Of a stretch of DNA of 64,000 nucleotides, positions 1 through 64,000 are shown piece after piece. The DNA lies in NCBI RefSeq assembly GCF_006345805.1, contig NC_042999.1, positions 44,516,001 through 44,580,000 of the forward strand, in the 5' to 3' direction. This DNA is from Octopus sinensis. Lineage: Eukaryota. Every line of letters starts with the position of its first letter. Positions within the stretch are counted from its first letter, which is position 1. The notes beneath the pieces were generated by a model. The model was not told the DNA's origin, ran no database searches, and worked only from the letters and a program-made list of their open reading frames with translations. The position numbers were made by a program, and so were the translations under genes.

Positions 1-614
1 ACAAGCATACAGTTTATTGGCATCAAATGGTATTTTAGCCTGAAACCAAATCATAACATTTGGGTTTTTAACATGAAAGATTACAAATACATTTTAAGCT
101 TAACTCAAACACAGCCGTAAAAGCCATGCCAAAACAGACCTCTGACTTACCAGCTCCTGTCAAACTGTCCAACCCATGCCAGCATAGAAAGCGGACATTA
201 AATGATGATGATGATGAAATTCATCCAGATATGTAAAATGTTGCCAACATCATCAAACATTTGTTGCCCATGTGGGCATTGGTTGGGCAGTTTGACCAGA
301 GCTGGCAAGCTGCACCAGACTCCAGTCTGATTTGACATGGTTTCTACAAACTGGATGCCCTTCCTAACGCCAAGCACTTTACAGAGTGTGCTGGGTGATT
401 TTATGTGGCACTGCACGGGCACTTTTATATACCACTGCCACGAGTACTTTTCACCACCAGAGGGAAATAATTGTCATACTTATTATCATTGTTAACATAC
501 CAGAAACAAAAACTATTAAACCCAATAGTATAATACAGTTCTATATTTAAGAGATGAGGAATTATGTACATTATTTACAATTGTTGGATATTTGTCCTCA
601 TCTTGTTTGTTGTT

Positions 615-660
615 GACACAATGTTTCGGCTGATATACTCTCCAGCCTTCATCAGGTATC
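615..660 (-). ncRNA. Minimal type-I hammerhead-ribozyme-like motif in a ~170-bp dispersed repeat (537-700)
   Basis: Minus strand GATAC-CTGATGA-A-GGCTG-(10 nt)-CAGCC-GAAAC-AT-T-GTGTC: core boxes, 5-bp stem II, 5-bp stem I (one G-U). Confidence 0.6.
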
Positions 661-813
661 TTGGGGAAATTTCGCACCTGGGTTCTTATTCCTAAAGTAT
701 TATAACTCAACAAGGTAGTCTAACTCAACAATACTCATTTTTAATTCTGCTAGTAATTCATCTCATATTCCTTTTCTTAATGAAGTATTGCAAACCAAGA
801 ATAGATTATTTAA

Positions 814-1027
814 CCCTTTAGTATTTAGATTATTTTGTTAAATGTAATACTTATTTATTCATGTTTTGAATTAATCATGCATTATCTTGTAACTTCAAGA
901 TTCTAATGATTGGGTAGTTTATTTTTTGAAAGACATTGTAGGGTGGGTGTGAGAGGCCAAATTTGGCTAGTTTGAACATAAAGCGGGTTGAACTGGCTAG
1001 AAATGGCCAGTTTAAATGCCAAAAGGG
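814..1027. mobile_element. piggyBac-type MITE, family 1 (~215 bp)
   Basis: TTAA|CCCTT ... AAGGG|TTAA termini with TTAA TSD; related copies at 10709-10927, 13982-15372 (interrupted), 17533-17720, 44785-44992, 52070-52254 and 57305-57500. Confidence 0.8.
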
Positions 1028-1280
1028 TTAACTTAACTTCAAAATAGACTAACAGGAAATATGCTTACTAAATTAACGACACAAAGTTGATGGATTTTTA
1101 CTTAGTTACTGGTTCAAAACTATACTCTTTGACAATAGTGTGTCATGTAGAATGACTTGTAGCAGGCCACTAGCACAAGTAATTAATTGTAGAATTTTCT
1201 TTCTCAAGTCAAAAATGAAAGAAAACAAACAAACACACACACACACACACACTTACACAAATTTAAAAATAAGACTTTAC

Positions 1281-1372
1281 CTTCAATCGTTTTAAAATCC
1301 ATTGCATTAAACCTTGTTGAGAAGAATCTGGACAAATCTCTGGACGGAACTCTGTGAGGTTTTCCATTATAC
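1281..1372 (-). CDS. CTNNBL1: CTNNBL1 coding exon 7 (GIMENLTEFRPEICPDSSQQGLMQWILKRLK); gene continues beyond the window's left edge
   Basis: TTTATCAG|GT ... AAG|GTAAAG; matches AIVENMAEFRPEMCTEGAQQGLLQWLLKRLK. No further exon found in 1-1280. Confidence 0.94.
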
Positions 1373-1654
1373 CTGATAAAGCATTCAATACCATCATTTC
1401 AATTACTCAAATAAAATACACTCTTCCGTTAAAAACAGATACTAGTATTATAGAGAATAACTAGACAACACTTTATTGCTGCCTAGTTGTCAGCTATAAT
1501 TAAGTAACATTAATCAGACCATACCTCAAATATGAAAACAGTCTAATCAATAAAGTTTTAAACTCTTAAGAAACTGTGAAATGAAACTGCACAAACTAGC
1601 AGAAGTTTGAGTCTTAAAAAAAACTAAATCAATGAGTAAAGGTTTTAGTCTTAA

Positions 1655-3145
1655 CCCTTTCGTTACTATATTTCTGACCAAATTACACCCCTTATGTGTT
1701 TCAATTAATTTCTAACGTAATCATAAATTTAGTCTGGTTTCATTAAACAACTATAACTTTTTTATTTATCGATATATTAATCTGATTTTTGGAAGATAAT
1801 TTAATGAAATATTCTCAACCAATTCTATACTCTTTACTCTCTTTTACTCTTTTACTTGTTTCAGTCATTTGACTGCGGCCATGCTGGAGCACCACCTTTA
1901 CTTGAGCAACTCGACCCCGGGACTTATTCTTTGTAAGCCCAGTACTTATTCTATCGGTCTGTTTTGCCGAACCGCTAAGTGACGGGGACATAAACACACC
2001 AGCATCGGTTGTCAAGCAATGCCAGGGGGACAGACGCACAGACACACACGGATACACATACATACATATATATACATATATACGACGGGCTTCTTTCAGT
2101 TTCCGTCTACCAAATCCACTCACAAGGCTTTGGTCGGCCCGAGGCTATAGTAGAAGACACTTGCCCAAGGTGCCACGCAGTGGGACTGAACCCGGAACCA
2201 TGTGGTTTGTAAACAAGCTACTTACCACACAGCCACTCCTGCGCCTATAATTTTTGTCACAAAGTGACTGTAATTGCAGGTAGATACAGGTAAATTCCAC
2301 AAAATATAAAATTATTAAAATTTTGTTCAAACATCGCTATAGAAAATGGGTTATTAGCTAATATTCAATTGGGTATACAACAAAATTTTACGATAGAATT
2401 TGTTATTCTGGGTAACTTTCTGATACCCATAATAATATTTATGGCAAAATAGTCTTAATTTCATTTAAGGTTGTGGGAAACCACAAACTAAACTTTCTTT
2501 TGTTTTGTTTACATTTTAGCGTAACAGTTCGTTTCTGCTGTAATGTTTCAAATAGGCTCATTCGAAAAAGTAAATAGAAATAGTCTAAGGTTTTACCCTT
2601 CTGGGAAAGTCTGTGGCTTGGTCCAGTTTCTTCAGAAAAATCACCGAAAGAAACAGTTTTTAAATTTTCACTCCATTCAGGTGCCAATTCGTTTTCTTTA
2701 TCGCTATCGGAGATCTCAGATTCACTGTTTTCACTTTCGGAAAATGAAACATCAGATTCATTATCAAATACCACATGCTTTTTTTTTTCAGTCATAGAGT
2801 TAGATTTATGAAGGTCTTCAGTAGAAAATCCTTCGAATTCTGACTCGCTGCTTGATATAATGAAATTCGTATCCATTTTTTGTCAGAATTACAAATTTTG
2901 AAAACACAATAGGAACAAATTTCGGAAAAAAATCTCCCAAAATTCACGGAATTAAAATTACACTTCGATTATTGTACAAAACTGTAGTTGAACTGTTTAC
3001 GAAGTATAATACGTGTTTTCACGAATGTACTGAAGAGATTTGCTCTGATATTCTCATTTAAATATGAATAGGTAAATTCGGGCGGCTTTGTCTCATAAAC
3101 CAAAATTTTTTTCGGGCGGCTTTGGGCGGTTTGGTAACGAAAGGG
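1655..3145 (-). mobile_element. Internally deleted piggyBac element with 5' transposase remnant (ORF 2439-2876) and a nested SINE
   Basis: TIRs CCCTTTCGTTAC at both ends, TTAA at 1651-1654 and 3146-3149. The ORF has an acidic N-terminus followed by F-x-EETGP...LDYFYLLF...W-x-PTTLNEIK, typical of the start of PGBD/DDE_Tnp_1_7 transposases. Confidence 0.8.
1830..2245 (-). mobile_element. tRNA-derived SINE family A, full length, internal (TA/TG)n, (TAAAAGAG)n-like tail
   Basis: Head GGCGCAGGAGTGGCTGTGTGG (A box) ... GGTTCAGTCCC (B box), CCTTGGGCAAGTG motif; many copies in the window. Confidence 0.85.
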
Positions 3146-4475
3146 TTAATGGTTAAGAGTGGATCCCCAATGCACTATTTAATATTTAAGCTCACCTGCT
3201 TCCAGTTGTTCTCAGTACTAGAATTTGAGTACAGAAAATTTTTTTTCTAAGTGAATATGCTCTGATGTATGATATAATGTAACAAAAAAAAAGACAAAAC
3301 AAATAATTAGATAAAATCTAATCTATAACAGACAAATCAAATATAATAGAATCTGGGGGCAATTTGTGAAATATAAGGATTAATGAATACAAATCAGCCC
3401 AAAGAGCTACTGAATGCAAAATATGAGTTTAAACAAAGATTTTATATGGGTGAACAATCTACTAGTATCATCATTGTTTTAAGCCAGTTTCTCTATGCCA
3501 AAATAGGTAGGATGATTCTAATACAACACCATCAGATCAGAACACGCCATGGCTTCTTCAATTTCATTGTGGGCTCCATTAGTATCATCAGTTTGCCATA
3601 AATGCATTATGGCTAGTGGTAGACATAGTCTTTAATTCTTCAGTGGGTAGATGGTAGCAGTTTTGTATTAAATTTTGCATTTTGTCAGTACAGGAAGACA
3701 CTCAACAAAATTTTTTTTCAATGATTTGGCAGCTTTTCAGTTTATTTTTACAGCTGACTAAAAGAAAACAAACTTAAAGCTTTCTGTTAAACTATTTACA
3801 ATTTCAATAAGTTTTTTGGATTTAAGAACTTTATCGATTAGTCTGTTATATTTGAGGGATGTTCAGATTAATGTTGTTTGATGATAAATGATAACTAGAC
3901 AGCAATGAAGTATTGCTTAGTAATTAGTGTTATTCCATCTATATCATTTGATACTGTTTTAATTGTCATCTTTCATACACATTACATATCTGTAACAATG
4001 CAATCTTATCTCTTGCATACTAGACGAATCCATTGATGACCCTATTTTTGTCTCAGTTAACCTGTACTGTTGTTCATGAATGAAAAATATTACACATTTA
4101 ATGAAGCATGTTCACTGTATTTCTTTACAGCCTTTGTGTATCATCCCCATTTAATTCCTATACCTCACTACCATGCAACACTGCACATTGAATAAAAAGG
4201 TTTATATAATCTACTTAGTCACTGATACAGGCAAGATCAACCTCAATTCATTTATGCATGAACTTAGTAAGTTTCTGAAACATTAACTAAAACACTTAAA
4301 ACTGCTAAAAGTAGCAGGCAATTTTCCATTAAGTAATATGTTTGGGAAAAAGAAAGAAAAAAAACTCAAACAAGATGGTCATGGCTAGAATGCTTTTGAT
4401 CAAAGATCTGCTAGATGAAGACCAATCTGTGGTTAAATACAACACTTAGTTACGGAAAGTTAATAGACACCTTAC

Positions 4476-4569
4476 CTAAAGTATTATGTACACCATCAGC
4501 CTCTTCCTTTACAGTTTCATCAAGCCTTTCCAGATTTTGAACCAGCAAAGCTACAATCTGTCCATCCAA
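4476..4569 (-). CDS. CTNNBL1: CTNNBL1 coding exon 6 (LDGQIVALLVQNLERLDETVKEEADGVHNTL)
   Basis: TTTTCACAG|TTG ... G|GTAAGG; near-identical to the conserved VDGQVVALLVQNLERLDESVKEEADGVHNTL. Confidence 0.95.
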
Positions 4570-5258
4570 CTGTGAAAATATATAAAATCACATGTGAGAA
4601 GTGTGTATGTACGCAGGGATGCTCGCGTGCATGTGTGTTGATGCTGATTCTAATGTATTTACTAACATGTGTATACTGAATCATGATGTTGGCTTTGTAC
4701 AATGTCTTTTGGGGAAACACAACATTTTTGTATCAATTTACTTACTAAGAAATAGAAACAACTTCAATTATTTGTTGCTAGGAAAATCATTAGACTAATT
4801 ACTAATTTATTTCTGAAAGAAAATATAAAAGAATATGACTTAATAATATAAAACCAAGTAAAAGTACTCAATGATAGCCTACATGGGCCGAAATTCAGTT
4901 TTTACGATAACGCAGACTTGAGTGTCAAGGGACATAACAAATGCCACAAAGTTATTTTGTTTGTCTCCCTCATGATTTTGCCAACCTCTACCAATATGTA
5001 TACTGTTGGCTCTCATAGTCTGTGTTTCTGATTAATGGCTTTACATCTTTACAAGAATTTTCAGTAACAAAAATAAAGAAGATTGATTTTTTTAATTACA
5101 AAAAAAAAAAAAAAAAGTGTAACTCAATATGCGCTGCACGTAAAAGATATCTAAGTGGATAAACGTGATAAACGTGTCTTTCAATTAAGCCATAAGTCTA
5201 TGTAATAAATTGGAGAAAACCGGCAACCTCACCAACCCCACCAGCTTCTCTTGCTTAA

Positions 5259-5480
5259 CCCTTTCATTACCATATTTCTGTTGAGATGCTCTGTGTTTTT
5301 TTCAATTAATTTTAAATATAACAAAGAATTTAGTAAAATAATGTAGTCATCATTAAGCTAGTGTTAGGAACATAAATTGTGACTAAGGTTTGGTAGAAGA
5401 TTTTAATTCAGATCTTTTGAAAACAAGACATTTGTATTACAGAGCCAGAGGCGGTTTCAGGTGGGTTGGTATCAAAAGGG
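5259..5480. mobile_element. piggyBac-type MITE, family 2 (~220 bp)
   Basis: TTAA|CCCTTTCATTAC ... AAAAGGG|TTAA; second copy at 6675-6894. Confidence 0.8.
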
Positions 5481-6674
5481 TTAATATCATTGTATTTATT
5501 TCATTTCAATATACCATTCTGTTATCAGCAAGTGAATATTAACAAGACACTTTACCTTGCTCTTTACAAGTTCTTAAACGAGCAATACATATATCATACA
5601 TATAAATATATATTATTGTTTATCAGTGTTTTAACATTCACTTGTGCATGTTTGCATGTGCGGGACAGAATTTATTGAGGCAGATTTTATAGAGCTGATG
5701 CCCTTCCTATTGTCAACTCATACTTGTTTTTAGCAAAACAATATTTTCCCATGGCTAGATATCTTTTTCCTAGAAAACGGTAAATGAAAGACAATGTTTG
5801 TATGACGAGGACACTCATTTACAACTATTATGCAGTGCCAAGAGAAAGACATAAGTACACTTGCAGTTGCTGATGCACTGAATACACAAACTACCATAGA
5901 AAGTTGGTGACTCAAATTTTTGCTAGCTTATATGTGTGTGTGTGTGTGCATGCGTGTATATCATCATCATTATTTAACGTCTGCTTTCCATGCTGGCTTG
6001 GGTTAGATGGTTCGACATTGAAATTAGTAAGCTGAGGAGCTGCTCCAGGTTCCAGTCTGGTTTGGCATGGCTTCTACAGCTGGATGCCCTTCCTAATGCC
6101 AACCACTCCAAGAGGAATGTAACGGGTGTTTTTTACATACAAGTTATGGGATACCGGCATCAACCATGACTATGATTTCACTTGGCTAGATGAGCCTTCT
6201 CAAGCACAGCATATCGCCAAAAGTCTTGGTTACTTGTTATCACCTCTGTGAGGCCCAACATTCGAAGATCACGCTTCACCACCTTGTCCTATGTCTTCCT
6301 GGTTATAGATATATATATATATGAATGACAAGCTTCTTTCAGTCTCAAACAAATCCACTTACAAGGCTCTGGCTGGTCATGGGCTTATAGCAGAACAAAT
6401 TAACTTATAAAATCAAGAATTGTCCCTGTGTATGTCTGTGTGTGTATGAACATACACACACATATAAAAATTGGCTTCTACACAGTTTCTGTCAACCAGA
6501 TTTCATTCGCAAAGTCTTTAGCTGACTTAAAGCTATGGTAGAAGTTGACTCACTGTGTGTCAAAGATTTGAACCTGGATCAACATAATTGCAAAGAAAAT
6601 ATCTAAATCATATGACAAATCAGTAAATTAAAGATATTGGGGAGATGAAGAGGTGTCAGGCACTAGAAATTTAA

Positions 6675-6894
6675 CCCTTTCGTTACTGAATTTATTATGA
6701 GATGCTCTGTATTTCTTTCAATTACTTTAAATATAACAAAGAATTTAGTAAAATAACTTGGTTATCATTAAGCTAGTGTTAGGAACATAAATTGTGATTA
6801 AGGTTTGGTGGAAGATTTTAATTTAAAACTTATGTAAACAAGACATTTGTACTCAGAGCCAGAGCTGGTTTCAGCCAGGTTGTTAACGAAAGAG
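6675..6894. mobile_element. piggyBac-type MITE, family 2, second copy
   Basis: TTAA|CCCTTTCGTTAC ... GAAAGAG|TTAA; colinear with 5259-5480; 28 bp from the exon 5 donor. Confidence 0.8.
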
Positions 6895-6922
6895 TTAAGT
6901 TAGAAGTTTCACTGATACTTAC

Positions 6923-7020
6923 TAATGCATCAACAAGGGCTGTTGCACCATCTTCACTTTCGTTTAAGGTATCAACATCAGTCAATTCCTGGATGAGATC
7001 AACTACAGCAATTGAAATAT
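6923..7020 (-). CDS. CTNNBL1: CTNNBL1 coding exon 5 (D-ISIAVVDLIQELTDVDTLNESEDGATALVDAL)
   Basis: AC| acceptor, TTA|GTAAGT donor; matches the conserved VSIAVVDLLQELTDIDTLHESEEGAEVLIDAL. Confidence 0.95.
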
Positions 7021-8613
7021 GTAACACTGTTAAGGAAACACACACTCCTGGTATAAATGTTGTCATCATCCATTCATTAAATGAATTTAGATGAATATAA
7101 CTCGAAACATTGCCTCGTGTCACTGACATCTTGATCCAAGAGGTTAATCCTGGTAAAACACGTGTTTTCAAGATCTACTTTTCCTAGAAAAAGAGTATCA
7201 GGCAATTAATACTGTTTATAGAAGGATGAACCATTAGGTAGCTTCTACATGGTTACTGAGCTCGCTAAATCTCTATCAAATCACATTTGTCTTGTCTTGA
7301 GAGAAAGAAACAAAAGAGATAATGGATAATGCATTCCTAGATATCATTAACAAGACTGGCTGGTCATGGCTAGAACATCTTCAATCATAGACTTGCGGGA
7401 TGGATGTTGACCTGGGTCTAAAATCATCAAAAATTTGTTTGGTGATAAGTCCAACTGCTGATAAACTCAGCACTAAAACCAAAACCATACTCACTGAGCT
7501 AAGTGCTGTTATTTGTTGAAGTAGTGCAATACTTAAAGCTAGATGCATTGTCACTGAGAGTTAAGTATCTTGGCTATGAACTCAGTATAGAACTAGGAAT
7601 AGCATATGAACTATTTACACTTTGATTCATTAACCAGTACTTTGCCAATGCAACTGTGACACTCTTTCACACATAGTATAAAGCCATTAAATTGTGTTAA
7701 GAATAACACTTAAACCATGCTAAAAACTAGTTATTGTACATTTTCATTGGGAAAGACATGCAAAATAGGATGTTGATAAAATGAAGGAGAGTTTTATTAC
7801 TCTTTACTCTCTTTTACTTGTTTCAGTCATTTGACTGTGGCCATGCTGGAGCACCACCTTTAGTCGAGCAAATCGACCCCAGGACTTATTCTTTGTAAGC
7901 CTAGTACTTATTTTACTGGCCTCTTTTGCCGAACTGCTAAGTTACGGGGACGTAAACACACAAGTATCAGCTGTCAAGCGATGTTGGGGGGGACAAACAC
8001 AGATACACAAACATATACACATACATATACATATACATATATACGATGGGCTTCTTTTAGTTTCCGTCTACCAAATCCACTCACAAGGCTTTGGTCGGTT
8101 CGAGGCTATAGTAGAAGACACTTGCCCAAAGTGCCATGCAGTGGGACTGAACTCGGAACAATGTGGTTTGTAAGCAAGCTACTTACTACATTAGTAAAAT
8201 AAGAAAAGAAATAATAAACAAGAGCAATCAGAGAGTGTAAACCTCCACCAAGGAAACACCAACTTCATCTCAATGATTAACCAGAAATGATTTTTAAAAT
8301 GAGAATATCTGAAATAAACTAGACTGCTATCACAAACAAAAATACTAAAAATGAACCCAACCGCTCTCAAAAATTAAGTAAAAAAAACAGGAAAAATAAT
8401 CTGGAATCCTTGTCCAGTACTGGATTGATTGCAAAATCTAATCAGGTCATACCAGTCACGAGGCCAAACATCCCTGAAAGTTTTATCTGAATCCATGCAG
8501 CGGTTCTTGAGATATCTTGTCCATGAACAAACAAACAAACAAACGTGGCTGAAAAAATTACCTCCGCCTTCACACACAACAAACAAAAACAAGTTGTCAT
8601 ACACAAAGGATAT
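7021..8613 (-). other. CTNNBL1: U12-type (minor spliceosome) AT-AC intron, CTNNBL1 intron 4
   Basis: 5' end ATATCCTTT (8613-8605), branch point TTCCTTAAC (7037-7029), 3' end AC (7022-7021). Splicing joins G+AT into GAT (Asp) and restores HDNT-D-ISIAVVD in frame. Confidence 0.93.
7797..8190 (-). mobile_element. SINE family A copy inside the U12 intron
   Basis: Colinear with 1830-2245. Confidence 0.85.
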
Positions 8614-8753
8614 CAGTGTTGTCATGTGTTAATAACTGTAATAGTGACTGTACAGTGTTTAGTTCTACTAAAACATGATAGAGTGCAGGCACAGTTGCTA
8701 CCACATGCATTTCATGGAGGACATCATTCAGTTCCATTTCAGATTCCATAAAC
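8614..8753 (-). CDS. CTNNBL1: CTNNBL1 coding exon 4 (FMESEMELNDVLHEMHVVATVPALYHVLVELNTVQSLLQLLTHDNT)
   Basis: TGACAG|G acceptor; near-identical to the conserved FMESELDLNDIIQEMHVVATMPDLYHLLVELNAVQSLLGLLGHDNT; ends at U12 donor G|ATATCCTTT. Confidence 0.95.
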
Positions 8754-8864
8754 CTGTCAAAGAATATTACAGAACACATTATAAGAGAAGAAAGAATAAA
8801 ATGTTTAACAGATGTAGTAATAAATAAATGTAGTATAGAAGAAGGAAAAAGAAAATCATCATCA

Positions 8865-9135
8865 TCATCGTTAACGTCTGTTTTCCATGCTAACATGGGT
8901 TGGACGGTTTGACCGGGGTCTGGGAAGCCAGGAGGCTGCACCAGGCTCCAGTCTGATCTAGCAGTGTTTCTACAGCTGGATGTCCTTCCTAACACCAACA
9001 ACTCCGTGAGTGTAGTGGGTGCTTTTTACATGCCACCGGCACAGGTGCCAGGGGAGGCTGGCAATGGCCATGATCGGTTGGTGCTTTTTACATGCCACGT
9101 TTGGATGGTGCTTTTTATGTGCCACTGGCACGGTA
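8865..9135 (-). mobile_element. RTE-LINE 3' end / derived short copy with (GAT)n tail
   Basis: (CAT)n-CGTTAACGTC...TTCCATGCTAACATGGGTTGGACGG motif shared with the long RTE copies. Other short copies near 140-215, 5960-6300, 18000-18155, 29650-29848, 34459-34620 and 37575-37750. Confidence 0.8.
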
Positions 9136-9727
9136 AAATATATTTATAATATGAATAGGTGTACTAGAGTTAACAAAATTTCATAATCTGTTTCTTGATT
9201 AGTTGTAATATTCAAGATACATTAAAAAGTTTGGTTATGGAAAATTGCCAACTTTAATCTGTCATATAAACTGAAATTTGTATATTAACATGAATAATGA
9301 CCACAATCCTACATCCTGATGCAGCTTTGGGCCTCAAATGAAGATATATTTGTAATTATTGGATGGTTTAAAAATGATGAACTGATAAAATATGTGATAA
9401 AAAAAAAAAGACTTAGTAAAACGGTCACAAAAAATTGCAAATTTAAACTCAGCTTCTGCAGGCCTTATCATCAGCTAACTCCCAAAACCCAGCACCTATT
9501 TCTCACCTACTGTATGTTCTACCAACAGTCAACCTGCCGGAATTCAAGCTGAACATAGATTGCATTGAAAATCTCCAATGTAAGATACTTGTAAATGTTA
9601 CAGGCATTAACACCTCTGCCTAGAGTAAACTGTAATTAAAAAAAATCCAACTATTGCACAATCTAGAAATAACCAACAAAAACCATTACGACAAAGTATA
9701 AGGTTTAAAAAAGTATTATATGTTTAC

Positions 9728-9834
9728 TTTTCTGGCATATCAGGAAATTTGACTCTCATTTCTTGATTTTTGTAGACTCGTTTTTCAAATTGAAGCAACA
9801 TTCTTTTCAGAGCAATTTCATCAAGAACGTCAAT
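9728..9834 (-). CDS. CTNNBL1: CTNNBL1 coding exon 3 (IDVLDEIALKRMLLQFEKRVYKNQEMRVKFPDMPEK)
   Basis: TTACAG|ATT ... AA|GTAAAC; matches the conserved LDE-x-SVKKMILTFEKRSYKNQELRIKFPDNPEK segment. Confidence 0.95.
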
Positions 9835-10119
9835 CTGTAAGGTAAACAGAAAATATTTGATCTATATTTTAACAATAATTTCATTTCATGTAATAATTCT
9901 CATCATATATGCCTACCAAATTGATTCTGCTTGTCTATATAACATCCTCTTTTATTGGTCTCAGTCACTTGGATTGCAGCTATGCTGGAGCTCATTGTCT
10001 TCAAGGGATTTTAATTGAGTATAACAGTTTTAAAATATTTGCAATATTTCATCAACCACCAAGTTTTATATTGTGTTCTTGTAAAGTATTTATAAATGAT
10101 TTTTACTTTGTAACCACAT

Positions 10120-10500
10120 AGTTTGGGATTCAGTCTCACTTTGACCCATGTCTTACTGGGTGTCCTACTTCCACAAGTTCCATCCATTTTAAGTGATTGG
10201 CACTTCTTTAAGCAACTGTCCTCATCCATATGCATCACATGACCAAACCAGTACAGTCTTTTCTCTTGCATATTGCATCTAATTCCTCATATGCCTAACT
10301 TTTCTCTCAATACTCTGTTGTACATGTACACTGACACTGCGCATCCAACAGAACATATCAGGTCCTTCCTCTCTAGTCTTTGCATGTCCTCTGCATTCAG
10401 GGCCTATGTCTCTTAGAGAGAGAAACTTCTGGTTGCCAACAGAGATAAAAGCTCTCTGAACTTTCTTCATCTTATTCTTATTCTAGTAATTACACTTTCA
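10120..10500 (-). mobile_element. Decayed RTE-LINE RT C-terminal fragment
   Basis: Translation RLYWFGHVMHMDEDSCLKKCQSL...G-x-RTPSKTW matches the younger RTE copies. Similar decayed + strand fragments at ~24030-24370 and ~25600-26290. Confidence 0.7.
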
Positions 10501-10708
10501 GTACATCCTTCTCCACTACTAATTAGGTCCCTTAGGTAGCAGAAATTAGTCGCTACCTAAAATTTAAATATTAATATACTGAAGTGAATACACACACATA
10601 CACGTTTAAAAACATATATATAATCATAATGAGTCAACTAAAAAGTATCCTCTGCGCAGCTTTATATTAATAATTCTTCTTAAAATGTTACTTCTCAGGG
10701 TAGTTTAA

Positions 10709-10927
10709 CCCTTTAGCATTCAGATTATTCTGTCAAATGTAACACTTTTTAATTCAAATTGTTTTTAATTAATCCTGCATTATTTTGCAGCTTTGAAATT
10801 TTGATGATGTGACTGTATATTTTATAATGGCATTGAAGGGTAGGTATGATAGGCTTGATCTGGATGGCCAGAACATAAAACAGGAAGCACATTTCGGCCG
10901 GATATGGCCGGTTTAAATGCTAAAGGG
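10709..10927. mobile_element. piggyBac-type MITE, family 1
   Basis: TTAA|CCCTTTAGCATT ... AATGCTAAAGGG|TTAA, a perfect 12-bp TIR. Confidence 0.85.
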
Positions 10928-11103
10928 TTAAATAGTGATGTCTATGATTGTACTAGATTACTAGTGCAGTTCACAAAATAATAAGATGGTCTTTGTTTAA
11001 TTGCTTTTATCATTGTTATTATTAATAGTACATTTAAGAATCCATTCAATTCATGCCAACATGAGAAATGGACTTAAAATGAACGAATGAAATTGATACT
11101 AAC

Positions 11104-11283
11104 CTCAGGCTCTTCATCCTCAACTATCTGAGCAATTTTGACACGAGTCTCTTCAGATAACTGAGATTCAGCTCTCATCAGATCGTTTTCTGAAAATTTA
11201 CTTTTCTTAGGATAGTCACTTTCATTTTCATTTTCACCTTCATAATGTCGCTGCCGTTTATGACTGAATCCAGGTTTTTCTGG
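11104..11283 (-). CDS. CTNNBL1: CTNNBL1 coding exon 2 (PEKPGFSHKRQRHYEGE...KIAQIVEDEEPE)
   Basis: T-rich acceptor ...TCATAG|CCA, donor GAG|GTTAGT, 180 nt open, in frame with exons 1 and 3; basic/acidic N-terminal region as in CTNNBL1. Confidence 0.88.
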
Positions 11284-11379
11284 CTATGATGATAATAATA
11301 ATATAACAATAATAATAATGATGATAATACAATAATGATAATAATGATAACAATAAAAAAAAAAAAATAATATACACTA

Positions 11380-11970
11380 CAAAATCAGTACTCCTGTTTA
11401 CTGGTATGAACATCACCCCAAGCCAGTTGTTGGAGGTAAAAATAATGTCACTATACTCTGGGATTTTCCAGTCAACACTGACAGAATGATCCAGGCTAAT
11501 CGACCAGATATAATTATTAAAGACAGGGAAGAAAACACTTGTAGACTAATAGATATAAGTGTTCCCACTGAAAAATATATCTGTAAAGGAATTTGACAAA
11601 TTAAGTAAATATAAGGACCTGGAAACTGAATTACAAAAGATGTGGGATCTTAAAGTGAGAACTGTTCATGTTGTTCTAGGTACCCAAGGTATGATAAAAA
11701 GGGATGTCAGAAACATCTAGATAAGATTCCAGGAGAACCTTGTCTCAAAGAAATCCAAAGGATTTAAATATCTGTGTTGTATTACAAGAAGATATTTTGC
11801 TACTGCTCCTACCACTTCCCCATCCCCAAGCTTTCAGTCAAACTGTAACATCTCTTATCTTTCACTTGCCTCAGGATGCTGGCTGTGTCTCAGCAAGTGA
11901 CTGTAACAAAAATGCAGATTAAAAGTAAAAAATAACAATAATAGAAATGATAATAAAAATAATAATAATA
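11380..11970 (+). mobile_element. 3' fragment of an R4/Dong-like non-LTR retrotransposon (restriction-like endonuclease domain), frameshifted, (TAA)n tail
   Basis: From 11399: WYEHHPKPVVGGKNNVTILWDFPVNTDRMIQANRPDIIIKDREENTCRLIDISVP, then after a frameshift KEFDKLSKYKDLETELQKMWDLKVRTVHVVLG. This is the RPDI...D...K..KY RLE signature. Confidence 0.75.
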
Positions 11971-11971
11971 A

Positions 11972-13013
11972 TCCCTTCTACTATAGGCACAAGGCCTGAA
12001 ATTTTGCTGGTAGGGTTAAGATGATAACATCAATCCCAGTACTCAGCTGGTACTTATTTCATCGACGCCAAAAGGAAGAAGGCAAAGTTGACCTTGGCAA
12101 AATTTGAACTTATTGACAGATGAAATACTGCAAAGCATTTTGCCTAGCATGCAAATGGTTCTGCCAGCTTTCTGTCTTGATAATAATAATCCTTTCTACT
12201 ATGGGGAGAGTACTAGTTGATCTCCTCGATCCCAGTACTTGATTGGTACTTAATTTATCAATCCCGAAAGGATGAAAAGCAAAGTCACCTTGATGATAAT
12301 AATAAAATGATAATAATTATTTCAAATTTTTGCCACAAGGGAAGTTTGGGGGAGGTGGGAATGAGTCGACTACATCAACCCCAGGATTCAACTGGTACTT
12401 ATTTTTAGGATGAAAGGCAAAGTTGCCTTGATAATAAGATAATAATAATAATACAAACACTAATACAATAAAAGACTGCACCACACCCCATAAAAAAAAA
12501 GAAACCGATGAAATACAATACTGGGAAGTGTGTACACTCCCAACAACAACAACAAAAAAGAACACACAATGCTGTGGTTGAACAATGATAATAATAAAAA
12601 TAATAGTAATAACAACAACCCACAAACACAAGACACACTTTACACAGTAAATATCCAATAAAATAAACAACCTTTACAACATGTACTCTAGAGGCCATAT
12701 ACCCAACAGAAGAACACAACTCGCATTACACACACAGCACAATCACTAATACAACAAAAGGCTACAACCAAAGCCCATAACAAAACAAACATGTTTGAAA
12801 CTAACAAATGTCAAATAATAAAAATAATAATGGTTTCAAATTTTGGCACAAGACTAGCAATTTTATTTGGTGGGGATAAGTCTTATTTTATTGACCCAAT
12901 GAGGTTAAGAGGTAAAGTCAACCCCAGCAACATTTGAACCTAGAATGTAAAGACGGACAGATGTCGCTAAACATTTCGCCTGGTGTGCTAATAGTTCTGC
13001 CAGCTCACCATAA

Positions 13014-13044
<31 letters not shown>

Positions 13045-13230
13045 CCCTTCTACTATAGGTACAAGGCCTGAAATTTTTGGGGAGGGGGCCAGTTGATTCG
13101 ATTGACTCCAAAAGGATGAAAGGCAAAGTCAATCTCAGCAGAATTTGAACTCAGAATGTAATGGCAGACGAAATATCGCTAAGCATTTCGCCCAGCATGC
13201 TAACAATTCTGCCAGCTTGCCGCCTCCATA
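11972..13230 (-). mobile_element. Head-to-tail cluster of about 5 partial copies of a (TAA)n-tailed tRNA-derived SINE (family D)
   Basis: Repeated CCCTTCTACTATAGGCACAAGGCCTGAAATTTT and GGATGAAAGGCAAAGTC...AATTTGAAC blocks separated by (AAT)n; minus-strand B box GAGTTCAAATTC. Confidence 0.75.
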
Positions 13231-13598
13231 TAATAATAATAATAATAATAGCAGTAGTGGTAGCAGCAGCAGTAGAAGATGATGATAGCTTTTGCTTAAT
13301 TGACAATGTTTTCAAAATAATCAAAAATGATAAAGGTAGAAAATGGATGAGAAAAATGCAATAATACAAAGAACATAATTAACTTAACTTGAAAATACTT
13401 TAAATCTAAAACTTAAATTTCTAGTTAAACCAGTACACAAGAGTTTGCAGTAACGGTATTTAATGAATAAATAATCAATCAGCTGACCAGTAACTAGAGA
13501 GTAATACACTATTAATTCTCTAAAACAAAAACGAATTTTTGCATAAGCTTAGATACAAATAACTTGATTACTAGTAATATATATATCCCTGATATATA

Positions 13599-15523
13599 CA
13601 GGGTGAGGTAAAAGTCATGTCCCATAGGAGTTAATTAATTAATAATGTTTTAAATGTCTAATTTCTTCTGATATCTTCTTATTTGCAGAAACAACTTTGA
13701 TGAATTAAGATGAGTGAAAAACTAATGAAGGATGAATGGGTTACCTTAGTGTTCATGTATTGGAAAGCAGGTGCTACTCACAGATCTGTTTAAAAGGAAC
13801 TCAACAGGTAGAATCTACACTGACTTCCAATAGATAAGTGTAATTAATCATTTTAAAGAAACTAGTAGTGTTTCTGACCACCCTTGAAGTGGCAGATCGA
13901 AAGTGCAACCAAATCAACATCAATGGTGGAATTGAAAATGAAATGCAGTAAAATAACAGAGGAAACTCTCTGATGTGTTAACCCTTTCGTGTTCAGATTA
14001 CTCTATCAGATCATCATCATCATCATCATCGTTTAACGTCCGTTCTCCATGCTAGCATGGGTTGGACAGTTCGACTGGGGATCTGGGAAGCCAGAAGGCT
14101 GCACCAGGCTCCAGTCTTATCTGGCAGTGTTTCTACAGCTGGATGCCCTTCCTAACGCCAACCACTCCGTGAGTGTAGTGGGTGCTTTTTACGTGCCACC
14201 TGCACAGGTGCCAGGCGAGGCTGGCAACGGCCACGGTCGGATTGGTGTATTTTATGTGCCACCGGCACAGAAGCCAGACGAGGCGGAGTTGGCATCAGCC
14301 ACGAGTCGGATGGTGCTTTTTATGTACCACCAGACCAGGGATCCTGGCTGATTCAATTCGATTTCGATTTCGCTTGCCCCAACATGTCTTCGCAAGCAAG
14401 GGGGTTGGCATGGGTGCCTGTTGTACGGTCAGATTGGTGTATTTTACGTGCCGCCGGCACGGAAGCCAGTGGAGGCGGCGCTGGCATCGGCCACGAGTCG
14501 GATAGTGCTTTTTACGTACCACCAGACCAGGGAACCTGGCAGGTTCAATTCGATTTCGCTTGCCCCAACATGTCTTCGCAAGCAAGGGGGTTGGCATGGG
14601 TGCCTGTCGTACGGTCAGATTGGTGTATTTTACGTGCCACCGGCACAGAAGCAAGTGGAGGCGGCGCTGGCATCGGCCACGAGTCGGATAGTGCTTTTTA
14701 CGTACCACCAGACCAGGGATCCTGGCTGGTTCAATTCGATTTTGACTTTGATTTCGATTTCGCTTGCCCCAACATGTCTTCGCAAGCATGGGTGCCTGTC
14801 GTCGGATGAGGTTCTATATCGACTTCGCTTGCCCCAACAGGTCTTTGTGTCCAAGGGAGGAAAGGCATTCATAAGTGGGCTGGGCTCACTTGTCCTGCCT
14901 GGTCTTCTCACGTACAGAATATTTCCAAAGGTCTCGGTCGCTGGTCATTTCCTCAGTGAGGCCTAAAGTTCGAAGGTCGTGCTTCACCACCTCGTCCCAG
15001 GTTTTCCTGGGTCTACCTCTTCCACGGGTTCCCTCAACTGCTAAGGATTGGCACTTTCTCACACACCTATCTTCATCCATTCTCGCCACATGACCATACC
15101 AGCGCAATCGTCTCTCTTGCACACCACAACTGATGCCTCTTAGGTACAACATTTCTCTCAAGGTGCTAACGCTCTGTCGAGTATGTATTACTTATTTATT
15201 CATTACTTTGAATTTATCAGGCATTATCTCTTAGCTTCAAGATATTGGTGGTATGATTGTTTACTTTTAAAATGACATTGTAGTATAGATGTAAGAGGTC
15301 AGATCTGGTCAGTTTGAACGAAAAACAGGTAAAATATTTGGGCTGGATATGACTGGTTTAAATGCTAAAGGGTTAATGAACCATGCAGGCACAGAATTGA
15401 AATGTGTTATGAAAAGGAAGGGGAGCATTTTGAACAGCACATAAAACTAGCAAATAAAATTTTCCTGTGTAATTATACTTTTGATAAATTATCCCTGTGG
15501 TGCATGACTTTTGCTTCACCCTG
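13599..15523 (+). mobile_element. Internally deleted Tc1/mariner element hosting nested MITE and RTE insertions
   Basis: TA|CAGGGTGAGGTAAAAGTCATG with an inverted copy at 15503-15523 (19/21). Decayed N-terminal FKETSSVSDHP*SGRS (13852) and C-terminal RIEMCYEKEGEHFEQH (15393) transposase motifs. Confidence 0.75.
14010..15188 (-). mobile_element. 5'-truncated RTE LINE: RT C-terminus, 3' UTR with ~190-bp tandem repeats, (GAT)n tail
   Basis: ORF 14886-15161 RRLRWYGHVARMD...RGRGRPRKTWDEVVKHDL...KTRQDK*; UTR and tail shared with the 32, 46.7 and 54 kb copies. Confidence 0.9.
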
Positions 15524-17084
15524 AATATTCTTAGACGTGTTGGCTGCTCATCTCAAAATTAAAACAATTAGCCAAAATGAATAGAAATGTGTCCACAAAA
15601 GAAAAAAAGGAAAAAACCCTCCCAGTTACTGACAAATTGAACAGCTACTGGAACCCCCCAAAAAATTAAGCATGGGATGAGCTGATTATGGAGAAGCCTC
15701 TGACAGCATTCTATTTAGAAGAAACGTGACAGGAATAAAGCAACCACAAGAACACAGTATATCAACCATGCCAATACTACATAAGATGCTCAAAAGAACC
15801 CCAATCCTATGTGTAGAGGAATTTTCACTTCTCTGAGACTGCTTATTCCTGTTATTTTGTGCAGCTCTCTTGATTCTGTTAATAAATTTGCTGAATCAAG
15901 TCACCAATAATTACAAATGCTATGGATGTGAGTTCATGCAGGAGTCTCTTTCCAGTTAGTTGATTTGCCAGAATAGGTAGCCAAATCTCTCTGCTGCATT
16001 CAAAACAGGAAAGATATATTAAATAATGTAGTCGTATATGTGCAATGGCAGTCAAATAGTTACAGTTAGAAGCCCTTTGATTACAGATTGACATGATCAG
16101 GATTAATCTGGAGCAAAACAACAATGCTATAGATGAATTATAAATAATTTCCTCATCAAAGATGATTTAAACTATATAGAGAAGACAACACTCAGCTGGA
16201 GTGTCTACCAAAAAACTGTAATATCAAAATAAAGGATTAAAAAATGTGCTTAAGCAATTCTGGGAAATCTTGGTACTTATTTTATCAGTTGCTTTTGCCA
16301 AACCACTAAGTTACAGGCACATGAATGCGCCAACAATGGTTGTCAAGTGGTATCGGGGAACAAACACAGACACACACACATATATGTATATATATATATT
16401 ATGGGCTTCTTTTAGTTTCCATCTAGTAAATCCACTCACAAGGCTTTGGTTGGCCCGAGGCTATATTAGAAGACACTTGCCCAAGGTGCCATGCAGTGGC
16501 ACTGAACTCGGAACCATGTGGTTGTGAAGCAAGCTTCTTACCACACTGCTATGCCAGGACAAAATAACAGAAAGGGTTAAAAAAAAAAAAACAAAAAACA
16601 AATAAAGGATAAAAATCAAAGCAGAACTCAAAAATTACCAAAAAGCAAAAGAGAAAAAACCTATCAATATCCTGTAAGACTGGTTTTAGTAACAAAAGAT
16701 CAATGTCTGTCCACAAAAATATAAAGCATAACAAGAGGATAACATGAATTATAAACCAGTGGTTCTCAAACTGACAAAAACCAGGCCTATACAATATAGT
16801 AATAAAACATTTTAGTACCCTGCCATTACCATGTATGACAAAACAAAGTATAATTATCATCATAATTTTAAAGAACACTTTTCCATTCTTGCATGGGTTA
16901 GACAGAGTTTACTGAAGTAGATTTTTTTACAACTGGATGCTCTTCCTGTAACCAACCCTCACCTGTATCCAAGCAACATAATATTTCCTCATTGCCAGAC
17001 GTTTTCACAGAAAATTGGAAATGAATGGCACTGCTGGTAAGACAGTGACATTCACAACTATCAGTCAGTACACACACACATCAT

Positions 17085-17372
17085 GGACTCTCTTGTTGTT
17101 AGATGACGTATGAGGGTTCGGCAATTTCTTGCTGAACAACCACACAGATGATTTGTTTATAGTGATCAAATGTTTGTGCACACATAAGCTCCATCAAATC
17201 GACATTACCTGAACAGGTGCACTATGTACCACATGTCTGATTATGAAATGATCGCAGAGCAACGTGAAATGAGGTGCTCTGCTCAAGAACACAATGCAAC
17301 GCCCGGTCTGGGGATTGAACCCACGATCTTTCAATTGTGAGTGTGATACCCTAACCACTAAGCCATGCACCA
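17085..17372 (-). mobile_element. Second tRNA-derived SINE family (B)
   Basis: Head TGGCTTAGTGGTTAG (A box) ... GGTTCAATCCCC (B box), TGTGTTCTTGAGCAG motif; related copy at ~52957-53165. Confidence 0.7.
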
Positions 17373-17376
17373 TCAC

Positions 17377-17422
<46 letters not shown>

Positions 17423-18423
17423 CGTGTGTGTATGCATACATACACATATACATGTAAGAAGATAACTGGTGTTGAACAAATTTAAAATGTTGGAAAGTAC
17501 CTTAATTTCATTAATCAGCCATATCCAACCAAAACATTCTACCTGTTTTATATTCAGATTGGCCAGATCCAGCCTTTCACACCTACCCTACAATGTCAAT
17601 CTAAAAGTAAGCAATTACATCATTGAAATCTGAAAGCTGTGAGATAGTGCATGATTAATTCAAAGCAAGGTGAATAAATAAGCATTACATTTGACAGAGT
17701 AATCTGGATGCTAGAGTTAAACATGGCAGTTTTCTTGACCCTCTTCAATTCTCACTCAACCACTCCCCTTGAGAAACACTACTGTAGACAATACAAATAA
17801 TGACATCATTTTCACCAGTCCAGGTTTTAAAAAGAACCCACAATAAACATCCATATTTTGTTTCTTTTTGTCTCAATTAAAAGCATCCAGTCCACACAGT
17901 AAAGTGGTTGGCATTTGGAAAGGCATCAAGCTGTAAAAACCTCGTCAAAACTGACCTTGCTTGTGTTTGTGCCACATAAAAAGCACTAAGTCCACTCTGC
18001 TGAGTGGTTGGTGTTAGGAAGAGCATCCAGCTGTAAAAATCTTGCCAAAACATTTACAGAAGTCTGGTGCAGGGTTCTGCCTGGCCAGCTCTTGTCTAAT
18101 TGTCCCACCCATGCCAGCATGGAAAGCAGATGTTAAATGATAATGATGATGATCATCAAGTATTTCAATAAGTTGGTAATTATAACCACTAGACAATATA
18201 CAGATATTTCCATATGGAAACTGAGAATACATATAAATGTATACTAAAATCAGTACGTAAGGTGCAAGCATGATTGTGTGGTAAGAAGGTTGCTTCCTAA
18301 CCACAAGGTTCTGGGTTCAGTCTTACTGTGTGACAACTTGAGCAAGTGTTTCTGTTATAGCCTCAGGTCAACCAAAGCCTTGTGAGTGAATATATATGTC
18401 CATGTATGTATGTATGTGTATGT

Positions 18424-18768
18424 GTCAAGTCCTCATTAGAGGCCTGTGATATGCAGGACACTGACTGGGAGAACAATGCCTGTCATTGCCACAGATGGAG
18501 GAAGCAGATTAAGGAGGGGATCGACACTTTTGAGAGAGCACATATCCAGCATAAAGAACTGAAACGAGGTGCGTGAAAGCGCACGGCTTGTATAGTGAAT
18601 GGGGAAAGCTTAGTCTGCAATGTTTGCAGTTGTGTATGCTTGTCAAGAGCAGGGCTCATTAGCCACCAACGGAGCCGCAAATGCAAAATATAAGTTAGTC
18701 CTAGAGCGCACTATGTTCCTGAAGGTTGGCAATGGTCTTCCTCGGTCACGAGTGGACGGCCATCATCA
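18424..18768 (+). mobile_element. RTE-BovB-like LINE 3' fragment nested in a family A SINE (18258-19000)
   Basis: VKSSLEACDM...WENNA...RWRKQIKEGIDTFE...KRGA*KR...CNVCSCVCLSRAGLISHQR (C-terminal C2H-type finger of BovB-like ORFs), (CAT)n tail. Confidence 0.75.
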
Positions 18769-19435
18769 TATATATATATATAGCAATGTGTATGTGTGTG
18801 TCCCCACCACCACTTGATAACTGGTGCTGGTGTATTTATGTCCCTGTAACTTAGCAGTTCAGAAAAAGAGACTTGACAGAATAAGAACCATGCTTAAAAT
18901 AAAAGTACTGGGGTTGATTTGTTTAACTAAAATACTTCAAGCCAGTGCCCCAGCATGGCTGCAGTTTAATGACTGAAACAAGTGAAAGATAAAAGATGAC
19001 ACTGATATAACTGCAATAATCTGGGATATGTATGTCCTGACTGATAAAGCAGAACAATGTGAATTGCTCAGATATTACAATCAAAGATAGAAATGAAGTC
19101 ATCCATTGATACACATTTCAATTCCTTCTGATCAAAACATTACCATGAAAGAAGCCACCAAGGCTGTTAAAATACAAGTGCCTCAAAATGGAAGCAGGAT
19201 GGGATACAAGAGTACAAAATAGTAGTGCACTGGATGTGCACAAACACAAAAGCCATACTCTTGCGCCTATATATATATATATATATAAATGGATGAATGA
19301 ATTATCCTTTGTTTACAGTTAACACAGAAAATTCAATAAACAGTTACCAGGGTAGCAAAATTCACGCATATAAAAAAGATGTAGCGACCTATTCAAAGGT
19401 AGATATTCCAGGTTAATGTGCAGTAATTTGTATAG

Positions 19436-19517
19436 TATAAGTAAATAAATGGAGTTGAACGCAGGTGTTATTCAAAATTGAATAACACCTGCGTTCAACT
19501 CCATTTATTTACTTATA
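19436..19517. repeat. 82-bp palindrome (perfect 40-bp arms, 2-nt spacer)
   Basis: TATAAGTAAATAAATGGAGTTGAACGCAGGTGTTATTCAA-AA-reverse complement. Confidence 0.95.
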
Positions 19518-19770
19518 TATATATTCGTTGCTTTAATGCTCACTTTTGCATACTTGCATGGGTTAGATGGAATTTACTGAGGCAGATTTTCTGTGGTTTG
19601 ATGTCCTTCCTGTTGCCAACCCTCATTTATTTTGAAGCAAGATAATATTTCCCCATGGCTGGACATGTTTGCATGGAAAATTGGAAAAGAATAACACTAC
19701 ATATATGATGGTGCCATCTATTTACAACTTGTATTTAATATCAAGATAAGGAGACATGAAAATACACTTG

Positions 19771-19844
<74 letters not shown>

Positions 19845-20296
19845 GATAGATATATATTTACATACATATAGTAAGTTTCTTTCAGTTTTCATCTACCAAA
19901 TCCACTCACAAGGTTTTGTTTGGTCTGGAGCTATAGTAGAAGGCATTTGTCCAAGGTACTATGAGGTGGGACTGAACCTGAAACCATGTGGTTGAGAATC
20001 TAACTTATTAACCATACAGCGAAGTGTGATGCAGTCTTCTGCCTAGCCAGCTCCTGTCAAACTGTCCAACCCATGCCAGCATGGAAAATAGACCTTAAGT
20101 GATGACAATGATTACAAGTGAGTAGGTAACACATTTATTGGGAGTTACACGTATGAATCAAAACAGTTTTATTCAGACACCTTGGTACTCTGAGTTTCAA
20201 GCATGTCGCTAGTCTTCGGCCATTGGAGTCAAACTCCGACAGCCAAAGACTAGTGACATGCTTGCAACTCCAAGGAGTTTGAATCAAATTGTTCTG

Positions 20297-20328
<32 letters not shown>

Positions 20329-20329
<1 letters not shown>

Positions 20330-20700
20330 GTGTGGCTGTGTGGTAAGAAACTTGCTCCCCAACCACATGGTCCTGGGCTCAGTCCTACTGCATGACACCT
20401 TGGGCAAGTCTTCTACTATAGCCTCAGGCTGACCAAAGCCCTGTCAGTAGATTTGGTAGATGAAAACTGGAAGAAGCCCGTCGTATATATATGTCTGTGT
20501 TTGTCCGACCCGCCACCCGCTTGACAATCGATGCTGGTGTGTTTATGTCCCCGTAACCCGTAACGTAGCTGTTCGCGATAAAATGAGCACTAGGCTTATA
20601 AAGACTAAGTCCTGGGGTCGATTTCTTCGACTAACACCCTATAAGGAGGTGCTCCAGCATGGCCGCAGTTAAATGAGGGGAAACAAGTAAAAAAAATAAA
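20329..20700 (+). mobile_element. SINE family A copy
   Basis: Colinear with 27750-28151. Other partial copies at ~16260-16555, 19860-20020, 35525-35710 and 42690-42910. Confidence 0.8.
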
Positions 20701-22433
20701 GGATTATATATATATATACTAGCACAATAAACAGATCTGAGTCGGTTTCAGCAATTGAGATTCACTGTTCAATCGACTGAATTAAATGCTCATTGAATAA
20801 CTGAATTTGTGGAAGTAGCTAAATATTTCAGGTACACTAAGGTAATCCTAGAGTAGAATCAGAATGACATAGTGTATCACAAGGTTTACAGGCAAAGCCC
20901 ATCTGGAAAATATTCGCAGTTTTCATCTACTTAATTTTACTCATTATGCTTTAGTCTACCACGGGCAATGTTAAGATTCACTCGTCCAAGAAGTTATGAA
21001 AGGAGATTGAGCAGGGAATTTCGTGAATACAAAGCGAACTTCTTGACCATTCGACTATACCAGTATCCTCACACACACATAATACTCGATTAAACTGATC
21101 TTCTTGACTAGTACGTGGTTTATCTACCCTTAGAACTTTGAGCAGCCAATGTCAATTTACGCTTTATTCGTTTTATTTGTAATGAAGGACAAACTGGATA
21201 ATGTCGCCCAAAATAAACAATCTCAAAAGACGATCATGACCGGAACGACTTTGACCATAGATCTGCTCAATCAAAGTCGGGAGTGTGGTACTACACAATA
21301 ATCCCAGAATGATGAAAGGTAAAAATCTACTCAGAAGGAGCTTGAACGCATATTTCGTATTTGAAATAATCGTTTGATCTCGAAGGGATTTGAACTCAGA
21401 ACGTAAAGATCTGGAATAAATACAGTGAGGTAGTTAATTCGACGCCCTAACGATTCCACCTTTATTTCATGGTGTTTAGTTTCGTTCGTGAGGGTCACTG
21501 TTTTAAAAAGCGGTAAATATTCTACAAGATAAGCCATAACTCCAGCACGTGTCGTGCCTCAAGGCATTAGTATTTACAAACGTTATGTCTTTATTTGATA
21601 ACTTAATATTAATGACAATCAATAAAGGAAAAAGTGATTTATGAAGATAGATAGTCAAATAAGACTTCTTATAACAACCAAAGGAAACTGGGACACGACC
21701 CAGTAGCCAGCTAAATCAATTTTAGTGATGCTGGTGTATATAAACATTGAGAACACAGAATGGCAGAAGATAGAGAGAGAAATTTAGAATGATAGAAGCT
21801 TTATTTACGTAGTAAATCGTGAAATCAAATTATATTTTCGGATAATCGAAGCTCCTTCTCAATTCTAACCGGTTGTAAACATTTGACTATTGCATTTATA
21901 ATAAATAATTAAGGAGACATTTATTTGGTAACTAGCTGATTATTTTTGCTTTAATTCCAGATTATACATGTAATGCAATTAGATAATGCATATGGAAATT
22001 TAATTAAATTAAGATCAGCTCTAGGGACGAGTGATTTCAGATCTAATCTCTTTGATGTCTCCCCAACTTTATAAAATAAAAACCCACTAGTTATAATAAT
22101 ATAAATCCGGAAATATTTTGTAAAGGAATCTTTGAGGCAAAATTTATTTTGTAAATTTTATTTCAATTATATATATAAAAAGAAAAGGAAATTTAAAAGA
22201 CTAAAAAAAAAAACCCCATAAAAATGAAATTATTAAAATAATATAAACCATCAAAAAAAAAAACAATTCTACTTAGAAATATTCTGTAAGATCGAAAATA
22301 ATAACAAAAACAGTGAACTGAGGAAATCTTAACTGTAAATATTTAAATTTCCTTATGATATTTGTGAGAGACACCAGCATAATTTGCTAGTTGCAAGTAA
22401 GTAAAATTCAGCATGTAGTCTGACAAGGCTCAC

Positions 22434-22463
22434 CTGGTAAGAGAGCAATTCTCCCACATCCAT
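22434..22463 (-). CDS. CTNNBL1: CTNNBL1 coding exon 1 (MDVGELLSYQ)
   Basis: Minus strand ATGGATGTGGGAGAATTGCTCTCTTACCAG|GTGAG; the peptide matches the N-terminus of human CTNNBL1 as I recall it; 30 nt, phase 0 donor. Confidence 0.93.
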
Positions 22464-22660
22464 GTTGACTGCATCAACTAGAATTACGCATGCGTAATAT
22501 AGTCACGTGCCACATTTAAACCAATCACCATTTTTCCAATGGCGACCTCCGAGGAGTAGACAGAAGTACTGTATGATTCTACAACTCTTCGCTACAATTA
22601 ATTGGATAAAACACAACTTTTATGTGCAAATATTTGGCTTGCTTATAAGCTATCTATCAT
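22464..22660. promoter_or_regulatory. Putative bidirectional promoter shared by CTNNBL1 (-) and ZC3H18 (+)
   Basis: Lies between the CTNNBL1 ATG (22463) and a strong + strand donor (22687). Contains a perfect 16-bp palindrome ATTACGCATGCGTAAT (22483-22498, NRF1-like core), E-box GTCACGTG (22502-22509), CCAAT (22521, 22536), ATGGCG YY1-like core (22539), ATTGG (22601) and Inr-like TCATTC (22657). Confidence 0.65.
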
Positions 22661-22686
22661 TCGCTACGCAGACATTATTTTCAGAG
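22659..22686 (+). other. ZC3H18: Probable non-coding first exon of ZC3H18 (start uncertain)
   Basis: Consensus donor CAGAG|GTAAGT at 22686/22687 just downstream of promoter motifs. The first ZC3H18 coding exon has an upstream acceptor (39596/39599) and so needs a 5' partner exon. Confidence 0.55.
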
Positions 22687-25600
22687 GTAAGTCGGTGTTT
22701 ATACAAGGAAATTCTACGTTTTCTGTGTGTTTGAAAGCAGGGTAGTATGAAAATGAATTGTCCATGTAATATTTTTTACCTAATCATCCCTTTTTTCACT
22801 TCTTCTTTACATATTTACATCGTTTCTTTCCTTTGCAGCTAAGGGCATATACTGTGCAATTATATATACATGTTTATTCGAATAACGTTTTGTTTTCTGT
22901 TCAATAAAATAAAATACAGCTTTTTGATTATGTTAAATCTCAATTGCAAAGAGAAAATGTGATTCAGTTTATGCGGCATGAGATCAGTATATATTCGGTG
23001 TTCACACGTTGATTGTAGTAATTAGTTTATTAATAAACAAAACCATTATTTGTTGCAAGAATTTGCTTTTTTAACATATTGATATCTGTTTTAGATATTT
23101 TTTAAAGATTTTTTTTTGTTTTATTCGATTGAATTTTTGTTTTAATACACAAAATACTTGACATCAGTCACAATACAACTGGTCAACGATGACTTGAGTA
23201 ACGTCCCTTCAATATCACTCTTCTATGTTTATGAACAGATCCGGCTTTTGTTCAACTGTTCAATACTAAATAAAGCTCTCCTTAGGTTTATAGATGAATA
23301 TCACGTCGAAGACATATCTCAATGAAACAGCTACGATCATGTACTTAAACCGGGCAAAGAATTCCATCTCAATTACCCAAAAGATAATCGAAAAGTTGGA
23401 TGAATGAAAATAATGTATCTACTCATATAAAGGAGTCATATTTTTCTAAATTTTGGATCGCATAAACGTTTTTTTTTTCGCATGTCGAAGTTAAAGCTTC
23501 TAATTTGACACTTGGAAGTCGGCAAGTCTCTCTGGTGGTATAGCAGCAGACACTTGGTTTTTATCCTGGCAATGAATTTGCTGCTCACTTTTTTTTTTCT
23601 AAGGGAATCTTATGTGATATTTTATAGACCTTTATAGCTACATTTGAGATACACACCCACACTCACCCTCAGCTCCTCCCAAACCCCTGAGATCATCGAC
23701 CACGCCTCCACCCTTGTTCATCATTCATGTATTCGCATCTACCTCCATCTGTAACCATTTCTCATTCTCTTTTCACAATTTTGCGAACTTGCCCATTCTT
23801 CCCTATCTTATATTCATCTTATACATTGAAGGTATGTCCTGACATCTCATCACCAACATAGTTTTTCTCTCTTTCTATTTAGGGTAGCCATGTATCTCCT
23901 CCACAGCAAGACACCTGTTTCCGTCCCTGTGTTAAATAGTCTCTCAATACCAAGCTTAAAGCCACTTCCCTTAATATACACCCCCAGTCAGTCGAAGGGA
24001 CTTGTCAGTTATTTGTCGGTACCTCGAAAAAAAGCATCTAATACATTTTGCAAAGTGGTTGATGCTAAGAAGGGCATCATGCTGCAGAAATCGGGACTTG
24101 ACACAGTTTGGTGACTCGTTAGAAACTGTTAAACCATCCAATCAATGCTATCGACATTCACACACACGTTAGAGGGATCTGATTTAGCATGTAAGAAAGA
24201 AGGCTGTTGGTACATGTTTGGAGAGAGCTGTTTCAAGAAGTGCTGATCACTTAACGTGGATGGAACTTGTGGAAGAGTGTGACCTAAGAAGACATGAGAC
24301 TAAGTAGTGAAGGCTGATAGTGAACCTCAGAGAGGAGCTGATAAAGGATAGATGGCAAAATTGAGAATTTGGGAACATGATTATATATTAAATACATGCA
24401 CATGTACATACATACAACTAGGTCCCTTGCCCAATGTTTTTCCTCCTAAAGCACCACCCATCACCTCTATCACTGACCAACCTAAGTGCTGTATTTTGAT
24501 TCTGTAATTAAACGAGAGCAGAAATGCATATTGCATCTTTTTCTGTAATACCAGTTATTTTTTTCACTACTTCATTTGTCATTCATCCTTTGTTTTTAAT
24601 TTTGTCCTTCACTCACATTTTACATTAATCTCTGTTCCTGTGTACTGTCTGCCTCTTCTCTCATCCCCTTGCAACCTATCCACCCACTCTCATTTCCATC
24701 TCTGTCATCCTTCTCCTGTCTTCCGTTTTACTATTATTATTATTCTGCTGTTTTTCATTCCTTCTGCTATGTCAGTCACCATCACTACTCCCTCTGTCTT
24801 CCCCTTCAAGTCTTGTATCACTGATTCCCCACAACCTTTGACCACCATTCACTAACTCTACCCAATCACCTACTATTCTCTGCCTTCCCACCAGCAAATA
24901 TTTATCATCAATTACCCATTCACCCTTGTTATTCAGTCATTATATCTACCACCTCGTGCATTCCTCATCTCTATTCCTCCCTCATTTTCATACATGCTCG
25001 CATCTTAGACTTACCAACATTCCCACTTGTATTCACTTTCTACCCTCAGGGTCCATACAAACATTTCATCACCACTATTTTATCTTTTTCAGCTCCCTCT
25101 CCCCCATTTATCCCACCCATTTTTCTTTATTATATAAGTAGCCATGTAGCTCCTCACAACAGGCCCTTTCTTATCTCTTTGCATATAACCACCATTCAGT
25201 TCAAAGGGATCTTAGTCTTGTAAGCTACATGGCAATCTCACTAGTGCAGATGTGAAAAAGCCACCCAGTACACTATGTAAAGTGATTGGCTGCCTGCTGT
25301 AGTAACCGTGACAGAGAGACATTTGTGAAGAATGCAACCCTTGGACCCATCAGATGCTATCAACCTTTCTAAGAACCTATGTCAACAAAGGAAATAAACA
25401 TTAAAAGATGATGACACACACACATACTAATATCTATTTGTGTGTGTGTATATATATATATATATAGCCAGCTGTTACAAGAATAAAGCAGCTGCCTTCG
25501 GAATAATAATAGAGGTACCAAATTGTTAGACCAGGTCATGAAAGTTAGGAGAGGGTTATTGCCCAATTAATTACTTTAGGAACAGAATTAGACTAGATGA

Positions 25601-26299
25601 GATTCAGTTTGGTTTTGTGCCAAGGAGAAGAATTACTGATGCCATCTTAGTCAGACAACTGTAACAGAAGCATTTAGATAAGAGTACTTGGCATTTGATG
25701 AGTTGGAAAAAGCCTTTGACAGAACTCTGCTTTCTTCAAGTAAATGGTTCTGCTTGATATGTAGGAAAGGTGTAGGCAGGAATTCTGTATGATGTATCAA
25801 GTGCAAACTATGGACATGCAAGAGGTGCAATGGAAGGTTAATGAGAAAACCAGTGTTTATGTATGGAAGATGCACAAGACTCATAAAACTAAAGAATGCA
25901 TGTAAAATAGATTTTCTCACTAGAAACTTCTCAGAGGCAGTTGACAGTTTCTGCTACATAGGTTACCTAACTAGCAGTGGAGGGCAATGATCTGAAGGTG
26001 TAGTTACCAGAATACAAATAAGAGGAAAATTCAGAAAGCTGTCAACTCTATTGACACAAAAATGACTTTTGCTCATAATGAAAGCTGGTTCTGTGATGCT
26101 TGTATAAAGGATTCCAAATGCAGAGTACATGCAAAAACTAGAGTGGGATAAAGCTAGTATGCACAATTGGACATGCAACATCAGTATGACTGCATCATAA
26201 AATACTAATGTATTCAGGGAAAAATTGGAGATGAGAAGAATCAGATGTAATGTATGAAGGAAGGATGCACTATGAGGTTATGTGATGAGTATGGATAAA

Positions 26300-26380
26300 A
26301 AGCATGCATTTATATGTATATAGGTATACATATCTGTATATAAAGATATGTATATACATGCAAACACATATAGGGATATG

Positions 26381-26443
<63 letters not shown>

Positions 26444-26700
26444 GCTTACCTATGTATATATGTATATGTCTGTATATATGTATGTATATATATATGTATA
26501 TATGAATGTACATAGGTATATATCTTTGTATATATGTATGTATCAATATACATACATATATATATATATATATGTACATTAGTATATATGTATATATCTT
26601 TGTATATATGTATGTACATACGTATATATCTCTGTATATATGTGTGTGTATATGTATATATGTGTGTGTATTTATATACATAAATGTATGTATTTATATA
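26300..26700. repeat. Compound (TA)n/(TATG)n microsatellite
   Basis: Direct inspection; source of the Y/I/M/C/V/H ORFs. Confidence 0.95.
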
Positions 26701-26893
26701 TATTACAAATAAGAAAATGGAGAAACACATTAGTTGGTTTATCATCTTTAGGATATTATAACGTCTTATTTAATTAACTAAACTACAACCATAATAACAT
26801 GCATATATACAGTATAAAATTTAATACAATTAAGATAAGAATACAAATATTTATTAAAAAACATTAATATAAATTGTTAGAATCATTAAAATT

Positions 26894-27020
26894 CCTTACA
26901 GCTGTTTCAGACTATGGAAAAAAGTAATTTTCTCTGCCTATACTTATCAATTATTTTGAGGTTGTAGGCAGTTAAAAAAAATATATATATATATATATAT
27001 ATCCATAGGCCTCGTCAGAG
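26894..27020 (-). ncRNA. Hammerhead-ribozyme-like motif with palindromic helix III and (TA)n-expanded stem II loop
   Basis: Minus strand CT-CTGACGA-GGCCTATGGA-(~80 nt)-TCCATAGTCT-GAAAC-AGCT-GTA-AG. Confidence 0.55.
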
Positions 27021-27094
27021 TTTAAAAAGTACTTTCAAAATATAAATATATACATGAAACAGGATACACGTACAATTTTATATATATGTATATA

Positions 27095-27142
<48 letters not shown>

Positions 27143-27749
27143 ATATATACATAAGCAAAATATATACACCTATACATGTACATAAATACATAAATAGGCA
27201 CAATTAAACATACGTACAAGCATATAGACAATTAATCATATACATATATACTGGAACATACACATCTATATTCATGAATACACATTATTATATTTATTAA
27301 TAATAATAATATTAGATTCAGTGTAATCTTCACTTCACAATACATATAGTAGATTCCAATATATTGTATACTACGATATAAGATAACCAAATAGTTATGA
27401 GAGATTTAATCGTACAAATTTTAAAATCACAGTCAATATATCCATATATATATATATATATATAACATACACCTAGACCAGGGTTATTACAATATTCTTC
27501 TTCTTCATACACCTAAGTCCATGCGTGTGGGCAACAAATAGAAGCAACATGCATATATACGTTATATATTAATATTTTAGTGTTTTAAATCTATCAGGGA
27601 TTAGGGAGCGATTATTTTTAATCATAAGATAAATCTAATTGGTTATCAAATTTGAATTTCTTTGTCTCTGTTACGGTTGATTGATTGAAGACTGAATGAC
27701 TAAAACTAATTGTAAATACCATGAATAATTGAAAAGAAATAAATAAATA

Positions 27750-27912
27750 GGCGCAGGAGTGGCTGTGTGGTAAGTAGCTTGTTTACCAACCACATGGTTC
27801 CGGGTTCAGTCCCACTGTGTGGCACCTTGGGCAAGTGTCTTCTACTATAGCCTTGGGGCGACCAAAGCCTTGTTGGTGGATTTGGTAGATGGAAACTGAA
27901 AGAAGCCCGTCG

Positions 27913-27943
<31 letters not shown>

Positions 27944-28151
27944 ATTTGTGTGTCTGTGTTTATCCCCCTAGCATTGCTTGACAACCGATGCTGGTGTGTT
28001 TATGTCCCCGTTACTTAGCGGTTCGGCAAAAGTGCCCGATAGAATAAGTACTGGGCTTACAAAAGAATAAGTCCCGGGTTCGAGTTGCTTGATTAAAGGC
28101 GGTGCTCCAGCATGGCCGCAGTCAAATGACTGAAACAAGTAAATGAGTAAA
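27750..28151 (+). mobile_element. SINE family A, full length
   Basis: A box TGGCTGTGTGG (27760), B box GGTTCAGTCCC (27803), internal (TA)n, 3' tail. Confidence 0.88.
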
Positions 28152-28317
28152 TATGCAGTATTAATCCCCCATTATTACAATGTACATTGTTAAATTCACT
28201 TTCAAAATATTAAACGTAAACAAAGAATTCTTATATATACATGTGCAAGTTAAGCGAAAGGTATAAATTCATGAATATTTATCTACAAAATTTAATAAAG
28301 TATACAAAAATCCAATA

Positions 28318-28342
28318 TGTATATGTGTGTGTGTGTATGTAT

Positions 28343-28385
<43 letters not shown>

Positions 28386-28586
28386 TATATGTATATATGC
28401 GTGTATATATATATATATGTATCTATATGTGTGTATGTATATATGTGTGTATATATAAGTATATATGTCTATATATGTTTGTATATATATGTCTAATATG
28501 TTTGTATATATATGTCTATATATGTTTGTATATATATGTCTATATATATTTGTATATATATGTCTATATATATGTTTGTATATATA

Positions 28587-28624
<38 letters not shown>

Positions 28625-28729
28625 TATATATATATGTTTGTATATATATGTCTATTATATATGTTTGTATATATATGTCTATATATATATTTTGTATTAT
28701 ATGTCTATATATATATGTTTGTATATATA

Positions 28730-28760
<31 letters not shown>

Positions 28761-29017
28761 GTTTGTATTTAGATGTCTATATATATGTTTGTATTTAGAT
28801 GTCTATATATATGTTTGTATATATGTCTATATATATGTTTGTATTTAGATGTCTATATATATGTTTGTATATATGTCTATATATATGTTTGTATTTAGAT
28901 GTCTATATATATATGTTTGTATATATGTCTATATATATGTCTATATATATGTTTGTATATATATGTCTGTATATGTATATATATATATGTATATATATTT
29001 ATAGACATATATATAAC

Positions 29018-29056
<39 letters not shown>

Positions 29057-29572
29057 GTGTGTGTATATATATATGTATATATGTGTGTGTATATATATGT
29101 ATATATGTGTGTGTATATATATATGTATATATATGTGTGTATATATATATATATGTGTGTGTGTATATATATATGTATATATATATATGTGTGTGTATAT
29201 ATATATATGTATATATAATGTCTGTATATGTATATATATGTTTATATATATGTATATATGTCTATATATATATGTATATTTATATATACATACACATGAC
29301 TATATATTTATGTGTGTATATATATATACATGACTATATATATGTGTGTATATATATATATACACACACGTATATATATACGTGACTATATATATACATA
29401 TACACACGGATGTGTGTATATATACATAGATGTGTAAATAGATGTCTATATATATATGTCTGTATATAGATGTCTATGTATGTATATATATGTCATATTG
29501 TATATGTCTATATATACATGTCTGTATATATGTCTATATATATGTGTATGTATTTATATGTCTATATGTCGG

Positions 29573-29607
<35 letters not shown>

Positions 29608-29642
29608 GTATATATATATATATATATGTATATTATATATAT
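28318..29642. repeat. 1.3-kb compound TA/TG microsatellite with a ~22-24-bp higher-order unit
   Basis: Units like TATATATGTCTATATATATGTTTG recur across 28460-28960. Confidence 0.95.
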
Positions 29643-29848
29643 GGGCCTCGTCTGGCCCCCGTCCTGGTGGCACGTAAAAAGCACCCACTACACTCATGGA
29701 GTGGTTGGTGTTAGGAAGGGCATCCAGCTGTAGAAACACTGCCGGATCAGACTGGGCCGGGCGAAGCCTACTGGCTTCCCAGACCCCAGTTGAACCGTCC
29801 AACCCGTGCTAGCATGGAAAACGGACGTTAAACGATGATGATGATGAT

Positions 29849-29898
29849 GTATATATGTATGTATGTATATGTATCTATATGTATGTGTGTATGTATAT

Positions 29899-29941
<43 letters not shown>

Positions 29942-30156
29942 ATGTATTTGTATGTATGTATATGTATGTATGTATGTATGTATATGTATGTATGTATATG
30001 TATGTATGTATATGTATGTATATGTATGTATATGTATGTATGTATATATATGTATGTATGTATGTATATATATATGTATGTATATATATGTATATATATA
30101 TGTATGTATGTATATATATGTATATATATGTATATATATATGTATGTATATATATG

Positions 30157-30195
<39 letters not shown>

Positions 30196-30295
30196 GTATA
30201 TATATATTATGTATATATATGTATGTATATATATTTATATATATATATGTATGTATGTATATATATATGTATATGTATATATATATGTATCTATG

Positions 30296-30352
<57 letters not shown>

Positions 30353-31072
30353 GTGCATATATATGTATGTATATATATATATGTATGTATATATGTATGT
30401 ATATGTATGTATGTATATATATATGTATATATATGTATGTATATGTATGTATGTATATATATGTATGTATGTGTATGTATGTATATATGTATGTATGTGT
30501 ATGTATGTATATATATATGTATGTATATGTATGTATATATGTATGTATGTATGTATGTATATATATATGTATATATATATGTATATATATATGTATGTAT
30601 GTATATATGTATGTATGTATATATGTATGTATGTATGTATATATATGTATGTATATACATATGTATATATGTATGTATGTATATATGTATGTATGTATGT
30701 ATATATATATGTGCATATATATGTATGTATGTATATATATATGTATATATGTATATATATATGTATATATGTATATATATATGTGCATATATATGTATGT
30801 ATGTATATATATATGTATATATGTATATATATATGTGCATATATATGTATGTATATATATATGTGCATATATATGTATGTATATATATGTGCATATATAT
30901 GTATGTATATATGTGCATATATATGTATGTATATATGTGCATATATATGTATGTATATATGTATATATATATGTGCGTATATATGTATGTATATATTTGT
31001 ATATATATATGTATGTATATATATGTATTCATCTATGTGTATATATCTATGCATGTATATATATGTATATAC
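29849..31072. repeat. 1.2-kb (TATG)n/(TA)n alternating purine-pyrimidine tract
   Basis: Direct inspection; explains the 165-475 aa pseudo-ORFs. Confidence 0.95.
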
Positions 31073-31623
31073 AAGCTTGTGTGCCTGGTAAATCACAGGC
31101 ATAAAAAATGTTCTATTGCAATACCTTATTACTCCATTATAAGAAAGCAATTTCTTTATAACTGCCACAAAAGATGTATTTTCTGCCTCAAAAAAGTACA
31201 AAAAACTGTCAGCTGGAGGAGGGAGAGATTGTTGGGGCTTGGTGAGAGAGGTTTACGGAGGTTGGTGAGAAAGGTTGTGTGAGATTGGCGAGAGCCAAAG
31301 ACATTATTCTGCTTAGTGAAGGTATCTGGGAAATGTATAACTGTTATCGTTCACAGAAAAACTATTGTTTTACCGTTGATGACTTGGGTTTCTTTCTTTC
31401 ATTCCCTGATGAGAAGATTACCTTGTTTTACAACATTTTATTCCTTTTGAAATAACACCAATGTTGTCTTTGAAACATGTCAGAAGTAAAAGAATTTAAA
31501 TAACACCAGTGTTTAACTCTATTTATTTATATGTATATATTTATGTATATGGACATATATATTTATATATATGTATGTAGACATATATATTTATATATAT
31601 GTATGTGTACATATTTATATACA

Positions 31624-31667
<44 letters not shown>

Positions 31668-31748
31668 ATCCAAACAAGAAAACACAGCAACGCGAGGACG
31701 TGGAACAATTAAAGTATTATTTGACGCTCAGGAAAGAAGGGAAGGAAG

Positions 31749-31783
31749 GTTTAACGTTTCGAGCGGAGCTCTTCGTCGGAAAC
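31749..31783 (-). ncRNA. Minimal type-I hammerhead-ribozyme-like motif (35 nt)
   Basis: Minus strand GTTT-CCGACGA-A-GAGC-TCC-GCTC-GAAAC-GT-T-AAAC: 4-bp stem I, 4-bp stem II, ACGT palindrome; U4>C in the core. Confidence 0.55.
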
Positions 31784-32086
31784 AAGGAGAAGGGAAGACA
31801 GAGGAAAAAAAATATTTTTGCTGGTGGTGCTCAAGAGATCACATGTATATATATATATATATATATATGTACATATAGCATGGGTTGGACGGTTCGGCCG
31901 GGGTCTAGAAGCCATGGAGGCTGTATCAGGCTCTAGTCTGATTAGGCAGTGTTTCTACAGCTGGATGCCTTTGCTTTATATATAACTATACATACGCACA
32001 CATGCACGGTTGTTTCAAATTTTGAAACTTGTAAACAAAGACTCCTGGAATTAAAACAAATACGACTCAAGAGAAAATATCCATCA

Positions 32087-32710
32087 ATCATCATCATCAT
32101 CATCATCATTTAGCGTCCGTTTTCCATGCTAGCATGGGTTGGACGGTTCTACTGGGGTCTGTGAAGCCGGAAGGCTTCATCAGGCCCAGTCAAATCTGGC
32201 AGTGTTTCTACGGCTGGATGCCCTTCCTAATGCCAACCACTCCGTGAGTGTAGTGGGTGCTTTTTACGTGCCACCCGCACTGGTGCCAGACAGAGCTGGC
32301 AAACGGCCACGAACGGATGGTGCTTTTTATGTGCCAGGCGAGGCTGGCAACGGACACGAAACGGGGCGGTGCTGGCAACTGTCGCGAAACGGAAAGTTCT
32401 CTTACATGCCACCGGCACTGGTAACACATCTGCAATTTCCATTGATCGATTTCGATTCTGATCCTCACTTGCCTCAATGGGTCTTCACAAGCAGAGTTTC
32501 GACATGCCACCGGCACTGGTAGCACATCCGCAATTTCCATTGATCGATTTCGATTCTGATCCTCACTTGCCTCAACACGTCTTCACAAGTAGAGTTTTGT
32601 GTCCCAAGAAGGGAAGGTATGCATACGTAGGCTGGCTCCATCCCATGTAGAAGGCCACGGGTTGTGGACTCACTTGTCCTGCCGGGTCTTCTCGCGCACA
32701 GCACACTTCC
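32087..32710 (-). mobile_element. 5'-truncated RTE LINE 3' end, near-identical to 54275-54915
   Basis: Same UTR, 98-bp internal tandem duplication and KTRQDK* terminus. Confidence 0.9.
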
Positions 32711-33355
32711 TATGAAATTGAGCTTGTCAAAGCTGTAGAGATTCAAGAATTGTAAGAAACAAAAAAACACTTCAAATACACCCAATACTCTATCCTTTAT
32801 TTTAATGCAGAGGTCTACACCATTATCCACCAGAACATTCTGTTACTGAGACAAGCCCCAAGGCTCATAAATGAAACAATAACTTGAAATAATTAAAAGC
32901 AGAAGACAATCAAAATACCACAAGGAACTACTCACCTGTGCCAAATGCCCCTCCACAATCCTCACACCAACAGTCAAAATGTGTTACTACCTTAACTGTG
33001 GGACTTGCATTAATTTCATTGAAGAGAAATATAAATTTAATTCAGGACAGATTTTTACCTTAAAAAATCATTTTACCTGTTTATCAAAAAATTTGATATA
33101 TGCTGGTAACTGTAAAGGATGCAATGAGGATTACATAGGTCAATCAAAACTCATTCTCAGAAATAGAGTAACTATGCATAGACAGCAAATATGAAACCCC
33201 AGTACTAGACAGATGTCACTGCGTGGACAAATAGACATATGGGCAAAAAATAAGTCTGTCCACTTTACCATTGTTCAGTCAAGACCACAGATCAAGCACA
33301 GGTAAACAAAGAAAATATATTTATAGAAAATACAAACCATGACTGAATAAGCTTT
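32711..33355 (+). mobile_element. Decayed Penelope-like element fragment (RT-EN linker and GIY-YIG endonuclease)
   Basis: IIKSRRQSKYHKELLTCAKC (32889), then ORF 32979-33194 FTCLSKNLIYAGNCKGCNEDYIGQSKLILRNRVTMHRQQI. This is the N(L/V)IY-x3-C-x2-C-x3-YIGQ...LR-x-R-x3-H pattern of PLE GIY-YIG domains; stops and frameshifts present. Confidence 0.8.
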
Positions 33356-34621
33356 AACAAACTACGTTCACACACAAACTCATTTTACCGCTTGAATATA
33401 TACAGCTAACAACCTAAACTTTGGGCACAATCAATGACTTTTCCTTGTATGACATTAACATACAAATTTAGTGGAGAACAAAATTTGACACCTGTGTTGA
33501 TAGACACAAACTGTAACTATTCACCCACTGGGCTTCATAGAAACAACTCCTGTCTGCTCTAGCACTTGAGAGATTAAATTTAGAAAGCCTTGTTTTGGGA
33601 CTGTCACTAGACATTCATTCAATTGTCTGCCTTCATTTTTGCATAAAAAATATAGCCACATGATATTAATGCATGGCTGTAGTAGCAAAAAACCTGCGAA
33701 AATTTCTAAGGCTAGCATTCAGATGCTCTGTTTGTAATGGGCATGAGCAGTAATTCTTGCATTGTTAGTAGCTCAAAGTGGGTAATTCCAATGCAATCTC
33801 ACCAAACAGAAAGAACAACACTTTTAACATGGAGGTCCTGTTCTCCACAACTAAGCCATTGCCTGCATCTCCTAGCATTTTTATTAAATAGTTCATTTTT
33901 CATCAGCAGTCTCTAATCTTTTCTAAAAATGGTGAGATATGTTCATGAGAGTAAAAAGATGAACAAATATTCACTCGTGATTTTTGGTTGGCTTCTGTCA
34001 AATCAATTCCTCAACTGACACAGTATTATCCCTCTCAAGCTCTGACGAAAGAAGCTCATCATCAAATTCAACATGATGTCCTATTTGTAGCCTCTCTCTT
34101 AAGTGAAAATCACTATTTTTGGACTTTGCAAATCATCTTCTGCAACTTCTTTCTTTCAAGCATTGTTCCCCACAAATAGAATGGATATTTTTGGTTGCAC
34201 TGTTTCTGTTTTTGAACTCATAAAGCATTAAATGCACTAAATGTTCCTTTGATATGTCCATCTTTGAGGAGTTAATATTAGTAATTAATTCAGTTCGATT
34301 TTTCTGTAAAAAGGAATTATATTAAGTTATAAGTTTCCAAATTCATATGTTTTTCGAATACTGTAAAATTTGATTGAAATTACATATATGATATTTTGGG
34401 CATTTTTTATGGGACTACCTGATACATATATGATGAAGATGATATGTGTGTGTGTGTATCATCATCATCATCATCATCGTTTAACGTCCGCTTTCCATGC
34501 TAGCATGAGTTGGACGATTTGACTGAGGGCTCGCGAACCAGATGGCTGCACCAGGCTTCAATCTTGATCTGGCAGAGTTTCTACAGCTGGATGCCCTTCC
34601 TAACGCCAACTACTCCGAGAG

Positions 34622-34652
<31 letters not shown>

Positions 34653-37600
34653 GTATATATATATATATATAATGTACATGTATACACACATACAGAGAAA
34701 AAGGTGATAATTTTTGTTCTATAGATGTAAATAGCATTTAATGTCCATGTTTGACTTGGACATTTTGACAGGATATGATTGGTCTAAAGACTGCATTATG
34801 ATTTTAAAAAATTTCCTAAATTAGCATGCCATTAAGGAAAAGGAAAGGCATATTGTCTGGAGATAATGGAGACATTAATGGACATGAGTTTTTGTCTCAG
34901 TTGGCATCATCAGTATGACAATTGTCTAAGCTTATCTCCAGTGACCAAGGGACTTAGACACATATAAAAAGAGTTGAAGACATTTATAGCTTATGTAATT
35001 TGTTTAGTTTAAAACAAAAATAGGCTTAGAGAAATACGCACTCACACACACACACACTGAAATGTATATATGTATGATTAAAATTGTGAAGATATCCTTC
35101 AGTTAGTGCAGCACAAGTGCAGAATCAAAACTTAGTTAAAAGTCTCATTAATACAGTAGTGTTTTAGCAAAGCCAGGTAATACAGTACCTTTTATCACAA
35201 TCTTTTCAACCAATCAAATTAACTGCTGCTTTTTTCTACATTATTTACTAAACAATGAATCATTCTATGAATAATGAATGTACATATTTACACACACTCT
35301 CATACAGTCAGATCTACACACTCATTCTGGTATATTTACAGCCAGTCACACTGAGGCACATTGCTACACAGAAACACATCTATACTGTACACACAAAAAC
35401 ACAGTTATGCCGTGCATAGGACCATGCATACACTTATCTGTATAAGTATGTATGTGTGGGGTACATTAGTCATTATTATTATCAATTGCTGTACGTTTTA
35501 TGAATAAAAATAAATTGGCAGTATCTTTCTTTTACTTGTTTCTGTTTAGTTTGTGGCCATGCTGGGGCACTGCCTCGAAGAATTTTTAGTTGAATGTATC
35601 GACCTCAGTACTTAGTTTTTTAAAGCTTGGTACTTATTCTATCAGTCTCTTTTGTTGAACTGCTAAGTTATGGGGATGTAAACACATCAGCACTGGTTGT
35701 CAAGCATTATTTAAAAAAGTACTTCAGTAACATTTGGTCCACTCTACTCAAATTTATATTCAGTGTATTGTTCTTTATATTAATATTTGTGCAAAATATG
35801 ACAGTAGTATTAGTTTTAGCTGGAAATAATATTAGTCATTGATTCTAGGTTTCTCTGAACTGCTTGATTTTTTTCTGTCTTCTTTTTGAAAAGGGGAACT
35901 CTTTACGCTGGTATCTTATAGGGTCATTTAAACAATTTAAGTGCGATAATACAATGATATACTAGTAATATGCAGATCAACTACAAAAGTAACTTTAAAA
36001 AGATTTCTTTGTCCTTATCTTTTACAATTATGATCAAGCAGTAATTACTCAACTGGTCCTAATAAAAAAAAAACATTCTTAGGCATGAGGCACTGCTGTT
36101 TCCATTTCTATCTCTGGGTCCCTGGGAAGATGAAAGCTTAGTCCTGCTAGCTTATACATTGTAGAATGCTTTTACCATTTGGTAAAATGCCATAGAAAAC
36201 TGTGCCTGTTATATAACTTTTAGTTTGTTTGCAATGATAAACTGCGTCTCTTATGTCCTCTACCTCTTGAGAAATGGACTGCCTTTTTATTCCAGGTCTA
36301 GATTTTGTTCAGTTCTCCTCTTTGACTACAAATCTTCATTTTTTTCATATTAAACTCTTCTTTTTGTATGGAGATCTTTGAAAAGAATGCTACTTGTTTT
36401 CCTCCTTGTCTACATGTGCATATTGTTCTTTGAAGCCATTATTCTATTATTATCTATCTGTCCTTCAACAATTCCAGCATTCTTCCAAAGTTTATTTTTT
36501 ATCAATGCTGTTTATTCATCAAACTGTGGAAATAAACTTGAGATATTTTTGTATTTAAATAGTTTATATTTTGATGTTCTCTTGTGTCAGACTAAATCAG
36601 TTGACATTTTAGATAACCTCTGCCCTGAAGTTGTAATAGGTGTAATTTATTTGGTGCGAAAAGAGTTAAAACATCTAGACATATTGAGATGGCAACATGC
36701 CAAGTTTTGTTTAGTTTGTAAAAGCTTCAACTATTCCTACATTGAGATAATTTTATGAGGTATGTATGTTTTTGATGTGTTTGTCAAAAGTAAAAGTGGT
36801 AATTAGTGGATATGAGAATACATAAACAGATATACAGATTAATTGCCCTGCGACAGCTTAATGACGAACTAGCATGTTTTGAATTTATAAAATTATGACC
36901 AATAATCCACCCTCACAACTTCAACATCTCTGAAATGATCAACTTTAAGAACTTTCATTAGATGCAATCATATTATCACATACTTTATCGCCTGTTTTTA
37001 AATGCTAGTACAAGTTTGGTTAGTTAACTCTGTTGAAAAGCTATTTTTCAATTGGGATCAAGTAAAGATGATTTTGTGATAAAAGGAATGTCAAAAAATG
37101 GAAGCTTAGAATCTCATTTTAAGTGATCTTATTTGACCAAGTTTTTCATGGAGTCCCATCAAGTTCTTAAAGACTGGTTCTTTTGGAAGGTAGTTTAAAA
37201 GGCTCTGAGTAAGATGATTACTACATTTATCATCACCATAAGCCACATTAAATAAAGAAAAGGCTTGAGAATGGATACTTGTAGGTTATACAAGAATTGT
37301 CAATTTATATGTTTAGCTTTCTTGTATCAAGAACATTAAATAAACTTGGTGTATTTTGAATAGAGGAAAATTCATTATATTCATATGCATATGCATTCTG
37401 TTTTAGACAGGCAAGTGATACAAATGCACTTATAGCTAATGAAAAGAAGAGAATTGTATGGAAAGATTTCCTGTGAAAGAATAAAGATACCAAACTCTTC
37501 TCTATTTGGTCTTTTTTAACTAGCATTTATTGTGATGTATAATAGGCTAAATTATTTTAAAGTATTTCATCTGGCACCTAAAAAGCACCCACTACACTCA

Positions 37601-39630
37601 CGGAGTGGTTGGCATTAGGAAGGGCATCCAGCTGTAGAAACATTGCCAGATCAGACTGGGCCTGGTGCAGCCTTCTGGCTCCCCAGACCCCAGTTGAACC
37701 GTCCAACCCATGCTAGCATGGAAAGCGGATGCTAAACGATGATGATGATTAAGTATTACAATCCCTGTATAGTATTGTATATCTGCATGACAGATATGTG
37801 CACACAAAGTGGTTGATACTTTGCTCTTCTTATAAAAAATTATATAAAGTGTTGACACACTATGAGTTTGATTAAATGAAGGACAAGGATCATAGTAACT
37901 TCTATGAACAATAAAAGATGGAAAATAGCATTACAAGCAGAAAAGAATTCAAATGTGAGTGAAGAAAATGAACTGTGAAACAAAAATCGAAGTTCGAAAA
38001 CAGAAATTATTACCAAGTTTACCATTTATTGGTTTATTTGTTTGATGCAGTCAAGTTTTTGGAAATTACCATGAACTCATCATCATCATCGTTTAAAGTC
38101 TGCTTTCCATGCTAGCATGGGTTGGACGGTTTGACTATGTCTGTTTATTTTTATATTTTATATGGAGTGAACTGGGTTACAGTTTTTTATAGCTGTTTGT
38201 TGTTGAATACTGACAATTACAGTGGTAGTAGCAACCCATAGAACTGCTGGATACTGGGGCAGATGTAGCTTGGATTTCAAAAATTTCATAGGATACTTGC
38301 AGGTGCAAATAAACACCATTCATCATCACTGGGTCATGGACCAGATGCATTTTGGATCTTTTACACCAGGAGTTCTATCTCATCATAGCCTCACAAGTTG
38401 GGATAATGATATTGAGGTCCTTGTGTTGTAGGTGCTATGTTGGAGCATCCCTTGATGGATGACCTAACAAGGCTAATGATTTCCATCTGGCTGTCCCTCT
38501 TTTAGGCTGGTTGCCAACCAAATCTGATGAGACCAGCCTATTTCTCTGGAATTTCTAGATTGTTGTTGAGCCAAAGCTAGGTTCATCTATCCTTTTGACA
38601 AGTATGGTTTCTATTCTACTGAGTTTCTAGCAACCCTCCTCACCATTTAACATGGTGGAGAGATGCCAGTTTAGTCACCATTGACCTAACCATGCTACAA
38701 ACAGTTGTGATACATGTTAACATGTAAGAGACCTAATGATTCCTTTGAAGAACTTTTTGGTTTGGTCATGCACTTTTTTATCCATAGATTGAACTTATCC
38801 ATGAAGCAGTCATCTCATTCTCTCTCAGGAAGGCATAGCTTTTTAAAATATTCTTACACATGCGTATTAAATATTTTTTGATTATGTAAGCTTTTCGTTA
38901 ATGTGACACACAGCAAAATTTTTAGTATTTTATGCTAAAAGCATTAAATTGTGATATCTTGTATTAGTAATAATGGATCAAAGGCAGGAAACTGAAATAA
39001 GAAATGGAGTGAGGGGCGACTGGACAGTTTGTTGGTTTATGTAACCAAGATAGAGAGGAGGCACTAGTTTACATTTGGAGTGAGCTAACTGCAGAAGTTC
39101 TATATTGGAACTAGAATTTTTGATCAACTTTTCCATTTCATGGAACATTTGTAATATAGTATTTTACAATCAAAAGTTAAACAATTATTTTTCAAACACT
39201 TAGTATGTGAATAGGTTTTTATTGCTTTATAATTTTTTTGTTTAATGTGGTCAAGTAGTAGAAATGATAATGCCATAATAAATGTCTTGCAGTATTTAGT
39301 CAAGTCCATTTACATTCTGGATATCCATCTTGCTGCAGTTAATATTGTCTTTCATCTTGCTGCAATCAATGAAAAGAATACTGGTTAAGTACTGGAATCA
39401 ATTTAGTTGGCTATACTCAATCTGTACAAACTTGTGATCTTGTACCTATTTAAGAAATCATTATTTTTCAATAATATAATGTATTGTTTCAAAAATCTGT
39501 ATTTTTTATACCGTATTTTTTAAGGTATTTTAAAATTTGATTTTCATATGTCTTACCTATTTTTTACATAAATGTTTCTTTTTTTTTTTTCTTCAGCAGG
39601 TAAAAAGCTTTAAATATAAGCTGTATCCTG

Positions 39631-40692
39631 ATGGAGACATCAGTCAGCAATACTTCTTGGGAAGATGAAGCAAAGTCAGATGAAGCTTCTTCCAGTGAAG
39701 AAAGTGAACATGACAACAAGAGTGATTTTGGAGAAGAGGAAGAAGAGGAGGAGGAAGAAGAAAGCAGGGATGAGGATGCATCTGACGGTATGATACAAGA
39801 CAATGCCTCTGATGGTATGGTACAAGACAATGCCTCTGATGGTATTGTACAAGACAATGCCTCTGATGGTATGGTACAAGACAATGCCTCTGATGGTATG
39901 GTACAAGACAATGCCTCTGATGGTATGGTACAAGACAATGCATCTGATGGTATGATGCAAGACAATGCATCCGACAGTGTGATACAAGACAATGTGTCGC
40001 TTTCAAAAGATATCGAGGATAATGTACCTGAGGAAAATGCATCAGCTGATGATAAGATCTTGTTTGATAACAGTGACAATGCTGACACAAGTTGTGAAAA
40101 AGATGATGATAGTTTTGCTGAGGATAATGAAGAATTAGATGATGTAAAAAAAAAGGCAGCTACAGATGTAGGTAATAAGTCGTCAGATGTTTTGAATGAA
40201 ACTGAAGTAACCGAATGTAATGAAGAAAAACAAGATGTAGATGATGCTAATACTGATGAAGTTGAACAAAATAATTTAGCTGATTCTAGCAATGAAGAAG
40301 GATTTGGTGGGAATTCTTCAAATGAAAATTTGTCTGAGTCAGAGCTTAAAGCAACATCATCAGTACCTACATCTAGCAATGATAAGGATAAGGATGTTAA
40401 AGAAGTTGTTGAAAATTCAAAGCAAACTGAACCTAGTTTTGATACAGAGAATGAGCAAAATGCTAATGAAGACAGTGTAAAAATTAGTCCAATTGAAAAC
40501 AGGTTAAGTGAGAAGAGAATAGTTAAAATCCGTGATAGTGGCATTCTTCCACAACCATCTCTATCAGAAGAACACGTGGAGTTGGATTATGATGAAGAAG
40601 ATATGGAAGAAACATCAGCAAGAACAGTTTCTATGGAAGTAAAAACTGACAAGGAGGAAAAAGATGAAGGAGAATGGGAGAAAGAGAAAAAG
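39631..40692 (+). CDS. ZC3H18: ZC3H18 first coding exon: long acidic low-complexity N-terminus with 8x 9-aa repeat
   Basis: Poly-T acceptor TTCAG|CAG| at 39596/39599, ATG 39631, 354 open codons, donor AAG|GTAAGA; in frame with downstream exons that are clearly ZC3H18. Confidence 0.85.
39778..39993 (+). repeat. ZC3H18: Coding 27-bp tandem repeat x8 (ASDGMVQDN)
   Basis: GCCTCTGATGGTATGGTACAAGACAAT units, 216 bp, in frame. Confidence 0.95.
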
Positions 40693-41103
40693 GTAAGACC
40701 AGATTGTTTTTCATTTTCTAATCAGTCACAAGACAACAAATTAGTCTTTGGGCTATTTATGAGCAAAGAGCTGGAGAGGTTAGGCGAATGGGTTCTTTTA
40801 ATAGAGAAGGTTAGGACAGTTGAACATCAGATTAAAGGTTTTAATATGGTAAGTCCTCACTGATCTAAGATTGACTCTAGAATGTAATGTTGAATAATGA
40901 AAAGTATCACTTCAATATCTTGTTGATTTGAAGCATCCATAAAATTGTCCTAAAAATTTGCTGTTGCTAGGCTTTTAGCTAGCATATATGTATGTATACA
41001 TGAACATATGTATATGAATATGTTTGTGCGCATTGTGTGTGTATTTATACACATACATATACGTGTTGTGTATGTATGTGTGTGTATATATATATATATA
41101 TAT

Positions 41104-41783
41104 ATTTCAACAATTGAGGGCAAAATTAATTAATTATTAATCAATTTCACCAAGTGTTCAGTATGCAAAGGGACCATTCAAGGCGAATTCAAATTATTAC
41201 ATTATATAAAAGGGCTTAGTAAAATAAATTACTTTGCCGCATACTGAACTCATTAGAAATAGCAGCTAAAAAACTTTTTTAAAGCTATTTCTAATACTTA
41301 ACGAAAATCTCTCTCATATATAGTGTTTGCTTAATTCAACTCACAAAAGTTTGGGGGTAAGGACATCGAAAAATCAAATGCTAAGGTTATTTGAGAACGT
41401 ACGTTTCAAGATTAGTCAAAAACAACACTTCTATCATCAGCTCAGAAATTCCTTGGTTTGGATTTGGAAACACTGAAAATAAGAACATACCCTTTCGAAG
41501 ATCTGCTCGTAACTAACAGTGCCAACAAATTCAAAATAAGCAAGCGAAGAATCTCTGTTCTCCCCTTTCCACCAGCGTGGGTTAAAATCATCAAACACTA
41601 TGCTTATTTCGGTAAAATCCGAAGCATTAATCAGAGGGAGATTAATTATAATTTCAACAATTGAGGGCAAAATTAAGTATTCGTTAAGTATTAGATATAG
41701 CTTTAAAAAAGTTTTTTAGCTGCTATTTCTAATGAGTTCAGTATGCGGCAAAGTAATTTATTTTACTAAGCCCTTTTATATAA
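41104..41783. mobile_element. (TA)n-flanked element with a 26-bp direct repeat and a ~103-bp inverted repeat (Penelope-like end architecture, tentative)
   Basis: ATTTCAACAATTGAGGGCAAAATTAA at 41104 and 41651; 41201-41303 is the reverse complement of 41680-41783 with about one difference. Confidence 0.55.
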
Positions 41784-42141
41784 TATATATATATATATAT
41801 ATAAAACCATAATATTAGTGCCAAGCAGTGTTTAGGTTAGTTAAAATATGTTTGTGACATGTTTCTGGAGTAGTAAATCTTTCTGGATATTGAAGAAAAT
41901 GTAAATTATTTTTTAATTGTTATGAGGTAGTTATAAATATTATTTTCTGTTATTGACAGCCATTCTAAGCATAAATTTATCTTTGTTTTATTTTTATATC
42001 ATTTACTGATTTCTTTTTTTTTTTTTTCAACTTGGTTAAAAACCTCCTCTCTTATTTTTATATTTAATCTTCATTCTTTTATTAAATGTGTTTATATAAT
42101 TACAACATCAAATGGTAAACAATCTTGTCTTTATTTTGAAG

Positions 42142-42183
42142 GAGGCTGTGTTATCAGATAGAGATGATGGAGAAGTGGATGAT
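42142..42183 (+). CDS. ZC3H18: ZC3H18 42-nt exon (EAVLSDRDDGEVDD)
   Basis: TTTTGAAG|GAG ... GAT|GTAAGT, phase 0/0; corresponds to the vertebrate DDGEIDD segment. Confidence 0.85.
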
Positions 42184-43786
42184 GTAAGTGTGCATTTTCG
42201 TTTTCAAGTTTTATTTTTATTGTTTTCAATCTTTGTTATGGTCGTTGTTGATAAGGCACCAAACTACGGATGGCATAGTCATTAGTTTGACTCTGCTACA
42301 ACCACTTGACTTAATTGACTAATTAGCAGTCTTTTGTTAATGAATGGTTAATAGCAGGAAAGGCAAACTCCAGTAATGTGTAATAATCCAAAATTGAAAA
42401 AGCAAGCACATTCTGATCTTGTTTCTGAAGAAGAAAGTAAATTGTTAAAAGAAGGGAGAATGATAGCATGGAAGATATGAAGTTAATATTTAGTTCTATG
42501 AAGTAAACATTTTCCTGAATTCTCATTTTAATCTATAAGCTGTTTGTAATACTGGAAAAATTTATTGATTTTAGCAACTGTGTTAACTAATGGGAGAATA
42601 TATAAATTAGCATATGTTTGTTGTTGGTGCCTTTTGCTTTTAGTCATCATCATTATCTATCCATCTTCCATTTCATGAGGAATTGCTACATGCAGCTTTG
42701 ATAATAGTTGTCTGTGTGATTAAGTTCACATTCTAACTACATAGCTTCAGGTTCACTTTGATTGTGTGGCCTGCTGTGTAAGTGTCTTCTACTACAGTTC
42801 CAGGCCGACCTTAGCTTTGAACTTTGTGAATGGATTTGGTTGACAGAAACTAAAAGAAGCCTCTGTGTGTGTGTGTGTTTCCTTGGCTTGACACTGTATA
42901 GTAGATGTCAGTGAATATTATCAGCATCAAATTCTGTCCTTTTGTTTCCAATAATCTGTGAAAACCTGTCTGGCCATGAGGTAACATTACCTTGCTTAGA
43001 AACAGGTGAGGTTTAGTGACATGAAGGGAATCTGGCCATAGATAAATCTGCTGTAATGAATTCCGTCTGACCCATCCAAGCATGGAAAAATGGACAGTAA
43101 AAATGATGATGATGATGATGGAATAGAGGCTTTTTTTTTCTCAAATGTACTTTCAACTAAAGAATTAAGGAAACATTTCATGAAAGGGTTAGTTTAAAAG
43201 TATGTGGTATCACATGAGCTAAAATAACAAAAATTCATTCCTTGTAAACTTTGCATTCAAAACAATTTACATGTTAAAAGGTCAATTTTGTCAACTGTTT
43301 CTTCTAAAATTTCTGGTCTTGTTCCAGAAATATTAGAAATTGTTGGTAGAATCATTAGAGCATCAAACAAAATGTTTTGCTGCTATATTTACTTCTGTTG
43401 ATATCAACTTTGCCTTTCATCCTTTTTTGGGTTGAGAAAATGAAGCAACAGCCAAATACTGGAGTTGGTATAATTAGTTGTTCTCTTTCCCCCAGCAAAT
43501 TTCTGGCTTTGTGCCTATATGGGGAAATTATTAAAAATATGGCCTAATTGATAGTTGTTAGTGTGTTGGGTACAATACCTTGCAGTTCTGGCTCTCTGAG
43601 ATTGGAGTTCAGATCCTGCTGAGATAAACTTGGCCTCCCATCTTTCCAGAAGTAGTAAAATAAAGTACAAGTCCTGTATTGGAGTTGATTTAGTTGACTA
43701 ACCCCCTTTCCTGCTTTTCATGCTTTGTGCTTATGTTACAAACAATTATTATTCTGTAGCAAATTATTATTATTATATTTTTGAAG

Positions 43787-43928
43787 GATGATGATTGTGA
43801 AGAAGGTGAAATACGTGAACCTGGCAGCAAGAAACCATTCCAAAAGCCACTTTGCCGATTCTTTTCCAAAGGTCACTGTACATGGGGTGCTTCCTGTAGA
43901 TTTTTACATCCAGGAGTCAATGATAAAG
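43787..43928 (+). CDS. ZC3H18: ZC3H18 exon with CCCH zinc finger (DDDCEEGEIREP...CRFFSKGHCTWGASCRFLHPGVNDK)
   Basis: C-x8-C-x5-C-x3-H finger nearly identical to human ZC3H18 CRFFMKGNCTWGMNCRFIHPGVNDKG; TGAAG| acceptor, G|GTTATA donor. Confidence 0.95.
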
Positions 43929-44784
43929 GTTATATATACTTTATTTATCTTTAATGTAAATCCCTTTATAAAAAAAACATTAATATTACTAGTATGAAGA
44001 AAGATAAAAATCATGAGTGTTTTGACATTTATAACTCTTGTGAAAATAATTAAAGTGAATCTTTTATTTGATGAAAATGAGCTAAAACAGCAAATAATAA
44101 TGTAATAGGATGAGTCACTTGAACTCAACTGTTGAGGATCAGTTGGAGGAATGCTATACAAATAATATAAATTTGTCAATGAGTTTGCCTATGATGTGAA
44201 GGCATGTAGCCTAGTGGTTAGGGTGTTGGGTCACAATTGTAAGGTTGTGGTTTTGATTTCCAGACCAGGCAGTTGAATTCTTGGCATTTCATGTTCATGC
44301 TGCTCCAGTTCGCTTGGCCTAAATTGAGTACTGGTAATAGGTGAGGGTTAATCCTGCAACAGACAGCATCCTCTTTCAAGATAAACTCCAGCCTAAAGAA
44401 CCTAAGACCATTCATAATGAAAAGCTGTATCCACAGTGCTAGGCCATATTAAAAAATAATGCAAATCTGTGCAAGCAATCATTGAAGCTCTGAATATTTC
44501 AGAATGCAGTTAGTACTCGGGTGAGGACATGGTCGTGTGGTTAAGAATTCATTTCATAATTCTCTGGCTTCAGGCTCGATCGCCCTACATGGAACATTGG
44601 GCAAGTGTTTTCTAGGCACACCCTCACATTGTGGGTGGAATTTGGTAAATGGAAGCTCATTGGAGGGACTGTTCTTATATGCTAAACTTTAATCCACACC
44701 TCAGATTAACATTGACACTTGGCCCTTGGACATCTTTAATGGAGCTCTGTAGTGTTGTGAGAATTCTGGCTATGTCTACTTTAA

Positions 44785-44992
44785 CCCTTTACCTTTCAGA
44801 TTCTGTCAAATCTAATGCTTATTTATTTACATTCCTTTGCATTATCTTGTGTATCTTCGAGATTTTGAAGGTATGATTGTATATATTTAGACAGATATTG
44901 TAGGGTAGGTGTGAGAAGCCAAATCTAGCTGGTTCAAACATTAAACAGGTAGAATATTTGGACTTTGTATAATCGGTTTAAATGCTAAAGGG
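44785..44992. mobile_element. piggyBac-type MITE, family 1
   Basis: TTAA|CCCTTT ... TAAAGGG|TTAA. Confidence 0.8.
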
Positions 44993-45792
44993 TTAACAAT
45001 AGCTTTTTCTTCCTTTCTCTTTCAAGTTCAGGAGGTCCTGGAAAGGATTATCAATTGTTGCCTTTCCTCCTGACCAAGCAATGAAACAAAATTTTAAGAA
45101 AAGAAGAGTATAGTAGTTTGTTGTTTAGACCTTAGCTATCCTGATTGAACAGACTTATAATCAAAAGTGTTCTGTCTTTTTTCCTTGTCAGACAGTATGT
45201 ATGTAGGACTGCATTATCTTTTGTGTCATTCTTTTTGTAAGGAGGGAGATATGGCACTTATTTCTAGAAGGTTGAGTGACCACATAAAAATTCCTGTGGC
45301 TTGAAAAAGTAAAATCTTTATCACTACTGTGGCTATGATGAGTAGATGTTCTGTTTTTACTGATGACTAAAAGCCCTCCTGTGAGTAAACAAAAAAAAAA
45401 TAGTTGTGTAATGTGGACAAGGTGTGGTTTCTGACCATTTTAGGGCAAGACTGTTCTTGAGATAGTAATAATAAGAAAACTTGATAGCAATATATATTAT
45501 AGCCATTCAGCAAAGTTCTGCAATGAAGTGCCACCTGAAACACGAATACACCACTCCTTACTGCATATAGATCTGTTTGACTTGAAATTTTTTTGCTATT
45601 TTGCTGATGCAGACTCTAGTCTCCTTAAATTCTAGTTTTTACTTTAGCGAGAGAGAGATGGAGATGAACAAAAAAAGAAACCCGACCTATGTTTGCTTAT
45701 TTTTCCCAATTCACCAGTTAACTTAGTGAAATTTGAACCAAATGTTCCAGTCAAGTTTTTAAATAGTTTCTTCCTTTAAATTCTCCTTAAAG

Positions 45793-45902
45793 GCAATTAT
45801 CGGCTAATTGAGCGTCCTGGTTTCAACAATGGATTTGGAATGACCACCACTATAAGAGGAAGGAGACCACCTTTTGGAGCTGCTGCACCATGGGTACCTG
45901 AT
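45793..45902 (+). CDS. ZC3H18: ZC3H18 exon (GNYRLIERPGF...AAPWVPD)
   Basis: TTAAAG|GC ... GAT|GTAAGT; completes KGNY after the zinc finger and is frame-consistent. Confidence 0.9.
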
Positions 45903-46574
45903 GTAAGTGATTTTAGTATTTCTTGCTTTAAGATTGCCAAGTGAATATCCAGCCATTATGTTAAGCAATATAGTTGGTTTTCTTTAAAAGACTTCTGTAT
46001 GAAAAATGTTATATTTCACAAAACTTTTCTTCTGGTACTGATTTGTGAAATTTTTGTTTAGAAATTATGTCTTGTGAAAAAAAACAAAAAAAAACAGATA
46101 AGAGTTTTTCTTGTATTTGTATTCTGATAGGAACAGATATAATGTTGTAATACTTTGCAAAATGGTGATTGTTATAGAGATATATAATGTAGATTTCTCC
46201 ATACACTGATTCAGCATTAATTAACTGAAATGTTCTTATCCAGTTTTCAATACCTGGAAAACAAATAACTTAAGAGTTAGAAATGGATATTTTCATAAAT
46301 TCAAAGATGTTAATTAAGATGTATAAGAAAAAAAATCTCAGACAAAGATAATGCATGATTAATTCAAAACAGGTGACAGAGTGATATGAATGCTAAAGTT
46401 TAAGGCTGAAAAAATTAATTATGTAGATATCTAAATTTATAGAAAAACTAACGAGAAAAAAATGTCAGCTAAATGTGTAAATTGAGAATAGAGGCATATG
46501 AAGAATCTTGTGTATATGTTTCTTATTGTTACTTTCTGTATTAAGAAAACATTTGTAATTTCAATATTTTGTAG

Positions 46575-46661
46575 GTTCCACTTATACCAGATATACCACC
46601 TCCAAGAGAAGAGCCTCCTGCTGAAACTGCTTGGGAAAGAGGTCTTCGCTATGCAAAAGAG
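46575..46661 (+). CDS. ZC3H18: ZC3H18 exon (VPLIPDIPPPREEPPAETAWERGLRYAKE)
   Basis: TGTAG|GTT ... GAG|GTTTGT; conserved ESAWERGLRHAKE motif. Confidence 0.95.
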
Positions 46662-46701
46662 GTTTGTCAATGTTTTTATTTTGAAGTGGCTTTCTAAGAG
46701 A

Positions 46702-48095
46702 ATCATCATCATCGCTTAACGTCCATTTTCCATGCTGGCATGGGTTGGATGGTTCGACTGGGGTCTGGGAAGCTAGGAGGCTGCACCAGGCTCCAGTCTG
46801 AAATGGCAGTGTTTCTACAGCTGGATGCCCTTCCTAATGCCAACCACTCTGAGAGTGTAGTGGGTGCTTTTTATGTGCCAACGGCACAGGGGCCAGAGGG
46901 GGCTGGCAACGACTGCGATCGATTGATGCTTTTTATGTGCCACCGGCACGGAAGCCAGTCAAGGCAGTACTGGCATCGGCCACATTCGGATGGTGCTTTT
47001 TATGTGCCACCAGCATGGGGATCACAACTAAAATTTCATTTGATTTTGGTTTTGATGTACTTGACTCAATAGGTCTCCTCAAGCACTGCATGTCGCTCTA
47101 CGATCCAAGGTACTTTTGAGTGGGCTGGTTATGCGACACTGGTGTAGGTTACAGCTGTGAACTCATTTTATTTGCCAGGTCTTCTCAGTCACAGCATATC
47201 TCCAGAGGTCTCAGTCTTTTATCATTGCCTCTCTGAGGCCCAACGTTCGAAGGTCATGCTTCACCACCTCATCCCATGTCTTCCTGGGTCTCCCTCTACC
47301 CCGGATTCCTTCCACTGTTTGGGAGTGGCACTTCTTCATGCAGATCTCCACATCCATCCATAGTACATGACCATACCAATGCAAACGTCTCTCTTGCACG
47401 CCACATCTGATGCTTCTTATGTCCAACATGTCTCTCAGGGTGCTTACACTCTGTTGTGTGTGCACATTGACATTACACATCCAGTGGATCATGCTAGCTT
47501 CATTTCTTTCAAGCCTGCGCATGTCTTCAGCAGTCATGACCCATGTTTCACTGCCGTGAAGCATGGCAGTTTGCACACTTGCATAGTACAATTTACCTTT
47601 CACTCTGAGCGAGTGGCCCTTTGTCACCAGTAGGGGTAGGAGCTTTCTGAACTTTGCCCAGGCTATTCTTATTCTAGTGGTAACACTCTCTGAGCATCCA
47701 CCCCCACTACAGACTTGGTCACCTAGGTAATGGAAGCTATCAACTACTTTTATTTTTTTTCCCCCCTGGCATGTGACGGAATCTGTTTTCTGAGCATCTG
47801 TAATGTTTATTGCCCCTGTACATTGCCGCACACGAAAGCTATCTTCCCAGTTAATCTTCCTTTGATGTTATTGCACCTCATATGTGTCCATAGCTTACAC
47901 TGGGTATATCTTATAGAGTTTCTACCTACACCTTTTCTACAGATCAAGCAGGGCCACCTACCTGAAGGGGTGTGTGAGGTGTTTGCCTTCCTACTTACTA
48001 GAACTTTGATCTTTGCAACATTGACTCTAAGGCCCTTCGATTCTAAACCTTGCTTCCACACCTGGTCAGGAGTAAATGTCACATGACTGAATACT
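46702..48095 (-). mobile_element. Longer 5'-truncated RTE LINE with frameshifted RT C-terminal half
   Basis: ORFs 47807-48121 and 47211-47831: GLESKGLRVNVAKIKV...FHYLGDQV...RIRIAWAKFRKL...AMLHGSETW...RGRGRPRKTW. Confidence 0.9.
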
Positions 48096-48609
48096 GAATT
48101 TTTTGGTGTCAGTTTTGGCAAATATATTATGGTGATTCTCTAGTTTATTTCTAAAATGATTTGAAGATTCTGCTGTGAAAACAATATGAAGACAGTATGT
48201 CAACCAACTGTTGATGTTAAGATCAAAGAGGATTTAGTGGTATCATATGCAAATTTTATTGATTGTGTTTATGCATTTTTAAAACTATTCAATGCTTGCT
48301 GTCGTGTAGAAAATAATATAAAGAAAAGAGAAGTACTCAGTGGCCAGTGGGATGTATTTGAGGTACATAGACAAATACTGATATAGGAAATAACATAAGA
48401 ATTATTGATTTCTCAAGATTATCTCTACTTCTAGTAGATGTCATAATTACCAAAAAGCAGTTAAGACCGGCTCTACATCAAAAGGAGAGATAATCTCAAA
48501 GCTCAAGAATTCTCCACAGTTGACATTCCATTAAAGAAAAGGACTGATTTATTGTCTGGAGATAAGAGGATTGTCATGAACATGTGTTTCTGTATCAGAC
48601 ACTCTAGAC

Positions 48610-48947
48610 CAGTGTTTCTTGACCTTTTTACCCTTGCATAACCCTTAAAATAAATTACATGTCTCAAGGAACCCCTGCACAAAAAAATTATATATCATAT
48701 CTTTCTCATATTTTTTCCTCGTAGTTCATGTGGTAAATATCATATATATTTGTTATATTTTTGATAACATAAGTTAGACAGGATGATGTTTATATTGCAA
48801 TATTACAATAACCAGTAATATGCTGTGCATTTGAGTAATATTATGATCATGAAATTAGCATTAGCTTATCTCATTCTTTCTTGTGGAATCCCTAGGAACC
48901 TTTTGCAGAACCCTAGGGTTTCGGGGAACTCCGGTTGAGAAACGCTG
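48610..48947. mobile_element. hAT (Charlie-type) MITE with a perfect 8-bp TSD
   Basis: CTCTAGAC at 48602-48609 and 48948-48955; TIRs CAGTGTTTCTTGACC / GGTTGAGAAACGCTG. Confidence 0.88.
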
Positions 48948-50238
48948 CTCTAGACAATAAGCCTGTCTCTTTCCTTAATGGCATATCAACTTTAGATTGT
49001 CTCCCCTCCTTATATGGAGTTGGTCCTAATTGCCATTTAACAATATATTCTCTAGAGGCAGAAATAAATTTAATCAATCAAGAATTTATGTTGTAGCTTT
49101 ATTGTATTTGATTTTGATAAATCATCATCATTCGTTTCCCATCCCCTCATAGGCTGGACAGTTTGATGGGGGTGGGCGAGCCATAGGACTACATCAAGTT
49201 CTGTGGTCTGCTGTAATATATATATAAGATTTTTGAAAGATTTAATCACTGAATATGAAAATAGAGCAGTTTGATTTTTTCCTATGGTTTCACTAATCCA
49301 TTGGGAAGTAGTTCCATTTTTTTGGTTTTTGCTGAATTCATATGAAATATAAATATGTTTTGATGTAGTTATAGAAATAAAGCAAATTCAAGGAGTAGTT
49401 TTAGAATTCTGATAAAGTTAAAGGCATTTCATTAAAAATATAATACACCAAGTAGTGTGTGTTCTCAGGGAGGGTCTGTGGAGACTGTAATGTGGACAAA
49501 GAAATTGCTAAATTTTTTGAACTATTCCAACATTATGGTGTAGAAAGAAAGACTTGTATGGATGCAAACGCCGACATTTTCTCATTAGTAAGGGAGTGGG
49601 AGGTAGCAAGAAGTTTTACTATTTTCTTTCTTGGGGGCCAGGCTGGTATATTATCAGTTTGAGAACAGCTGCATTATCCTTCATTAAAAAAAAAAATTTT
49701 ATCTTTAGATCTGCTCTGGTTATACAGAAAAAGTGTTTTAGCTGTAATCAACTTGTCTTTATTTCAAACATATTATCTGTAAAACTTCATTATCCAATAT
49801 GTGTCTTGTAGTTTTCTTAAGATGGCAGGCATGTGATTTTAGGGAGATTTGAATGCTATTTCTAGCAAGTCAAATTTTGCTGAATACACTTTAGTTTTCT
49901 GAGATACTGTTGGCCTTTGAATATATTGTTTTACTGTCAGCTGTTTTTCTTTCAGTAACCATTCAGTTTGAAAGTGGTTGATTTAGTAACACTCCTCCCC
50001 ACTAAATTTCAATTGAACTAGAGTTTTTACAGTTATCTTCACTTGAAAAAAGCCATATTTCTTTATTAGCTTTTTTTTCATATTTTGAATATTAGAAACT
50101 TATTTTTATGTTCCACATGACAAGATATGCAAGATGACATGGTTTATATTATTTTTTACAAGAATGCTGTATAAATGTCTAGAATATACTTTGCTTTTTA
50201 CAGTTTGATGATAATGGTTGCATTATTTTAAAATTTAG

Positions 50239-50381
50239 TTGATGAAGAAAGCTATTCAGAGAAAAGAGCAAGAAACTAACTTTGAAGAAAAACGCTTAAA
50301 CCTTGGCTTAGAGGAAGAGAGGGAGCAGAATAAAGAAAATGAACAGAAACGTATTATGAAAGATCCTTACTATGATTTGGA
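50239..50381 (+). CDS. ZC3H18: ZC3H18 exon (LMKKAIQRKEQETNFEEKRLNL...KDPYYDL)
   Basis: TTTAG|TTG ... GA|GTAAGT; matches VLKKATIRKEQEPDFEEKRF...DPYYD. Confidence 0.93.
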
Positions 50382-52341
50382 GTAAGTTACATGTTTATTG
50401 TGTTCAGTTGTTTGCAAATTAATTTGTTACATTTGTTTGTTTTGTAGTTAATAGATTTCATGTGGATGGGTTCATGTTTAAACATTTCTTTCTTCATGCG
50501 CATATTTAATAGATGATGGTTATTGCTGCTACTGTTTAGTTTTGGATAGCTCGGGTCAAGCAAACTTACTGATAAGTGGCATTTCAGCTATGACTATTCT
50601 GTCTTTTAATTTATGAAAGACTACACCTTGGATACGTAATCAAAGTATCACAAGTAGATTTTGTGTAGAAGGAACTAAAATTCAGCATTGTGAGCCAGTG
50701 TATTGACATGTTAATTTCCTAATGCTGCTTATAGCGATGAACTGCAGTATCTACTTAAATGTACGTGAACTTAGTCATTTACCCTATGCCTCAGCACTGG
50801 TGATTGGACATAAAGAATTCCTGATCTTTCAGCTTAACAATCATTTTGTTCATTCTTCTTTTGAAATTTGTATTTCATACAAAGTTTATTTTTGTGGTAT
50901 ATAACCAATTTGTGCCTCTATATGCATGTGTTTAAACATACTACAATCTTCACATGTGTGTATGTGTTAAATATTCACAGTAACACAGAAATGATGATAA
51001 TATCATTCACTAAAAAACTTAATTTTTTCCTTTAAGTTGACTGATGAGCTAAGTTATATTCCAACAATGCCCATTCGATATTATCCATATTTTCCATTAT
51101 TTTGTTTCTTAATCATTTATAAGTCACAATAGTTTGTCATATGTTCATAATGCTTCCTCCTCTTTTCCATATTTTAATGGGTTATTATTTCCACCTAGAA
51201 AAGCTGTAGTTTATAAAGTAAGGATAAAAAGAACCAATCTGAGACAACAATCTCTAAAAGAATAAATAACCTAGACCTGAATGGAAGTAAGATGGGAAGG
51301 TTTCTCCTAATTTAGTGCTGAATGTGTACACAATGAATCCATTCAGAATGCATTTTTCATAGCACTTCAAATGAATCTCATGTGATGACAGCTCTCAGTG
51401 AAACAGTTTCTTCAGTATTGGTAAAATTCTCATATTAAACAACAATGAAAGAGAGAGAGAATTATACTTTTGACCATCTGTGTCAAAACTGCTGACATAT
51501 GTTGACAGTGTTAGTATTGTCCATAGTTTGTGTTGTGCTGGGTGATTCTTTATTGTAGACCTAGCAAACTATAAGCGTTATACATTATGTGACATGGATT
51601 TGTCAGTAGGCTATGATTTGGCATGGTGGAAATTACTTCCTCAAAGCACCAGGTATTAAAACACCTGTAATTCAAGCACAAGTGAGATCTCTTACCCTAG
51701 ATTCCATTCAGGAGTGATGGGCATCAGTGTTTCACCATTTTTGTGGCTTATCAACATCATGTACCTAAACTGAATTGAAGGTGAATCATACTGCTTGTCC
51801 ACAAGTTATATACACATAGTGTAAAAACTATGGGCTGGTATGCCTCTGAAAATGCATACATAAGAATAAATTCAGATACGAAGTCGAAGCAGTGCTAGTG
51901 TAATAAACATTATTGACCATACCTACTTAATGTATATGGTTTGTGTGTTTGCCAGTAGGCTGTGATTTGGTGTGGTGGAGATTACTCTCTCAAAGTGCCA
52001 CCTAAAAGTCATGGACAGGTGAGACAACTCACCCCAGATCCCATTCAGGATCAGTGAACATTGGTGTCTAATGTAATGCTTATTTATTCACATTGTTTTG
52101 AATTAATCATGCATTATCTCATAGCTTTTGAGATTTTAATGATTGTTTTTTAGAGTGATATTTTAGGGTGGGTGCGAGAGGCTGGATCTGGCCTGTTTGA
52201 ATATAAAACTGGGTGTATATTTGGGTTCGATATGGCCGGTGTAGATACTAAAGGGTTAAGGTGCATATGGTAGTATGCGTCAATATTGTGCAAGAAAAAT
52301 CACTGGAGATAATTTAGTTTGTTGTACTTTTCTTGATGCAG

Positions 52342-52456
52342 AGATGAAGATGATTATTATAAGACACATGTACATGGCTGGCAAACAGGACAGTATGAAA
52401 ACTTTGAAGTTCGCTGGACAAGAGAACCTGATCATATCAACAGTGCATATCATGGG
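52342..52456 (+). CDS. ZC3H18: ZC3H18 exon (DEDDYYKTHVHGWQTGQYENFEVRWTREPDHINSAYHG)
   Basis: GATGCAG|A ... GGG|GTAGGT; conserved GQYENF motif; frame-consistent. Confidence 0.9.
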
Positions 52457-52585
52457 GTAGGTTAATGATCGTAATGATCCACATATCAAGCTTAACTTTT
52501 GAAATGTTCATTTCTATGATTTCTCTTTGATTTTTTTTTTGTTGAATACTAATGACATTGTTGTTTTTTTATTCTCTTTAAATAG

Positions 52586-52743
52586 AGTAGAGAACGGGAA
52601 AGAGACCGTCATCCTGCTCTTCTCCCCACCAGGGAAGTACAGCGGCAACCATATGGCTCACCAGTGGAGCGATTAGATCGTATGGATAGAATAGACAGAG
52701 TGGAAAGAATTGAACGTATGGACAGGATGGAAAGAATTGAGAG
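52586..52743 (+). CDS. ZC3H18: ZC3H18 exon (SRERERDRH...ERLDRMDRIDRVERIERMDRMERIER)
   Basis: AATAG|AGT ... AG|GTATGT; mixed-charge RE/RD region. Confidence 0.85.
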
Positions 52744-54274
52744 GTATGTCATTAGAAATAACTTCAACTTGATAATTATGAAGATCGTTATTTTTAATTT
52801 TGAAAAAATGGAAAAGACTGAGTCATCAGATCAGTTTATATTTTTATTCTTTTACTTGTTTCCGTCATTGAACTGAGGCCATCATAGGGTACCACTTTGA
52901 AGAGTTTAGACAGACAATTGACTCCAGTACTTAGTTTTGAGTCCGGTACTAGTTCTGTGGCCTAGTGGTTAGGGCATTGCACTAATGATCATTAGATCAT
53001 AGATTCAACATTTGACACACTTGTGCATCTGTACAGACAATGTCGATTTGATGGAGAGAGCTTATGTAAACACAAACATTTGATCACTTTAAACAAATTA
53101 TCTGTGTGGTTATTTAGTAAGAAATTGTGGAACTCTCATCCGTCATCTAATGATGGGAGAGTCCATAATATATACTAGCAGGAAGACCACTCTCTGGTCA
53201 GTTTTCTGTCAGCTACTTGATAATATTTTCACATTTGATTCCCAATTCTAATAATTTTTATATTTTACATCTAATTATTTCTTTGTATAATAATGTTCAT
53301 TTGCTTAGTAAATTTTGTTTTCATTATTTTATCAGTCATAATCTCTCATTTTTAAACAAACAACTATGGAGTGGGGAAGCAGTTTGTCAAGTTTTACCTT
53401 GCCTCGAAGCAACATAGAGATTTCAATACTGCAGCCCATCTGTAAGCTTTGCAGTGTGTATGTGTGTGAGAGAGAACATTGCAAATAATGAATGAAATAA
53501 ACCGGAAATTAAAAAACTGTATAGATAAAAGGGCAAAACTACAGATATGTATGCCCCTGACTTTGTTGCCTCATAACATCCAGAAAAATGGATACTTTTT
53601 AACGAAATTTTTTACAAATACTGCTTAAATGCTGTGGCTTCAGAGTATATAGGGATTTATGGAAAAGAATTTTTCCGAGGGGGTGGAGAGAAGAGTTTTG
53701 AAAAAAACACACAATCCGACTTTTTTCCTTCATAACTTCCAGGAAAATGGGTATCTTTTGATGAAAGTTTATACAAATACCTTTCAAACAGCTTAGATTA
53801 CGACTATAAAGAAATTTGTGAGGAAAATTTTTTCCAAGGGAGTGGGGAGAGGAGTTTTGGTAAAATGGAGTTTCAGAATCATGAAGACCAAATAAATTAG
53901 AACTCCTCTGTTTTGATGGGGATTTCCCCCACTTTTTTTTTTTTTAAACCACAGCCTTTGAAATGATGGGATGGGATGGGATGGAGTTGGTGGGGTAGGG
54001 GACATCTTTGTATGAAAAATGTTTGCCCCCCACCCCAACTAATCATCCCATTCCGGACATATTTTGGCCAATTTTTTTTTGCACTTTAAAACCATGGGAG
54101 GAGCCTTTTGGGTAAAAAAAAAAACCAATGTTAATATTTTCAGAAGGAAAAATGAGTGATTTAAGAGAGATTTGGCTATTGTTTCTAGCACATCCCAAGC
54201 CAACCCTCTTCTTTTCTCTATCACTCTTGCATGTATTGATGTTTTTCAATATTTTTCTCCCCCTAAATACATTT

Positions 54275-55452
54275 ATCATCATCATCATCATCATCATCGT
54301 TTAGCGTCCGTTTTCCATGCTAGCATGGGTTGGACGGTTCTACTGGGGTCTGTGAAGCCAGAAGGCTTCATCAGGCCCAGTCAAATCTGGCAGTGTTTCT
54401 ACGGCTGGATGCCCTTCCTAACGCCAACCACTCCGTGAGTGTAGTGGGTGCTTTTTACGTGCCACCCGCACTGGTGCCAGACAGAGCTGGCAAACGGCCA
54501 CGAACGGATGGTGCTTTTTATGTGCCACCGGCACGAGGGCCAGGCGAGGCTGGCAACGGACACGAAATGGGGCGGTGCTGGCAACGGTCGCGAAACGGAA
54601 AGTTCTCTTACATGCCACCGGCACTGGTAACACATCTGCAATTTCCATTGATCGATTTCGATTCTGATCGTCACTTGCCTCAACGGGTCTTCACAAGCAG
54701 AGTTTTGACATGCCACCGGCACTGGTAGCACATCCGCAATTTCCATTGATCGATTTCGATTCTGATCCTCACTTGCCTCATCACGTCTTCACAAGTAGAG
54801 TTTTGTGTCCCAAGAAGGGAAGGTATGCATACGTAGGCTGGCTCCATCCCATGTAGAAGGCCACGGGTTATGGACTCACTTGTCCTGCCGGGTCTTCTCG
54901 CGCACAGCACACTTCCAGAGGTCTCGGTCTCTAGTCATTTCCTCAGTGAGACCTAAAGTTCGAAGGTCGTGCTTCACCACCTCGTCCCAGGTTTTCCTGG
55001 GTCTGCCTCTTCCACAGGTTCCCTCAACCGCTAGGGTGTGGCACTTTTTCACACAACTATCTTCATCCATTCTCGCCACATGACCATACCAGCGCAAACG
55101 TCTCTCTTGCACACCACAACTGATGCTTCTTAGGTCCAGCTTTTCTCTCAAGGTACTTACACTCTGCCGAGTGTGAGTACCGGCATTACACATCCATCGA
55201 AGCATACTGGCTTCATTTCTAGCGAGCTTACGCATATCCTCAGCAGTCACGGCCCATGTTTCACTGCCATGTAGCATGGCTGTTCGTACACACGCATCAT
55301 ACAGTCTGCCTTTCACTCTGTGCGAGAGGCCTTTTGTCACCAGCAGAGGTAAGAGCTCTCTGAACTTTGCCCAAGCTATTCTTACTCTAGCAGTTACACT
55401 TTCAGCACACCCGCCCCCGCTGCTGACTTGGTCACCTAGGTAACGGAAACTA
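54275..55452 (-). mobile_element. 5'-truncated RTE LINE, young copy
   Basis: Intact ORF 54876-55340 (RT C-terminus), 3' UTR, (GAT)n tail. Confidence 0.92.
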
Positions 55453-56748
55453 TGCTATAAAAACGAAAATTTGAAAAATTATGATGTTTTTGCAACTCCA
55501 CTTCCTGTTCCCTATTGTTTTTGTTTAGAATTTAAAATATTGGAGAGCCTGAGGTCATTGCTGGCATTTATCCACTGGTTTAAAAAAACCTTATGTAATT
55601 CATTATAATAGCATAACCTTTCTGTTCGAGAACGTTTTTTTCTTACGCACAACATGCAGCTTCGCTTGATTGAGGTGGGGGTAGAAATTTCGATTACAAT
55701 TTTTTTTGTTGCTTAAATTTCACCAATGGACCATGTGTGTGTTATGTCAGAACCATCATTCCATGAAATGTGTTTAATCAGAAAAAATATTGAAAAAACA
55801 TCAATACTTGTGAGAGTGAAAAGGGATGGTGGTTTGGGTTGTGCTAGAAACAACAGACAAAGCACCCTTGAATTGTTCACCTTTTCCTCTGAAAATATTT
55901 ATATTCTCTTTTTTTTTGTTTTTTTGCTAAAACGGTTCCTCCTATGGTTCTTATGTTTAAAAAAAAAATGACCAGAATTGGCCTGGATAGTTATTATTGT
56001 AAGGCTTATAGCGTTTCAAACAACCAAAACAACAAAATCACTTAATTTTTTTTTTTACCAAAATTATACCGGTATATTAAAAAAATTTCATTAAATAGAT
56101 AATGTTTTTACATTACATATATAGAATAAACTGTGGGTTTTCCAAATAGCAAATTAAAACTTGAAACAAAAACATTGAAATAGAGAGTGGGAGACTTTGC
56201 AAATGAAAATGGAATACTCCACAATGAATGTAACGAATATTTAAATTTGTGAAAAATTGTAGTTCAAAAATTCAGTAAACTTCAGAAATCAAAATTATAG
56301 GAAATTTCTTGGAACATGATTTTATAAAAAAATTTCTAGATGGTCAAGCCTTTAATAATTGCTTTCTTTTAGTAACTGTTGAAAAGCAGCTTTCTCCATT
56401 GAAATATAGATTGATAGATAGATAGATATATGTGTGTGACAGGCTTCTATACAGTTTCTGCTAATCAAATTCACTGGGCTGAACCTGAAACCACGTGGGT
56501 ACAAAGTGAACTTTTTAATCACAGAGCCATGCCTGCTTGTGCCATGTTCTTAATAATAATGGTTAATTTCTCTTAGTCATGCTAGGGTCTTGTAAGATAA
56601 AATAATGTTTTAATGGAAGGTGTCATTTGTTTCATCTAATCAGCAAATGAATTAAAAAACATATGTGAATGTAAAATTAAAATTAAAATTGTTTATTGTG
56701 TTAATAAATTTTTTGAGGAAATACACTGAATTGCAAATATTGTTTCAG

Positions 56749-57003
56749 GTATGATGTAAATAAAAGGCGAGATGAACGCAGAGAAGCAAGAGATATGCGT
56801 GAGCCTAGAGATGTCCGAGAACCAAGGGAGATGAGAGAGATGCCCAGCACTAGGGATGTTAGAATTGATAATAGAATTGATAATAGAATTGATAACCGAG
56901 TTGATGGACGTTGGCGGGATGATCGTCGGGGTGATGACCGCAATTCAGAAGACATCAACCCACAGAGACCCCGGGCTGATGAATGGAGAGATCCCTGGCG
57001 ACG
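56749..57003 (+). CDS. ZC3H18: ZC3H18 exon (YDVNKRRDERRE...RPRADEWRDPWRR)
   Basis: TTTCAG|G ... CG|GTATTG; conserved RADEW(K/R)DPWRR motif. Confidence 0.93.
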
Positions 57004-58349
57004 GTATTGTGGTTTTACTAACATTCACTTTTCTGTTCTGCTGATTAATTCCAATTTGCATCTAAGGTCACTGGAAACTGTTAGTAATTAATAGTTCTTT
57101 ACATATGTAAATCCATCAATTAGATATTTGAAAATATGAAGCAGAATTTATATTATTTGTGACAAGAAAAAAAATTATGACTTTTTCCTTTTTTTTTTCT
57201 TTTACACCGCATTCTTCTGCCAAGTTCATTTTTTGACTCATGTAAAGTCATTAAAGTCAATGCATGAAATGAGATAATTTTCTTTTAATTGAATATCTCT
57301 TTAACCCTTTAGTGTTTAAACTGGCTATGTTTGAGTCTAATATTCTACCTGTTTTATGTTCAAACCAGCCAGATCTGGCCTCTCACATTTACCCTACATT
57401 GCCATTTTAAAAATAAACCATCACTTCATTGAAGTCTTGATGCTATGTGATAATGCTTGATTAATTCAAAACAATATGAATAAATGAGCATTGACTAGAA
57501 AAAAAATATGTAGACTATATCCAAACAACAGATATGAGTAAGGTATGCTTTAAACAAGATAAAGTTTTTGTATGAATAATGATGTTTAAAAATAAAAATT
57601 GCAATAGGTTTATTTTTAATAAAGCTGATTAGTTCATCAAAATAATTTTCATAAATAATGAATACAGATTCATCTAAATTCTTAATTCTTTGAGCCCAAA
57701 TTGAATAGGCAATGGTCAAGATTTAATCCATGGATATGTTGTGATTTCTTTCTGTGTTTATGTATTTCTGTGAGGGAATAAAACAGATTGCTAGCTGAGT
57801 TCTGAAATGCTTCACACAAATTGAAGTAAAACTAAGAAATCACTACACTCACAAACTGACAGTTGACTAAATATGAACAGCATATTTAATACATGTAAAA
57901 TATAAATATGTCTTCAACTGCAAAAAGACTATGAGGAGCAGACTTTAGCTCTGGGTTTATAATGAAATGAATATATTTGATAAATGCTAATTAATCTATC
58001 TTGGAGATCATTTCAACATATATCTATTCTGAAACTTTGTGAAATGAAGCGTGAATATTTAATGCTCAGGTGCTTGGTGAAATGCTTCATCAAATGACTT
58101 GAATACATGGCTATTTAGATACCGATACTCTATCTATTTACCCATGTTGGTCATTATAATCAGATCTTTAGTTGAAGAAACCGGAAGGATTATAATTGAA
58201 GCCTCTTCAACAAAATCTAGCTATAATATTTTTTAGTATAAATGGTAATCTTAGGAAATTCAAAAACCTAGACCATTGGAAATATTACATTATCTTGTGA
58301 TATTTTTTAGTTGGTAAATTCATATATATATGTTAATTTTATTTTGAAG

Positions 58350-58454
58350 GTCGAAATCTCCAAAGAGCAAACGTCGTAATTCACCTTCTCGTAGCTGGTC
58401 CAGAGGCAGGCGGCGTACTCGACGTTCATATAGTGTGTCTTCATACTCTTCAAG
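58350..58454 (+). CDS. ZC3H18: ZC3H18 exon (SKSPKSKRRNSPSRSWSRGRRRTRRSYSVSSYSS)
   Basis: TTGAAG|G ... AG|GTAATA; continues PWRRSKSPK as in vertebrates. Confidence 0.92.
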
Positions 58455-58733
58455 GTAATAAACACAGAAAAATTTATTTGAATCACATTTGAACAATATC
58501 TTTCTAGAATGTTATACGAAACAACTTCTTTAGCTTATTCTCATTATATTATAAGTTAAGAAATTCACATTTCTTGTTAAATTTGATATTCTTGAATGTC
58601 AGCAATGTATGTAATTTTTCTCTCTATATATTTTTAAATATTATGATGTATTTAAAAACAAAAAAACAATCTGCCTTCTCTCATCGTGCACTATTTCACA
58701 GTTTTTGTGTTAACTATTATCTGCCTTTTGCAG

Positions 58734-58826
58734 TTCATATTCTAATTCATTCCGCTCCAGGTCCTCGTCTTACTCTTCCTACACTAGTCGGTCATCATAC
58801 AGCCGGTCTTCATCATATAGTTCAAG
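58734..58826 (+). CDS. ZC3H18: ZC3H18 exon, S/R/Y-rich (SYSNSFRSRSSSYSSYTSRSSYSRSSSYSS)
   Basis: TTTGCAG|T ... AG|GTGGGT; frame-consistent; matches SRSRSSSYSSYSSRSS. Confidence 0.88.
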
Positions 58827-59965
58827 GTGGGTAACTTTTCACTAATTTTAATTATATATAAAAAAAAAGGTAAAAAAAAAAAATGAAGTGTGTGCGGTTA
58901 AGATGCTGCACTACAAACTGTTGCATTGTCCCCCAGAACAGGGTACATAACTCTGCTCACCCTTTCTAGTTTTTCCTGATTCAACAAAAACGGGTTCTGC
59001 TCCTGTTTCATGTACGAGCGATTAGTTGTAGGAAGGACATCCAGCTGTAAAAATTATTGCTCCAGCAACAAAAGAAAAATACTCATTCTGCTTATGCATG
59101 CATGGCAAAATTGACTTAATTCCCATATACACAAACATATATTATAGTGAAAGTTAGTGGGATGCCTCCATTGAGATATTTTGAGAATTATTGAAGTGTG
59201 ATGGTTTCATGCTTCTGTAGACTTCATGTAAAGTTAAGTATTTAGTCTGAAGAACATAACCCAGTGCCTACATAGACGGTTGAACTAATATCTGATAAAA
59301 GACTTTTGTGCTCTCTACTTCTCTCTCTCAAACACATGCAATGACTTCTACTTTTTTGGTAAAAACTTCTGCAACACAAATGTATGTTGTTGGGAATATG
59401 TATTTTGGGTTTACCGCTTATTCAAGAGAGCGCATCAGTACAACTAGCTTAATTCTTTTGCCTGCAAAAACACATGCTCTCAAATTAGGATTTAAACACT
59501 TCATCTACTTGTTGATTTCACATCACAGCAATTCTACCAATATATTGCTTTAAAAAAGATTTAGGCATTGTTGCATGTTGGCTGGAAAAGTATTATGAGT
59601 TATTGGTAGGTTTTCATTAGATATCATAGATGATATGATATTAGATCAAATATCAGGAAAACGTGTTGTAAATCTATTGAAATTTTGTTAATATGTGAAC
59701 AAAAAAATTTGAAGTGATATTCATAATTTTCATTGCTGTTCTATTTTTAACTTGCATTAATGTTTTTGTTTTTACTTCAGGAAAAATTATACACACAATG
59801 ATAATTAGATAAGAATCTGCTACAGGCTGTCTAAATGCTGTGCATAAAAAAAAGTTTAGCTTTATGCTATTTAGCTTGATTTTTGAATAAAATTTTATGA
59901 TTACTGCATAATTTTATGATTGGTTGATTTGCAATAAATTTCTTCCTTTTTACTGTTAAACTTAG

Positions 59966-60079
59966 ATCATCTCTATCTAGATCAAGGTCTCGTAGTATTC
60001 CTGCGTCGGCTAAAAGACCAGTTCCACAAAAGTTACCTCCGTCTTCAAACACTGAAAAGAAATTGCTTCCCAAAGCCAG
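59966..60079 (+). CDS. ZC3H18: ZC3H18 exon (SSLSRSRSRSIPASAKRPVPQKLPP...LLPKA)
   Basis: CTTAG|A ... AG|GTAATA; open and frame-consistent. Confidence 0.85.
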
Positions 60080-60247
60080 GTAATAATAGATTCTTGATTG
60101 TTGGAGGCAGTGAGGAAAATTTACCTCTTAATGTTTGTTATTGAATATATTTGAATATCAATTTCTTAAAATTTATCATCGTATTAAGTTTGAATGTTTG
60201 TGGAAACTTTTTGAAACTTATTGCTATATATATTTATAAATTTGCAG

Positions 60248-60400
60248 TGAAGCACCAAAGAGTGCTGTGACTGTTAGATCTAAAATGCATGTAAGTCCAG
60301 AAAAACGAAAAATCCCTGGATCTCAGCCTACTGGGGGATTGCCTTCAAAACAACCCCCTCTTCTAGATAGGGGTCGAAGAAAGGAACGTGTATCTCCACG
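60248..60400 (+). CDS. ZC3H18: ZC3H18 exon (EAPKSAVTVRSKMHVSPEKRK...RRKERVSP)
   Basis: TTTGCAG|T ... CG|GTAACT; RRKER motif as in vertebrates; frame-consistent. Confidence 0.85.
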
Positions 60401-60640
60401 GTAACTACTTTTTAAAAAAAATTTTTTAAAGCAAAATACACATTTTTAATTTCATATTTTTGTGAGAATTTTGATTCTGGAACTATTCTTGATTATTTAT
60501 TCCAATCAGAGTAGATAAACTACTTTATTATTTTTTTATAATATAATTACTTGGACTTCATCACAAAATAGGACCCAAAGAATTTGTAATATATTTTATT
60601 TTATCTTGCTTGTTAACTATTTTTGATTATTATCTTCTAG

Positions 60641-60909
60641 ACTCACCCGGAGCTGGAGTGGCAGTTCAAGTGGCAGTAGTTTATCACATTCACTGTCCAG
60701 ATCTCACTCTTTATCCCGTTCAAGATCCCGTTCACAAAGTCGGTCTTCATCATCATCCTTTTCACGGTCTCGCAGTGCTAGTAGCATTTCATCTCTTAGC
60801 AGTACAGGTTCATCAAGTTCTAGTGGAAGTGCTGATTCAGAGCATCTTTACCGTGATATTGCCAGTCCAGCAAGTTCCCGTGGCAAATCACCTTCACACA
60901 GACTTAAAG
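60641..60909 (+). CDS. ZC3H18: ZC3H18 exon, RS/serine-rich (...SADSEHLYRDIASPASSRGKSPSHRLK)
   Basis: TTCTAG|A ... G|GTAAGC; matches SVDSEDMYADLASPVSS. Confidence 0.92.
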
Positions 60910-60943
60910 GTAAGCAATGTAACTATTGAAAGAAACGTATTCT

Positions 60944-61169
60944 TATTTCTTTATTGCCCACAAGGGACTAAACATAGAGGGGACAAACAAGGACAGACAA
61001 AGAGATTAAGTCGATTACATCGACCCCAGTACACAACTAGTACTTAATTTATCGACCCCGAAAGGATGAAAGGCAAAGTCGACCTTGGTGGAATTTGATT
61101 TCAACGTAATGGCAGACGAAATACCGTTAAGCATTTCATCCGGCGTGCTAACGTTTCTGCCAGCTCGCC
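60944..61169 (-). mobile_element. Family D SINE with an 18-bp target-site duplication
   Basis: TTGAAAGAAACGTATTCT at 60926-60943 and 61170-61187; tRNA-like head GGCGAGCTGGCAGAAACGTTAGC. Confidence 0.88.
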
Positions 61170-61297
61170 TTGAAAGAAACGTATTCTAGCTGGTTGGTAA
61201 TCAATCAGAATAAGTTGCACTTATTCTTTAAGGTACCTACTTCTTGTTTACAAGCTATCTAATGTGCAACCATTCTGTTTGTTAAGAGGATCTAAAA

Positions 61298-61549
61298 CAG
61301 TAGTTCTCAACTGGGGTCTCTATGACCCTTGGGAATCCATGTAAGATTTTGATGTTAAAATATATGTACAATAAATTGGTTATACTTCTGCAACATAAAA
61401 GCCATCTTAACATTTCTATATACAATTTCTAATAATATTTAATTATAAAAATACAATAGGATTTTTTAAACATTGAATGTCTATGAGAGTTCATCCAAGT
61501 ATAATAGGAATCAAGAGGACCCAAGGTAAAAAATGGTTGATGGCCACAG
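61298..61549. mobile_element. hAT (Charlie-type) MITE, degenerate
   Basis: CAGTAGTTCTCAAC left TIR; TSD ATCTAAAA / ATCTAAAC; degenerate right TIR. Confidence 0.65.
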
Positions 61550-61764
61550 ATCTAAACTAATTTAATCATGTGGCTTGCAATCAAGTAATTTCATTAGTGT
61601 TTCATATAGAAAATTATAAGTTTACTTACCACATTGATAATATTATTCATATGTGTGGCACCTTGGGCAAGTGTCTTCTACTATAGCCTTGGGCCTGCAA
61701 AAGCCTTGTGAGTGGATTTGGTAGATGGAAACTGAAAGAAGCCCGTCGTGTATATATATATATA

Positions 61765-63020
61765 TATATATTTGTAAAAAATGAAGTTTGAAAATGCTGC
61801 TATATTAGACAAATTTTAATTTTTATATATACATTATTTATTTAACATGTTTCGGTTCTTGAAATGACGAACCTTATCAAAAAAAATTATATATAAAAAA
61901 GATAGTTCATGCTATCAAATATAAAAAATTCATATATAATATTCATTAGAGTCAGACATAAAAAATTCATATATAGTAAAGCGAGTCCATGCTATATGTT
62001 TAAAGAGTATGATGTAGTAGTTCATAGTGGTGATATGCATTCAATATAAAAAATTCATGTTCTTGAAAAAGCAAGGAATTCATTTTAGATTTTACCTTGT
62101 GTTCCAATGGGAGCAACTGTAATGACTTTTGGTTGGTGTCTGTTCGTATAGTTTTGGTGAATCTTGTGAATTGTTTGGGTTTTATATCAGTTCAGCTTAG
62201 CTGTCTCACTTGCATTTTTCACTGACGTCATATAGTTCCCAACCAGTCAAAACTCAGTCTCAACGAATATATCCTGTTAGGAAACCAACCAAGCATAAAT
62301 CTAAGTCCTTCTATTATAAGGTCTTTGTTTATGCTGGACTAGCCACCTAACGAGATGATTGGTCAAAACATTGATGACGTCTCGTTCCGCTGGACTAGCC
62401 ACCTAACAGGATACAGTCATGGGTCAGATCTAATTTCAATCCGTCAAAAACAAGGATGACATATTTCTTCTGTGGCCAAACTTTCATTCTGCTTGGTTGG
62501 TTTCCTAACAGGATATGTTCGTTGAGACTGAGTTTTGATTGGTTGGGAACTATACGACGTCAGTGAAAAATGCAAGTGAGACAGCTAAGCTGAACTGATA
62601 TAAAACCCAAACAATTCACAAGATTCACCAAAACTATACGAACAGACACCAACCAAAAGTCATTACAGTTGCTCCCATTGGAACACAAAGTAAAATCTAA
62701 AATGAATTCCTCGCTTTTTCAAGAACATGAATTTTTTATATTGAATGCATATCACCACTATGAACTACTACATCATACTCTTTAAACATATAGCATGGAC
62801 TCGCTTTACTATATATGAATTTTTTATGTCTGACTCTAATGAATATTATATATGAATTTTTTATATTTGATAGCATGAACTATCTTTTTTATATATAATT
62901 TTTTTTGATAAGGTTCGTCATTTCAAGAACCGAAACATGTTAAATAAATAATGTATATATAAAAATTAAAATTTGTCTAATATAGCAGCATTTTCAAACT
63001 TCATTTTTTACAAATATATA
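61765..63020. repeat. Long inverted repeat (531-bp arms, 194-bp spacer) inserted in the (TA)n of a family A SINE (61652-63270)
   Basis: 61765-62295 is the reverse complement of 62490-63020 with no net indel and about 5 substitutions seen; SINE halves lie on either side. Confidence 0.95.
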
Positions 63021-63051
63021 CCCACTCATATACGAGCTAATCTTATTATAA

Positions 63052-63085
<34 letters not shown>

Positions 63086-63473
63086 ATGTATATGTTTGTG
63101 TGTCTGAGTTTGTCTCCCCAACATCGCTTGACAACCGATGTTGGTGTGTTTACGTCTCTGTAACTTAGTGGTTCCGCAAAAGAGACCGATAGAATAAGTA
63201 CTATGCTTACAAAGAATAACTCCTGTGGTCGATTTGCTCGGCTTAAGGTAGTGCTTCAGTATGGCCACTGGAACATGTAAAGAGTATGCCTGTTGTATGT
63301 TTTAAAATAAATCTTTTGAATTCCAAGCTGTGTTCTAACTCTGTTGATTTTTAATCCTTTAAAAAAAAAATTGGTAGCAAGTAATTTTTTTCGTTTTTTT
63401 TTTAAACAAGGATAATATGTTATCTCTTCAGTGATTGAACTAATTATTTTACTTTCATTGTTATTATTCTCAG

Positions 63474-63853
63474 AGAAAGAAAGAAGCCGTCAAAAAATAG
63501 TACGAAGTAGTAAGCCATCAAATAGTCAAATCTCATCAAAACCACATACTGGCCAGCCTGTGCCGTCAAAAACTCAAAAGCCAGAAAGTAGGCAAGGTGG
63601 GCAACAACAACAACAACAGCAACAACAACAACAACAACAGCAGCAGCAGCAGCAACAGCAACAACAACAGCAACAACCTCATCACCACCACCACCATCAT
63701 CACCATCATCATGCTGCAGCAGATTCATCTGCTACCACAAGAACCACAAGTACAGGGCCACCTAGTAGTACTTCAGTTTTACCCAGCAAAACTAAAGATC
63801 CCTTAAAAATTGTTGGACAGAAATCTAACATCAAACTAACTCTCATCAGCAAG
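63474..63853 (+). CDS. ZC3H18: ZC3H18 exon with Q25-P-H11 tract, ending IKLTLISK; gene continues beyond the window
   Basis: TTCTCAG|AG ... AAG|GTAATC; conserved IKLTL(L/I)(N/S)K motif. Confidence 0.9.
63602..63712 (+). repeat. ZC3H18: Coding CAA/CAG (Q25) and CAT/CAC (H11) tracts
   Basis: In-frame within the exon at 63474-63853. Confidence 0.95.
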
Positions 63854-64000
63854 GTAATCTCCTCTCTTATTTTCCCTCTGTGTAGTTAAGAAGTTCATTT
63901 TTTCAAATATGTGTTGGGTTCAGTCCCTCTACTTTGATTGTAGTTCTGACCATACCAAATCCTTGTGAATGAATTTGGTAGATGAAAAAATAAGAAGATT

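What the first reader, a model, noticed from the sequence alone, without database searches (positions are those of the whole stretch)
61765..63020. ~99%-identical 531-bp-arm hairpin inside ZC3H18 pre-mRNA
Seen: colinear arms with about 5 substitutions (some at CpG), a 194-bp spacer containing a 19-bp direct repeat (62333, 62389), inserted in the (TA)n of a SINE, 450 bp upstream of the polyQ/polyH exon. Established: coleoid cephalopods have extensive ADAR editing driven by dsRNA. Inference: this is a strong hyper-editing/endo-siRNA substrate and cruciform-prone site in the gene for a nuclear RNA-surveillance factor, and its arms are far too long for an ordinary MITE.
Basis: partly seen in the sequence, partly recalled or inferred. 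Interest (0 to 1): 0.7.

Follow-up and report, generated by a model that had tools for sequence, protein, structure and literature searches.

The report
Young palindromic transposon-like insert in intron
A real, evolutionarily young 1.26-kb DNA palindrome (two 534-bp mirror-image arms around a 188-bp centre), most likely a non-coding "foldback" transposon, sits inside an older SINE in an intron of a ZC3H18-like gene; it should fold into a long RNA duplex that editing enzymes attack, but this kind of structure is already well known and common in octopus.

Summary
The arms are 61765-62298 and 62487-63020: 534 nt, 6 substitutions, no indels, 98.9% complementary. The spacer is 188 nt and holds a 19-nt exact direct repeat. 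As RNA it folds into one stem (-920 kcal/mol).

The whole palindrome is an insertion into the internal (TA)n tract of a SINE. That SINE lies in a 2,564-nt + strand intron, and the palindrome ends 453 nt before the polyQ/polyH exon. I add three points:
- 26-31 orphan bases separate the right arm from the resumed SINE.
- A 15-mer occurs three times per arm and nowhere else in the window.
- The spacer consists of two related units.

It has no ORF over 46 aa (63 aa stop-to-stop), no Rfam family (no hammerhead) and no second copy in the 64 kb.

My best reading is a foldback-type, long-TIR, non-autonomous DNA transposon or deletion derivative, about ten times younger than its host SINE. I could not test copy number or an empty site, because no collection here holds this organism's DNA.

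- A hyper-editing substrate is plausible, and the class is documented in octopus.
- Endo-siRNA production is unlikely, because molluscs lack siDicer and siAgo.
- "Cruciform-prone" is overstated with a 188-bp spacer.

This is an ordinary kind of feature, of low to moderate interest.

The parts
61765..62298 (.). Left arm of the palindrome (534 nt). The outer ~300 nt are very AT-rich (GC 0.20-0.25); the inner part is about 0.40 GC.
62299..62486 (.). Asymmetric 188-nt spacer, built from two related direct units (about 62326-62381 and 62382-62483). Each unit carries the 19-nt repeat GCTGGACTAGCCACCTAAC (62333-62351, 62389-62407). The units weakly resemble the inner end of the right arm.
   Evidence: unit A vs unit B: 0/300 shuffles reach the score; spacer vs arm inner end: 8/300
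62487..63020 (.). Right arm of the palindrome (534 nt), reverse complement of the left arm apart from 6 substitutions.
61765..61770 (.). Outermost TATATA of the left arm. It mirrors 63015-63020 and cannot be told apart from a target-site duplication (TA, TATA or TATATA) in the (TA)n target. The element proper may therefore be 61771-63014 (TTTGTAAAAAATG...CATTTTTTACAAA).
63015..63020 (.). Outermost TATATA of the right arm; candidate right copy of the target-site duplication.
63021..63046 (.). Orphan 26 nt (CCCACTCATATACGAGCTAATCTTAT; up to 31 nt counting the degenerate TATAA) between the right arm and the resumed SINE (TA)n. Not SINE, not arm, and unique in the window. Could be filler, transduced DNA or a private indel.
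61921..62060 (+). Three copies of the 15-mer ATAAAAAATTCATRT in the left arm (61921, 61958, 62046). The mirror copies in the right arm are at 62725, 62813 and 62850 on the - strand. This subterminal repeated motif is found only in this element.
   Evidence: 6 matches against 0.23 expected; none elsewhere in 64 kb
62537..62561 (+). Motif GATTGGT-N12-GACGTC in the right arm (mirrored in the left arm around 62224-62248), with a third copy in the spacer at 62357-62381. It occurs nowhere else in the window.
61656..61764 (+). 5' half of the host SINE, ending in its internal (TA)n (61751-61771).
63047..63270 (+). Resumed (TA)n(TG)n and 3' half of the same host SINE. The host copy is 89.5% identical to a consensus of the five other window copies.
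60641..60909 (+). Upstream Ser/Arg-rich exon. The acceptor AG is at 60639-60640 and the donor GTAAGC starts at 60910. The host intron is 60910-63473 (2,564 nt), and the palindrome makes up 49% of it.
63474..63853 (+). Downstream polyQ/polyH exon. The acceptor ...TTCTCAG ends at 63473 and the donor GTAATC starts at 63854.

Best explanation
The feature is a genuine, recently formed, non-coding palindromic insertion. Most likely it is a foldback-type (very long terminal inverted repeat) non-autonomous DNA transposon, or an internally deleted derivative of one. It integrated as one unit into the (TA)n tract of an older SINE inside a 2.56-kb intron of a ZC3H18-like gene.

Shown:
- the palindrome and its exact limits;
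- its insertion relative to the SINE consensus;
- the lack of coding capacity;
- repeated motifs in the arms;
- arm-to-arm divergence about ten times lower than the host SINE's divergence from its consensus;
- its position in a sense-strand intron.

Inferred:
- mobility by a transposase acting in trans on the arm motifs;
- a TA, TATA or TATATA target duplication.

Inferred consequence: each pre-mRNA carries a ~534-bp stem with only 3 A·C mismatches, 2 G·U wobbles and 1 U·C mismatch. This is the type of long, near-perfect dsRNA that ADARs deaminate promiscuously, so the intron is probably hyper-edited and then spliced out, with little or no effect on the protein. Processing into endo-siRNA is unlikely in a mollusc. 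At the DNA level, the 188-bp asymmetric centre should largely protect the locus from cruciform or hairpin breakage.
For: Anatomy and fold:
- Palindrome anatomy; RNA fold -920 kcal/mol as a single stem.
- Both arms stop at the same nucleotide against (TA)n. The flanks are colinear halves of one SINE, not mirror images of each other, so the whole 1.26-1.28 kb is an insertion relative to the intact SINE copies.
- An even-length TA-type direct repeat is possible at both ends.

Transposon-like internal features:
- Three same-orientation copies per arm of a 15-mer found nowhere else in the window.
- A second repeated motif shared by the arms and the spacer. Arrays like these are typical of transposase-binding subterminal repeats in long-TIR elements (own knowledge: Tc3, IR/DR Tc1-like, Ac/Ds, En/Spm, FB).
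- No ORF above 46 aa (63 aa stop-to-stop).

Age: 6/534 differences between the arms, against 10.5% divergence of the host SINE from its consensus.

Transcription context: intron and splice sites read directly from the sequence.

Literature:
- Octopus has exceptional hyper-editing and an exceptional fraction of loci in long near-perfect dsRNA, and self-palindromic repeats are edited without a partner (PMC5625713).
- Molluscs lack siRNA machinery.
- The spacer effect on inverted-repeat fragility.
Against: - Only one copy exists in the 64-kb window.
- No other copy, solo arm, autonomous relative or empty site could be retrieved. The collections evidently contain no DNA of this organism, since even the abundant flanking SINE gave zero hits. 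Repetitiveness and mobility are therefore untested.
- The target duplication cannot be separated from the (TA)n target.
- The termini (TTTGTAAAA...) match no superfamily signature that I know.
- The 26-31 orphan bases on the right side are not expected from a clean cut-and-paste insertion.
- No RNA or small-RNA data were available, so the editing is an inference.
Confidence: 0.58

Rival explanations
1. In-place inverted duplication. A single-arm sequence (arm plus centre) first sat in the SINE's (TA)n. It was then copied in reverse by replication template switching or by fold-back repair of a break in the fragile TA tract. That would create the palindrome locally, with no foldback transposon family involved.
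For: - Single copy in the window.
- 26-31 orphan bases on one side only, resembling filler DNA at a repair junction.
- The centre is asymmetric, and its units point the same way as the right arm, as expected if the right arm plus centre was the original.
- (TA)n tracts are break-prone (own knowledge).
Against: - Both arms end at exactly the same base next to (TA)n.
- No flanking SINE sequence is included in the duplication. The reverse complement of the orphan bases does not match the left SINE flank above chance (58/500 shuffles reach the score).
- The flanks remain colinear halves of the SINE. Template-switch duplications rarely end precisely at an element boundary.
Confidence: 0.22
2. Assembly artefact: a chimeric or fold-back long read, or a collapsed or misjoined repeat, created a palindrome that does not exist in the genome.
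For: Palindromic artefacts do occur in long-read assemblies (own knowledge). No reads could be examined here.
Against: - The arms differ by 6 substitutions, 5 of them transitions and 2 at CpG. There is not one indel, even across A8/T8 runs. That is the pattern of real mutation, not of read error.
- There is a unique, structured 188-nt centre rather than an adapter or an abrupt turn.
- Outside the arms the sequence does not continue as a mirror image. It resumes the other half of the interrupted SINE.
Confidence: 0.05
3. A selected, functional hairpin. One version is an hpRNA-like or 'Mu killer'-like locus that makes small RNAs (si- or piRNA) against a transposon family or a gene. Another is a regulatory dsRNA that couples ADAR activity to splicing or nuclear retention of the ZC3H18-like transcript.
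For: - A very long near-perfect stem in a transcribed intron of a nuclear RNA-surveillance gene.
- High arm identity could reflect maintenance.
- Three of the mismatches are A·C, which ADAR favours (own knowledge).
Against: - Arm identity is explained just as well by youth.
- No conservation evidence is available.
- The arms have no recognisable gene or coding homology.
- Molluscs show no dedicated endo-siRNA pathway.
- Structures of this kind are very numerous in octopus, so a specific function is not required.
Confidence: 0.04
4. Inverted pseudo-LTR arrangement of a Penelope-like retroelement, or a head-to-head pair of two independent insertions of some other element.
For: Penelope-like elements often form inverted partial tandems (own knowledge).
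Against: - No hammerhead ribozyme or any other Rfam family in 61400-63400, even at E<=10.
- No RT or GIY-YIG ORF in or next to it.
- The LINE-like ORFs elsewhere in the window gave no Pfam RT hit.
- Two independent insertions would not be truncated at identical inner and outer bases.
Confidence: 0.04

Closest known systems
Foldback / very-long-TIR DNA transposons: Tc4 of C. elegans (about 1.6 kb with about 770-bp arms; own knowledge); FB, Galileo and Tetris of Drosophila (PMC4168063 and PMC4079207, listed); Tm1 of root-knot nematodes (PMC3169594)
   Same: Almost the whole element is two long inverted arms around a short centre. It has no coding capacity. The arms are AT-rich with internally repeated short motifs. 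It inserted into AT-rich DNA.
   Different: Family membership is unproven. There is no second copy, the target duplication is not unambiguous, and no related transposase is known. The arms are not built of long tandem arrays as in FB or Tetris. The termini match no known superfamily signature.
Self-palindromic repeats and inverted repeat pairs that drive ADAR hyper-editing: the palindromic Harbinger repeat of Xenopus, inverted Alu pairs in human, and repeat-derived dsRNA in Octopus bimaculoides (PMC5625713)
   Same: A long, nearly perfect intramolecular dsRNA inside a pre-mRNA, formed by a repeat that pairs with itself.
   Different: Editing has not been observed here. A 534-bp stem at 98.9% is at the long and perfect end of the range. 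The copy number of this element is unknown.
MITEs
   Same: A non-coding element with terminal inverted repeats that could fold back, sitting in an intron.
   Different: At 1,256 bp with 534-bp arms it exceeds usual MITE size (under about 800 bp) and TIR length (tens of bp). High copy number is untested.
Drosophila hpRNA loci and maize Mu killer (long inverted duplications that yield silencing small RNAs; own knowledge)
   Same: A transcribed inverted duplication several hundred bp long, with near-perfect arms and young age.
   Different: Those act through Dicer-2/AGO2 or plant DCLs. Molluscs lack siDicer and siAgo and show no endo-siRNA signature (PMC12479628, PMC11114477). No target gene or element homologous to the arms is known.
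Long DNA palindromes and quasi-palindromes as fragile sites (yeast Alu-IR system, PMC8053094; PMC10164571)
   Same: Long, near-identical inverted repeats in cis.
   Different: The 188-bp spacer is far above the roughly 8-12 bp at which fragility and fork arrest drop sharply. Such widely spaced repeats matter mainly when long single-stranded DNA is exposed.

Membership tests
Foldback / long-TIR non-autonomous DNA transposon | Long terminal inverted repeats make up most of the element, around a short non-repeated centre | tested here: met
   534-nt arms at 98.9% with a 188-nt centre
Foldback / long-TIR non-autonomous DNA transposon | No transposase ORF (non-autonomous) | tested here: met
   Longest ORF is 46 aa and longest stop-to-stop segment is 63 aa. 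No protein homologues were found.
Foldback / long-TIR non-autonomous DNA transposon | Target-site duplication flanking the inverted repeats | tested here: inconclusive
   TA, TATA or TATATA is possible on both sides, but the target is itself (TA)n. In addition, 26-31 orphan bases follow the right end.
Foldback / long-TIR non-autonomous DNA transposon | Insertion is discrete relative to an empty site | tested here: met
   The flanks are the two halves of one SINE, and the intact SINE copies in the window lack the insert. This uses paralogous copies, not an orthologous empty site.
Foldback / long-TIR non-autonomous DNA transposon | Repeated subterminal motifs (putative transposase binding sites) in the arms | tested here: met
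   ATAAAAAATTCATRT occurs three times per arm and only in the element. GATTGGT-N12-GACGTC is in the arms and the spacer. Binding itself is an inference.
Foldback / long-TIR non-autonomous DNA transposon | Multiple dispersed copies in the genome and a related autonomous element | not testable with these tools
   One copy in the 64 kb. The collections lack this organism: the SINE positive control gave 0 hits.
MITE | Small size (roughly under 800 bp) with short TIRs | tested here: not met
   1,256 bp with 534-nt arms
Tc1/mariner-type element | TA target duplication and conserved terminal CAGT/TACAGT-like ends | tested here: inconclusive
   A TA duplication is compatible but not separable from (TA)n. 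The termini read TTTGTAAAAAATG, not the usual motif (the motif is from my own knowledge).
Penelope-like element (inverted pLTR arrangement) | Hammerhead ribozyme in the repeat; adjacent RT/GIY-YIG ORF | tested here: not met
   No hammerhead or any other real Rfam hit at E<=10. No such ORF is present.
Helitron | 5'-TC ... CTRR-3' ends, insertion between A and T, 3' hairpin, no TIRs | tested here: not met
   The left end has no TC start, and the element is defined by 534-nt inverted arms.
ADAR hyper-editing substrate | Long, nearly perfect intramolecular dsRNA within a transcribed unit | tested here: met
   Single-stem fold at -920 kcal/mol. It lies inside the 60910-63473 intron, between two + strand exons with consensus splice sites.
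ADAR hyper-editing substrate | Clusters of A-to-G mismatches in RNA reads | not testable with these tools
   No RNA-seq access
hpRNA / endo-siRNA locus | Host has a dedicated siRNA Dicer and Argonaute and makes 21-22-nt duplex small RNAs from the hairpin | tested here: not met
   From the literature only. Molluscs, including O. bimaculoides, lack siDicer and siAgo and show no endo-siRNA signature (PMC12479628, PMC11114477). Small RNAs from this locus were not examined.
ZC3H18 orthologue (host gene) | Acidic N-terminal region, a single CCCH finger, an RD/RE-rich region with the RADEWxDPWRR motif, and a Ser/Arg-rich C-terminal part, in this order | tested here: inconclusive
   - Exons in this order on the + strand.
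- The CCCH exon is 65% identical (E 1e-21), and the RADEW motif matches, against a human ZC3H18 sequence I recalled from memory. That is a lead, not a database result.
- The protein database returned only unnamed CCCH proteins.
- PDB holds no ZC3H18 finger.

The most novel reading that the evidence does not exclude
The hairpin could be a maintained regulatory or defensive element rather than passive junk. One version is an intronic dsRNA that ties expression or splicing of a nuclear RNA-surveillance adaptor (ZC3H18-like) to ADAR or dsRNA-sensing activity. Another is a 'killer' hairpin that feeds piRNA or miAgo-loaded small RNAs against the transposon family it derives from, in a phylum thought to lack endo-siRNAs.
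Probability: 0.04. Interest if true: 0.65.

Novelty: new member of a known kind. Interest (0 to 1): 0.22.

Why it matters
If my reading is right, this is one clear, well-delimited example of a repeat that pairs with itself. Such repeats give octopus its unusually large load of long dsRNA and of hyper-editing. The locus could serve as a positive control for hyper-editing pipelines, and as a seed for defining a foldback transposon family in cephalopods.

It does not open a new question by itself. The host gene's role in RNA surveillance makes an autoregulatory story tempting, but nothing here supports one. The endo-siRNA idea runs against current evidence for molluscs.

Tried and rejected
**Searches for other copies**
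- blastn of the element against the window found only itself.
- The terminal 30-mer with up to 3 mismatches matched only the two ends.
- A six-frame pseudo-protein of the arm and spacer against the 5.8-billion-protein database gave no hit.
- An exact 25-mer gave 0 hits in metagenome contigs and 0 in viral contigs. A 19-mer gave 0 in prokaryote genomes.
- A 22-mer of the abundant flanking SINE, used as a positive control in the metagenome collection, also gave 0. These negatives therefore say nothing about copy number.

**Orthologous empty site**
- The only related eukaryotic contig retrievable (L001, ENA ERZ26052378) shares just the CCCH exon, at 79.5% nucleotide identity, and no SINE. It is too distant to use.

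**Element identity**
- Penelope-like element or hammerhead: rejected.
- Helitron ends: rejected by reading the termini.
- The orphan 26 nt as an inverted copy of the left SINE flank, or a piece of the element: not above chance.
- A tRNA-like module: none.

**Gene naming**
- The protein database gave only unnamed CCCH proteins.
- PDB gave only generic CCCH fingers.
- A literature search for ZC3H18 plus octopus found nothing relevant.

**Other**
- Pfam on the LINE-like and acidic-exon ORFs gave nothing above threshold.

Full report
**1. The observation**

The arms are 61765-62298 and 62487-63020, 534 nt long and 99% complementary, with 188 nt between them.

A base-by-base comparison finds six substitutions and no indels. 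Five are transitions. The one transversion lies at the inner edge. Two sit in CpG context, with the right arm keeping CG and the left arm reading CA.

On the + strand RNA, the six differences would be three A·C mismatches, two G·U wobbles and one U·C mismatch. The stem is therefore almost continuous. ViennaRNA folds the 1,256 nt into a single stem at -920 kcal/mol, with a branched, structured loop.

The 19-nt direct repeat in the spacer is exact, at 62333-62351 and 62389-62407. Nothing else in the 64 kb approaches this structure. The next-best inverted pair within 12 kb is 200 nt at 90%.

**2. Context**

The left flank (about 61656-61770) and the right flank (63047 to about 63270) are the two colinear halves of a single SINE copy. 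That family has at least five other copies in the window: three intact, and two shorter or more diverged. In the intact copies the two halves are joined by an internal (TA)n(TG)n tract.

Two refinements follow.

- The outermost six bases of each arm are TATATA. This is both self-complementary and identical to the target, so the true termini may be 61771 and 63014 (TTTGTAAAAAATG...). A target-site duplication of TA, TATA or TATATA is possible but cannot be demonstrated.
- Between the right arm and the resumed (TA)n lie 26-31 bases (63021-63046/51). They are absent from the other SINE copies and unique in the window. They are not significantly similar to the SINE or to the element in either orientation. 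They remain unexplained. Filler DNA, a transduced donor flank and a private indel of this SINE copy are all possible.

The host intron runs from a GTAAGC donor at 60910, after a Ser/Arg-rich exon (60641-60909), to the acceptor ...TTCTCAG ending at 63473. The polyQ/polyH exon (63474-63853) follows. The intron is 2,564 nt, and the palindrome is 49% of it. The palindrome starts 855 nt from the donor and ends 453 nt before the acceptor. Both exons are on the + strand, so the whole palindrome is part of the pre-mRNA.

**3. Anatomy of the element**

- The outer ~300 nt of each arm are very AT-rich (GC 0.20-0.25). The inner part and the centre are about 0.40 GC.
- Each arm carries three same-orientation copies of the 15-mer ATAAAAAATTCATRT, about 155, 195 and 280 nt from the outer end. 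The motif occurs nowhere else in 64 kb (6 matches against 0.23 expected).
- A second motif, GATTGGT-N12-GACGTC, sits about 50 nt from the inner end of each arm and once more in the spacer. It too is found nowhere else.
- The spacer consists of two related direct units. No shuffle out of 300 reached their alignment score. The units weakly resemble the inner end of the right arm (8/300). The centre is therefore asymmetric and points the same way as the right arm.
- There is no ORF over 46 aa, and the longest stop-to-stop stretch is 63 aa.
- No Rfam family matches. The only low E-value is a miRNA model hitting the TA/TG microsatellite.
- There is no tRNA-like module.

**4. Age**

The arms differ at 1.1% of positions. 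The host SINE copy differs by 10.5% from a consensus built from the five other copies. If rates are similar and no gene conversion has occurred, the palindrome is roughly an order of magnitude younger than the SINE insertion. This is an inference.

**5. What it is**

The topology fits integration of a pre-formed two-armed unit best: a foldback-type, long-TIR, non-autonomous DNA transposon or a deletion derivative of one. The points in favour are:

- a discrete insert with both arms ending at the same base;
- flanks that are colinear rather than mirrored;
- an even-length TA repeat possible at both ends;
- element-specific repeated motifs in the arms;
- no coding capacity.

Such elements are well known. 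Examples are Tc4 (from my own knowledge) and Galileo, Tetris and Tm1 (listed).

I hold this reading at about 0.58, not higher, because the defining population-level features could not be tested. Those are multiple copies, a consistent target duplication and an empty orthologous site. Every external route failed. The positive control, a 22-mer of the abundant SINE, also returned nothing. The collections therefore lack this organism. The one related eukaryotic contig found through the CCCH exon is too distant.

The main rival is an in-place inverted duplication during repair or replication of the fragile TA tract (about 0.22). It would explain the one-sided orphan bases and the asymmetric centre. 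It does not easily explain why both arms stop exactly at the SINE boundary.

A mis-assembly is unlikely (about 0.05) for three reasons. The differences are substitutions only, mostly transitions, some at CpG, with no indel in the long homopolymers. The centre is unique. The outer flanks do not continue the mirror image.

A Penelope-like origin has no support.

**6. How it most likely works**

At the RNA level, a 534-bp near-perfect stem in a pre-mRNA is a textbook substrate for promiscuous ADAR editing. Porath et al. (PMC5625713) report several relevant points:

- Octopus bimaculoides has one of the two strongest hyper-editing signals among the species surveyed.
- It has an exceptionally high fraction of loci in long, nearly perfect dsRNA (4.4 x 10^-3 of random 50-mers).
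- Repeats that are themselves palindromes are edited without needing a partner.

It also places this locus in an abundant, already described class. Editing of this particular intron is not shown.

The endo-siRNA part is contradicted by current literature. Molluscs, including O. bimaculoides, lack siRNA-type Dicer and Argonaute and show no Dicer-pair signature (PMC12479628, PMC11114477).

At the DNA level, yeast work shows that breakage and fork arrest at inverted Alu repeats fall sharply once the spacer exceeds about 8-12 bp (PMC8053094). The 188-bp asymmetric centre should therefore make cruciform or hairpin formation rare. "Cruciform-prone" is overstated.

**7. Gene and organism**

On the + strand the window holds, in order:

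- an acidic exon with an 8-copy 27-nt coding repeat (39631-40863);
- a single CCCH finger exon near 43.85 kb;
- an RD/RE-rich exon with the motif RADEWRDPWRR (about 56.8-57.0 kb);
- the Ser/Arg-rich exon;
- the polyQ/polyH exon.

Against a human ZC3H18 sequence that I recalled from memory, the finger exon is 65% identical (E 1e-21) and the RADEW motif aligns. This is a lead, not a database identification.

The protein database gave only unnamed CCCH proteins, the best at 75% identity over the finger exon. PDB gave only generic CCCH fingers.

The cephalopod origin rests on my recollection that this SINE is an octopus SINE. No tool confirmed it.

**8. Verdict**

It is a dsRNA and hyper-editing substrate by inference. 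It is not a likely endo-siRNA source. It is not especially cruciform-prone. It is "not a MITE" only in the sense that it belongs to the known foldback or long-TIR class.
- Novelty: a new member of a known kind.
- Interest: low to moderate.

Noticed in passing
window 63021-63046 (to 63051): Orphan 26-31 bases between the right arm and the resumed SINE (TA)n. They are unique in the window and are neither SINE nor arm. They could be filler DNA, a transduced donor flank or a private indel.
   Followed up: partly
window 28315-31071 (also 26381-26658): A degenerate (TA)n/(TATG)n microsatellite field of about 2.8 kb. It creates long spurious YIYI/CMYV ORFs and many low-identity inverted repeats.
   Followed up: no
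window 39776-39994: An 8-copy, 27-nt (9-codon) in-frame tandem repeat (DNASDGMVQ-type) at 93% identity, inside the large acidic exon of the ZC3H18-like gene.
   Followed up: no
window 14233-14742; 32404-32597; 54610-54805; also 46740-47072: A second repeat family, whose ORFs contain LDALPNANHSVSVVGAFYVPPA. It has internal tandem units of 186 nt or 98 nt. It forms 90-92% inverted pairs at 29650-29849/32092-32291 and 32096-32273/37572-37749, which are further potential dsRNA sources in the same transcription unit.
   Followed up: no
window 47211-48121 (-), 54876-55340 (-), 14886-15161 (-): Three fragments sharing the motif GVQERRLRWYGHV..MDE...RGRGRPRKTWDEVVKHDLRTLGL. They look like C-terminal remnants of a retrotransposon ORF, but there was no Pfam hit above threshold.
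   Followed up: partly
window 63598-63711: About 30 consecutive Gln codons (mixed CAA/CAG) followed, after one Pro, by 13 His codons, in the exon just downstream of the palindrome.
   Followed up: no
window 62073/62712, 62096/62689, 62230/62555: Three of the six arm differences would be A·C mismatches in the RNA stem. ADARs edit this context most efficiently (own knowledge). With only six differences, this has no statistical weight.
   Followed up: no
L001 (ENA ERZ26052378, contig ctg11151_28x_l, 2.99 Mb), 10325-10411: A large eukaryotic contig in an ENA assembly carries a CCCH exon 79.5% identical at the DNA level to window 43844-43930. It shares no other similarity and has no SINE, so it is a distant relative of the host gene.
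   Followed up: partly
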